From Macrostomum hystrix (Eukaryota > Animalia > Platyhelminthes): a DNA stretch of 64,000 nucleotides. The notes beneath the pieces were generated by a model, which was not told the DNA's origin, did no database searches, and saw only the letters and a list, made by a program, of their open reading frames with translations. Location: the NCBI GenBank assembly GCA_950097015.1, contig CATNEN010000029.1, positions 1,116,001-1,180,000 on the forward strand, in the 5' to 3' direction. Position numbers and translations under genes: made by a program. This document shows, piece by piece, positions 1 to 64,000 of this stretch; position 1 is the first letter of the stretch; each line of letters begins with the position of its first letter.

Positions 1-760
1 TCTCCCCTCTTTCTTTCGTCTCTCGTCACAATTCATTTTCTCGATAGAACGTACTTTCTGTTGCTCTTTCTTGTATTTTTTCTAAAATACCTCTTTTCTT
101 TCGCACCCGTTATCTTTCAGTGTTAATCTTTTACCTGTGCTCTTTCATTTGAAAAGTTATTCATCTCGCCTTCCACGCTGGCACTCATCGCACTAAATGA
201 AAGCTAGTTTAAAAGTTAAGAAAAGCTTCAAGAAGAGAAAGAGAAGAGAGAGAGAATGAGAATGAGAATGAGAGGGAGAGAACGCACAGATTCCCGTCTT
301 GGGGTCTGACATCACGCCAAGACGAGTTCGTTCTATTGTTCGCTCTCTCCTTCTCGGCCATTGTTGAGGCCATTTACTGTGCTCAAAACTGTGCTCTCCG
401 CCTTTCAAACCAATATCGCCAGTTTTAATTAGCCAATCTGTTCTGTAGCTTCTCCAACACTTTATATAAGCGACGACTGTAGCAGCAGAATAAGAAAATC
501 TTTTTCTTTTCGCTGTTCTGCTAGCCATTTTTATTACTGACACCAAAAAGTACAGGTTCAGTTTAGGCTTAGAATTGTAAGCCGAACAAAGACTTGGCTT
601 ATTATTAACTAAATCAGGCTAAAATATGTTTTTTGTGCCCAGTAAAAAAACGTAGGTTGTGCTGTGCCGTTTTTCCTCTGCTTGTGTTTTTTTATTGGTG
701 TCTTGTTGTATAATTGAATTGATTTTATAATCATCAACATGAAATCATTTATCATTCCAG

Positions 761-3700
761 AGATGGGGACAAGAATAAGCCTCAAGAGACTGTGCCCATG
801 TACAAGCTGGTGAGTAACTTGCTAACCTCATTTCTTTGAACTGTTAAACATTTTTTGTGTTCTGTGGCGCTTTTTGCCGCCACGCTAAGCTGCCTACTAT
901 ACCGTGTTACTCATACATTCTTCCAAGCCTTCTCTATTCTAGTCTTCTTCCTCTCCCTCTCCCCTTCCCATCTAAACTGAGGATTTAGGATCTCTTCCTG
1001 AGGATTTGGAATCTCTTCAGTGAGCATTTAGGATCCCTTCAGTGAGGATTTGGGATCCCTTCAGTGAGGATTTGGGATATCTTCACTGAATCTTAAGTCA
1101 GCATTTGGAATATCTTGAGTGAGGCTTTGGGATATATTCAGTGAAGACCTCTCTGGGATCACAGAAGATCTAGTCTGTTATTGAAATATTTCGCATGTTT
1201 TGGGATAAAAATCCCTCGCTTTATCGCCAACGGAATCCAGTTCCGCTACGCGGACGGCCGGGACATTTTCTGCATCATCGCTGGCTCGATTTTCGCCGCC
1301 GGCCATGGCGTCGGCTGGCCGCTGATCTCCATTATCTTCGGCGAGATGACCAACGATTTTGTGAAAAAGGACACGTTGAACACCACCAGCATGACGTCAT
1401 CCTCAGCCTCCTGGGGCAACCTGACCGGCTTCAACTTCGAAGAGTCCATGTCCCGCTACTGCCTGTACTATGCCCTGATTGGCATAGCCGTATTCATCGG
1501 CTCCCACTTCCAGGTGATGTTCTGGCAGATTGCCTGCGAACGCCAGGTGCACCGACTGCGCCAGGCCTTCTTTAGGTGAGCTGAAATTGCAGCTAGCTTC
1601 AGTTAATAATTAATAATAGCTGTTCAGTCCATGGACTGGGGGGACGCCACAGCAACCCTCTATTACCCTGGTTGTAGGACACAAATTGTTCCAGAGGAGT
1701 CGGGGAATCGAACCCCCGACCTTTAATTCGCGAGTCCGACGCTCTAACCACTAGGCTACAATCCCTGCAGATGTATAGCCTTTGGCACAGCCGCAGCTCT
1801 ATAATTTACTTGCATACGCACATGTACACTAAAGCTAGACTAGAATAATGAAAATTATGAGGGGGTCGGTGGCAGAGCGGTTAACGCGTTTGCCTCTCGC
1901 ACCACGGTCCCTAAGTTCGATTCCACGGCGAGGCCACATTTATTTGGAGAGAAGGCTTGGGGGCTTGTCGTGCAATTTACGCCCTTGAGGGCCAACCACC
2001 AAAGCACAATGAGAGTGTACACTGCCTGACGATCAGAAAGTCAGGGCAGATGTACACACAAGTGTGAGCGTATGCCTGCGTACAGTATCTGTGTGCGTGT
2101 GTGCTCAGGAGTCAGCCAAATGGGCAGAATTGCCTCCTCGCTGGCTGCGGGTCTAGTGTCACCAAACGATGTGCCATTGCCCGCAGCCCTCCTGCAATTA
2201 TTATTATTATTATAAATCAAAGTAATGAACTGTAGATATTATTTGTCCATATTTAGAAAGCAGTTTGCTAGTGCATCTTATTACCTGCTGATTTCCTTAT
2301 ATGGAATTGGACATTGAGGTAAAGGAGTTTTAGAAAAGGAGAAGAAATCAAAGCCTAATTCTGCAGATTCCATATATGGAAATGGGGCTCGGTTGGCTGC
2401 TATTGGGCGCGATAGTTTAGTGCTTTCTTTTGAATTCTGGCGACGCGCCCTTGTACGCTCCGGCATTTCTAAATGAATATTTTTTTGGCTATTAAAATTC
2501 TAACTGCACTACTCACGACACAGTTCAGTAGGATGTTACGCGTTTGATCAGCTACTTCTTTAGATTTTAAACCTCTGTATTGACTGCTTCTGCTGTTTTT
2601 GCTGTTATTTTTCCTAGTAGAAGGTTCTAAATTCTGGCAATTCTGACCATTTCGCTGACTCCTGAGCACACACGCTTACAGATACTGTACGCAGGCACAC
2701 GCTCACACAGGTGTGTACATCTGCCCTGACTTTCTCATCGTCAGGCAGTGTACACTTCACAGTGTCTTGGAGGTTGGCCCTCAAGGGCGTAAATTGCACG
2801 ACAAGCCCCCAAGCCTTCTCTCCGCGGCTGCGCTGAAAATTAATGTGGCCTCACAGCGGAATGGATCCGAGGGACCTCAAAGACAAAGACAAAGAATACT
2901 TGAGATTCGAACTTCCGACCTCTAAATCAAAAGTCAGAAACTCTACTCACTAGGCTAGAAGCTTCTATCTAACTATCCCAAAATGAAATTTGCGAATTGC
3001 TCAGGGCCGTGCTGCGCCAGGAGATGAGCTGGTACGACCAACAGTCCAGCGGCGAACTCACCACCCGCCTGGCCGACGATCTCGAGCGCATTCGCGAAGG
3101 CCTTGGCGACAAGACCAGCATAGTGATCCAGGCACTGGCTGGCTTCATCTGCGGCTTTGTCATCGGCTTCATCAAGAGCTGGAAGATGACGCTGGTTATG
3201 ATGTCGCTGACGCCGCTGCTGGCTATTGGCGGCGCACTGATGGGCCGCCTAATTAGCAGCATGACCTCGCGCGAGCAGAAGGCCTACGCCAAGGCTGGCG
3301 CGGTGGCCGAGGAGACCGTCAGCTGCATTCGCACTGTGATCGCCTTCTGCGGCCAGCAGGACGAGGAAGAGAGATACGCCAAGGAGCTGGAGGGATCCAT
3401 GAAGGAGGGCATCAAGAAGGTGGGGGAGTTGAGCAGTGAGAGAAGCAGAGTTGAGCAGTAAGGCAAGCAGAGTTGAGCAGTAAGGCAAGCAGAGTTGAGC
3501 AGTGAGGAAAGCAGAGTTGAGCAGTGAGGAAAGCAGAGTTAAGCAGTGAGGGAAGTAGAGTTGATCAGTGAGAGAAGTAGAGTTGAGCAGTGAGGAAAGC
3601 AGAGTTGAGCAGTAAGGCAAGTAGAGTTTAGCAGTGAGGAAAGCAAAGTTGAGCAGTGAGAGAAGTAGAGTTGAGCAGTGAGGAAAGCAGAGTTGAGCAG

Positions 3701-6700
3701 TAAGGCAAGTAGAGTTGAGCAGTGAGAGACGTAGACTCATGCGGTTGAGCCTTCGCCCCGCATTCTCCAGAGCATAATCCAAGGCGCCGGCATGGGTTTC
3801 GTGATGTTCACAATGTTCTCGGCCTACTGTCTGGCTTTCTGGTTCGGCGCCACCCAGGTGAAGGAGTGGCAGGAGACGCTGGGCGCCTCCGGCCTGCCGC
3901 CTGGCGACATCTTCACCGTGTTCTTCTGTGTGCTCATCGGCTCCTTCAGCATCGGCATGGCTGGCCAGCCGTTCTCTCAGGTGCGACTTTAAATGCTCTC
4001 CGATCTAGTGTCGAAAACGCGCTGCATTTCTTATCTACAATCATTCCAAATCTCACAGCATTTCTCATCTACAATCATTCCAAATCTCACAGCATTTCTC
4101 ATCTACAATCATTCCAAATCTCACAGCATTTCTCATCTACAATCATTCCAAATCTCACAGCATTTCTCATCTATAATCATTCCAAATCTCACTGCATTTC
4201 TCATCTATAATCATTCCAAATCTCACAGCATTTCTCATCTACAATCATTCCAAATCTCACTGCATTTCTCATCTATAATCATTCCAAATCTCACAGCATT
4301 TCTCATCTACAATCATTCCAAATCTCACTGCATTTCTCATCTATAATCATTCCAAATCTCACAGCATTTCTCATCTACAATCATTCCAAATCTCACAGCA
4401 TTTCTCATCTATAATCATTCCAAATCTCACTGCATTTCTCATCTATAGTCATTCCAAATCTCACAGCATTTCTCATCTACAGTCATTCCAAATCTCACAG
4501 CATTTCTCATCTACAATCATTCCAAATCTCACTGCATTTGTCATCTACAATCATTCCAAATCTCACTGCATTTCTCATCTATAGTCATTCCAAATCTCAT
4601 GACATTTCTCTCGCCTGCTACAAACACTTCCAGGTGGTGGCAGCACAGGGCGCGGCGTCAGTGATCTATTCCATCATCGACCGCAAGCCAACCATCGATG
4701 TTGACAGCGAGACAGGCGATAAGCCGGCCAAGTGTAGCGGTCAGATTGAATTGCGCGATGTGGCCTTCAAGTATCCCACCAGGCCGGACGTGCCAGTGCT
4801 GCGCGGTGTGTCCTTCACCATCCAGCCGGGCCAGACTGTGGCCCTGACTGGGCCCTCCGGCTGCGGCAAGTCCTCCATAGTGAAGCTGATTCTCAGATTC
4901 TACGATCCGGAGTCTGGCTGCTTGCTGATTGACGGCCACGATGTTCGCGACCTGAATGTGCACTGGTATCGCAGCCGCATCGGCCTGGTGTCTCAGGAGC
5001 CCGTGCTGTTTAGCGGCTCGATTAAGTGAGCTCTCCTTGCTTTGTTGCCTGTTTTGCTTTGATATTGTGACACCTGTCATTTACAATGATGGCAACTGCC
5101 ATCTGGAACTTTGTCATTTGTCATTTCCATTCGGAAATTATTTCATTTGTCATTTGAAAAAAGGACATTCGACATTTGAAATGATGACAACTGATACTTG
5201 AAATGATGACAAATGACATTTGGAATGATGGCAACTGACATTTGGAATGATGACAACTGATACTTGAAATGATGACAACTGATACTTGAAATGATGACAA
5301 CTGATACTTGAAATGATGACAACTGATACTTGAAATGATGACAACTGATACTTGAAATGATGACAACTGATACTTGAAATGATGACAACTGATACTTGAA
5401 ATGATGACAACTGATACTTGAAATGATGACAACTGATACTTGAAATGATGACAACTGACATTTGGAATGATGGCAACTGACATTTGAAATGATGACAACT
5501 GATACTTGAAATGATGACAAATGACATTTGGAATGATGGCAACTGACATTTGGAATGATGACAACTGATACTTGAAATGATGACAACTGATACTTGAAAT
5601 GATGACAACTGATACTTGAAATGATGACAACTGATACTTGAAATGATGACAACTGACATTTGGAATGATGGCAACTGACATTTGGAATGATGAAAACTGA
5701 CATTTGGAATGATGGCAACTGACATTTGGAATGATGACAACTGACATTTGGAATGATGGCAACTGACATTTGGAATGATGACAACTGACATTTGGAATGA
5801 TGGCAACTGACATTTGGAATGATGACAACTGACATTTGGAATGATGACAACTGACATTTGGAATGACAGCTGTCATTTGAAAAGCTTTGAAGAGCATCAG
5901 AAAGCCATCCAAGAAAATATTTCTGGCTTATATTCGCGTCTTTGCCATCGTCAAGGGAGAACATCCGCATGGGCCGGGAGGACGTCACGGACGAAGAGAT
6001 GGTGGCAGCCTGCAAGCAGGCCAACGCGCACAAATTTATCAGTCGCCTGCCCGACGGCTACAACACTCTGGTTGGCGAGCGGGGCGCCCAGCTTAGCGGC
6101 GGCCAGAAACAGCGGGTGGCCATCGCCAGGGCTCTGGTGCGCCGGCCCGCCATCCTGCTGCTGGACGAGGCCACCTCGGCTTTGGACGCCGAGAGCGAAT
6201 CTGTGGTGCAGGTTAGTGCTAGGTCTTGGTGACACTAGACCCGCAGCCCTGGGTAAAGGAGCAAAGGAGGCAATTCTGCCCATTCCGCTGAGCACACACG
6301 CTCACAGGTGTGTACATCTGCCCTGACTTTCTCATCGTAAGGCAGTGTACACTCTCACTGTGCCTTGGGTGTTGGTCCTCAGGGCGTAAATTGTACGACA
6401 AGTCCCCAAGCCTTCTCTCCGCGGCTGCGCCCCAAATGAATGTGGCCTCGCCGCGGAATCGAGTTCAGGGACCTTGGTACGAGAGGCAAACGCTTAGGCC
6501 CCCTTAAGGCTCGTCGTGATATAGTATTATTACTAGTGTTAGCAGTAGTAGTAATATAAAATGTGGGCACTCCTAGTTCTAGTACTAATAGTAGCATATC
6601 ACGAACACCAATGCGATAATCCACCCAACTTGCAGGAGGCGCTGGACAAGGCCGGCGAGGGCATCACCACCCTGGTGATTGCTCACCGCCTGAGCACTGT

Positions 6701-9700
6701 TCGCAACGCAGACATCATCCTGTCAATCAACGAGGGCCGCATAGTTGAAGCCGGCACCCACGAGCAGCTGCTGGCCAACCGCGGCCTGTACTACCAGCTG
6801 GTGTCCCTGCAGACCTTCGCCGAGGACGACCAGCACAACCGCAAGAAGTCGGGTCGCGGCAGTGGCCAGAATAACCACGCTGAAGGCGTCGAATCAACCG
6901 ACGAGGCTGACGAAGAAGTCGACAGTGACGTGGACGCTTCGAAGCTACCAAGCTATGATAAATTGACCGCTAAAGTCAGCAATGGAGTGCCGGACGTTGA
7001 CTTTCAACAGGGCGGCAAGGCTGCTGGACTGAAGAGTCCTGAGAAGAGGCGTGAGTCACTCGCTGATTTCTCGATTTTATCCCATTCCAAATCTCGCGGC
7101 ATTTGTCATTGTCCATCGTTTCCGAATCTCACGAAATTTCTCATCTAGAATCATTCCAAATCTCATGAAATTTCTCATCTAGAATCATTCCAAATCTCAT
7201 GAAATTTCTAATCTAGAATCATTCCAAATCTCACGAAATTTCTCATCTAGAATCATTCCAAATCTCACGAAATTTCTCATCTAGAATCATTCCAAATCTC
7301 ACGAAATTTCTCATCTAGAATCATTCCAAATCTCACGAAATTTCTCATCTAGAATCATTCCAAATCTCATGAAATTTCTCATCTAGAATCATTCCAAATC
7401 TCATGAAATTTCTCATCTAGAATCATTCCAAATCTCACGAAATTTCTCATCTAGAATCATTCCAAATCTCACGAAATTTCTCATCTAGAATCATTCCAAA
7501 TCTCATGAAATTTCTCATCTAGAATCATTCCAAATCTCATGAAATTTCTCATCTAGAATCATTCCAAATCTCACGAAATTTCTCATCTAGAATCATTCAA
7601 AATCTCATGAAATTTCTCATCTAGAATCATTCCAAATCTCACGAAATTTCTCATCTAGAATCATTCCAAATCTCACGGCATTTCTCACTATCAGGTGGCT
7701 CAACGGCCAGCGCCATCCGGCGCAACAAGGAGGCCGAGAAGGCCGAGCAGAAGGCGCTGCTGGCCAAGGCGCCCGGCTTCTTAGACATGCTGCGCATGAA
7801 CAGCCCGGAGATCGGCTACATCCTGCTGGCCTGCGTTGGCGCCCTGCTGAACGGCGGCGGCATGCCAATCTTTGCCGTCTTTTTTGCCAACGTCATCGCC
7901 GTATTCAGCAAGACTGGCGACGCTATGCTGCAGGAGGCCACCTTCTGGGCGCTGATGTTCCTGGTGCTTGGCGGAGCCCAGCTGCTTGGCAACCTGTTCA
8001 TGAACATCGGCCTTGGCGTGGCTGGCGAGCGTTTGACCCGCCGGATGCGCACAATGTACTTCGCCGCGGTGCTGCGCCAGGATATGAGCTACTTCGACAG
8101 TCCGGACAATTCAGTTGGCGCCGTCACCACCCGGCTAGCCAACGACGCTTCCAATGCCAAGGGCGCGTCCGGAGTCCGGCTGGCCATGCCGCTGCAGGTG
8201 AGGCACTGAACTGATGATGCCTCCTCGCTGGCTGCGGTTCTAGTGTCGTCAAATGATGTGCCAGGGCCCTCTAGAGTCGTAAAATGAGTGAATCACATCT
8301 ATTCCACTCAAAATTCTACTCAACTTATGCCAGTATTCATTTTACAACGGCACAAACTGAATTATTGAATCACTGGGGATTAATTGTACTTCTTAAGGGC
8401 ACAAATCGATTTACTTAATTATAAGCTAAGATTCGAACTCTCGACCTCTCTTTCGCCTCTCGACTCTCGATCTCTAACTAAAGACAACCTTTGGTTAGTT
8501 AGTCAAGAGAGGTCTGAAGTTCGAATCTCAACTCACGAGCAACTTCGAATCTCGCCCTCGCCCTCGCAGGCCCTATTCGGCGTGAGCCTTGGACTCGGCA
8601 TCGCCCTGTACTACGGCTGGATGCTGGCTCTCATGATCATCGCCTGCGTGCCCTTCATGGCCATCGCCGGCTTCATTCACATGGCCTTCCAGACACGCTC
8701 GCAGAAGGCCACGGACAAGAACTCGGAAATGGCCGGCCAGACAGCGGCCGAGGCAATCGAGAACCTGCCGACTGTGCAGAGCCTGTGCCGCGAGAACACC
8801 TTCTTCAAGCGCTACTGCGACTACCTGCTTGGCCCCTACCGCAAACGACTGGTTGGCACCATCCTGGGCGGCCTGACCTTCGGCTTCTCACAGGTCCGAT
8901 ATTCACTTTTAATACCCTACTACCTCCAGGGGGGTGAGTGGCAGAGCGGTCTAACGCGTTTGCCTCTCGCACCAAGGTCCCTGAGCTCGATTCCGCGGCG
9001 AGGCCACATTCATTTGGGGCGCAGCCGCGGAGAGAAGGCTTGGGGGCTTGTCGTGCAATTTACGCCCTTGAGGGCCAACCTCCAAGGCACAGTGAGAGTG
9101 TACACTGCCCGACGATGAGAAAGTCAGGCCAGATGTACACACCTGTGTGAGCGTATGCTCAGGAGTCAGCCGTATGGGCAGAATTGCCTCCTCGCTGGCT
9201 GCGGGTCTACTGTCCCTCCTGCAAATATTAATATTTTTATACCATACAACCTACTACTATGGATACACTACTGGGATCTATATCAGCTGGGCATTTCACA
9301 CAGTCCAACCAATCACCAATCGCCCGCCGCAGGCCATGGTATTCTTCATGTACGCGGCCGCCTTCCGCTTCGGCGCCTACCTAGTCGGCATCGGCAAGAT
9401 GGACCCCAGCAACGTGTTCAAGGTGTTCTTCGCCATCACCTTCGCCGGCCTGATGACGGGCCAGACTTTCTCGCTGATTCCAGACTACGCCAAGGCCAGA
9501 ATCTCAGCCGGCTACATCATGGAGCTGGTGGCCAAGAAGCCGCTGATTGACAACCTTTCTAAAGAGGGTCGCAGGCTCGAATCCTTGCAAGGAGAAATCG
9601 CTCTGGAGAATGTCCAATTCACCTATCCGCAGCGGCCAACCGTGGAGGTTCTGCACGGCCTGAGCCTGTCATTCCCCGCTGGCCAGACCGTTGCTCTGGT

Positions 9701-11161
9701 TGGCGTGTCCGGCTGCGGCAAGTCCACGGTGATGGCTTTGCTGCAGAGATTCTACGATCCCAGCCAGGGCCGGGTGACTCTCGATGGCGCGGATCTGCGC
9801 GACCTCAACGTCGCCTGGCTGCGGCGCAACATCCGAGTTGTGTCGCAGGTGAGAAATGTTGCCGGTCGCGCCCGGGTCTGATTAGATTGATAATCCCTTC
9901 TATTGCGAAATAACTCTATAACATGCTATGGTAAGAATAGAATTAGCCTAGACGAAGGTTGGACGGCTTTGTCGTACAATATGTACCCACATCAGGGACA
10001 TAAGCAAGTCAGTAGTCGGCCTCTTCACTTGCTAAATCAGGGGTAGCAAACTCCGGCCTGCGGGCCAGATGCGGCCCTCGAAGCTCCCAAATCCTTCCCG
10101 TTGCACCTTCGGACATCTACAGTATCTTTTCTCATCTCTCCCGTGTCTCATCTCTCCCGTGTCTCATCTCTCCCGTGTCTCATCTCTTTCGTGTCTCATC
10201 TCTCCCGTGTCTCATCTCTCCCGTGTCTCATCTCTCCCCTGTCTCATCTCTCCCGTGTCTCATCTCTCCCGTGTCTCATCTATCCAGTGTGTCATCTCTC
10301 CCGTGTCTCATCTCTCCCGTGTGTCATCTCTCCCGTGTCTCATCTATCCAGTGTCTCATCTCTCCCCTATCTCATATTTCTACAGTCAATGCGGCCCACT
10401 GTCGTCTTTTAGGTTTTCTCTTTGGCCCGCTGGCTAATAAGTTTGCCGACTCCCAAGAGTACTATTATTATTAGGATCCTAAGGCTTATTGTCCAAGATC
10501 TCAAGTCATCCCAGAAATTAAGAAAATCCCAACCTAAGATCCCGCCCACCACGCCCCCCGCTGCCCGCAGGAGCCGGTGCTGTTCGCGCGCAGCATCGAG
10601 GCCAACATAGTCTATGGCCTGGACTCGCAGCAGCCCGTGACGCACGAATCGGTTGAGGCCGCTGCCAAGCAAAGCAACATTCACGATTTCGTGTCCGGCT
10701 TGCCAGCTGGCTACGCAACCGAGGTTGGCGAGAAGGGCGCCCAGCTGAGCGGCGGCCAGAAGCAGCGGGTGGCGCTGGCCAGGGCGCTGGTCAACAGGCC
10801 GAAGATTCTTCTCCTAGACGAGGCCACCTCGGCGCTGGACACGGAGAGCGAGGCCGTGGTGCAGGCCGCGCTGGAGGAGGCCCGCCAAGGCCGCACCTGC
10901 ATCCTCATCGCGCACCGGCTGTCCACAGTGCAGAACGCCGACCGGATTGTCGTCATCGAGCAGGGCCAAGTTGTTGAGCAGGGCACCCACGCTGAGCTGA
11001 TGCGACTTGGCGGCGCTTACTATGCCCTGGCTAGCGGCGCCAAGAAGCCTGGCGCGGCTGGCGGGGCCGCCTCCGCCACTGCCGACACGCCGGCTGTCGA
11101 TGCCGACGCTGTGGTTTTCAATGACAACAACAATGTTGTTGATCCGCCCGTTCATGCTTAA
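761..11161 (+). CDS. ABCB1: ABCB1/P-glycoprotein-like full ABC exporter (TMD-NBD-TMD-NBD), 11 exons seen, 5' coding exon not located
   Basis: Exons 761-809, 1241-1575, 3005-3419, 3771-3980, 4634-5025, 5956-6211, 6636-7050, 7695-8197, 8570-8893, 9333-9848, 10571-11161; all GT-AG with consistent phases (4006 nt, about 1334 aa). Motifs: FRYAD, Walker A GPSGCGKS and GVSGCGKS, Q-loop VSQEP x2, signature LSGGQKQR x2, Walker [13 protein letters not shown] x2, H-loop IAHRLSTV x2. Confidence 0.95.
985..1150. repeat. degenerate ~22-bp tandem repeat in ABCB1 intron
   Basis: Units like GAGGATTTGGGATCCCTTCAGT. Confidence 0.7.
1622..1770 (-). mobile_element. tRNA-derived SINE family B (CORE-type), internally deleted copy
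   Basis: Minus strand has A-box TAGCCTAGTGG and B-box GGTTCGATTCC; shares GTTCAGTCCATGGACTGGGGGGACGCCACA (plus-strand reading) with the copy at 31125. Confidence 0.7.
1860..2213 (+). mobile_element. tRNA-derived SINE family A, near full length (~350 bp)
   Basis: A-box TGGCAGAGCGG at 1870-1880, B-box GTTCGATTCC at 1915-1924, conserved body, (ATT)n tail; at least 7 further copies in the window. Confidence 0.85.
2635..2880 (-). mobile_element. SINE family A copy
   Basis: Reverse complement matches the body of 1860-2213. Confidence 0.85.
2893..2955 (-). mobile_element. tRNA-like SINE head fragment
   Basis: Minus strand TAGCCTAGTGAGTAGAG...GGAAGTTCGAATC (A/B boxes); similar to the head at 52912. 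Confidence 0.5.
3425..3725. repeat. 22-bp minisatellite starting just after an ABCB1 donor
   Basis: Unit GCAGAGTTGAGCAGTGAGGAAA. Confidence 0.9.
4020..4600. repeat. 34-bp intronic minisatellite
   Basis: Unit CATTTCTCATCTACAATCATTCCAAATCTCACAG. Confidence 0.95.
5165..5880. repeat. 22-bp intronic minisatellite
   Basis: Units GAAATGATGACAACTGATACTT and GGAATGATGGCAACTGACATTT. Confidence 0.95.
6227..6500 (-). mobile_element. SINE family A copy
   Basis: Reverse complement matches the family A head and body. Confidence 0.85.
7125..7690. repeat. 34-bp intronic minisatellite related to 4020-4600
   Basis: Unit AATTTCTCATCTAGAATCATTCCAAATCTCACGA; ends just before the acceptor at 7694. Confidence 0.95.
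8929..9235 (+). mobile_element. SINE family A copy
   Basis: GGGGGGTGAGTGGCAGAGCGG head, B-box variant GCTCGATTCC, conserved body. Confidence 0.85.
10130..10375. repeat. 16-bp intronic minisatellite
   Basis: Unit GTGTCTCATCTCTCCC. Confidence 0.9.
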
Positions 11162-11199
11162 TCAAGCTTTAACTAGCATAGTATGAAGTTTGCCATGCC

Positions 11200-11425
11200 A
11201 ATGAGAATTTTACCTTAGCAACTGCGAAGTTTACCTTAGCAACTGCGAAGTTTACCTTAGCAACTGCGAAGTTTACCTTAGCAACTGCGAAGTTTACCTT
11301 AGCAACTGCGAAGTTAACCTTAGCAACTGAGAAGTTTACATTAGCAAATGCGAAGTTAACCTTAGCAACTGAGAATTTTACCATAGCAACTGCGAAGTTT
11401 ACCATAGCAACTGAGAAGTTTACAT
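11200..11425. repeat. 21-bp tandem repeat just 3' of the ABCB1 stop
   Basis: Unit CCTTAGCAACTGCGAAGTTTA. Confidence 0.9.
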
Positions 11426-11444
11426 TATTACTGATTTTACTCTA

Positions 11445-11457
11445 GTTGCTAAGCAAC
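11445..11457. promoter_or_regulatory. palindromic RFX X-box-like motif
   Basis: GTTGCTAAGCAAC; identical motif at 59115; target gene unknown. Confidence 0.25.
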
Positions 11458-11784
11458 GTATTTGAGTTCTAGTGTTTTATGGGTAATTATTTGCACTTTT
11501 TTATTGACAAAACAGTTCGAGCTACTATCTATCTGTAACGTTTCAATTGAGTACTGATCTTGTTGCTCATTCCCTGGGGTGTTCCATTCAGCTTTTTTAG
11601 TTTCTCAAAGTCGAGTTTTAATATGCGAAAAAATTGGCATTCGTTTTTCCCAAAACTGTGACGAATTTATATTACGAGAGACAGCTGAAGTCTGCTATCA
11701 TGCTTTACATATTGTGTTATATATACCTTTGCTAACATTTTAGTATAGTCCACCCTGTCAGGGGGTAGACTAAACTTTCAACTT

Positions 11785-12020
11785 TACCTTAAACCCTAAA
11801 CTGCCCTATCTACTCTACCCTAAACCCTAAACTGCCCTATCTACTCTACCTTTAACCCTAAACTGCCCTATCTACTCTACCCTAAACCCTAAACTGCCCT
11901 ATCTACTCTACCTTAAACCCTAAACTGCCCTATCTACTCTACCCTAAACCCTAAACTGCCCTATCTACTCTACCCTAAACCCTAAATTACCCTACTCTAC
12001 CCTAACCCTAAACTGCCCTC
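11785..12020. repeat. 31-bp tandem repeat
   Basis: Unit CCCTAAACCCTAAACTGCCCTATCTACTCTA. Confidence 0.9.
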
Positions 12021-12719
12021 TATTCACATAGCTTTTACGAACGCACCGAGAGTTCTCCCACATGCGCCAGCAGCCGTTTGTATTTTACTGTTCTAGAAGC
12101 AAAGATATTATTTTAGACACTTTTTTGTTGTCATCTTGCCGGCCTACTACTTTTGTCGTATCTCTACAATTTCTTTATTCAGGGCAAGAGCTACCATTGC
12201 TTGTAAATCACAGTCACTTAAGGCGCACTCGATCGAAAATCATGTCATTGTCGCCTTTTCATTGGGAAAATTCTTGCTGTAAATGATTTATTAAGGTTCC
12301 GCGCCAAGTTTTTACTTTTTTATAACAAAAAACTCTATCAGCTCTAAAATACGATCGCAGTCCACTAAGGCTTCATTTTTATACATATTTTAACAAAATA
12401 AAACCGTTATAATAAATCACCTCCCGCTTGAATTTTCTCTGCTGAAAAAATCAAGCAAAATTTGTTCAGATTATCCAGCGTTGCTGTTTCTGCAACAAAA
12501 AATTATTTCTGCTAAAATTGACTCATTGGCAGTCAGTTACAATTACTGCAGTGATCTAGTAGGTGTCCTTATTGAGTTTTCTGAAAGGAAGCTTCATGTT
12601 TTTTTAAATTCATGTAGAATCCGAACGTCGTCGGGTGCTCGGCGAGGCAGCGATGATGCCGAGGAGCGGGCGCTGAAGGCAACTGGGGCGGCAGGCGGGC
12701 GCCGAAGCACCACAAGATT

Positions 12720-15700
12720 CGTTAATTACACTGCAGATTCGTTAATTACACTGTAGATTCGTTAATCAAACTGTAGATTCTTTAATCAAACTGTAGATTC
12801 GTTAATCAAACTGTAGATTCTTTAATCAAACTGTAGATTCGTTAATTACACTGTAGATTCGTTAATCAAACTGTAGATTCTTTAATCAAACTGTAGATTC
12901 GTTAATTACACTGTAGATTCGTTAATCAAACTGTAGATTCTTTAATCAAACTGTAGATTCGTTAATCAAACTGTAGATTCGGTAATTACACTGTAGATTC
13001 GTTAATTACACTGTAGATTCGTTAATCAAACTGTAGATTCTTTAATCAAACTGTAGATTCGTTAATCAAACTTTAGATTCGTTAATCAAACTGTAGATTC
13101 TTTAATCAAACTGTAGATTCTTTAATCAAACTGTAGATTCGTTAATCAAACTGTAGATTCGTTAATCAAACTGTAGATTCGTTAATCAAACTGTAGATTC
13201 GTTAATTACACTGTAGATTCGTTAATCAAACTGTAGATTCTTTAATCAAACTGTAGATTCGTTAATTACACTGTAGATTCGTTAATCAAACTGTAGATTC
13301 TTTAATCAAACTGTAGATTCGTTAATTACACTGTAGATTCGTTAATCAAACTGTAGATTCTTTAATCAAACTGTAGATTCTTTAATCAAACTGTAGATTC
13401 GTTAATCAAACTGTAGATTCGTTAATCAAACTGTAGATTCTTTAATCAAACTGTAGATTCGTTAATCAAACTGTAGATTCGTTAATCAAACTGTAGATTC
13501 GTTAATCAAACTGTAGATTCGTTAATCAAACTGTAGATTCGGTAATTACACTGTAGATTCGTTAATTACACTGTAGATTCGTTAATCAAACTGTAGATTC
13601 TTTAATCAAACTGTAGATTCGTTAATCAAACTTTAGATTCGTTAATCAAACTGTAGATTCTTTAATCAAACTGTAGATTCTTTAATCAAACTGTAGATTC
13701 GTTAATCAAACTGTAGATTCGTTAATCAAACTGTAGATTCGTTAATCAAACTGTAGATTCGTTAATTACACTGTAGATTCGTTAATCAAACTGTAGATTC
13801 TTTAATCAAACTGTAGATTCGTTAATTACACTGTAGATTCGTTAATCAAACTGTAGATTCTTTAATCAAACTGTAGATTCGTTAATTACACTGTAGATTC
13901 GTTAATCAAACTGTAGATTCTTTAATCAAACTGTAGATTCTTTAATCAAACTGTAGATTCGTTAATCAAACTGTAGATTCGTTAATCAAACTGTAGATTC
14001 TTTAATCAAACTGTAGATTCGTTAATCAAACTGTAGATTCGTTAATCAAACTGTAGATTCGTTAATCAAACTGTAGATTCGTTAATCAAACTGTAGATTC
14101 TTTAATCAAACTGTAGATTCGTTAATTAGACTGCAGATTCGTTAATTAGACTGTAGATTCTTTAATCAAACTGTAGATTCTTTAATCAAACTGTAGATTC
14201 GTTAATCAAACTGTAGATTCGTTAATCAAACTGTAGATTCTTTAATCAAACTGTAGATTCGTTAATTAGACTGCAGATTCGTTAATCAAACTGTAGATTC
14301 TTTAATCAAACTGTAGATTCGTTAATCAAACTGTAGATTCTTTAATCAAACTGTAGATTCGTTAATTACACTGTAGATTCGTTAATCAAACTGTAGATTC
14401 TTTAATCAAACTGTAGATTCTTTAATCAAACTGTAGATTCGTTAATCAAACTGTAGATTCGTTAATCAAACTGTAGATTCTTTAATCAAACTGTAGATTC
14501 GTTAATTAGACTGCAGATTCGTTAATTAGACTGTAGATTCTTTAATCAAACTGTAGATTCTTTAATCAAACTGTAGATTCGTTAATCAAACTGTAGATTC
14601 TTTAATCAAACTGTAGATTCGTTAATTAGACTGCAGATTCGTTAATTAGACTGTAGATTCTTTAATCAAACTGTAGATTCTTTAATCAAACTGTAGATTC
14701 GTTAATCAAACTGTAGATTCTTTAATCAAACTGTAGATTCGTTAATTAGACTGCAGATTCGTTAATTAGACTGTAGATTCTTTAATCAAACTGTAGATTC
14801 GTTAATTACACTGTAGATTCTTTAATCAAACTGTAGATTCTTTAATCAAACTGTAGATTCTTTAATCAAACTGTAGATTCGTTAATTAGACTGCAGATTC
14901 GTTAATTAGACTGTAGATTCTTTAATCAAACTGTAGATTCTTTAATCAAACTGTAGATTCGTTAATTACACTGTAGATTCGTTAATCAAACTGTAGATTC
15001 TTTAATCAAACTGTAGATTCTTTAATCAAACTGTAGATTCGTTAATTACACTGTAGATTCGTTAATCAAACTGTAGATTCGTTAATCAAACTGTAGATTC
15101 TTTAATCAAACTGTAGATTCGTTAATTACACTGTAGATTCGTTAATCAAACTGTAGATTCTTTAATCAAACTGTAGATTCGTTAATCAAACTGTAGATTC
15201 GGTAATTACACTGTAGATTCGTTAATCAAACTGTAGATTCGGTAATTACACTGTAGATTCTTTGATCAAACTGTAGATTCGTTAATTAGACTGTAGATTC
15301 TTTAATCAAACTGTAGATTCGTTAATTAGACTGCAGATTCGTTAATTAGACTGCAGATTCGTTAATTAGACTGTAGATTCGGTAATTACACTGTAGATTC
15401 GTTAATTAGACTGCAGATTCGTTAATCAAACTGTAGATTCGTTAATCAAACTGTAGATTCGGTAATTACACTGTAGATTCGTTAATCAAACTGTAGATTC
15501 GGTAATTACACTGTAGATTCTTTAATTAGACTGCAGATTCGTTAATTAGACTGTAGATTCGGTAATTACACTGTAGATTCGTTAATTAGACTGCAGATTC
15601 GTTAATTAGACTGTAGATTCGTTAATCAAACTGTAGATTCGGTAATTACACTGTAGATTCGTTAATCAAACTGTAGATTCGGTAATTACACTGTAGATTC

Positions 15701-18008
15701 TTTAATTAGACTGCAGATTCGTTAATTAGACTGTAGATTCGTTAATTACACTGTAGATTCGTTAATTAGACTGCAGATTCGTTAATCAAACTGTAGATTC
15801 GTTAATCAAACTGTAGATTCGGTAATTACACTGTAGATTCGTTAATCAAACTGTAGATTCGGTAATTACACTGTAGATTCTTTAATCAAACTGTAGATTC
15901 GTTAATTAGACTGTAGATTCGTTAATTACACTGTAGATTCTTTAATCAAACTGTAGATTCGTTAATCAAACTGTAGATTCGGTAATTACACTGTAGATTC
16001 TTTAATCAAACTGTAGATTCGTTAATTACACTGTAGATTCGTTAATTAGACTGCAGATTCGTTAATCAAACTGTAGATTCTTTAATCAAACTGTAGATTC
16101 GGTAATTACACTGTAGATTCGTTAATTAGACTGCAGATTCGTTAATCAAACTGTAGATTCGTTAATCAAACTGTAGATTCGGTAATTACACTGTCGATTC
16201 GTTAATCAAACTGTAGATTCGTTAATCAAACTGTAGATTCGTTAATCAAACTGTAGATTCGGTAATTACACTGTAGATTCGTTAATCAAACTGTAGATTC
16301 GGTAATTACACTGTAGATTCTTTAATCAAACTGTAGATTCGTTAATTAGACTGTAGATTCGGTAATTACACTGTAGATTCGTTAATCAAACTGTAGATTC
16401 TTTAATCAAACTGTAGATTCGGTAATTACACTGTAGATTCGTTAATTAGACTGCAGATTCGTTAATCAAACTGTAGATTCGTTAATCAAACTGTAGATTC
16501 GGTAATTACACTGTAGATTCGTTAATCAAACTGTAGATTCGTTAATCAAACTGTAGATTCGTTAATCAAACTGTAGATTCGGTAATTACACTGTAGATTC
16601 GTTAATCAAACTGTAGATTCGGTAATTACACTGTAGATTCTTTAATCAAACTGTAGATTCGTTAATTAGACTGCAGATTCGTTAATTAGACTGTAGATTC
16701 GGTAATTACACTGTAGATTCGTTAATTAGACTGCAGATTCGTTAATCAAACTGTAGATTCGTTAATCAAACTGTAGATTCGGTAATTACACTGTAGATTC
16801 GTTAATCAAACTGTAGATTCGGTAATTACACTGTAGATTCGTTAATCAAACTGTAGATTCGTTAATCAAACTGTAGATTCGTTAATCAAACTGTAGATTC
16901 GGTAATTACACTGTAGATTCGTTAATCAAACTGTAGATTCGGTAATTACACTGTAGATTCTTTAATCAAACTGTAGATTCGTTAATTACACTGTAGATTC
17001 GTTAATTAGACTGCAGATTCGTTAATCAAACTGTAGATTCGTTAATCAAACTGTAGATTCGTTAATCAAACTGTAGATTCGGTAATTACACTGTAGATTC
17101 GTTAATCAAACTGTAGATTCGGTAATTACACTGTAGATTCTTTAATCAAACTGTAGATTCGGTAATTACACTGTAGATTCGTTAATTAGACTGCAGATTC
17201 GTTAATCAAACTGTAGATTCGTTAATCAAACTGTAGATTCGGTAATTACACTGTAGATTCGTTAATCAAACTGTAGATTCGTTAATCAAACTGTAGATTC
17301 GTTAATCAAACTGTAGATTCGGTAATTACACTGTAGATTCGTTAATCAAACTGTAGATTCGGTAATTACACTGTAGATTCTTTAATCAAACTGTAGATTC
17401 GTTAATTAGACTGCAGATTCGTTAATTAGACTGTAGATTCGGTAATTACACTGTAGATTCGTTAATTAGACTGCAGATTCATTAATCAAACTGTAGATTC
17501 GTTAATCAAACTGTAGATTCGGTAATTACACTGTAGATTCGTTAATCAAACTGTAGATTCGGTAATTACACTGTAGATTCTTTAATCAAACTGTAGATTC
17601 GTTAATTAGACTGTAGATTCGGTAATTACACTGTAGATTCTTTAATCAAACTGTAGATTCGGTAATTACACTGTAGATTCGTTAATTAGACTGCAGATTC
17701 GTTAATCAAACTGTAGATTCGTTAATTACACTGTAGATTCGGTAATTACACTGTAGATTCTTTAATCAAACTGTAGATTCGGTAATTACACTGTAGATTC
17801 GTTAATTAGACTGCAGATTCTTTAATCAAACTGTAGATTCGTTAATTAGACTGTAGATTCGGTAATTACACTGTAGATTCTTTAATCAAACTGTAGATTC
17901 GGTAATTACACTGTAGATTCGTTAATTAGACTGCAGATTCTTTAATCAAACTGTAGATTCGTTAATTACACTGTAGATTCGGTAATTACACTGTAGATTC
18001 GTTAATCA
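12720..18008. repeat. 5.3-kb satellite of 20-bp units (~265 copies)
   Basis: Near-constant CTGTAGATTC alternating with about five 10-mer variants (GTTAATCAAA, TTTAATCAAA, GTTAATTACA, GTTAATTAGA, GGTAATTACA). Confidence 0.98.
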
Positions 18009-18979
18009 ATTCGTTATGGTTAAATATTACTTTAAAGGACATTAATATACAGCTCAGCAGGTACTTCTGTTGTAATAAAAAAATTCTAAGAACAGATAGA
18101 AAACAACACATACACATCGTAATTGTAGGGCCAATAAACACAATTCGAGAAATTGTATATTCAATTAAAAACCATTTATTTTCTTACTATTGGTTGAATC
18201 TGGATAAAGCATTAATAGAAGCGGGGGTGTATATTCAATTGATGCGGACTTACAGCTAATAAGTTAAGGTAACAATACAGTCCAAATCATATGTACACGG
18301 TTGGTTTACATTCTAATATCGATTAAAAATACTACTCAATTCAATAATAGATCGGTTGGTAGCAGACTTAACTGAGGCTGACAAATTCATAACAAAATTC
18401 TCTGCAAATTATATTCACAGTTGCATGCTTGGATAGAAGATAGCGGACGAGGGTTCGAAACCATAAATTTTAACAATTCACGACAGTCACATACTACTAG
18501 CGCATAGTAGAGAGAGAGAGAGTAGAGTGAAGAAAGTCGGAGGCATTCCTGTGGACATGTAATAGATAACTATTTATAACATAGACAGTTCGCAGGCCGC
18601 GCATTAAATCAAGCAAAAAAATAAAAAATATCGAAGAGAAATGAACGAACAGATACGCAGCAGACTCTACTGTCAGTAGGGCAGTGCAGTATGGCCACGC
18701 ATACACTTCGCAGAGTAATATATTATCGGATTTAAACAATCAATCATAGAATGAATCAGCGATCAATTTAACAGAATGAGTGAAAAAATCAAATGGCAAT
18801 AGACGATGGCAGGTCAAAAATAATTAATTGTTTAATTACCTTGTAAAAAAGAACCAACACAGCAACAGAGAGAGACACACTGGGATTGTTTCTTGCGCAA
18901 CTAGAGAGCGGGGGGAATCGGATTGAAAATCTGTCATCTGACCTAAAGGAGCGATTCAAATATATTTCTGTGTTTATTA

Positions 18980-19350
18980 ACTGCAGGCGTCAGTAACCTC
19001 AAAATCCCACCTTTAGGTCTTTGTCAACTTGTCAACAATCTCATAGCCTGCAGGCGTCAGAAACCTCAAAATCTCACCTTTAGGTCTTTGTCAACTTGTC
19101 AACAATATCATAGCCTGCAGGCGTAAGAACACTTAAATCTCACCTTTAGGTCTTTTTCAATTAAAAAAAATATATTATAGCCTGCAGGTGTAAGAAACCT
19201 CAAAATCTTGCCTGCAGGTGTAAGAAACCTCAAAATCTCACCTTTAGGTCTTTGTCAATTTTTTTTATCTCATAGCCTGCAGGTGTAAGAAATCTCAAAA
19301 TCTCACCTTTACGTCTTTGTCAACTTGTCAGGAAATCTTATAGCCTGCAT
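18980..19350. repeat. degenerate ~60-bp tandem repeat downstream of Rab7
   Basis: Recurrent CCTGCAGG...AAACCTCAAAATCTCACCTTTAGGTCTTTGTCAA. Confidence 0.75.
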
Positions 19351-19550
19351 ATATCCCGTCATAACAAAAGCGCTGACCTTGAACTGTCTAGGCTGTAAAA
19401 TATGCGCAAAAAGCAGAAAAAATAAACTTGACGCATTTAAAAATGAAAGGATCTAAAACAATAGCAGATCAATCGTCAGTCGGTCATTTGTCTGCAGCCA
19501 GCGTTTCTATATTGGGTCGCTAACCAACTCGAAGGACAAACAATAAGCGA

Positions 19551-20849
19551 TCAGCACGAGCAGCCGCCCTGCTGGCCGCCCTGCTGCCCGGAGCCGGCGC
19601 CGCCCTGCAGCTGGATGGCCGGCGGCAGTTCGGAGGCGCCGGCGTCGTCAGCGGCGGCCTCCTGGGCCAGGGCGTCCTTGGCCAGCTGCATGAAGGCGGC
19701 CTCAACGTTGACGGCCTCCTTGGCGCTGCACTCGAAGTAGGGCATGTTGGATTTCGTCTGCGCCCACTGGGCGGCCCGCTTTTTGGTGACGCCGCGGTTC
19801 TCCAGGTCGATCTTGTTGCCAGCCAGCACGAAGGGGAAATTGTCCGGATCCCTGGGGCTGGCCTGGATCAGGAACTCGTCCCGCCAGGAGTCCAGCGTCT
19901 TAAACGAGTTCGGCTGCGTCACGTCGTACACTGCGGGAATTGGCGGCGTGCGGGGATTCTTCGAAACTGATAGGTAATTTTTGGAAACTGTGAGTGGTGA
20001 TTCCCGGAAATGCTGCTAGGTGATTCTTAGAGACTGTGATAGTAATTCCTGGAAACTGTGATAGTAATTCCTGGAAACTGTGATAGTAATTCCTGGAAAC
20101 TGTGATAGTAATTCCTGGAAACTGTGATAGTAATTCCTGGAAACTGTGATAGTAATTCCTGGAAAACGATAGTGATTCCCAGAAATGCTGATAGGTGATT
20201 CTTGGAAATGCTGATAGGTGATTCCCGGAAATGCTGATAAGTGATTCCTGGAAACTGTATTAGTAATTCCTGGAAACTGATGGTGATTCCTGGAAACTGT
20301 GATACGTAACTCCTTGAAAATGATAGGTAATTCCCGAAAACTGTGATAGTAATTCCTGGAAACTGCAATTAGGGTTTTTAGCTCGCAGGTTGGGGATTTT
20401 TATAATTCGGGTTGGTGACAGTCTTGGAAACTAGGATTATAATTCTTGGAAACTGGGATTCAGATTTCTTTCAATCTGGGATAGTGACTCTTGATTGGTA
20501 TTGACGATACGCTCGAGAATACGCATAGAGTGTTGCAAGAAACAAGAAGGGTTGGAATGTCCTAGAAAATTTCTGTTGGCTCACCCAGCATGCAGGCATC
20601 GGCACCGCGGTAGAAGGCCACGCCAAGGGACTGGAATCGCTCCTGACCGGCGGTGTCCCACAGCTGCAGGGTGACCACCCGGTCATCTACCATCAGCTCC
20701 TTGGTGAGGAAGTCAGCCCCAATGGTGGCCTTGTACTGGTTGCTGAACTTGCGGTTAACAAACTGGTTCATCAGGGAGGTCTTGCCGACACCGGAGTCGC
20801 CAAGGATGATCACCTTGAGCAGGATTTTCTTGCGGCTGGCGCTGGACAT
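19551..20849 (-). CDS. RAB7: Rab7 small GTPase, 214 aa, 2 coding exons
   Basis: Exons 20849-20585 and 19930-19551 (phase-1 GT-AG intron). [37 protein letters not shown]-terminal CSC prenylation motif. Confidence 0.95.
19985..20365. repeat. 22-bp minisatellite in the Rab7 intron
   Basis: Unit GTAATTCCTGGAAACTGTGATA. Confidence 0.85.
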
Positions 20850-21049
20850 GCTCGGCTGTGAGGAGGTTCGCTTGGTTGCTGAAAAACTGGCTCGCCGCTT
20901 TGAATGTGGAGTCGGGCACCAGCTGCAAGGCAGTCAATTGTCAGTTCGCTAGCAGCTTTATTTTACAGATTTATCCCAACTCCCCGATTCTTAAAATCAT
21001 GTATACTCATGCCTAACAATTTCATAATCCCCTGATCCTCAAATCCTCA

Positions 21050-22345
21050 CGCCCTACCTAGATCCCAATCTTATAATCCTCACACCCTAACTAGACCTCA
21101 ATCCTATAATCCTCACACCCTAACTAGACCTCAATCCCATAATCCTCACACCCTAACTAGATCCCAATACCATAATCCTCACACCCTAACTAGATCCCAA
21201 TACCATAATCCTCACACCCTAACTAGATCCCAATACCATAATCCTCACACTCACACCCTAACTAGATCCCAATACCATAATCCTCACACCCTAACTAGAT
21301 CCCAATACCATAATCCTCACACCCTAACTAGATCCCAATACCATAATCCTCACACCCTAACTAGATCCCAATACCATAATCCTCACATCCTAACTAGATC
21401 CCAATACCATAATCCCCACACCCTAACTAGATCCCAATCCCATAATCCTCACACCCTAACTAGATCCCAATCCCATAATCCTCACACCCTAACTAGATCC
21501 CAATACCATAATCCTCACACCCTAACTAGATCCCAATCCCATAATCCTCACACCCTAACTAGATCCCAATACCATAATCCTCACACCCTAACTAGATCCC
21601 AATACCATAATCCTCACATCCTAACTAGATCCCAATACCATAATCCCCACACCCTAACTAGATCCCAATCCCATAATCCTCACACCCTAACTAGATCCCA
21701 ATCCCATAATCCTCACACCCTAACTAGATCCCAATCCCATAATCCTCACACCCTAACTAGATCCCAATACCATAATCCTCACACCCTAACTAGATCCCAA
21801 TCCCATAATCCTCACACCCTAACTAGATCCCAATACCATAATCCTCACACCCTAACTAGATCCCAATCCCATAATCCTCACACCCTAACTAGATCCCAAT
21901 ACCATAATCCTCACACCCTAACTAGATCCCAATACCATAATCCTCACACCCTAACTAGATCCCAATACCATAATCCTCACACCCTAACTAGATCCCAATA
22001 CCATAATCCTCACACTCACACCCTAACTAGATCCCAATACCATAATTCTCACACCCTAACTAGATCCCAATACCATAATCCTCACATCCTAACTAGACCC
22101 CAACACCCTGATCCTCACACCCGAACTAGATCCGAATCCCCTGATACTCACACCCTAACTAGATCCGAATCCCCTGATACTCACACCCTAACTAGATCCC
22201 AATCCCCTGATCCTCACACCCTAACTAGATCCCAACCCCCTGATCCTCACACCCTAACTAGATCCCAACCCCCTGATCCTCACACCCTAACTAGATCCCA
22301 ACCCCCTGATCCTCACACCCTAACTAGATCCCAATCCCATAATCT
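21050..22345. repeat. 33-bp minisatellite upstream of Rab7
   Basis: Unit ATCCTCACACCCTAACTAGATCCCAATACCATA. Confidence 0.95.
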
Positions 22346-22929
22346 TCGCATATTAGCTTTAACCCAATTCTCTGATTTTCATACCCCAACTGCTTCATTA
22401 TCCTCACTGGCAATGAGCCGCTAAGTATATAATTCTAGCATAACAATACGAGCACAAACTGATGGCATAAAAATCGTATGAATAATATATTTCTGTTTTC
22501 TTTGTTGAATGATCGAAATAAACAGTTTACAAACAACTCGTAATCACAAATTTCCGTTCGCAACAAATCACTTCAATGGTATTAAGAAGTAAAAAATTGG
22601 CATCGGACAGAGAAGCAAAGGATTACATACCTAGGCTTGTAGCTATTTAAAAAATAGAAGTATGGCCAAAATTGGTACTGTACAAAAACAGATGCGTATG
22701 AATTTGTCTAATGGGTTGTCACTCATCGAAATTTGGCAGATTTTATTGGGTGATACAAAATATTCCTAAACTCTAAAATTTCTGAAATGCATAGACTGCA
22801 TGCAATGTGATAAAAGAACTCGGCAAAGTGTCAACAACGCCTCAACCAAACAAATTAGGTTGTTGGGCTGGAAAGAAAGAACGCACGGGTCGGGCTGGAG
22901 TTTATGTACATTGGATTGTTGGGGTGGAT

Positions 22930-23300
22930 GGAATGTACATCGGAGAGTTTGGGCTAGAGGGAATGTACATCGGAGAGTTTGGGCTAGAGGGAATGTACAT
23001 CGGAGAGTTTGGGCTAGAGGGAATGTACATCGGAGAGTTTGGGCTAGAGGGAATGTACATCGGAGAGTTTGGGCTAGAGGGAATGTACACCGGAGAGTTA
23101 ATCTGGAAGGAATGAACTATGGAGGGCATTGGGTTGGGGGGAATGAACACTTGAGAGAGAATGTACACTAGTAAATTTGGCTGGAGGTAATGTACAATTT
23201 AGAGTATTAGGCTCGGGGGAATGTACATTCGAAAGTATTAGGCTGGAGGGAATGTATATTTGCGAGTACTAGGCTGGAGGGAATGTGCATTAGAGGGTAT
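22930..23300. repeat. 30-bp tandem repeat
   Basis: Unit GGGCTAGAGGGAATGTACATCGGAGAGTTT, degenerating rightwards. Confidence 0.85.
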
Positions 23301-23769
23301 GTCTTGTGTTGATAGTTATTTTTTTATTACTGAAACACACAAATTTATAACTCTGAGCCTAGGTGATCGCATTCGTGCTTACCAAATAAATCTGAACTAA
23401 ATTTAAAAAACGAACTAATTAATCAGATCTAATTAGTAAAGTCGAACAAAAAAAGGTAATTAAAATCAGCTCTCGAAAAAGGACAATGAGCTACTATTAA
23501 TGAACTATACACAAAACTGGCGCACTCAAAACTCAGCTATTATCTTAGGAGATAAGATGATTAATAATTAAAACAAAGGCATCACAAAAATGAAATGGCA
23601 TATACGCTCGTACGAATATTTTCCAATCACAATGAAACACGAAGATACCATGTAAATTACTCGCATAGCTATGAGGATAGCAAGTACATTGCATCAAAAT
23701 TATGCAAATCTAAAGGAGTGACATTTAGAGGACCAAAGTGAAATTTTGGTGAACCAGGAAAGTGACATT

Positions 23770-24435
23770 TAGGTGACTAGTGGAGTGACATTTAGGGGAA
23801 TAGGGGAGTGAAATAAAGGTAACTAGTGGAGTGATATTTATGTGACTTGTGGAGTGACATTTAGGTGAGTAGTGGAGTGACATTTAAGGGAATAGGGAAG
23901 TGACTTTGAGGGGCCTAGGGGGTGACTTTTAGGGGGCTAGGGGGTGACTTTTAGGGGGCTATAGGGGGTGACTTTTAGGGGCCTAGGGGGTGACTTTTAG
24001 GGGCCTAGGGGGTGACTTTTAGGGGGCTAGGGGGTGACTTTTAGGGGGCTAGGGGGTGACTTTTAGGGGCCTAGGGGGTGACTTTTAGGGGGCTAGGGGG
24101 TGACTTTTAGGGGCCTAGGGGGTGACTTTTAGGGGGCTAGGGGGTGACTTTTAGGGGGCTAGGGGGTGACTTTTAGGGGGCTAGGGGGTGACTTTTAGGG
24201 GGCTAGGGGGTGACTTTTAGGGGGCTAGGGGGTGACTTTTAGGGGGCTAGGGGGTGACTTTTAGGGGGCTGGGGGGTGACTTTTAGGGGCCTAGGGGGTG
24301 ACTTTTAGGGGCCTAGGGGGTGACTTTTAGGGGCCTAGGGGGTGACTTTTAGGGGGCTAGGGGGTGACTTTTTGGGGTCATTTTTGGCACCAAAAGAGTG
24401 ACATTGACATTTTGAGGACCAGAGGAGTGACATTG
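23770..24435. repeat. 22-bp G-rich minisatellite
   Basis: Unit AGGGGGTGACTTTTAGGGGGCT with degenerate flanks. Confidence 0.95.
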
Positions 24436-24536
24436 ACAAGAACATAAAGAGTTACAACAAGGTACTTCATTTCGATATAGATCATTTAGAAGCGCAATCT
24501 CAGCTAAAATTCAAGCTAAAACAGAGCTCCAAAATG

Positions 24537-25689
24537 TTAACAAGCTCCGCAGGTTTTACTATTTTGCGCAGCGTCGCTACTAGAATTGTGGCCATCTGTT
24601 TCGCTATTGTGCAACTGCAGCACAACACCCGGCGGGGCGCCAAGCGATTCGGTTCGATCCGAGGCAATTTTTCGCGCCAAAGCCAAATTAGCCAAGTGAT
24701 GAAATGCGTCGGCCACATTGATAGCCTGCTTAGCGGAGCATTCCAAGTAAGGCATGCCGAGATGGCTCACGCACCATCGCCTGGCAGCGTCCGGCTGAAC
24801 GCAACGGTGCTCCAGGTCCACCTTGTTGCCAATTAGCATAAATGGAAAACTGTCGGCGTCGCGTATCTGCGCCTCCAGCGTAAACTCTTCCAGCCAGGAG
24901 GTCAGCGAAGCGAAGCTTAGCTGGTCGGTGACGTCATACACTGGGGTGGATGAGACGCGACACTATTACTGCTGGGCAATTCTGAGCATATAGCGGAGCA
25001 GTCTAATAAAATATCCCCTTCTGAGCAGTATGTTCATTGTTACTTTAAACAGCCTATTCAATCACAATTCAAGCAGTCAATTCAATGACATCTTAGAACT
25101 CGATATAAAGACAATATGAGCAGGCAATTATTGACACATTGAGCAGTTAAAATAAAACAAAAATCGAGCAGTCAATTCAATGACAACTTGAGCAGTCAAA
25201 AAAGGACAGTTTGAGCAGTCAATTTAATGACAACTTGAGCAGTCAAAAAAGGACAATTTGAGCAGTCTACAATAAAGACAACTTGAGCAGTCGATTCCAA
25301 GACTTTGAGCAGTCGATTCCAAGACTTTGAGCAGTCGATTCCAAGACTTTGAGCAGTCGATTCCAAGACTTTGAGCAGTCGATTCCACGACTTTGAGCAG
25401 TCAGTCTATTCTACTCAAATGACTCACCTAGCAAACAGGCGTCGGCGCCGCGGAAGAAGGCCCGACCAAGCGATCTGAATCGCTCCTGGCCGGCGGTGTC
25501 CCACAGCTGCAAGGTGACAATTTGTCTCTCGAGCTGCACCATTTTAACTAGAAAATCAGCCCCGATTGTGGCCGTATACTGGCCAGTGAACCGTCGATTA
25601 ACATATTGGTGAAGTAGGGAAGTCTTGCCAGCTCCAGCGTTGCCTAGGATGACAACTTTTAGCACGGTGTGCTGCAGAGTCTGCGACAT
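24537..25689 (-). CDS. Rab7-like GTPase (divergent tandem paralog), 221 aa, 2 coding exons
   Basis: Exons 25689-25428 and 24940-24537; same phase-1 intron position as Rab7. [36 protein letters not shown]; ends CGAC. Confidence 0.9.
25140..25400. repeat. 22-bp tandem repeat in the Rab7-like intron
   Basis: Unit TTGAGCAGTCGATTCCAAGACT with degenerate left part. Confidence 0.8.
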
Positions 25690-25919
25690 TTGCTAAATCC
25701 CTGTTAGTTGAGTGATCTCTGATTCGAAATAGGATGCACTGGAACGGAGGGGGAACTCGTAATATATAATTCAAGCAATGCTTGACAACAAAGCCAACAC
25801 GCTCTTTGACTCACTAGACCTTAACTTCTCATCATAAATTATTAATAGCAGAAAGTTTCGAGAATATTTCGAACAGCCACACTTGTTTTCTGTATTTCTA
25901 AATTATTCTAACAATCGCC

Positions 25920-26570
25920 ATCTCCCAGATCTCCCACCTGTCATATCCCAGATCTCCCACCTGTCATATTCCAGATCTCCCACCTGTCATATTCCAGATC
26001 TCCCACCTGTCATATCCCAGATCTCACACCTGTCATATCCCAGATCTCACACCTGTCATATCCCAGATCTCCCACCTGTCATATCCCAGATCTCCCACCT
26101 GTCATATCCCAGATCTCCCACCTGTCATATCCCAGATCTCCCACCTGTCATATTCCAGATCTCCCACCTGTCATATTCCAGATCTCCCACCTGTCATATC
26201 CCAGATCTCCCACCTGTCATATCCCAGATCTCCCACCTGTCATATCCCAGATCTCCCACCTGTCATATTCCAGATCTCCCACCTGTCATATTCCAGATCT
26301 CCCACCTGTCATATTCCAGATCTCCCACCTGTCATATTCCAGATCTCCCACCTGTCATATCCCAGATCTCCCACCTGTCAAATTCCAGATCTCCCACCTG
26401 TCATATTCCAGATCTCCCACCTGTCATATTCCAGATCTCCCACCTGTCATATTCCAGATCTCCCACCTGTCAAATTCCTGATCGCCCACCTGTCATATTC
26501 CAGATCTCCCACCTGTCATATCCCAGATCTCCCACCTGTCATATTTCAGATTTCCCATTTAAAATATTCC
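25920..26570. repeat. 23-bp minisatellite
   Basis: Unit TCCCAGATCTCCCACCTGTCATA. Confidence 0.95.
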
Positions 26571-27079
26571 AGATCTCATTGAAAAATTAAACCTTTTACA
26601 AAGAAAATAACTAAAACAAAATGGACTCATAGAAAATAGACAGTGCATCAGGATCGGCCTAAATAGAGAAATGATTTTATTTTTATCGATACAATTTCCT
26701 TAACAATTGTTAACAAAATACACAACACACTGCTGTCAGTAGCTGGCTTGGGTGACAGGTCAATCTACCAGACATCTACCAGACAATCTACCGGGCTTGT
26801 GGCGGCTTGCAACGGGCACTAATTTTAAGACTAATCGCCATTTAAAAATTCTATGATGCATCGAGCAAAATACTCGCTGCAAATCAAGCTACTTACAGTA
26901 GTTTAATTTAAAAGTACAATTACAACAATGGGATTAGCCACTGCTGGAGAGTTGTGACCGCCATTATTTCTTAGGACAAATCAAGGCCAAAATTTTAAAT
27001 ACTAACAAAAATTTTTCAAGCATTATAAATAGTAAGCTATTCGATCTTAGCTATTCTACAAATACTAATTATAGGCTTA

Positions 27080-27535
27080 TAATATTCGAAATCCCAGATT
27101 CCGGATTCGAAATCCCAGATTCCGGATTTGAAATCCCAGATTCCGGATTCGAAATCCTAGATTCCGGATTTGAAATCCCAGATTCCGGATTCGAAATCCC
27201 AGATTTCCGGATTTGAAATTCCAGATTCCGGATTCGAAATCCCAGATTTCCGGATTCGAAATCCCAGATTTCCGGATTCGAAATCCCAGATTTCCGGATT
27301 CGAAATCCCAGATTTCCGGATTCGAAATCCCAGATTTCCGGATTTGAAATTCCAGATTCCGGATTCGAAATCCCAGATTTCCGGATTCGAAATCCCAGAT
27401 TTCCGGATTCGAAATCCCAGATTTCCGGATTCGAAATCCCAGATTTCCGGATTCGAAATCCCAGATTTCCGGATTCGAAATCCCAGACTCCATATTCGAA
27501 ATCCCAGATTCCGGATTCGAAATCCTCGATTCCGG
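27080..27535. repeat. 21-22-bp minisatellite
   Basis: Unit CGAAATCCCAGATTTCCGGATT. Confidence 0.95.
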
Positions 27536-27683
27536 ATCAACAATCTTTTATTCCTGTCATATAAAACTGGATCATGGCTTTTTCAAATTCTATGTTCCGG
27601 TTTCTAAGAGTTGAACAATAAAGTCACTGAAAAATAAGTGGAACAAACACTACAAAAGCAACCAGGAAAAGCATCAGAATCGA

Positions 27684-30600
27684 TCACCCGCCAGAAGGAT
27701 CCCGACCGCAAAAGCGCCTGTAGGCCTCTACAAAGCTGTGCCCGCTGTCCGGCTGCAGGAAGCTATCAGCAAATCTGGCGCCCATATCGTCATCGCCGCC
27801 GGTTGTCTTCGCCGATGTCAAAACGCCGACCGCGTCCATTGCCAGCATCGTGTTGAACAGTCGGTCAACAGCCGATTCTCTAAAGCCCGGCATGCCAAAG
27901 ATGTCCAAAGCGGAGCAGGGCCACTCGTCGTCTGGCAGATCGGGCTGGAAGAATGGCAGATAATCCTTGCCTAGAGAGATCTGGGCCCTCTGCCAGTTGG
28001 CGTCAGTGCACCACATCTCAATAGCGTATGCGGCCCGATAGCAGATTTTGAGCAGATCCATAGCCCGCTGTCCAATCAGCAGTTCCGACAATGCCGGCCA
28101 ATCAGGTTGCTGTTGGCAGCCATTGGCCAGGAGTTGCTGAATGGAAGCATCCGGCCATGAGGCTAGGCTGCGCAGCACAGCCGGCAGGAAGTAGGAGCGC
28201 GGTTCCCGCCTGTCAGGCGTCAGGAAAGGTCCCATGGCCGGGTGTCCGGTCAGCTGTTGAAGAGCGACACTTAATTTTTCAGCCATAGCCGCTGAATCTG
28301 TGCAGGCGGCAATTGGCAGATCCCAGGCCTGGTAGGCTAGAGGCAGCTCCTGCTCCTGTTGGTTGCCATTAGCAACGGCGCTATTGCCGACGCCGTAGAG
28401 CCGAGCTAGGCAGCCAGTGCCGCCAAGGAATGGATAGACAATCTGCGGCAAAAAGGAGATGGGGCAGGGGCTATTGCTGTCACCACAAGGAGAGAGCATT
28501 TTATGAGCACACACACGCTATAAAGGGTGAGGAGTCTATGAGCACCCAAAGCTATAAACAGTGAGAAGTCTATAGTCTATGAGCACCCAAAGCTATAAAG
28601 GGTGAGGAGTCTATGAGCACCCAAGCTGTAAAGGGTGAGGAGTCTATGAGCACACCAAGCTATAAATGGTGAGGAGTCTATGAGCACACCCAAGCTATTA
28701 AGAGTGAGGAGTCTATGAGCACACCCAAGCTATTAAGAGTGAGGAGTCTATGAGCACACCCAAGCTATTAAGAGTGAGGAGTCTATGAGCACACCAAGCT
28801 ATAAAGGGTGAGGAGTCTATGAGCACACACACGCTATAAAGGGTGAGGAGTCTATGAGCACACCAAGCTATAAAGGGTGAGGAGTCTATGAGCACACCCA
28901 AGCTATTAAGAGTGAGGAGTCTTTGAGCACACCCAAGCTATTAAGAGTGAGGAGTCTATGAGCACACCCAAGCTATTAAGAGTGAGGAGTCTTTGAGCAC
29001 ACCCAAGCTATTAAGAGTGAGGAGTCTATGAGCACACCCAAGCTATAAAGGGTGATAAGAACAAAATTTACCAAGACTTAGAATAAAGACGTTTATGAGC
29101 AAATTTTAAGTTGCGTTTTAAAATGTTTTGTTGATACAAGTAACTGCTCAGAATCGCCAAGAACAGAGGCCTCATAAACTGACCTTGCGCATCCGTCCAC
29201 CGGACAGCCAGACAAGGCGACCCAAAACCGCGCCGCGTCGCAGATCGCGCAAGTCGAATGCTTCGACAGTGTGATGCGGATGCAGTTGGGCAGCTCTGGC
29301 TGTCAGCTGGTCATTTGGCTCGAATGATAGGCCAATCAGTTGCCGGATTAGATCGAACCAGTTCTGCCTTAGCTGGCTCATTGGCACCTTTGGCGGCCAA
29401 TTGTACTCGTACAGCAATCTCCGCTGCCAGTATTCCCAATCCCAGGCCTGAAGCGGTCCGTCAATGAGGCCGCCATTGTCCTGGGCGAAGTCGCAGACCC
29501 GATTGAAATGATCCAGCGCGATTGGCTGGTAGCGACGTTTTAACACTTCTAGTAGGTCCACAACAGACTGCACCGACTGAGGCAGGCCGTCCTGTTTAAG
29601 AAGGGAACCTTCCGGATTTAGCCAATGCCCGCCTACTCCGCTTCTGTTCTCAACTCAATCCGCTTCTGTTCTCAACTCACTCCACTGCTGTTCTGAACTC
29701 ACTCCGCTTCTGTTCTCAACTCACTCCGCTTCTGTTCTCAACTCACTCCACTGCTGTTCTGAACTCACTCCGCTTCTGTTCTCAACTCACTCCGCTTCTG
29801 TTCTCAACTCACTCCACTGCTGTTCTGAACTCAATCCGCTTCTGTTCTCAACTCACTCCACTGCTGTTCTGAACTCACTCCACTGCTGTTCTGAACTCAC
29901 TCCGCTTCTGTTCTCAACTCACTCCGCTTCTGTTCTCAACTCACTCCGCTTCTGTTCTCAACTCACTCCGCTTCTGTTCTCAACTCACTCCACTGCTGTT
30001 CTGAACTCACTCCACTGCTGTTCTGAACTCACTCCGCTTCTGTTCTGAACTCAATCCGCTTCTGTTCTGAACTCACTCCGCTTCTGTTCTGAACTCAATC
30101 CGCTTCTGTTCTCAACTCACTCCGCTTCTGTTCTGAACTCAATCCGCTTCTGTTCTGAACTCACTCCGCTTCTGTTCTCAACTCACTCCGCTTCTGTTCT
30201 GAACTCACTCCACTGCTGTTCTGAACTCACTCCGCTTCTGTTCTCAACTCAATCCGATTCTGTTCTAAACTCAATCCGATTCTGTTCTCAACTCACTCCG
30301 CTTCTGTTCTGAACTCACTCCACTGCTGTTCTGAACTCACTCCGCTTCTGTTCTCAACTCAATCCGCCTCTGTTCTGCTGTCTCACCTGGCCGCACTGTC
30401 TAAGATCGACAGCCACTTTGTTCTCATATCCGAGTGCTTCGCTGAGCGTATCGAACGCAGTCCTCTGGTCGGCAATATTAGTCTGATTATCCAATCGCAT
30501 CGCCGAATGCCGCCTCCTACCGGCTAAGCCGTTGTGCGCTGTCCAGGCGGCCTGCCTTGAAGCCCGATCCCGGCACACCTGCATAAACTCCTCGTACAGT

Positions 30601-32450
30601 CCTGGCGCGAGTGTCAGCACGTACAGGCTATTGTCATTAGTAGATAGCAGATGCTGGAGAAACTCAGGTCTAGTGTAGGGCTCGAATAATTGCGGATCGC
30701 TTATCGCCATGCGATAGAAGCTGCCCGTAGTTGCTACATTGGTCTCAAATCTGGCCTGCAATTCTGCCAGAAGGCGCAGCTGGGTAGCAACGTGAGACAT
30801 CTGCTTTGGAGGCTGGCTGACTGTGCTATCATAGAAACTGGCTCTGCGGCATTCGCGAATCTCTTTGTTCACCACCCAGATCTGCTGGTCCGTGAGGGCT
30901 GCAGAAAAACATAACATTGTTTACGGAGGAAGATTTGATTCCTTAAGTTTTTCTATACATAATCACACTAACGAGTCCTAAAGTACTGATTAGATGACGA
31001 AGCATTAAACTACATAATATAAGGCATAGTTACTCGAATTGTTTACCCTACTTGTATCGGCCCCACTAGGTCACTACGCACAGCCGCAGCTATTGCGCGG
31101 CGCATCTTAAGGTTGCGTACGGCAGTTCAGTCCATGGACTGGGGGGACGCCACACCCACACCCAAATTATCCCAGCTAATGCTGGTACCCATTAAACAGC
31201 TCGATGAACTGAAGCATTGTAGATTTAAGTGTCAAAAAAATGTTCCAGTGGAGCGAGAATCGAACCCCCGAATTTCAAGTCGTGAGTCCAACACTTTAAC
31301 CACGGGGCTACAACATTTAAATATATGTGAAATTATCATTCAAGTAGTAAATTAAAGGATTCATAAACGACAAGAGTACTCACACTTGTCCAAATTGCGC
31401 ACCCTCACTAGGCAGGCCAGATAGTCCGCATCCTGGTAACACTCTTGCAGATGCATTCGCAGTTTAACTAGCAGGCTATCAACTAGGCGAGCGTGCGAAC
31501 TAACCAGCTCTGTCTGGTCTAGGGTGACAGCTAACTGGCCAGCCCAGATCAGTTCCAATAGGCGGCACCGGTGCTGCAGCAGAGGCTGAATCAGTTGATC
31601 AAAGCTGGCCGCAGCGGACTGGGTGTCGCCCGAATCTGGAGATATAGAGAGACAGAGAACAAGTATATCTAACAGCCAGTAACACAGCCGCAGCTATTGC
31701 GAGACGCATCATTTGGTGAGACTATAGACCAGCAGCCAGCGAGGAGGCAATTCTGCTTATTTCGATGACTCCTGAGCACACACTCACACAAGTGTGTACA
31801 TCTGCCCTGACTTTCGCATCGTCAGGCAGTGTACCTTGGAGGCTGGCCCTCAGGGGCGTAAATTGCACGACTAACCCTTAAGCCTTCTCACCTCGGCTGC
31901 ACCCCAATTTAATGTGGCCTCGCCGCGGAATCGAGCTCAGGGAGCTTGGTGCGAGAGGCAGAGTACGTGTTACCGCTTCGCAACTCACCCTCCCACAAGC
32001 AAGAAATTAGGCTAAATTGAATAATTCATCCTAATTTTTCAACAAAAGACAACTCTTCGCTAGGATAGTTGCATTACCAGCCACTGCAGCATCCAGTAGC
32101 TGATCGTGCAGTGTGGCACTAGCCTGCAGTTCGCGGTGCACTTTGTCGTAGTAAGCTAGCCAATCGATGCCATCCGATAGAACCAGCCTGCAACCGTTGG
32201 CACTGTCGGTGAATAGGTTCGAGTCTGCCAGATTGTGTCTAGGCACATCCGGTATGCGAATATAGACTGGAACTTCTCGACGCTCATGTCGAAACGCCGG
32301 ATAGACAGTGTCGGGTAGGACGTGCTTCAACCATTGCCTGCCGCCAGCTGAGCTGAGGCATCTGCCGCCAGTGAGAATCAACGGACTTGTCGGGCGCAGC
32401 AGTTGGCTGCAGCCGCTGCACAATAGCAGCTGCTTTGCGGCTCTCAGCAT
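27684..32450 (-). CDS. M3A oligopeptidase A-like protein, 767 aa, probable mitochondrial presequence, catalytic HExxH absent (pseudo-peptidase)
   Basis: Exons 32450-32078, 31635-31384, 30898-30387, 29591-29184, 28442-27684; GT-AG with consistent phases (2304 nt). Collinear M3A-like segments recognised by eye: FDQLIQPL, LTDQQIWVVNKEIRE, FDTLSEALGYEN, LQAWDWEYWQRR, LIRQLIGLSFEP, WPCSALDIF, GARFADSFL...FVEAYRRFCGRDPS. Confidence 0.8.
28500..29055. repeat. 33-35-bp intronic minisatellite
   Basis: Unit AAGAGTGAGGAGTCTATGAGCACACCCAAGCTATT. Confidence 0.95.
29635..30380. repeat. 22-bp intronic minisatellite filling almost the whole intron
   Basis: Unit CCGCTTCTGTTCTCAACTCACT. Confidence 0.95.
31125..31318 (-). 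mobile_element. tRNA-derived CORE-type SINE (family B)
   Basis: Minus strand TAGCCCCGTGG / GGTTCGATTCT boxes, then GACACTTAAATCTACAATGCTTCAGTTCATCGAGCTGTTTAATGGGTACCAG, resembling the CORE domain. Confidence 0.65.
31735..31990 (-). mobile_element. SINE family A copy
   Basis: Reverse complement matches family A. Confidence 0.85.
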
Positions 32451-33009
32451 GTGGCCTGGTTAGGTCCAATTCAGCTGCAGTTAGTATTAGGTACACAATT
32501 TATTTTAGTTTTGTTAGTAATATCAGTTTCTTCTGCCTGTCCAATTCTTTTAAAACAATCAAAAATAGAAAATGTTAGCATTTTATTTTAGTCTATTACT
32601 CTATTAAATGTGATACTTTGATTAAAAATATATAATATTTATAGATTCTACCCTAGAAAGAGTAGAGTAGTGTGTGCAATCCTCCCTAGAGATTGCAAAG
32701 CTAAGCCACTTGAAACTTTTCTGATATCATGCTTATAAAGAATCAATGATAAATAAACACATTTAGAAGTAATTGCTAGCATTTTGCATGTTTAGAACTA
32801 ATTGAAAAGTTATATCTTGAACTAATTTTAAGGTAATACTTAGAAATGAATCACTCAATCCAATATTCTAACTGCATAGTGAATAAACTGCCACAATTAG
32901 TAGACTAAAATGCCAGCTACTAGGATTTTATAATTCTTATAACTTTAATTTTTAGTTTACCAGCTTTTTTATATTTTATTTTAGTTTACCAGGCCTAACC
33001 TAGTTCAGG

Positions 33010-33355
33010 GGAGATTGGCAGAGTAGTTAACTGTTTGCCGCTTGTGCCAAGATCTCTGAGCCCAATTCTGCTGTGAGGCCAGATTCATTTGGGGCACAGC
33101 TTTGGATAGAAGGCTTGGGTGTGTTGTGCAATTGATACCATTTAAGGCAAACCTCCAAGGCACAGTGAGTGTGCACACTGCCAGACAATGAGAAAAAAGG
33201 GCAGATGTACATATCTATGAGTGTGTTCCTGCATAGAGTATCCATGTGCTTGTGTGCTTAAGAGTCAACAGAATGGACAGAATTCCTATTTTTGCTGGCT
33301 ACAAGTCTAGTGTCACCAAATAGTATGCCATTGCCTACAAGCCTCCTATAATAAA
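33010..33355 (+). mobile_element. older, diverged SINE family A copy
   Basis: TTGGCAGAGTAG head and recognisable body (AGGGCAGATGTACA, CTAGTGTCACCAAA). Confidence 0.75.
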
Positions 33356-35259
33356 ACAAATATTGTAAACATACAGCAAAGAATGGATTCTCATTGAAAT
33401 CAGTTTTATCTTCATTAATGATTGAGCTGCCCATAAAACTGATATCAGTATCATCAAAATCATGTCACAATAGCATGTCATATCAAGAGAGCATTAGAGT
33501 TAACCAGAACCCAGAAGCTTAGAAAACTCCCAAAGTGCCAATCTGAATTATACTATATGATAAGCATATAATCCTGTCAATTCATATGACATATTCATAA
33601 TAAAAAAGGTTGATAGCCTGCAAATATCTATATATCATATTGAGATTTCAGAATATAAACCAGACATCACTCATTAGAAGCTTTTAAACTTAGAGCCATA
33701 TTATAATAATATTAATATTACTGCTTTGTAGTCTAGTTTGGTGCTTAAATTGACCAAAAAATACATTTTTTTGCATAATAGGCCTAACCTAAGCCTTGAA
33801 CAAAAGTATAGCTTTTTGCCAATCTTCTTATTTTATGTTAAGGTATAAAAGCTTATGAATGGTTGCTTTTCAGACAAAGACTTGGTCTTGGCTTAAATGG
33901 CAGTGGCAGGCCTATTTATTTGCAGTTTTGATACCATGGCATAAGATTACATTATACATTAAAACCAGGACAATCATATTTTACTACTAGGCCCACCCAA
34001 CTTAGTTTTTTGTTTAAATTAGGCCTAGCATTTTCTCTCACATCTTAGATGCCTTAATCTCCATCTCATATACTAAGATTATAATAATTTTCCCTACCAA
34101 AAACTACATTCTAATCTAATATAAGGTTCAATTAAAAACTATGGGAATCAAATTATTATCAAGCACAATTTTCTATCATTTCCTAATTCCTCAGACATTA
34201 TTTTATAATAAAGAACTCTAAAAATACAAAGTTTTTTAATAATACTAAAAAGGAATTTAGTTTAATTTAAGTAAAATAGTTAAGGTAGGCTTATTATTTC
34301 CTAGAAAAATTGTATATATGAACAGTGCAGGCTACATACAAAAAGATAAATGTTGACTTTTTTGTTTGAATACTTTAGTTTACATATGGGTGATACTGAT
34401 AGGGGCATGATAATAGGAACTTTTTGAATAAAAAGGACCCATTTTACTTCTGGATTTACATATTGGTTTAGTAAAAACATAATTTATCGAAGTCACAAAC
34501 ATACTGTAGTTATGAATATATGGGCAGCCGGTCGCAATATACGTTGTTACCCTAGCAAATAAATAAATCGGCTTTGTCCATAACTTCAAAAGCATAAAGT
34601 TAGGCATGTTGTAGTAGCAATAAAGGACGGCAAATGCTTTCTGAGAATAAGCTACCCCTGCTGAAAAGGATTTTTTATAGATTTTTGTGCGGTCGCATCA
34701 CATCAGCATTTTTGTGTTTGTTATATTTTACGTTACGCATTATAAAGGCCTAGGACCAAGAAGGACGGGACACTTCGTTTCTTGATAAATTTATTAAAGC
34801 AGAGTTTCACAAAAATGCACTAGCGAGATAGAACTATTCAAATTTTTCACATCAAAATGTTTATAACTTTTCATAAGAAGAATATCCCATGAAGAAAATT
34901 TAATGCTGTTCTTTTGAGATATATCTTAATTTGCAACATATGTTGCTTCAACGAACTTCAGAAAGCTTTGTTCATGAACAACTGATCTTATTTTTATTTT
35001 CCTTCATGTATCATGAAGTCCAATAGCAACCAATCAGACATAAATTTTGCCTATAGTTTGGCCTACTGATTTGTTGATGAAAAAATTCGACAAAGTTCTC
35101 GAAATTTACTTGATTTAGAAAGTGACTGTAAAGTTGAGTAAGTCACGAGATAGCCTATAGCTATTGGCTTACTATTTTGCCTCATGATAAACTGCAAATC
35201 TATTAAAACAAGCTCGACTTTTATCTTCAAAAAACTTCAAAAAACATAAGGGCAAGGGC

Positions 35260-36560
35260 GGACTCTGCGGAAAGGTTGGGCATCTGAAGGCCGTGTGCAG
35301 AAGCGGTGGAAATTCTCTGACAAAGAGCTGTGTTCCATCAGTGCAGTTACTGGTAAGACACCTGAACCTGATGACTATGATAATGTTCTTATCGTTGGCG
35401 GCGAACGGTTCAAAGGGCAGGTGGTCAACTCACGTTCAAATGTTGTTGGACACGGGTCTGACGTTTCACAGCTGTCCCTTGCTGAATTCAGTCAGCTGAA
35501 GGAGCACGCCAATAGAGACCAGAAAACTCGCAGGTTCAATGATTATAACGGCAATGATATTGGCCTGTTAGGTGTCTCACATGTCAGTGTAGTTTATAGA
35601 GAATTCAGCTGTATATAGTGATATCAGGCGGCACTATTTTAGTATTGATTGGCTCGATGCTACAGATGCTGAGCAACTGCAGGTGAGAGTTGCATCATCA
35701 CCAGCTAAAGTGTCAATCACATTGGCTGATGGCACTAAGCCAATTTTCTGCAAACCACGAGCTGTTCCATTTGCCACCCGGGACCAAGTGAAGGAAGAAC
35801 TCGACAATCTGGAGAAAGAAGGCAAGATAACCAAAGTGGACGACAGTTCACTGGGCAACGTCACTCTGAATGACCATCTGAACAGGATGGTCACAATTAC
35901 TGCGGCAGAAGATGACATTTTTGCTGAGCTGCATGGCTCAAAGATATTTTGTACTTTGGACTTGACAAATGCCAATCTGCAGTTACCACTTCAGTATGTA
36001 TAAGTCTTCCAAGTTGATAACAATTTCAACACATTTTGGACTTTTCCGATAAAACTTCCTAACGTTCGGAATCAAGCAGTGCCATCTTTCAAAGTTTCAT
36101 GGATCGAATTCTGTTTGGCATGAAAAATGTGCATTCCTATCAGGATGAAATACTAGTGCATGGAAAGGATAAGCAAAGTCATGATCAGCAGCTAAATGCC
36201 GTTCTGAACGGACTGAAAGAGCACAGTCTGACGGTGAACATGGAGAAGGCACAATTGGACAGCTAGAGGTGGAGTTTCTGGGATTTCTGATTAACAAGCA
36301 AGGAATTCGACCAACCCGAAGAAACTTGATGTCACATTGCAATTCAAGGAACTAACAAATGCAGCTCAATTGCGATCCTTCATTGGCATGATGGAGTTTT
36401 ATTCTAATTTTCAGCCAAACCTCTCGGAAGTGAAGGAACCACTGAGTCAGCTACTCAGGCAGAACACACGTTGGACATGGCAAGCAAGTCAGAAGCAAGA
36501 CCTTGAAAAGCTGAAGCAAATGCCAGCTAGAAGCAACACCATTGAAGCCATTCAATCCAA
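35260..36560 (+). mobile_element. decayed Ty3/Gypsy LTR-retrotransposon gag-pol relic
   Basis: Zinc knuckle CGKVGHLKAVC (35266), protease LLDTG (35449), RT segments KPRAVPF, IFCTLDL, YQDE in place of YxDD (36138), VEFLGF, LRSFIGM; many frameshifts and stops; no integrase or LTR seen. Confidence 0.85.
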
Positions 36561-37332
36561 GCGACAGGTTATCACGCTTGACATGTGCTGCTTCCTCCAA
36601 CCTCTGGAAGCCCACTCGAATCCACCAGCCATGGAGGCAGAACAAGAGGTCAAGCCTTTACCGCCTTATTCTCAAACTCACAGACTGTATATAATTCTTG
36701 AACGCTTACGAGTGCTTTGGCCATAGACGCACGAGTAAGCGTTCATGAATTTCATTCTTATTAGAGCCATTCTAACCATAGACAAAATTAATATTAATAA
36801 TAAAGTGTGGAGGGAGGAAAGAGAGAGGGTTAAAAATGAATCAAATACATATAAATAAATTGTTTGCGTGCAGGAACGGAGAGTGTCATTCCTGCACGAT
36901 GTCCATGTGTAAAACAGTGGAGATTTTGGCCATAGATTATTTCATTCCCGCACGCTGGCTCAAATAAGACTGAGTCTGCCGAAAGACTAAATAAATTTCA
37001 CTAATGGCTAAAAATGTTAAATTGTATAATATCTGGCTCTGAATAGCACTCCATTCTATACTTTCCTCCATGCCTCTACCACGAAGTAAGTTCTGCGGAA
37101 TTGAGAGCCGAGCAAAATGCAGCACGTGTAATTTATTGCCTTTTTGCAACTTCTTCACACAAGCAACGTATTACGTATAAACCTGGAAATACGACCATAA
37201 GCTGCAAGAAATGCAATTAGCATTTCATAAATGAAAGCGAGCTCAGATTTAACTTTTGAGTCTGCTAACATTCCACAAGAGAATCTAAAATTGATTGAAC
37301 AGCGAAAGAACTCAGGACAAGTATCGGTCGGC

Positions 37333-39117
37333 ATGCTGCACATATATTTACCAGCTTCTCGACTTTTAAGTGTAAGGCATAACTTGATAAATGCCAAATG
37401 CAATTAGTTTGTTGAAAAATTAATTACTTTAAATATTTTTCCAGCTCAGATGCAAGTCTTATTGCCTGAGAGCATTGTTGGTTGCTGTCGGCATTGTGAT
37501 CCTGATCTCCGTCAGACGAATAGACCGATCGACATTCGTTCAGCGCATAGTTTACAGCATGAGATCAACAGCGAGCGATGCCCGGCGCCTGCCAGCCCTA
37601 CCCACTGTCGAGTTCTACATTCAAGCTTTGAATTCAGCGACTACTATGCGAAATGACTCGTTTGATCCGCAGATTGACACCAAGGAACTGAAGATTATGC
37701 TCAACCTGCTCTGGACATTTTTAGACCTGTGCGACCAGCGAGGAATTCAGGCCATGCTCTACGGAGGCACATTGCTAGGATCTTATCGGCATCACGGCTT
37801 CATGCCGTGGGATGATGATGTAGACCTGCTGCTGAAGGAGTCGGATCAAGACGCGCTGGAGAGGGCAATCAAGGAGACGTGAGGCTTTGATTATTGCCTT
37901 ATTCATTGTATAGACGAGATACTACAGATGCCATACAGAGGCCTATACTACTACAGATGCAATATATAGCATAAATTTCTGTGTGTTATTGGTGCCACCT
38001 CACGGACCTCACAATGTGCTACTGATGTTACCTTAAAAACTCACAGTGAGCTTAATTCAGATTTCACATTAAAAACCTCACAATGGGCTGATAATTTAAT
38101 CTCCAATAACTGACAGTGCTAATAAAATCACTTCACAGAACTGAGTCGCTGCTTAACTGACTTTCCAGAGTTTACAAACAACTCACAGGCAATTCACGTT
38201 AGTTAATAATAATAATAATAATAATTGCAGGAGGGCTGCAGGCAATGGCACATCATTTGGTGACACTAGACCCGCAGCCAGCGAGAGGGCGAGTCTGCCC
38301 ATTTCGCTGACTCCTGAGCACACACGCACACAGTTGTCACTGCAAGCAGTTGTCACTGCAGGCAGTTGTCACTGCAGGCAGTTGTCACTGCAGGCAGTCG
38401 TCACGCAGTCAGTTGTCTCGCAGTCAATTGTGCGCAGGCAATTGTCGTAGAACCCTATAATCAACCCATTTCGTTTAAACCTATAAATTAGACACAGTTT
38501 ATTTGATCGAATGAATTAACAGCACAATGATGCCTGAAGCTCTCGTAGCTTTGCAACCCGCGCACTCGCACAGGTATCCCGAGCTTCAACTGGCGAAATA
38601 CGGTCGCTGGAAGGTGTGGAATAGAACGGCCTGCATAGCCCGGCCAACAAAATGGGGCTGGCCTTACCTGGATTTATCGTTCTACAGAAGTGCAGGAGAC
38701 GCGTGGATTGTGGACACGGTGCCAGCCTACGGCTACAACTACAGCTATCCGAAGCGCTACACATTTCCCACGCATAAGCGTCCATTCATGGGCCACTGGG
38801 TGGACGCGCCTAGAGATGCCCTGCGGTTTCTCGGCTATGACAAGAATCCCACAGGGAAGTGCATCAGCCTGTACTACTCGCACAAGTACGAGAGCGTTCC
38901 GAAAGCGAAAGTTAGCGCTATCGACTGCGCCGACCTATCAGCCAGCTATCCGTTTGTCATTCGGGTACCGAATGTGGCAGAAAACGTCGCCGGTGGCAGC
39001 GCGATCTTGGAAGCGCTGCGCTTTCATGGCGGCCGGCCAGTCTACACGGTACCAGTTGACGAACCAGTGGAATCCTTCAACATTGACTTCACCATTGTGC
39101 CTTTCGAAAATAATTAG
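37333..39117 (+). CDS. LicD/fukutin-family nucleotidyltransferase-fold type II membrane protein, ~355 aa
   Basis: Exons 37445-37878 and 38523-39117 are solid (phase 2, GT-AG); putative first exon 37333-37371 (ATG...AGT|GTAAGG) is tentative. N-terminal TM ALLVAVGIVILISV; LicD motifs GGTLLGSYRHHGFMPWDDDVDL, WPYLDL, FPTHKRPFMG..VDAPRD. Confidence 0.85.
38205..38335 (-). mobile_element. 3' fragment of SINE family A with (ATT)n tail
   Basis: (AAT)n followed by TGCAGGAGGGCTGCAGGCAATGGCAC on the plus strand. Confidence 0.8.
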
Positions 39118-39149
39118 GCTGCTCATTGCATTGCGGGAACACTCCTCTA

Positions 39150-39710
39150 TTATTGATACCGCTCCTGATCACAGCTCACAATCGATACCGCTCCTGATCA
39201 CAGCTCACAATTGATACCGCTCCTGATCACAGCTCACAATCGATACCGCTCCTGATCACAGCTCACAATTGATACCGCTCCTGATCACAGCTCACAATCG
39301 ATACCGCTCCTGATCACAGCTCACAATTGGTACCGCTCCTGATCACAGCTCACAATTGATACCGCTCCTGATCACAGCTCACAATTGGTACCGCTCCTGA
39401 TCACAGCTCACAATTGATACCGCTCCTGATCACAGCTCACAATCGATGCCACTCCTGATCCCAGCTCACAATCGATACCGCTCCTGATCACAGCTCACAA
39501 TCGATGCCACTCCTGATCCCAGCTCACAATCGATACCGCTCCTGATCCCAGCTCACAATCGATGCCACTCCTGATCCCAGCTCACAATCGATGCCACTCC
39601 TGATCACAGCTCACAATCGATGCCACTCCTGATCCCAGCTCACAATCGATGCCACTCCTGATCACAGCTCACAATCGATGCCACTCCTGATCCCAGCTCA
39701 CAATCGATAT
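39150..39710. repeat. 29-bp minisatellite
   Basis: Unit GATACCGCTCCTGATCACAGCTCACAATT. Confidence 0.95.
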
Positions 39711-40095
39711 TACAATACCACAGCTTATTACACAAATTTTGTCGATATTACACAGCTCATAATTAATGTTACTGTTTTTAATGATTATGTTTTATGTTTT
39801 ATTGTTATATTCATATATTTAATCGTTAGGTTTAGCAATTAGTTCTGTAATTGTTTCAGCTTTCTTATTATTAGAACCAAAAATAGTTTTTTGTTAATTG
39901 ACCTGGAATTTGTAAAACTTTAAAACCATTGCGTTAAAAATAAGTCAATATATGCACTTAATCAAATATTTGTCTTTTATGCGGAAGAAAAGTCTTTAAT
40001 AAATTCCAAGAAACTTAATAAATCAGCTAAAGCAAATCTGAAATACGATCTGAAGCTATTATAAAATGACAGATATTGTGTTACTTCGTTAATTT

Positions 40096-40731
40096 TCATG
40101 AGTAGTTGTGCTCATAGTCGCAGCTATAATCCTGATTAATGAAAGCGATTCGATACAGAACCGGTTTAGTTCCGTCGATGCCGCGACAGATCTCCTTGTC
40201 GGTCAGTTCCAACGGTTGTCCATCAACGCCCTTCAGCTGACGCAGCACCGGCCGCAACCGGCTGCGCTGCACACAGCGGCCCAAAGCGGCCTTCTGCACC
40301 GCGCTCTTTTTGTCAATCTTGACGTAGTCGAAGAGAGACTCCTGATTGGTGCACAAGCAGCGCTGGTGAACTATGAGCGCAGGCTCTCGGCTCATTGTTG
40401 GGTCTATGGAAGCGTCCATAACTACCGGGCAGAATTGGTTTTTTACCCTTCTATTTTTTAATTCGTTGCTTTGCAAATGTTCGCAGCCGCTTTGATTTTT
40501 GGCCGGAACTGTTCCGGCAATGAGGTATTTCCAGGCGTCGCTAGAATTCAGGTAATTCTGAATTATTCCGGGAACTAGGCTAGCCTTCGCTTTGTTGTAG
40601 CATAGCACCATCACATCGTCCTGTGGCAGAGCTGTTAGCAGGGCGGCAGCGCTGGTGGCAGCACAGAGGGCCGACAGAACTAGCAAAGCGCCCGTGTGTT
40701 GAACGACTGAAGGCAATGGTTCAGGAGTGGC
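40096..40731 (-). CDS. secreted cystine-knot protein, IL-17-like; start codon not in this exon
   Basis: Open frame from the acceptor at 40732 to TGA at 40096. Hydrophobic signal ALLVLSALCAATSAAA; IL-17-like blocks FCP..D..DP...P..I...RCLC, C.Q...PVLR, Y.......CDY. The ORF-track start at 40716 is TTG, not ATG. Confidence 0.65.
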   Translation of the reverse strand, partial: ATPEPLPSVVQHTGALLVLSALCAATSAAALLTALPQDDVMVLCYNKAKASLVPGIIQNYLNSSDAWKYLIAGTVPAKNQSGCEHLQSNELKNRRVKNQFCPVVMDASIDPTMSREPALIVHQRCLCTNQESLFDYVKIDKKSAVQKAALGRCVQRSRLRPVLRQLKGVDGQPLELTDKEICRGIDGTKPVLYRIAFINQDYSCDYEHNYS

Positions 40732-41270
40732 CTAACAATGGATGCTCCTGTCTAACAATGGATGCTCCTGTCTAACAGTGGATGCTCCTGTCTAACAATG
40801 GATGCTCCTGTCTAACAGTGGATGCTCCTGTCTAACAATGGATGCTCCTGTCTAACAATGGACGCTCCTGTCTAACAATGGACGCTCCTGTCTAACAATG
40901 GATGCTCCTGTCTAACAATGGATGCTCCTGTCTAACAGTGGATGCTTCTGTCTAACAGTGGATGCTCCTGTCTAACAATGGATGCTCCTGTCTAACAATG
41001 GATACTCCTGTCTAACAGTGGATGCTTCTGTCTAACAGTGGATGCTCCTGTCTAACAATGGATGCTCCTGTCTAACAGTGGATGCTTCTGTCTAACAGTG
41101 GATGCTCCTGTCTAACAATGGATGCTCCTGTCTAACAATGGATGCTCCTGTCTAACAGTGGATGCTTCTGTCTAACAGTGGATGCTCCTGTCTAACAATG
41201 GATGCTCCTGTCTAACAATGGATGCTCCTGTCTAACAATGGATGCTGCTGTCTGACAATGGACGCTTCTA
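40732..41270. repeat. 20-bp minisatellite directly upstream of the IL-17-like exon
   Basis: Unit CTAACAATGGATGCTCCTGT. Confidence 0.95.
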
Positions 41271-43570
41271 TCGAAGAATGTGCCGGCTTAAGTAGAAAAT
41301 ACAAATAATTTGGCTTGTTTGCGCATGTACTGACCTTGTCTTCCTGGCTTCATTTTGCTGAACAAAGGAGTTCGGGTTGCTAAAGAATCAAGAGAAGGGC
41401 TTGAAAATGATATTTTGTTTGTTTTATCCTCGAACAGCTTGAAAGCGAACAGGCACAGGTGGATTCGATTATATAACAGCAAGCTAATCTGTTCGAGCCC
41501 GCGTACTGGAATATGATTGCGAATGACTCAATTATCTCGAACTTGCTATTTCAAGTGAATCTGAAAGTAATTTATCGCCTGGCTATATTTATAGTTTGGA
41601 TGGAAGAAACAAAAAACTGCCTTCCATTGGACTTTGAGATGAATTCAGTTTACTTGGTATTCGTCAATGAGAGACCCACCTCACCAATATAACAACCTTT
41701 TTCGTATGACTAAGTTTTTTGCTTTTATCATCGACCAAAATGACCAGCTACAAATCTGCACGTATTTAAAGATTTGAATCAGCAGCCGACTAGGCTAATT
41801 GTGATAAAAAGATAGAGAACTATAAATATATAAATTGGAGAGGCCGCCCACTACTGACGCGGCCGTTGTTGCTAATAAACAATTCCTGTGTGTGGTCTGG
41901 TCCACCTAGTTGTCCCGATTTGCGTTCGGTTTTTTTATTTCTTGCTTGTTCTCGAGCGATCGATCTCTGATTTTTACTTACTCAAGTTATCAGTAAATAC
42001 TAGCTGCATCGCGTCATTTTGTTGAAAGCACAAAGCTTTTACTCGTTGTTTGTAAATAGGTTTTCATTAGTAGAACTACCATGGGGGTTTCGTCCCCTAA
42101 AAAATATTTTTGCTGCACCCAAACGGATCAGCAATTCGCGAGTACACGAAACTCAAGAACACGGGCTAACGTGTTGTTTCGCATCTTCTGAAAAAATAAT
42201 CAATTCGCCAGCACTTCGACAGACCGTCACACATTTCATACATGTACACGCACATGAGAGTTAGCTTGAGTCAAGAAGCCTTCTTTGTTCTCATCGTATT
42301 TCGGATCGATCAAGCATGCATATAATTGTATAGAAAGAGAATAATTTTCAATTCCTTGGCTGATATGCATTTCACTATAGTTATTAATGCTTCTTTTATA
42401 TGGACCATCTGGAGAAAAGGGACTTAAATCACAACTCTAATAATTCTTTGTAACAGAGAAATAATCCAAAGGAAAACATTTGTTGAGCAAAAGCTTAAAA
42501 AGCCTGAAGTATTCACACATATATTAAAAATGAAGGGAACAATCAAGTCGTATGAAAATTAATGTACTTTAAAAAACGCATAAAAATTTGGAATTTAGCG
42601 CGATACTATCCGAATATAATTTTATCTTTGATTATAGTATGTAGAATAAATTTACAGCAATATATACAACCTGGTTATATATTTTCGATCTGATCTTAGA
42701 ATTGAAGTTCACTTTAAAGTTTACTCTAGCAGGAGAATAGGGTCAAGAAGCGCAAGAGCAAAAAACTTGCAGTTGCTATAAACTAATTTCTTACTGTTTA
42801 GATTTCATTTTTACCCGATTAGCAATATTACATCAGACAGGCATTCAAACTAAAATATGTGTACTGCTTCACATCGATCACATGGATCCATGATTCAAAA
42901 GAATGCAGCAAGCTTTGTAATTGTTTAATTTACCGTTACATATTAAAACAATTATTATCAATTTAAGTGCCAGAAATCAATGCAAACATATAAAAAATCG
43001 TTTTAAGATTTATATATACTCATTATAATCATTTTTGCAGTTCAAAAAAGGTAATTTCACTTAGTTTTTGTTGCTCGCATTTAAACAGTTGTAACGCAAC
43101 AGTTGTTGAACCTCTAGAATCAGTTTATAAAATAGCATAGGGCCTAGTAGCAAACGCAGTGAAAATTCGGCAGTATTCGTTGAATTTGTTGTTCTGTCAA
43201 AAATTATAAGGGTTGTCTTACGTAATAGCCTCTTATTATTCTCAACTCGTCGTTGGGAGAGGGTGTTTTATTTCTTTAAATCTTATCTCTCTGCTCTTTA
43301 ATATAGCTAGCTATTAAACCCACGCCACACTACACATAGCGTCATAAGCATACAACATACAACTTTCTTAGAAGTATCCTACATTATTATAATATTCGGC
43401 GATTCGCTACTTACTTCAAAATAAAGTTCTGGAACCTATATCGTTGTTAAAAGCGACGAGGCTCTGAATCCAAACATATAATTATTTTTGACTGTTTTCT
43501 TCTACCTGACTGATAACAGCGATCGAGCTAGCATTCTAAATATAGGCTTATTCAGATTCGGACACCTAAG

Positions 43571-46500
43571 ATGCCACCAAAGGTACAAAAAAATGAGCCA
43601 TCGAAGAAGACAATGGAGAAGCAAAAGCAGAAAGTCATTGAGGTAATTTTATATTATTTCTGCTGTATTCTAACAGTTTTTAGTATTCATGTCACTTGGT
43701 TATGTTGCTGTCTGTAGTCTATAGTATACATCTAGCTATGATTAAATATAGCTATGGCTTAAATTTTCTTATTGTAAACATGCTTTGCAATTAAAAGACT
43801 AGTTACACATTTATTGCAATAGCTTCAATATAAATTCCTCATATTATAAGAATTTAGCCAGTGACTGAAATGTTTAAACTATTTATGTATGTTTAGCTTA
43901 GTTAGGCCAGGAATACAATATATTAATTACAATTGGCTTTTTATTTCTGGTTGTCAAAAGTTGATAATAACCTTATTATCAGGGACACAGATAACCTTAT
44001 TATCAGGATACATATGGCTAATTGTTGAAAATCATATAGTTGGCTATGAAACTTTAGTTTAGAGAAAAAAGTAGAGAAATTCCAACTATAAACAGTGCTT
44101 TTGTTTTTTAATATTGATAGATAAATCTTATATTGCTGGAAAGAGCTTGAAGTACTAATTACTGGAATATAAATATTGGTTTTTAACTCTGAAATTTGAG
44201 GATGCTAAGGCAGACAAAAGGTTTTTATCTAATGTTTTTTAACAGTATAAAGTGCCTCTGCAAGACTGCTAGAGTGTATGGGGGTGGAGGTTGTTGGTAG
44301 TCAGTCTAGACAGAGGGTCTGATTTTGTTAATTAAGAAAATGAGTGCTCACTGGGTGGAAAAGAAGTAGGCTATTGGATTTTATTTATTGAAATTCATAT
44401 CCCAGACTGGGCAGAGAGTAATGTGCTGTTGTCTACTACTAAGGAGGGTCAGTTGATTAGATAAATGACAGTTTACACTAATGTGGTGGAGGGGAGGCGA
44501 GCTGTTCAAAATTAATTTATTTACACTTGCATCTCTGCCTGGGTGGAGAGAGTAATGTGCTTACAAATAGGGCTAGCCTTGAGAATCATTGTCCTCCAAT
44601 GGAATCCATTGAGTTCACCTGATCTAAAGGTCATGGGTGTCTCTTAGCATTGTTTGAGTATAATTTGTGGAATTCAGGCGATGAGAGTTTTATCCCTCAA
44701 CCTCCTCCAAAGGAGGAGTTCCGCTCGTTACTTTCTAATGACCGCCTCACTAGCTAAGGTTTTTCCACACTTCAGGCTTTTAAAGTTGGAATATTGAGTT
44801 TCAAATCTTTGCAGCTACTTTATTTGCTAATCTTTTAAATTTTCCACTAGGACAAAACTTTTGGCTTGAAGAACAAGAAGGGCGCCAAGCAGCAGAAGTT
44901 TGTACAACAGGTGTCCAAACAGGTGACTTTTGGCAACAAGAGTGCAAGAGAGGTCGAGATCGCCAAACTCGAGAAGGAGACTAAAAAAGAAGAGAAGAAA
45001 AAGCAGGCTGCCGAGTTAAACGCCCTTTTCAAACCAGTGGCGGAGCTGCAGAAGGTGGCCCAGGGTGTCGACCCGAAGTCTGTTCTGTGCCAGTTTTTTA
45101 AACAGGGCCAATGCACTAAAGGCGACCGTTGCAAATTCTCGCACGATCTGACAATCGCTCGCAAAACAGAGAAACGTTCAATCTATTCTGGCGAAGGCGG
45201 CAGCGAGGCCGCCGACGGTGGCCAAGAGTCCATGGAGAACTGGAGCCAGCAGCAGTTGGAGGAGGTTGTCAACAAGAAGCACGGTGACTCTGAGCGCAGC
45301 CTGCCGCCTACCACCATTATTTGCAAGTACTTCCTAGACGCTGTGGAGGACAATAAGTACGGCTGGTTCTGGAGCTGTCCAAACGGAGAGAAATGCCACT
45401 ACAGGTGAGTTTATCTGGCTTAGAAATTGCAGCGTTTTACAAGAAAGTTATTTAATTAAAGAAGAAAATTTTTGCTCCGGAAAAAGATGGACGTAAAATA
45501 AACTCTAAAATTGTAAGTTACTTGAGATTTATCGTTCTGTCTGGATTAAAAAAGTAGTCCAAGAAAATATTTGATGTTTCTATTTAATAATATTTTCTAT
45601 ATTAGAATTGGTGTTTTTTAATTAGAATTAGTGTTTAGTGCTTGATTAGAAAGTCTTTTTTCTTCGAGTTTCTACCCAGCAAGTGAGGTTTCTACCCAGC
45701 AAGTGAGGTTTCTACCCAGCAAGTGAGGTTTATACCCAGCAAGTGAGGTTTCTACCAAGCAAGTGAGGTTTCTATCCAGCAAGTGAGGCTTCTACCAAGC
45801 AAGTGAGGTTTCTACCCAGCAAGTGGGGTTCTTATCCAGCAAGTGGGGTTCTTATCCAGCAAGTGGGGTTCTTATCCAGCAAGTGGGGTTCTTATCCAGC
45901 TAGTGGGGTTCTTATCCAGCTAGTGGGGTTCTTATCCAGCTAGTGGGGTTCTTATCCAGCTAGTGGGGTTCTTATCCAGCTAGTGGGATTCTTATCCAGC
46001 AAGTGGGGTTCTTATCCAGCAAGTGGGGTTCTTATCCAGCTAGTGGGGTTCTTACCCAGCAAGTGAGGTTCTTACCCAGCAAGTGGGGTTCTTATCCAGC
46101 AAGTGAGGTGAGGTTTCTACCCAGCAAGTGAGGTTCCTACCCAGCAAGTGAGGTTTCTACCCAGCAAGTGGGGTTCTTATCCAGAAATTGGGGTTCCTTC
46201 CAGGAAAATAGGTTTGTGTAAGAAATAGGTTTCTAACACAAGGGGTCCAAATGCAGAAAGTTGTTTAAAACCTTAAATTTACTGGCACTGTTTGCAGAAA
46301 CCTAGGCACTTTATAAATCTCAATAACCAATAACCCGACTGCAGACACGCCCTACCGGCCGGCTTTGTGTTGAAGCGAGACAAAAAGAAGATGGACGAGC
46401 AGCGGGATCAGATTAGCCTGGAAGAGCTGATCGAGTCCGAGAGGGCGGCACTTGCCAGCCGCTCCGGCCAGACCCCAGTCACGCTGGCCAGCTTCCTAGC

Positions 46501-49061
46501 GTGGAAGCGGCGGAAGCGAGCGGAGCGCCTAGCCAAGGCCAGCGCCGACAAGGCCAAGCGTCAGGCCGAGGCCGCTGCCGGCCGAATTATCGGCATCAGC
46601 GGCCGAGAGATGTTTGAATTCAGGCCGGAGCTGAGGTTAGACGCCGACGATCAAGAAGATGAGGGCGGCGTCGCATGGGACTTTAAGCAGCGCGAAACAG
46701 AGGAGGATCCCGAGGGCGCAGGCGGTGGGATGCAGGTCCGTTGACGCTTCGCTGCGATTGAGTAGTGGCCTGCTTTGTCTTCTGAATTCCCGGTCTTTAA
46801 TCCCACACTGAGAATTTCCTCCCCCAGAATTTATAAGATTGAACAGTTCCTCCACATAAATCCTCAGGCTGAGCAGTTCCTCTCCCCACCTTCCTAAGAT
46901 TGAGCAGTTCCTCTCCCCACCTTCCTAAGATCCTCAAATTGAGCAGTTCTTCTCCCCAACTTCCTAAGATCCTCAAATTGAGCAGTTCTTCTCCCCACCT
47001 TCCCTTCCTAAGATCCTCAGATTGAGCAGTTCCTCTTTCCAACTCCTAGGATCCTCAGATTGAGCATTTCCTCTCCCCACCTTCCTAAGATACTTAGATT
47101 GAGCATTTCCTCTCCCCACCTTCCTAAGATACTTAGATTGAGCATTTCCTCTCCCCACCTTCCTAAGATACTCAGATTGAGCAGTTCCTCTCCCCACCTT
47201 CCTAAGATACTCAGATTGAGCATTTCCTCTCCCCACCTTCCTAAGATACTCAGATTGAGCATTTCCTCTCCCCACCTTCCTAAGATACTCAGATTGAGCA
47301 TTTCCTCTCCCCACCTTCCTAAGATACTCAGATTGAGCATTTCCTCTCCCCACCTTCCTAAGATACTCAGATTGAGCATTTCCTCTCCCCACCTTCCTAA
47401 GATACTCAGATTGAGCATTTCCTCTCCCCACCTTCCTAAGATACTCAGATTGAGCATTTCCTCTCCCCACCTTCCTAAGATACTCAGATTGAGCATTTCC
47501 TCTCCCCACCTTCCTAAGATACTTAGATTGAGCATTTCCTCTCCCCACCTTCCTAAGATACTCAGATTGAGCATTTCCTCTCCCCGCCTTCCTAAGATAC
47601 TTAGATTGAGCATTTCCTCTCCCCACCTTCCTAAGATACTTAGATTGAGCATTTCCTCTCCCCACCTTCCTAAGATACTCAGATTGAGCAGTTTCCTCTC
47701 CCCACCTTCCTAAGATACTCAGATTGAGCATTTCTTCTCCCCACCTTCCTAAGATACTCAGATTGAGCATTTCCTCTCCCCACCTTCCTAAGATACTTAG
47801 ATTGAGCATTTCCTCTCCCCACCTTCCTAAGATACTTAGATTGAGCATTTCCTCTCCCCACCTTCCTAAGATACTCAGATTGAGCAGTTCCTCTCCCCAC
47901 CTTCCTAAGATACTCAGATTGAGCAGTTTCCTCTCCCCACCTTCCTAAGATACTCAGATTGAGCAGTTTCCTCTCCCCACCTTCCTAAGATACTCAGATT
48001 GAGCATTTCCTCTCCCCACCTTCCTAAGATACTTAGATTGAGCAGTTTCCTCTCCCCACCTTCCTAAGATACTCAGATTGAGCAGTTTCCTCTCCCCACC
48101 TTCCTAAGATACTCAGATTGAGCAGTTTCCTCTCCCCACCTTCCTAAGATACTCAGATTGAGCATTTCTTCTCCCCACCTTCCTAAGATACTCAGATTGA
48201 GCATTTCCTCTCCCCACCTTCCTAAGATACTCAGATTGAGCAGTTTCCTCTCCCCACCTTCCTAAGATACTCAGATTGAGCAGTTTCCTCTCCCCACCTT
48301 CCTAAGATACTCAGATTGAGCATTTCCTCTCCCCACCTTCCTAAGATACTTAGATTGAGCATTTCCTCTCCCCACCTTCCTAAGATACTTAGATTGAGCA
48401 TTTCCTCTCCCCACCTTCCTAAGATACTCAGATTGAGCAGTTTCCTCTCCCCACCTTCCTAAGATACTCAGATTGAGCAGTTTCCTCTCCCCACCTTCCT
48501 AAGATACTCAGATTGAGCATTTCCTCTCCCCACCTTCCTAAGATACTTAGATTGAGCATTTCCTCTCCCCACCTTCCTAAGATACTTAGATTGAGCATTT
48601 CCTCTCCCCACCTTCCTAAGATACTTAGATTGAGCATTTCCTCTCCCCACCTTCCTAAGATACTCAGATTGAGCAGTTTCCCGAATTCCTGAGATCCTCA
48701 GATTGAGCAGTTCCCCGAATTCCTAAGATCCTCAGATTGAGCAGTTCCCCGAATTCCTGAGATGCTCAGATTGAGCAATTACCCTACCCGAATTCCTATC
48801 TTCGGTTTTCGAACTTCAGACTGATCACGCAAGTTTCATCTCGCTCGCAATCTGTAGGTGCGCGAAATTCGGCTGGAAGATTTCTACGAAGACGAGGAGG
48901 GCGAATCCGAGGCTGTCGGCGGTGCCGCCGCTTCCCCAGCCGGCGCAGTTGGCGGAGCGAACGGCTGCGTTGTCATCGACGAGAACCTATTCGCTGACGA
49001 GGATCTGGACGAGCTGGACAATATTGACAAAGAGTTGGACACATTGGAGCTGCAGGAATAG
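43571..49061 (+). CDS. ZC3H15: Zinc finger CCCH domain-containing protein 15 (DFRP1/Tma46), 406 aa
   Basis: Exons 43571-43642, 44851-45404, 46345-46735, 48858-49061; GT-AG with consistent phases. MPPK start, [17 protein letters not shown] fingers [19 protein letters not shown] and [33 protein letters not shown] region ISGREMFEF, acidic tail. Confidence 0.95.
45668..46200. repeat. 20-bp intronic minisatellite
   Basis: Unit CAGCAAGTGGGGTTCTTATC and variants. Confidence 0.9.
46850..48780. repeat. 39-40-bp intronic minisatellite
   Basis: Unit GATTGAGCATTTCCTCTCCCCACCTTCCTAAGATACTCA. Confidence 0.97.
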
Positions 49062-49829
49062 ATAATTGCATCGCCCTGATTTCCCTGTCTAGCTGACTGT
49101 TTGTTGAGTTCTTTACATCCCAATAGAGTCGCTTCCCTTTTCAATTGGAGATTATCAGCAGATCGCAAACTTTGGGCAGTCCATGTTTCAACTACGATTC
49201 TGCTTTTAGGGTTCCAATTCAGCTTTCTTCGGTAAATTGTTGTTTGCTTCAACTTGCATGTCTGGACTAACTGAGGGCCAACACTTGCTTCTGCTCTAAC
49301 ACACAGTTTAAGTCAGTGAAGATGATATTCTCTGGTTTCCTCTCTTGAGAAGTCGACGGTTAATTCTGGCAAAAAAATTATATATTTTTCCTAAAAGCCT
49401 AATTTATACTACTTGTGTCGGTAAGTAGCATCGTCTGTCATCCTTAGTAGAAAATTGCCAATTTATCTTGTTTGTCCTCTTTTGCTTACGTATTTTGTCT
49501 TTAGATTGATCGTCTACAGCAAAAAATCACTGTCGATGACGCTTCAGATAATGTCCGTGCCCTTTGTGACCTTGTCCTTTATTTTCCTCCTCCTATAGCT
49601 CCATTCACATATAAAAAATTATGCCTATTAAGCACTTGTGCATGATGTTCATAATGAATGATTATGCATTGTGCATACATATAAATTAATCACAATGCTC
49701 TGTCAATCAGGCTTGTGTCTGACTGATTAAGAAATTGATCGGGACTGGCTGATCTAAGGACTTAACAATGACTTATTTAAACGTCTCATTGAGTGTTTTT
49801 TTTACATTTAACATCGATTTTAGACCCCA

Positions 49830-50960
49830 GATACGATTCCAGCTATTGATTTCTTCCTACGATTCCAGCTATTGATTTCTTGCTGCGATTCCAGCTATTG
49901 ATATCATTAGTACGATTCCAGCTATTGATTTCTTGCTGCGATTCCAGCTATTGATATCATTAGTACGATTCCAGCTATTGATTTCTTGCTACGATTCCAG
50001 CTATTGATTTCTTGCTACGATTCCAGCTATTGATTTCTTGCTACGATTCCAGCTATTGATTTCTTGCTACGATTCCAGCTAATGATTTCTTGCTTCGATT
50101 CCGGCTATTGATTTCTTGCTTCGATTCCAGCTATTGATTTCTTGCTTCGATTCCAGCTATTGATTTCTTGCTACGATTCCAGCTATTGATTTCTTGCTAC
50201 GATTCCAGCTATTGATTTCTTGCTTCGATTCCAGCTATTGATTTCTTGCTACGATTCGAGCTATTGATTTCTTGCTACGATTCCGGCTATTGATTTCTTG
50301 CTTCGATTCCAGCTATTGATTTATTGCTTCGATTCCAGCTATTGATTTCTTGCTACGATTCCAGCTATTGATTTCTTGCTACGATTCCAGCTATTGATTT
50401 CTTGCTACGATTCCAGCTATTGATTTCTTGCTACGATTCCAGCTATTGATTTCTTGCTGCGATTCCAGCTATTGATTTCTTGCTACGATTCCAGCTATTG
50501 ATTTCTTGCTACGATTCCAGCTATTGATTTCTTGCTACGATTCCAGCTATTGATTTCTTGCTACGATTCCAGCTATCAAACGCTTGCTACGATTCCAGCT
50601 ATTGATTTCTTGCTACGATTCCAGCTATTGATTTCTTGCTACGATTCAAGTTATTGATTTATTGCTACGATTCCAGCTATTGATTTCTTGCTTCGATTCC
50701 AGCTATTGATTTCTTGCTTCGATTCCAGCTATTGATTTCTTGCTACGATTCGAGCTATTGATTTATTGCTACGATTCCAGCTATTGATTTCTTGCTTCGA
50801 TTCCAGCTATTGATTTATTGCTACGATTCCAGCTATTGATTTCTTGCTTCGATTCCAGCTATTGATTTATTGCTACGATTCCAGCTATTGATTTCTTGCT
50901 TCGATTCCAGCTATTGATTTCTTGCTAATATTCCAGCTGTCAGCCTCTTGCTACGATTCC
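49830..50960. repeat. 26-bp minisatellite
   Basis: Unit GATTCCAGCTATTGATTTCTTGCTAC. Confidence 0.97.
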
Positions 50961-51637
50961 AGCGACGGATATTTCTATGATTCTAAGAATACATGGTATT
51001 TTATTCATAGAAATATATTTTCTAGTAATTAAAGTTTATCTCCTGCGATTCGTCAATCCCTTAGCGATGGCTATAAGAACAGAGCCATGATGCTGTCAAT
51101 CCAAATAGCCTATGATATACAATAGTTGTTGCTGTAAGGTCCAAGGACACAGCTATAAGCAAACTGAAAGAAGCAGAGTGATGACTCAGCACAGTGCTGC
51201 GGCTCTCATTGTGTATTACAGCTGGGTGATTCGTCCTCTTGCGCTGCAGTTCCGATGAGTGTGCAGGCTGCAGCTTATCCTCCTTCCGTCCCTCTGCTGT
51301 CGGGCCTGTAACCCCAGTCGAGGGCCGCAGCACCCATTAGCCGGTTCCTCCGCTAGCCCGCCGGATCCGGATATAGATTTGGTCGAAAGAAGCGGAGGCC
51401 AGCTTGGCAGCCCGTGTTGGCACCCCGCGCCCTCTTGCCCCGCGCTCTCAGTACGCACACAGCCTCCAGCCAGTTACCTTCATCATCGGCCACTCCGCGA
51501 CTAACATACCCCCCTAGCAACTCCTGTGTGAAAGGCTAAACAAGCTGCCATTTTTTTAGACTTCTTGTTGTCCTTCGATTCACGTTTGCTTTGGAATCCA
51601 CTGCATCCTCATTTTGGATAAGAACATAACTACGGCC

Positions 51638-54600
51638 ATGTCAGAATCAGTTCAGCAGCAGCAGCAGACTCGAGTTCGACTTCTGCGGCCTGCCAGGGAG
51701 GCAGCCTGGGGCTTCCGGCTGGACCGCGGTTCGCGGTATTCGGGCGGATTTCTTGTGTCTCGGGTGGGTGAGCTGCAACATCTGGTGCTTAGGCTGATCC
51801 TCTTCCCTACACCACCATCCCCTACCTGTCCTCAGGCTGAAATCTTCATCCCCTACCTGTCCTCAGGCTGAAATCTTCATCCCCTACCTGTCCTCAGGCT
51901 GAAATCTTCATCCCCTACCTGTCCTCAGGCTGCAACCTCCATCCCCTACCTGTCCTCAGGCTGCTATCTTCATCCCCTACCTGTCCTCAGGCTGCTATCT
52001 TCATCCCCTACCTGTCCTCAGGCTGCTATCTTCATCCCCTACCTGTCCTCAGGCTGCTATCTTCATCCCCTACCTGTCCTCAGGCTGCTATCTTCATCCC
52101 TTACCTGTCCTCAGGCTGCTATCTTCATCCCTTACCTGTCCTCAGGCTGCTATCTTCATCCCCTAGCTGTCCTCAGGCTGCAACCTCCATCCCCTACCTG
52201 TCCTCAGGCTGCTATCTTCATCCCCTAGCTGTCCTCAGGCTGCAACCTCCATCCCCTACCTGTCCTCAGGCTGCTATCTTCATCCCCTACCTGTTCTCAG
52301 GCTGCTATCTTCATCCCCTACCTGTCCTCAGGCTGCTATCTTCATCCCCTACCTGTCCTCAGGCTGCTATCTTCATCCCCTACCTGTCCTCAGGCTGCAT
52401 GCAATCTTCATTCCCTACCTGTCCTCAGGCTGCATGCAATCTTCATCCCCTACCTGTCCTCAGGCTGCATGCAATCTTCATTCCCTACCTGTCCTCAGGC
52501 TGCATGCAACCTCCATCCCCTACCTGTCCTCAGGCTGTCTTTCTGTCTGGAAACCCTTCCCTAAGTTCTGGATGTCGCATGTTTTGCACAGGTCACGCCA
52601 GGGAGTCCCGCATCCAGCGTGCTGTTCAAAGGCGACCTTCTGGTTGCAGTGGACGGTGCGGACTGCTCGCACCTGACCTACGATCAGGCAGTGCAAATGA
52701 TGCAACGGGCCACCCTGTCTGTCGAACTGACGGTTGTGTCCAGGTGACGGAAATTCCTGACATGGTTGCCAGTTGTTTAACCATTAAAGTCTACTGTTAG
52801 TAGTCTCTAAAATTTATTCCGTCAAACTCGCCAAATTTTCAGATCCACGCCGCTCGAGTTGTTAACTTCGCCGCAGCATTTTCGGAATACGGTACCTTTT
52901 ATTTGCTTAGTAATTAGACTTCTGACCTAGAGGTTGGGAGTTCGAATCTTGGCCCAAGGGAAACTCTCTGTGTCCTTGAGCAAGGCACATAATTCCCTAA
53001 TATCCCGACCAGGTGAACACAGCCATTGGAATCTCCACTGTACATCTAGTCCAATGGGGCTAGGTGTATTTTTTACTTTTTGAAATATCACAAAATCCAC
53101 TGTGGAAAAATCAGGCCACAATTTTTACCAGTAGACGATAATGAATTTCTTCTCAACAGAGAGCCTGACGATCTTCGTCTACGCCTTTTTGGAAATTGAT
53201 TTTACCTTTAAATCTGATTGGCTGCGGTCGGTCACGTGAATGAATAAGGGGTTTCCCAAAAAATGTTCTAAAAATAGCAACAACCCCACCTATGTGTGAC
53301 TCCTCAGAGCATCGGTGCCGAGAGCAACGCCTCGTCCACCACCTTCAGCGAGTGCTACGGCAGCCCGCACTCCAGCGCCATCAACCTGCTGCACACCAGC
53401 AATCCGCACCAGATGCGCGCCCAGTCGACAGCTCAGCCGGCTTTTAGGCGGGTCTGCAGCTCCGAGGCGGGCAGTCCGACTCCCCGGTGGCATCCGACGC
53501 AATTCCAGCACCGCACACTGGAGCCGCTGCATAGCAATCAGCAGCATCAGCAGCCGCAGCAGTACTTTACATTCTCTGGACGTCCCAGGCGTATGTCGTT
53601 CGGCTATCAGAACTATGTCAAGCAGTTCCAACAGCCTCAGCCGTCGGAGACGCAGCCGCAGCCACAGAGGCTGACGCATGCCAGCCAACTTGGCGTCTTC
53701 CGAGATAGTCGACCATTGTTTGCATCCGCCAGTCTGAGGTAGATTTATGGCTTCTTATCGGAAGATTTTACACCTTATCTACCTTGATGGTTTCACACCA
53801 GATCTAGCTGACGATTTCACACCTTATCAACCTGATGAGTTCACACCTTATCTACATTATGATTTCACTGCTTATCTACCTGATGATTTCACAGCTTATC
53901 TACGCTCGTACCTGTTCACACCTTATCTACCTGATGGTTTCACACCTTATTTACCTGATGAGTTCAAACCTTATCTACCTGATGAGTTCACACCTTATCT
54001 ACCTGATGAGTTCAAACCTTATCTACCTGATGAGTTCACACTTTATCTACCTGATGATTTCACAGCTTATCTACCTGTTCACACCTTATCTACCTGATGG
54101 TTTCACACCTTATCAACCTGATGAGTTCAAACCTTATCTACCTGATGAGTTCACAGCTTATCTACCTGATGATTTCACAGCTTATCTGCCTGATGATTTC
54201 ACACCTTATCAACCTGATGAGTTCAAACCTTATCTACCTGATGAGTTCACAGCTTATCTACCTGATGATTTCACAGCTTATCTGCCTGATGATTTCACAC
54301 CTTATCAACCTGATGAGTTCAAACCTTATCTACCTGATGAGTTCACAGCTTATCTACCTGATGATTTCACAGCTTATCTACCTGATGATTTCACAGCTTA
54401 TCTACCTGATGATTTCACAGCTTATCTACCTGATGATTTCACAGCTTATCTGCCTGATGATTTCACACCTTATCTACGCTCGTACCTGTTCACACCTTAT
54501 CTACCTGATGGTTTCACACCTTATTTACCTGATGAGTTCAAACCTTATCTACCTGATGAGTTCACACTTTATCTACCTGATGATTTCACAGCTTATCTAC

Positions 54601-57399
54601 CTGTTCACACCTTATTTACCTAATGGTTTCACACATTATTTACCTGATGATTTCACACCTTATCAACCTGATGAGTTCAAACCTTATCTACCTGATGAGT
54701 TCAAACCTTATCTACCTGATGATTTCACAGCTTATCTACCTGATGATTTCACAGCTTATCTACCTGATGATTTCACAGCTTATCTACCTGATGATTTCAC
54801 AGCTTATCTACCTGATGATTTCACAGCTTATCTACCTGATGATTTCACAGCTTATCTACCTGATGATTTCACAGCTTATCTACCTGATGATTTCACAGCT
54901 TATCTACCTGATGATTTCACACCTTATCTACCTGATGATTTCACACCTTATCTACCTGATGATTTCACAGCGTATGAACCCGATGAGTTCACACCTTATC
55001 TACCTGATGATTTCACAGCGTATGAACCCGATGAGTTCATACCTTATCTACCTGATGATTTCACACCAAACCCATCTTTAGCCATCCTAAAATCATTTTT
55101 GAATAACATTTGTTTTCCTCAGCAACGAATGGATTGCTGCTTAAAATAGCTCTAGTATATTTGGCCCTCTAAAATGCAGACATTTCCTACAAGCATGGCA
55201 GAACAGCAGATGCAGCTCTAACAGGCCTTGGACAGAGGATAGAAAAACGCTGCGAATTGTGCTGGCATTCGACTAGGGGCTCTGTCTTAAAGAAAATCAA
55301 TTTCACTGCGCTTAGGACTGTGAAAAGCGAAATAGACTGGTCGAGGGGAAGGGTAGAAACAGAGGGGATAAGAACACAGCCCGCTGTACAGGTGGGAAGT
55401 GGGTCTACAAATGCGCGCGTGTGCAAAAAAATTGGATCCTTCTGCGCACAGTCCTCTCATCCTCCGAGCTGTCTGCAGACCCAAGACCGGCTGTGAATCA
55501 CGCAGACAAAATTTGGCAGCCATCTTTCTCCTCCGCCAACTGGATCCGAAGCTGTCCTCTGTATTTAACAGCCGATACTGTCGCAGTTTTTTTGTAGGCA
55601 TTCCTATACAAAAATAATTGCCGCTGACAGGTCACTGGCATCGACCAGGGAGATAGCAGACGATAGTCCGGCGATGGATTCCTTCATGGAAAGCATGCGG
55701 CAGTACCCGGGCTACACTCAGCAGCAGCAGCAGCCTCAGGCTCTGTCCTTCCCGGCCAGACAAGAAAGAAAAGTATCAACGTCGTCTATAACGCTGAGCT
55801 TCTCCGGTCAGCGGCCGCCCTCCGGGCACATCGGCAGGCACGCCCAGCCGACTCCGCCACCACCACCACCACCGATGGCGCAGCAGCAGCCGCTGGCTCA
55901 CCAATTCAACAGCCTGCCAAGGCGTTTCTCAAATCCAGCGCCACCCCAGCTGGCCCTCCAGCAGGGGCCGGCGCCTTATTCGCCATACCAACAAATGCCG
56001 CAGCCGCAGCCGACGGCACCTGCGCCGGCGCCACCGCCGATGCGCCATCTGCAGCCGGCGCCAGCGGCCGGAAATTCGCTGCGTCTGCTGCAATGGCTGA
56101 GCAGCAGCTCCGACAACATGATGGACCGCGATGTGCGAGATGAAGTCTGGCAAAAGCTCGGACAGCGTGAGTTTTAGGGAGCCTAGATTACCTCTAGGTA
56201 ACAATGATCATAATAATTATAATAATCATAATAATTATAATAATCATAATAATAATTGCATGAGGGCTGCAGGCAATGGCACACCGTTTGGTGACAATAG
56301 ACCTGAAGCCAACGAGGAGGCAATTCTGCCCATTCGCTGACTCCTGAGCACACACGCACACAGATACTGTACGCAGGCACACGCTCACACAGGTGTGTAC
56401 ATCTACCCTGACTTTCTCATCGTCAGGCAGTGTACACTCTCACTGTCCATTGGAGGTTGGCCCTCAAGGGCGTAAATTGCACAAGCCCCCAAGACTTCTC
56501 TCCGCGGCTGCGCCTCAAATACGAGTAAATGTGGCCTCGCCGCGGAATCGAGCTCAGGGACCTTGAGAGGCAAACGCGTTACCCACTCTGCCACTCAGCC
56601 CACTTACCTGACTCAAAATTTCCGCTTGTAATTTTTTGCGCTCATTTTTGTCGCTTTCAGCGTCTCCGCAGCGACAGCTCAGCCACTCGGCCAGCAGCAG
56701 CGGTCAGCATGGCCTGACAGCTCAGCAGCCGCAGCTGCAGCCGCAGCAGTATTCGCACCGTCAGCCGATGTATCAGCAATTCAGCGGCGGCGGCGGTGGT
56801 GTCGACGGCGGAGGCGGCAGCGTTAGTGGCAGCGGCAACGTCGGAGCTCACCTCCTGCGCGCCTCGACCAGCACAAGCGACATCAATACCGCCGGTGACT
56901 CTCAGTCGGATGCTGGCGACGACTATTTCAAGCGCAGACTTCAGCAGAATCTGCAGCAGCATCTGCCATCTGGAAGGGTATAATGAACTCACTTCTCCAT
57001 TGATGTCTTCTTAGCACCCTCCTCACTCCTGCTACTCTTTCTAAGCACCCACCCCACTCCTCCCACTCCTTCTAAGCACCCACCCCACTCCTCCCACTCT
57101 TTCTAAGCACCCACCCCACTCCTCCCACTCCTAAGCACCCACCCCACTCCTCCCACTCCTAAGCACCCACCCCACTCCTCCCACTCCTTCTAAGCACCCA
57201 CCCCACTCCTCCCACTCCTAAGCACCCACCCCACTCCTCGCAGGTTCAGCCGGGAGCGGCCGGCAGACAGGGGCCTGTGATTCGTCCCGTTTTCAATCCG
57301 GCTCTGCGAATTCCCCGATCGCGTGCTCGCAGAGAGCAGCAGCAGCAGCAGCGTCCGCCAGACCAGATGGAAGCCATTCGAGCCACAATTCGAGCTAAT

Positions 57400-57440
<41 letters not shown>

Positions 57441-57755
57441 AGCCGCGATGATTTCGCCAGAACAGTCTGACTACAGTGAGTTCCAGCAGCTAGGACTTGT
57501 CTTTGATTTGCGTCCCTCCGCTATTCGCCCATCTAACACTCTCTCTCCTCCCTAGAAGACGAGCTGTCGCTCAACCCGCGCTTCCAGCTGCTCCGCGAGC
57601 AGCTCCATTCGCAGCCCTCCGTTGAGGATGGCGCCGATGCCGTTGACTCCGTGGCCCGAGAGGCCCACTGCAGCTCGGCTAGCCGCATCGACGAGCTGCG
57701 CCGCATCCAATCAGAAACCTCCGGTGGAAATCAGCAGGTGTCGAGCGAGTTTTAA
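51638..57755 (+). CDS. N-terminal PDZ (PDLIM/Zasp-type WGFRL) protein with long Q/P/S-rich disordered tail, ~680 aa, no LIM domain seen
   Basis: Exons 51638-51763, 52592-52743, 52843-52891, 53308-53738, 55631-56166, 56661-56977, 57244-57475, 57556-57755; GT-AG with consistent phases (2043 nt). PDZ: WGFRL...VSRVTPGSPA...GDLLVAVDG..CSHLTYDQAVQMM. Confidence 0.8.
51810..52535. repeat. 31-bp intronic minisatellite
   Basis: Unit CCTACCTGTCCTCAGGCTGCTATCTTCATCC. Confidence 0.95.
52912..53040 (+). mobile_element. CORE-SINE fragment
   Basis: B-box GTTCGAATC followed by TGTGTCCTTGAGCAAGGCACATAATTCCC (52969-52997), resembling the CORE/MIR core TGTGACCTTGGGCAAGTCACTTAACC. Confidence 0.65.
53760..55065. 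repeat. 24-bp intronic minisatellite
   Basis: Unit CTACCTGATGATTTCACAGCTTAT. Confidence 0.97.
56195..56595 (-). mobile_element. SINE family A, full length with expanded (ATT/ATG)n tail
   Basis: Minus-strand head GAGTGGCAGAGTGG, conserved body, tail at 56200-56258. Confidence 0.88.
57015..57240. repeat. ~28-31-bp C-rich intronic minisatellite ending at the acceptor
   Basis: Unit CTAAGCACCCACCCCACTCCTCCCACTC. Confidence 0.9.
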
Positions 57756-58224
57756 CAAAATAATTATTGTCTTCTTCTCCTGCTTCTTTTGCTTGCTTAA
57801 TCAGTTACTTGTCAAGTTCATGTCGCCTACAATGTACAATTTAGTTAGCCGAGTAGTAATATTATTCATTCATTTACATTTACTCGTACATCGCAATTCT
57901 TGTACTTCTTCTTCTAAATTGTACTAGTAGAAGAAGCAGACTCTATGTCCAAAAACGGAGGGATTTTTTAAATCACTGATTATTCAGTTTAACTGTCTCC
58001 AGTCGTACTTATTAGCTCCTATTATAATCTGTCCATCCAGCTTATTTCCTCAGCTTAGAATACTACACAGTCTACATACTGCAGCCTTCTATTAATAGGT
58101 GAATCTACATGTGCGCATGCTACCCTTCAATGTTCTGTTCGCTTTTTCAAATTATTATCACAAAAAAATGGACATCTTTTATGTCGAAATGATACGACTT
58201 TGCTACTTTATCGATCGCCAACTG

Positions 58225-58860
58225 ACTGACTGGGATCTGGGGGGATGAGGATCTGACTGATTGGGAACTGACTGACTGGGATCTGACTAATTGGGATCTG
58301 ACTGATTGGGATCTGACTGATTGGGATCTGACTGATTGGGATCTGACTAATTGGGATCTGACTGATTGGGATCTGACTGATTGGGATTGGACTGATTGGG
58401 AACTGACTCACTGGGATCTGACTAATTGGGATCTGACTGATTGGGATCTGACTGATTGGGATTGGACTGATTGGGATTTGACTGATTGGGATCTGACTGA
58501 TTGGGATCTGACTGATTGGGATCTGACTGATTGGGATTGGACTGATTGGGATTTGACTGATTGGGATCTGACTGATTGGGATCTGACTGATTGGGATTGG
58601 ACTGATTGGGATTTGACTGATTGGGATCTGACTGATTGGGATCTGACTGATTGGGATTGGACTGATTGGGATTTGACTGATTGGGATCTGACTGATTGGG
58701 ATCTGACTGATTGGGATCTGACTGATTGGGATCTGACTGATTGGGATTGGACTGATTGGGATTGGACTGATTGGGATCTGACTAATTGGGATCTCACTGA
58801 TTGGGATATGACTGATTGGGATATGACTGATTGGGATCTGACTGATTGGGATTTGACTGA
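58225..58860. repeat. 15-bp minisatellite
   Basis: Unit GACTGATTGGGATCT. Confidence 0.97.
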
Positions 58861-59114
58861 TGAGATTGGCAAGTGCCTGATTTGCTTAGGGAAAAATAAT
58901 TACGAAATGCCTAAGTAATCTACTTGAAGTAGTTAAGTAACGATGTTAATTAAAAAGTGTATTTATCAAGACCAAATGCACTCGTTGCTACAGGAAAAGC
59001 GGCTGCTATTGATAGAAATCCATTTAACTGCAAGCCGCCCACTGACTCAGAATTATTCAACTATTCGCTAACTCGAAAAAAGAGTTAAGAACATGAAGTA
59101 GGTGTAGGTACGCT

Positions 59115-59127
59115 GTTGCTAAGCAAC
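59115..59127. promoter_or_regulatory. palindromic RFX X-box-like motif
   Basis: GTTGCTAAGCAAC. Confidence 0.25.
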
Positions 59128-59789
59128 AAGTTGTCAGTAACTCGAATCCAGCTTCGTCCGTAATGAAAGCCTCCTTTTCTCCTCTTCCGCAGGTAGGAAG
59201 TTAGCTATGGCCCCCTTTTTGAGCTAATTTTCTGCATTAAAACAAGAACAAATAATTACGTCACGAAAATGCAACGCGAAAGCAGGCATCTTGACTGGGT
59301 TGGCATTAGTGAGAAACCGGTGGCAGGGGGCGACTCCTGTAGGTTCAGTAGCAGAGGAAGATTTTCAGGGGCACGGGGAGAGAGGTGAATGAGAGAAGTG
59401 CAGAGCATTCTTGCAGGATGCTCTGCAAGCCGAGCTGCTCACATGCCTTAATAAAATCCAATAGGCAAGCCTTTGCTCTCTCTATCTGAGAGGCCAGATT
59501 TTCCTCCTGCACGCGTGGCGACCGCTTCTTCCCAATTATTTTCTTCCGCAATATCATCCCTCTTTCCACGATCCCTACTCAAGCCTGTCTGGCTGGTGAG
59601 CTGTGAGTAGTCGCTCTCTCTCTCTCTCCGTGTTTTTGTTGAAATTTTGTCTATTGCCCCGGCTAGCAAAGCCGTCAGCATTCTCCGTCAGGATTTGGGA
59701 GGCCAAGGAGCTCACGGCGGGGATTACAAGGAAGAAAGAAATATACCGGAGAACACAGGACGCAGAGATGCCGGCGGAGGGCATTGGGG

Positions 59790-60150
59790 GATTGTGGACG
59801 AATCCTTTGAGATCGGGTCTCCGCGCACTGTCCCAGGCTGCCCACCTCCTCATTTCCTGACTCTCCCACCCTCCCGCCAAGCAGCAGCAGCAGCAGCAGC
59901 TTGAGTACAAAAGAGCTTTAAGGCTAGCACGGAGAGGCAGCGAGAAAAGGGCACAGGAGATAAGCCCCTCCTCTTCCTCCATTGCCCCCACCCTCTCCCC
60001 GCTCATCTCCTCAGTCCGGCACGAAAAAGTCTCGCTTTCGTCTTTTTTCTCGGGCGCCTAGCCGAGAAGCGCTAGGCAAAAGTACGGACTGGTGTACAGG
60101 GGCGGGCCGAGGCTGCAACCAGACGGAGCTCGGCAAGTCGCTGCAGTTTC
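59790..60150 (+). mobile_element. possible decayed non-LTR retrotransposon (LINE ORF2 EN-RT linker) relic
   Basis: Frameshifted peptides LWTNPLRSGLRAL, EYKRALRLARRGSEKRAQEI and KYGLVYR..LQPDG resemble the WW..EL / YK.A.R.AKR / WG..YK..PDG pattern; no RT core seen. Confidence 0.3.
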
Positions 60151-60479
60151 CCGCCCCGCCCGCCAGGGGAGCAGAAGGAGAGCTGGCAAGTTGGTCTGGA
60201 GTCAGTGCGGGCGAGGCTAAAGTGAAAGCTAATTTAGCCAGTGGGCAGTCAGAATGATAATTCATTATTATTGGCTTGTACATATTCTTATCAATCGCCA
60301 TGTACAGGCTCCGCCCAGTTATGCAGGTACAACAACCGGAACGCGCATGAGAATCAAGCTCTGCGTGTACTCGTAACTCTTTATCAGTTTGATGAAGATA
60401 AACAGGCGGACGAATTTTTATCTGTTTAATTCCGTACCCTAAAATCAATCTATACTCCCAGGCTTGAGTTGAGTAGTCG

Positions 60480-61320
60480 CCCTCGCAGATCCTCAGATTG
60501 AGTAGCCATCTATCATGATCTCCCAGATCCTCAGATTGAGTAGCCATCTATCATGATCTCCCAGATCCTCAGGTTGAGCAGCTATTCTCCCTGATCCTCA
60601 CATTGAGTAGCTATTCTCCCAGATTCTCAAATTGAGTAGCCATCTATCATGATCTCCCAGATTCTCAGGTTGAGCAGCTATTCTCCCAGATTCTCAAATT
60701 GAGTAGCCATCTATCATGATCTCCCAGATTCTCAGGTTGAGCAGCTATTCTCCCTGATCCTCACATTGAGCAGCTATTCTCCCTGATCCTCACATTGAGT
60801 AGCTATTCTCCCAGATTCTCAAATTGAGTAGCCATCTATCATGATCTCCCAGATTCTCAGGTTGAGCAGCTATTCTCCCTGATCCTCACATTGAGTAGCT
60901 ATTCTCCCAGATTCTCAAATTGAGTAGCCATCTATCATGATCTCCCAGATTCTCAGGTTGAGCAGCTATTCTCCCTGATCCTCACATTGAGCAGCTATTC
61001 TCCCTGATCCTCACATTGAGTAGCTATTCTCCCTGATCCTCACATTGAGTAGCTACTCTCCCAGATTCTCAAATTGAGTAGCCATCTATCATGATCTCCC
61101 AGATTCTCAGGTTGAGCAGCTATTCTCCCTGATCCTCACATTGAGCAGCTATTCTCCCTGATCCTCAAATTGAGCAGCTACTCTCCCTGATCCTCACATT
61201 GAGCAGCTACTCTACCTGATCCTCACATTGAGTAGCTATTCTCCCAGATCCTCATATTGAGTAGCTATTCTCCCAGATCCTCATTTTAAATAGCTATCTA
61301 TCGTGATCTCCCAGATCACG
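60480..61320. repeat. composite minisatellite (interleaved short and long units)
   Basis: Units such as CTCCCAGATTCTCAAATTGAGTAGCCATCTATCATGAT and CTCCCTGATCCTCACATTGAGCAGCTATT. Confidence 0.92.
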
Positions 61321-62089
61321 AATAAAAAACTTTTCGCAAAATAGGTATAGCAGTTGGGAATATTTTTCGGGCCACGGCCGACCACATTGATAATTGGTGT
61401 TATTTTTCTTCAAATTGCAGCAAAGCACAACTTTATAATTGTATTTTATTTAATGTAAGTGTAGCATATTTATAAATATTCACTAAAATGAATTTAGATT
61501 GGAAAAGAGAACACTCCAAACTTGGGAAAAAAAAGAAACCCACGCTTTTCTGCTTAATTCCGTAATTTCAGCTTGTCGCTAGGTAAATGGAGACTGTAAA
61601 TAAAAGCGAAACCAACACTTCCTTTTCCTAAAACAAATAGTGAGAGGAACAGATTATAGACAGAACTACAGCATCACAAGACAGTCAAAAAAGTACAAAA
61701 TACGGATACACACAAAAAGACACCTATATTTGCGTTTCAAAAGATATCTGCAAGCAATTACAAAAATATGCAAAAAATACGACACTGTCCGTTAAGTCTG
61801 ACACAATTCTTTAATTGTTGCAGCCAGACATCGGCATTTCAATGTAACTGTCCTTCACTATTGCTAAATATGCTGATGCAGACAGACTGATAGACATTGC
61901 ACGCAGTCTAAAATATATGAAAAAACAGATGCATTTACACGTATACAGATACAAACAATGTGTAAAAAATATTGCCTTTCACTATTTGAATAAAAAATCT
62001 AACTTACTTAACTTATTCTAACGCAAAATTTGTAGGAGCGAGCGAACAAAGACAATAATTTACTACTAATCACTAAACACTTTACTGAA

Positions 62090-63775
62090 CTGTCTGAGGG
62101 ATGGCAACAGAGACCATCACTGAACTGTCTGAGGGAGGGCAGCAGTGACCCATCACTGAACTGTCTGAGGGATGGCAGCAGTGACCATCACTGAACTGTC
62201 TGAGGGATGGCATCAGAGACCAATCACTGAACTGTCTGAGGGAGGGCAGCAGAGACCATCACTGAACTGTCTGAGGGAGGGCAGCAGAGACCATCACTGA
62301 ACTGTCTGAGGGAGGGCAGCAGAGACCATCACAGAACTGTCTGAGGGAGGGCAGCAGAGACCATCACTGAACTGTCTGAGGGATGGCAGCAGAGACCATC
62401 ACTGAACTGTCTGAGGGAGGGCAGCAGAGACCATCACTGAACTGTCTGAGGGAGGGCAGCAGAGACCATCACTGAACTGTCTGAGGGATGGCAGCAGTGA
62501 CCATCACTGAACTGTCTGAGGGATGGCATCAGAGACCAATCACTGAACTGTCTGAGGGAGGGCAGCAGAGACCATCACTGAACTGTCTGAGGGAGGGCAG
62601 CAGAGACCATCACTGAACTGTCTGAGGGAGGGCAGCAGAGACCATCACTGAACTGTCTGAGGGAGGGCAGCAGAGACCATCACTGAACTGTCTGAGGGAG
62701 GGCAGCAGAGACCATCACTGAACTGTCTGAGGGAGGGCAGCAGAGACCATCACTGAACTGTCTGAGGGAGGGCAGCAGAGACCATCACTGAACTGTCTGA
62801 GGGATGGCAGCAGAGACCATCACTGAACTGTCTGAGGGAGGGCAGCAGAGACCATCACTGAACTGTCTGAGGGAGGGCAGCAGTGACCATCACTGAACTG
62901 TCTGAGGGATGGCATCAGAGACCATCACTGAACTGTCTGAGGGATGGCATCAGAGACCATCACTGAACTGTCTGAGGGAGGGCAGCAGAGACCATCACTG
63001 AACTGTCTGAGGGAGGGCAGCAGTGACCATCACTGAACTGTCTGAGGGATGGCATCAGAGACCAATCACTGAACTGTCTGAGGGAGGGCAGCAGAGACCA
63101 TCACTGAACTGTCTGAGGGATGGCAGCAGTGACCATCACTGAACTGTCTGAGGGATGGCATCAGAGACCAATCACTGAACTGTCTGAGGGAGGGCAGCAG
63201 AGACCATCACTGAACTGTCTGAGGGAGGGCAGCAGAGACCATCACTGAACTGTCTGAGGGAGGGCAGCAGAGACCATCACTGAACTGTCTGAGGGAGGGC
63301 AGCAGAGACCATCACTGAACTGTCTGAGGGAGGGCAGCAGAGACCATCACTGAACTGTCTGAGGGAGGGCAGCAGAGACCATCACTGAACTGTCTGAGGG
63401 AGGGCAGCAGAGACCATCACTGAACTGTCTGAGGGATGGCAGCAGAGACCATCACTGAACTGTCTGAGGGAGGGCAGCAGAGACCATCACTGAACTGTCT
63501 GAGGGAGGGCAGCAGTGACCATCACTGAACTGTCTGAGGGATGGCATCAGAGACCATCACTGAACTGTCTGAGGGATGGCATCAGAGACCATCACTGAAC
63601 TGTCTGAGGGAGGGCAGCAGAGACCATCACTGAACTGTCTGAGGGAGGGCAGCAGTGACCATCACTGAACTGTCTGAGGGATGGCATCAGAGACCAATCA
63701 CTGAACTGTCTGAGGGAGGGCAGCAGAGACCATCACTGAACTGTCTGAGGGAGGGCAGCAGAGACCATCACTGAA
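62090..63775. repeat. 35-bp minisatellite
   Basis: Unit CATCACTGAACTGTCTGAGGGAGGGCAGCAGAGAC. Confidence 0.97.
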
Positions 63776-64000
63776 GTACTGTTGAGATATAAACTTATAA
63801 AACGAGAAGCAAACGTTTTCTAGTCATTGTAAAATCTAGTCGCTGATAAAAAAAGCCTTTAGAATAAAAATGAATCGGTTGAATAATTGAAGCGAATTCG
63901 ATAGAAACAAGCAGAACAAGCCACAGCACACCAAACTAATTGCAGGTGACAAAAGCCACACAGACTAGGTTTGTGTGCAGATTCAATTCAATAAAGAGAT

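What the first reader, a model, noticed from the sequence alone, without database searches (positions are those of the whole stretch)
27684..32450. Intact, mitochondria-directed M3A oligopeptidase homolog that has lost its catalytic machinery
Seen: five in-phase exons give an uninterrupted 767-aa ORF, so this is not a decaying pseudogene. The N-terminus (MLRAAKQLLLCSGCSQLLRPTSPLILTGGRCLSS) is Arg-rich, lacks acidic residues and contains an R-3-type site RCL/SS. No HExxH occurs in my translation. By eye, the segment equivalent to OpdA LFHEFGHGLHHMLT reads MAEKLSVALQQLT, the third-ligand ELPSQ motif reads FLPAV, and the substrate-binding GYYSY reads SAVDR, while flanking structure (CS..DIF, G.RF...L, F..F.GR.PS) is kept. 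Established: M3 peptidases need HExxH plus a distal Glu, and dead peptidase folds are reused as mitochondrial structural subunits (M16 core proteins of complex III, M17 S-Lap proteins of Drosophila sperm mitochondria). Inference: a mitochondrial pseudo-peptidase acting as scaffold, peptide binder or assembly factor.
Basis: partly seen in the sequence, partly recalled or inferred. Interest (0 to 1): 0.8.

Follow-up and report, generated by a model that had tools for sequence, protein, structure and literature searches.

The report
Dead mitochondrial oligopeptidase homolog, flatworm
This flatworm gene is a real, expressed and well-conserved copy of a zinc peptidase that has lost every residue needed to cut peptides. 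It belongs to an old animal family of such "dead" enzymes that is already catalogued and whose fruit-fly member (CG11771) was recently shown to matter for mitochondria and male fertility.

Summary
Five minus-strand exons (32450..27684) splice into an intact 767-aa ORF. Spliced RNA contigs from four runs confirm the junctions, and one contig carries all four.

The protein is an M3A homolog. Exon 4 passes the Pfam Peptidase_M3 threshold. A model of the Macrostomum lignano ortholog superposes on Arabidopsis organellar oligopeptidase.

The catalytic machinery is gone:
- HExxH reads E-K-L-S-V.
- The third zinc ligand Glu is Phe.
- The His of the SHIF motif is Asp.
- GYYSY reads SAVDR.
- No histidine in the C-terminal half is conserved among flatworms.

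The gene is under strong purifying selection against its M. lignano ortholog (dN/dS about 0.1). It keeps a basic, acid-free N-terminal extension with a conserved R-3 site.

It is not a new kind of protein. It falls in a strongly supported clade of HExxH-less animal proteins: flatworms, an annelid and all sampled insects, including Drosophila CG11771. That class is already labelled "M3A non-peptidase homologue" in Schistosoma annotation. A 2026 fly study found CG11771 to be mitochondrial and needed for male fertility and mitochondrial integrity.

My additions are that the clade is OpdA/OOP-type rather than neurolysin-type, that it appears to have a single old origin, and that Macrostomum is its most degenerate yet still constrained member. 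How it works remains inferred.

The parts
32078..32450 (-). Exon 1 (ATG at 32450-32448; aa 1-124 plus 1 nt), encoding the N-terminal extension
   Evidence: ORF and GTAATG donor. The 31635|32078 junction is present in contigs of X2, X3 and X5.
32355..32450 (-). Putative mitochondrial presequence, aa 1-32, ending in the R-3 motif R-C-L | S-S
   Evidence: Residues 1-30 hold 4 Lys/Arg and no Asp/Glu; the first acidic residue is at 47. The M. lignano ortholog keeps R-H-L|S-S while the upstream residues diverge. No formal targeting predictor was available.
32244..32267 (-). Clade-specific N-terminal motif V-Y-I-R-I-P-D-V (aa 62-69)
   Evidence: It aligns with Y-Y-L-I-P-E-I of Schistosoma and G-Y-I-V-L-V-P-E-I of insects. 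It is absent from bacterial and protist active OpdA.
31384..31635 (-). Exon 2
   Evidence: Acceptor ..tccag|ATTCGG and donor AAGT|GTGAGT. Both junctions are present in contigs.
30387..30898 (-). Exon 3, where the Peptidase_M3 domain begins
   Evidence: Weak PF01432 hit to profile positions 1-60 (E 0.1). Junctions are in contigs.
29184..29591 (-). Exon 4, the recognisable part of the Peptidase_M3 domain
   Evidence: PF01432 positions 65-184, E 1e-7, 32.1 bits against a cut-off of 27.
27684..28442 (-). Exon 5 (aa 516-767 plus the stop at 27684-27686), the degenerate catalytic half
   Evidence: No Pfam or PDB sequence hit on its own. phmmer over the representative library finds the M. lignano ortholog (1.7e-110) and then other M3 proteins (3e-7 to 2.5e-4). 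The HMM of other spiralian dead homologs aligns window residues 286-765.
28266..28280 (-). Former HExxH, now E-K-L-S-V (aa 570-574)
   Evidence: Aligned columns against HEFGH of active OpdA and Dcp, and the profile alignment to 4KA8.
28176..28193 (-). Former third-ligand motif V-E-L-P-S-Q, now Y-F-L-P-A-V (the Glu is replaced by Phe600)
27855..27920 (-). P-C-S-A-L-D-I-F ... S-A-V-D-R-L-F (aa 690-711). The equivalent of C-x-F-S-H-I-F..G-Y-Y-S-Y-K-W, with the His and all the Tyr residues replaced
27696..27722 (-). Conserved C-terminal M3A motif Y-R-R-F-C-G-R-D-P (aa 756-764)
   Evidence: R, F, G, R and D are nearly invariant across dead and active sequences.
27460..27683 (-). 3' UTR, at least 224 nt, running into the 22-bp tandem array at 27084-27537
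   Evidence: X5 contig 20 extends to 27460.
32451..32475 (-). 5' UTR, with a probable trans-splice acceptor at its 5' end
   Evidence: Contigs of X5 and X1 stop matching the genome at 32475 and carry 22 further letters. The minus strand reads AG at 32476-32475.

Best explanation
The locus encodes the Macrostomum ortholog of an old animal family of catalytically dead oligopeptidase-A / organellar-oligopeptidase-type (M3A) proteins. Drosophila CG11771 belongs to the same family.

Shown here:
- The gene is intact, transcribed, and spliced as modelled.
- It is under strong purifying selection.
- It is homologous to M3A enzymes, and its ortholog models as the M3A fold.
- It groups with the other HExxH-less animal proteins in a tree.
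- It has lost both zinc-binding His, the catalytic Glu, the third-ligand Glu, the active-site His and the substrate-contacting Tyr residues.

Inferred:
- The basic N-terminal extension directs import into mitochondria and is removed at the conserved R-3 site.
- The mature protein folds as the usual two-domain clam shell but cannot hold zinc or hydrolyse peptides.
- It works by binding, either as a regulatory or scaffolding partner of the mitochondrial peptide-processing and quality-control machinery, or as a non-cleaving peptide binder.

In Macrostomum even the canonical peptide-contacting residues are replaced, and the tightest constraint lies in the N-terminal helical domain. A protein-protein (scaffold or regulatory) role therefore looks more likely than canonical peptide binding in this lineage.
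For: - Gene model and ORF. All four junctions lie in one 2575-nt contig and in three further runs.
- M3A homology: PF01432 on exon 4 and on the ortholog.
- Nearest solved structures: the family profile scores E 1e-80 against Arabidopsis OOP 4KA7/4KA8, 4.5e-37 against THOP1, 1e-30 against neurolysin and 2e-20 against Dcp.
- Fold: the ortholog AF2 model has pTM 0.76. Foldseek's top hit is 4KA8 (E 2.5e-20, TM 0.71).
- Ligand loss. No His is conserved among flatworms in the C-terminal half.
- Selection: dN/dS is 0.075-0.156 by four methods, below 0.18 in every 100-codon window, and 0.03 for codons 51-250.
- Gene structure: the M. lignano ortholog has the same five exons and the same intron phases.
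- Tree: all dead animal proteins form one clade (100/100). The window protein sits inside the spiralian part (98/96 and 96/93).
- Local HMM scores for the window protein: other spiralian dead homologs 119.6 bits, insect dead 85.5, active OpdA 40.8.
- N-terminus: a basic, acid-free extension is present throughout the clade and absent in bacteria.
- Literature: CG11771 is described as an M3 non-peptidase homolog. The tagged protein is intramitochondrial. The knockout is viable but male-sterile, with cristae loss and aggregates (PMC13523200).
Against: - No targeting predictor or localisation data exist for the flatworm protein.
- The full spliced window protein could not be given to the remote Pfam, PDB or AlphaFold tools, so the fold was tested on the 75.5%-identical ortholog.
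- Exon 5 folded alone gave a poor model (pLDDT 59), and its Foldseek matches were not significant.
- dS is 1.1-2.2, close to saturation, so the dN/dS value is approximate.
- The Macrostomum branch is very long (2.83), so long-branch attraction could distort its exact position. Its union with the other flatworms is weak (80/28).
- No binding partner or ligand is known for any member of the family.
Confidence: 0.7

Rival explanations
1. The protein is still a peptidase that uses a non-canonical metal site or other catalytic residues.
For: The authors of the fly study leave residual activity open for CG11771. Some insect members keep both His and the third-ligand Glu, for example H-K-F-G-H ... 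E in Aedes.
Against: In the window protein all three ligand positions are E, V and F, and the catalytic Glu is K. Only two His occur after residue 500, and neither is conserved outside Macrostomum. The only conserved Cys/Asp residues (C691, D718, D763) are also conserved in active M3A enzymes, where they are not ligands.
Confidence: 0.04
2. The protein is a dead M3A homolog, but it is not mitochondrial. The N-terminal extension would serve another purpose and the protein would act in the cytosol or elsewhere.
For: Database names for the insect orthologs say 'probable cytosolic oligopeptidase A'. These are automatic names taken from the plant paralog. No predictor was run. The AF2 model shows only that residues 1-97 are disordered.
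Against: An acid-free, basic N-terminus is conserved in flatworms and insects but missing in bacterial homologs. The R-3 motif is conserved between the two Macrostomum species while the neighbouring residues diverge. Tagged fly CG11771 lies within mitochondria.
Confidence: 0.15
3. It is a transcribed relic, a pseudogene in slow decay without function.
For: The Macrostomum branch is very long (2.83 changes per site). The Pfam model no longer recognises the C-terminal half.
Against: The ORF is intact at 767 and 771 aa in two species whose dS exceeds 1, and dN/dS is about 0.1 along the whole length. Exon structure and intron phases are conserved. The mRNA is correctly spliced. The family is conserved across protostomes.
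Confidence: 0.01
4. The flatworm protein lost catalysis independently of the insect proteins. The apparent single dead clade would then be an artefact of fast-evolving sequences attracting each other.
For: Which residues replace the ligands differs between lineages. Some insects keep two or three ligands, so the metal site decayed stepwise and separately. The flatworm branches are long.
Against: The dead clade has 100/100 support under a site-heterogeneous model. Its internal split of spiralians against insects mirrors the species tree. No member keeps the catalytic Glu together with both His; Capitella has a Glu in that column but lacks both His. The N-terminal Y-I-x-I-P-E/D motif and the basic extension are shared only by the animal proteins.
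Confidence: 0.1

Closest known systems
Drosophila melanogaster CG11771 and its insect orthologs (MEROPS class 'subfamily M3A non-peptidase homologues', M03.UNA)
   Same: It is in the same clade in the ML tree. It has no HExxH, a basic N-terminal extension followed by the Y-I-x-I-P-E/D motif, and the conserved PCS..IF and FRRFRGRDP motifs. The fly protein is mitochondrial and lacks catalytic residues (PMC13523200).
   Different: Identity is only about 18-20%. Insects keep the Y-Y-S-H-L-W substrate-contact segment, and many keep the second His and the third-ligand Glu; the window protein has lost all of these. Macrostomum also has about 25 extra residues between the presumed cleavage site and the conserved motif, and its N-terminal domain is strongly diverged.
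Schistosoma mansoni 'subfamily M3A non-peptidase homologue (M03 family)' XP_018655556.1, with its schistosome and cestode relatives
   Same: They are flatworm members of the same dead clade. The third-ligand Glu is likewise replaced by an aromatic residue (F or Y), and the MLR... presequence-like start is similar.
   Different: Identity is about 17-21%. Their grouping with Macrostomum inside the spiralian clade is only weakly supported (80/28). The parasite proteins carry extra insertions and C-terminal tails.
Arabidopsis organellar oligopeptidase OOP (PDB 4KA7/4KA8) and bacterial oligopeptidase A
   Same: These are the best sequence-profile and structural matches (E 1e-80; Foldseek E 2.5e-20, TM 0.71). 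They share the two-domain M3A fold and the C-terminal motifs.
   Different: They are active zinc peptidases with HEFGH, the ELPSQ Glu, SHIF and GYYSY, all of which are lost here.
Neurolysin / thimet oligopeptidase (the human orthologs assigned to CG11771 by prediction tools)
   Same: They have the M3A fold (TM about 0.7), and neurolysin is partly mitochondrial.
   Different: The family profile matches them far less well than OOP (4.5e-37 and 1e-30 against 1e-80). The dead clade is therefore OpdA/OOP-type, not THOP/NLN-type. An earlier scan note says the same genome holds a separate thimet/neurolysin-type gene (I did not check this).
Other mitochondrial pseudo-peptidases (MPP-alpha/PMPCA, the complex III core proteins of family M16)
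   Same: The concept is the same: a peptidase fold without catalysis, kept in mitochondria as a binding or regulatory subunit.
   Different: They belong to an unrelated fold and family. For the M3A dead clade no partner has been identified.

Membership tests
Peptidase family M3, subfamily M3A (homology and fold) | Significant match to Pfam PF01432 Peptidase_M3 | tested here: met
   Exon 4 scores 32.1 bits against a cut-off of 27 (E 1e-7), and exon 3 continues the match weakly. The ortholog P0001 scores 53.9 bits. Only the first third or so of the Pfam model is matched.
Peptidase family M3, subfamily M3A (homology and fold) | Two-domain helical clam-shell fold of OpdA, neurolysin and Dcp | tested here: met
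   Tested on the 75.5%-identical M. lignano ortholog, not on the window protein itself. The AF2 model has pTM 0.76. Foldseek top hits are 4KA8, 4KA7, 4PUT, 5LUZ and 1S4B, with E 2.5e-20 to 4e-18 and TM 0.63-0.74.
Active M3A metallopeptidase | HExxH zinc-binding and catalytic motif | tested here: not met
   There is no HExxH or H-x3-H in the protein. The aligned columns read E-K-L-S-V.
Active M3A metallopeptidase | Third zinc ligand, the Glu of the ELPSQ motif about 25 residues after HExxH | tested here: not met
   The aligned residue is Phe600 in Y-F-L-P-A-V.
Active M3A metallopeptidase | Active-site His (SHIF) and substrate-contacting Tyr residues (GYYSY) | tested here: not met
   S-H-I-F aligns with L-D-I-F, and G-Y-Y-S-Y aligns with S-A-V-D-R.
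Animal dead OpdA-type clade (CG11771 family; MEROPS M03.UNA) | Groups with CG11771 orthologs to the exclusion of active OpdA and Dcp sequences | tested here: met
   The ML tree (LG+C20+F+G4 PMSF) gives the dead clade 100/100 and the spiralian subclade holding the window protein 96/93 and 98/96. HMM scores point the same way. THOP, NLN and MIPEP sequences were not in the tree.
Animal dead OpdA-type clade (CG11771 family; MEROPS M03.UNA) | Basic, acid-free N-terminal extension followed by the Y-[IVY]-x-[LI]-x-P-[ED]-[IV] motif | tested here: met
Animal dead OpdA-type clade (CG11771 family; MEROPS M03.UNA) | Mitochondrial location | not testable with these tools
   This is shown only for tagged fly CG11771 (PMC13523200). 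For the window protein it is inferred from sequence features.
Mitochondrial intermediate peptidase (MIPEP / Oct1) | Closest relationship to MIPEP sequences | not tested
   No MIPEP sequence or structure was among the material I could fetch. The family profile's best matches are OOP/OpdA, which argues against a MIPEP origin, but there was no direct comparison.

The most novel reading that the evidence does not exclude
The HExxH-less OpdA-type proteins of flatworms, annelids and insects descend from one ancestor that had already lost catalysis before the split of spiralians and ecdysozoans. This would make them one of the oldest conserved metazoan mitochondrial pseudo-peptidases. The family is mis-assigned in ortholog tables to neurolysin and is absent from the 2024 review of pseudo-peptidases. 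Macrostomum is the extreme case: the whole metal site and the peptide-contact residues are gone, yet constraint is strong. That would mean the conserved function does not need the canonical peptide groove at all, for example as a structural or regulatory subunit of a mitochondrial complex.
Probability: 0.45. Interest if true: 0.55.

Novelty: new member of a known kind. Interest (0 to 1): 0.35.

Why it matters
Pseudo-peptidases of family M3 are absent from the recent review of inactive metallopeptidase homologs (PMC11266112). Only one member, fly CG11771, has any phenotype data, and its mechanism is unknown (PMC13523200).

This work places a flatworm gene in the same old clade. It shows that the clade derives from the presequence-degrading OpdA/OOP type rather than from neurolysin. 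That gives comparative leverage in two ways:
- Residues conserved from insects to Macrostomum despite the loss of the active site mark the surfaces that carry the real function.
- Macrostomum, which can be studied by RNAi and transgenesis, offers a second system to test the link to mitochondria and male fertility.

For genome annotation, the automatic names 'oligopeptidase A' and 'probable cytosolic oligopeptidase A' given to the insect orthologs are misleading.

Tried and rejected
- **Exon 5 alone.** It gave no Pfam hit, no PDB sequence hit and only uninformative ESM Atlas neighbours scoring 0.81. Its homology to M3 became visible only through the representative-library phmmer search and the family profiles.
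- **Exon 5 folded alone.** With a C-terminal alignment the model was poor (pLDDT 59, pTM 0.48). Foldseek matches were not significant (E about 3-5), although M3 chains led the list. I do not count this as evidence.
- **Word-index search with the M. lignano ortholog.** It found only the query itself, because the family is too diverged for shared 5-mers.
- **Taxonomic range.** An Atlas search with Capitella P0005 returned only generic M3 clusters.
- **Intron repeats.** A tRNA-like stretch at about 31240-31310 is not called by ARAGORN, and Rfam has no match in 26500-33500.
- **My first guess of an insect genome.** This was wrong. The nearest ortholog is from Macrostomum lignano, and earlier scan notes also call the genome a Macrostomum.
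- **A diverged MIPEP.** I considered this and set it aside, because the family profile matches OOP/OpdA best. No MIPEP sequence was available for a direct test.
- **Literature.** Searches for 'M3A non-peptidase homologue' and for the M. lignano gene ids found nothing.
- **Limitation.** The spliced 767-aa protein has no single reference. Remote tools therefore saw only exon pieces or the ortholog. The full sequence was used only in local scripts.


Full report
**1. The observation**

The region holds a five-exon gene on the minus strand. The exons are 32078-32450, 31384-31635, 30387-30898, 29184-29591 and 27684-28442, and every intron has GT..AG ends.
- The model is also supported by RNA. Logan contigs laid on 27400-32700 carry joints at exactly these four places. 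One 2575-nt contig of run X5 runs from 32475 to 27460 with all four introns removed. Runs X1, X2 and X3, from a second study, each show two of the junctions.
- The runs are only guessed to be RNA by the tool, but intron-less contigs with canonical junctions are what mRNA gives.
- The introns are filled with tandem arrays (35-bp and 22-bp units) and high-copy repeats.

**2. What the protein is**

Because the spliced product has no single reference, remote tools were given exon pieces.
- Exon 4 matches Pfam Peptidase_M3 positions 65-184 at E 1e-7 (32.1 bits, cut-off 27). Exon 3 continues the match weakly.
- Exon 5, which should carry the active site, matches nothing in Pfam or in PDB sequences.
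- A full phmmer scan of the 1.8-billion-protein representative library with exon 5 found one close relative, P0001 (771 aa, 73% identity, E 1.7e-110). It also found nine weak hits to its last 125 residues. The eight of these that I scanned all carry Peptidase_M3.
- P0001 is a Macrostomum lignano protein. The genome in hand is therefore a macrostomid flatworm, which earlier notes of this scan also say.
- The M. lignano gene has the same five exons with the same intron phases.

**3. Loss of the catalytic machinery**

None of the relatives found has an HExxH, and neither does the window protein.

In a MAFFT alignment of the full window protein with dead and active relatives, the segment F-H-E-F-G-H-x-L-Q-H-x-L-T of active enzymes aligns with M-A-E-K-L-S-V-A-L-Q-Q-L-T. 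The substitutions are:

| Role in active M3A | Active residue or motif | Window protein |
|---|---|---|
| First zinc-binding His | H | E |
| Catalytic Glu | E | K |
| Second zinc-binding His | H | V |
| Third zinc ligand (V-E-L-P-S-Q) | E | F (Y-F-L-P-A-V) |
| Active-site His (S-H-I-F) | H | D |
| Substrate contacts | G-Y-Y-S-Y | S-A-V-D-R |

- The flanking P-C-S..I-F, G-x-R-F..L and R-R-F-x-G-R-D-P motifs are kept.
- The HMM alignment of the family profile to Arabidopsis OOP gives the same equivalences.
- After residue 500 the protein has only two His, and neither is conserved outside Macrostomum. The only potential ligands conserved among flatworms (C691, D718, D763) are also conserved in active M3A enzymes, where they do not bind zinc. 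I see no replacement metal site.

**4. Fold**

- An AlphaFold2 model of the M. lignano ortholog, built with a 60-row alignment, has mean pLDDT 72.4 and pTM 0.76. Residues 1-97 are disordered.
- Foldseek against the PDB ranks Arabidopsis organellar oligopeptidase first (4KA8/4KA7, E 2.5e-20, TM 0.71). TOP2, neurolysin, thimet oligopeptidase and Dcp follow.
- The window's exon 5 folded alone gave a poor model that I do not use.

**5. Selection**

- The window protein and P0001 are 75.5% identical over 756 aligned codons.
- dN is 0.16-0.17 and dS is 1.1-2.2, giving dN/dS of 0.075-0.156 by four methods.
- Every 100-codon window is below 0.18, including the former active site. Codons 51-250, the N-terminal helical domain, are the most constrained at about 0.03.
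- dS is near saturation, so the ratio is approximate. An intact ORF over that divergence rules out a decaying pseudogene.

**6. The family**

- Cluster look-ups show that the weak hits are flatworm proteins from Schistosoma, Heterobilharzia, Spirometra and Sparganum. The S. mansoni member is named 'subfamily M3A non-peptidase homologue (M03 family)'. There is also one Capitella (annelid) fragment and some unlabelled transcripts.
- Searching onward from the least diverged member reached Glossina. From there it reached more than a hundred insect proteins, including 'CG11771' of Drosophila busckii, which are mostly named 'oligopeptidase A' or 'probable cytosolic oligopeptidase A'.
- None of the insect proteins has HExxH at the aligned site. 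Mosquitoes read H-K-F-G-H, termites Q-K-F-G-H and flies K-T-F-G-S.
- In an ML tree under a site-heterogeneous model, rooted on Dcp-like sequences, all these animal proteins form one clade (100/100). It is sister to an active eukaryotic OpdA-like protein and splits into spiralians (96/93) and insects (100/99). The window protein and P0001 sit in the spiralian part on a very long branch of 2.83.
- HMMs built locally give the same order for the window protein: other spiralian dead homologs 119.6 bits, insect dead homologs 85.5, active OpdA 40.8.
- The animal proteins alone share a basic, acid-free N-terminal extension followed by a Y-I-x-I-P-E/D motif.
- The family profile matches OOP far better than THOP1 or neurolysin (1e-80 against 4.5e-37 and 1e-30). 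The clade is therefore OpdA/OOP-type.

**7. Targeting**

- Residues 1-46 carry six Lys/Arg and no acidic residue.
- R-C-L|S-S fits the R-3 cleavage motif, and M. lignano keeps R-H-L|S-S although the residues upstream differ.
- No predictor was available, so import is inferred.

**8. What is known**

- MEROPS-style annotation already has the class 'subfamily M3A non-peptidase homologues' (M03.UNA). It has been used for S. mansoni and for Lucilia (PMC4826915).
- A 2026 study (PMC13523200) calls CG11771 an M3 non-peptidase homolog that lacks catalytic residues, and reports:
  - The tagged protein is uniformly distributed in fat-body mitochondria and unevenly distributed inside muscle mitochondria.
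  - Knockouts are viable but male-sterile. They show transiently elongated mitochondria, loss of cristae, and late-onset aggregates.
  - Loss of the gene promotes polyQ-huntingtin aggregation, and overexpression suppresses it.
  - The mechanism is left open: residual activity or a regulatory subunit.
- The 2024 review of pseudo-peptidases does not mention family M3.

**9. How it most likely works**

Shown: an expressed, constrained M3A-fold protein without a zinc site.

Inferred:
- The protein is imported into mitochondria and its presequence is removed.
- It acts by binding rather than cleavage within mitochondrial peptide processing or quality control.

Insects keep the Tyr-rich peptide-contact segment, so peptide binding is plausible for them. 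Macrostomum has replaced that segment, and its strongest constraint lies in the N-terminal helical domain. I therefore favour a protein-protein scaffold or regulatory role for this lineage.

My probabilities:

| Claim | Probability |
|---|---|
| Dead member of the CG11771 clade | about 0.9 |
| Mitochondrial | about 0.75 |
| Non-catalytic binding role in mitochondrial proteostasis | about 0.6 |

**10. Verdict**

It is, however, a new member of a catalogued family and not a new kind of protein. Two points may be new: the single old origin of the clade and its OpdA/OOP ancestry, and the extreme degeneration of the Macrostomum member. Interest is moderate.

Noticed in passing
window 32451-32480, minus strand: Spliced contigs of two runs (X5 record 20 and X1 record 6) stop matching the genome at 32475 and carry 22 further letters. 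The minus strand has AG at 32476-32475. This looks like a spliced-leader trans-splice acceptor. If the leader ends in AUG, an in-frame TAA at 32462-32460 closes a 5-codon upstream ORF before the gene's own ATG at 32450.
   Followed up: partly
window 28502-29055 (intron 4) and 29635-30376 (intron 3): Two introns are almost entirely tandem arrays: a 35-bp unit of about 14 copies and a 22-bp unit of about 34 copies. The M. lignano ortholog has introns of similar size at the same positions (626 and 1690 nt). I did not compare their content.
   Followed up: no
window 27084-27537: A 22-bp tandem array of about 21 copies lies directly downstream of the gene. The 3' UTR runs into it, since the X5 contig ends at 27460.
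   Followed up: no
window 31078-31160 and 31725-31960 (introns 2 and 1): These are high-copy dispersed repeats. Contig depth there reaches thousands in X5 against 75 for the gene, and many contigs run off into unrelated sequence. A tRNA-like stretch at about 31240-31310 is called by neither ARAGORN nor Rfam.
   Followed up: partly
window 20562-20849 and 25411-25689 plus 24537-24941, minus strand: These are two Rab7-like small GTPase genes or copies (ORFs beginning [25 protein letters not shown].. and [24 protein letters not shown]..), downstream of the finding.
   Followed up: no
window 35683-36726, plus strand: ORF fragments that look retroelement-derived lie upstream of the gene, followed at 37475-39117 by ORFs of an unrelated gene.
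   Followed up: no
L002 (Logan DRR639055 contig, 3247 nt): The least diverged spiralian-type dead homolog, P0002 (600 aa, motif V-H-S-F-G-S), comes from an unlabelled transcriptome contig. A 113-aa ORF just upstream (188-529) may be its N-terminus separated by a frameshift. The organism is unknown.
   Followed up: no
insect orthologs P0108-P0140: Mosquito and some other lower-dipteran members read H-K-F-G-H and keep the third-ligand Glu. They could still bind zinc while lacking the catalytic Glu. Flies have lost both His. The metal site therefore decayed stepwise within the dead clade.
   Followed up: partly
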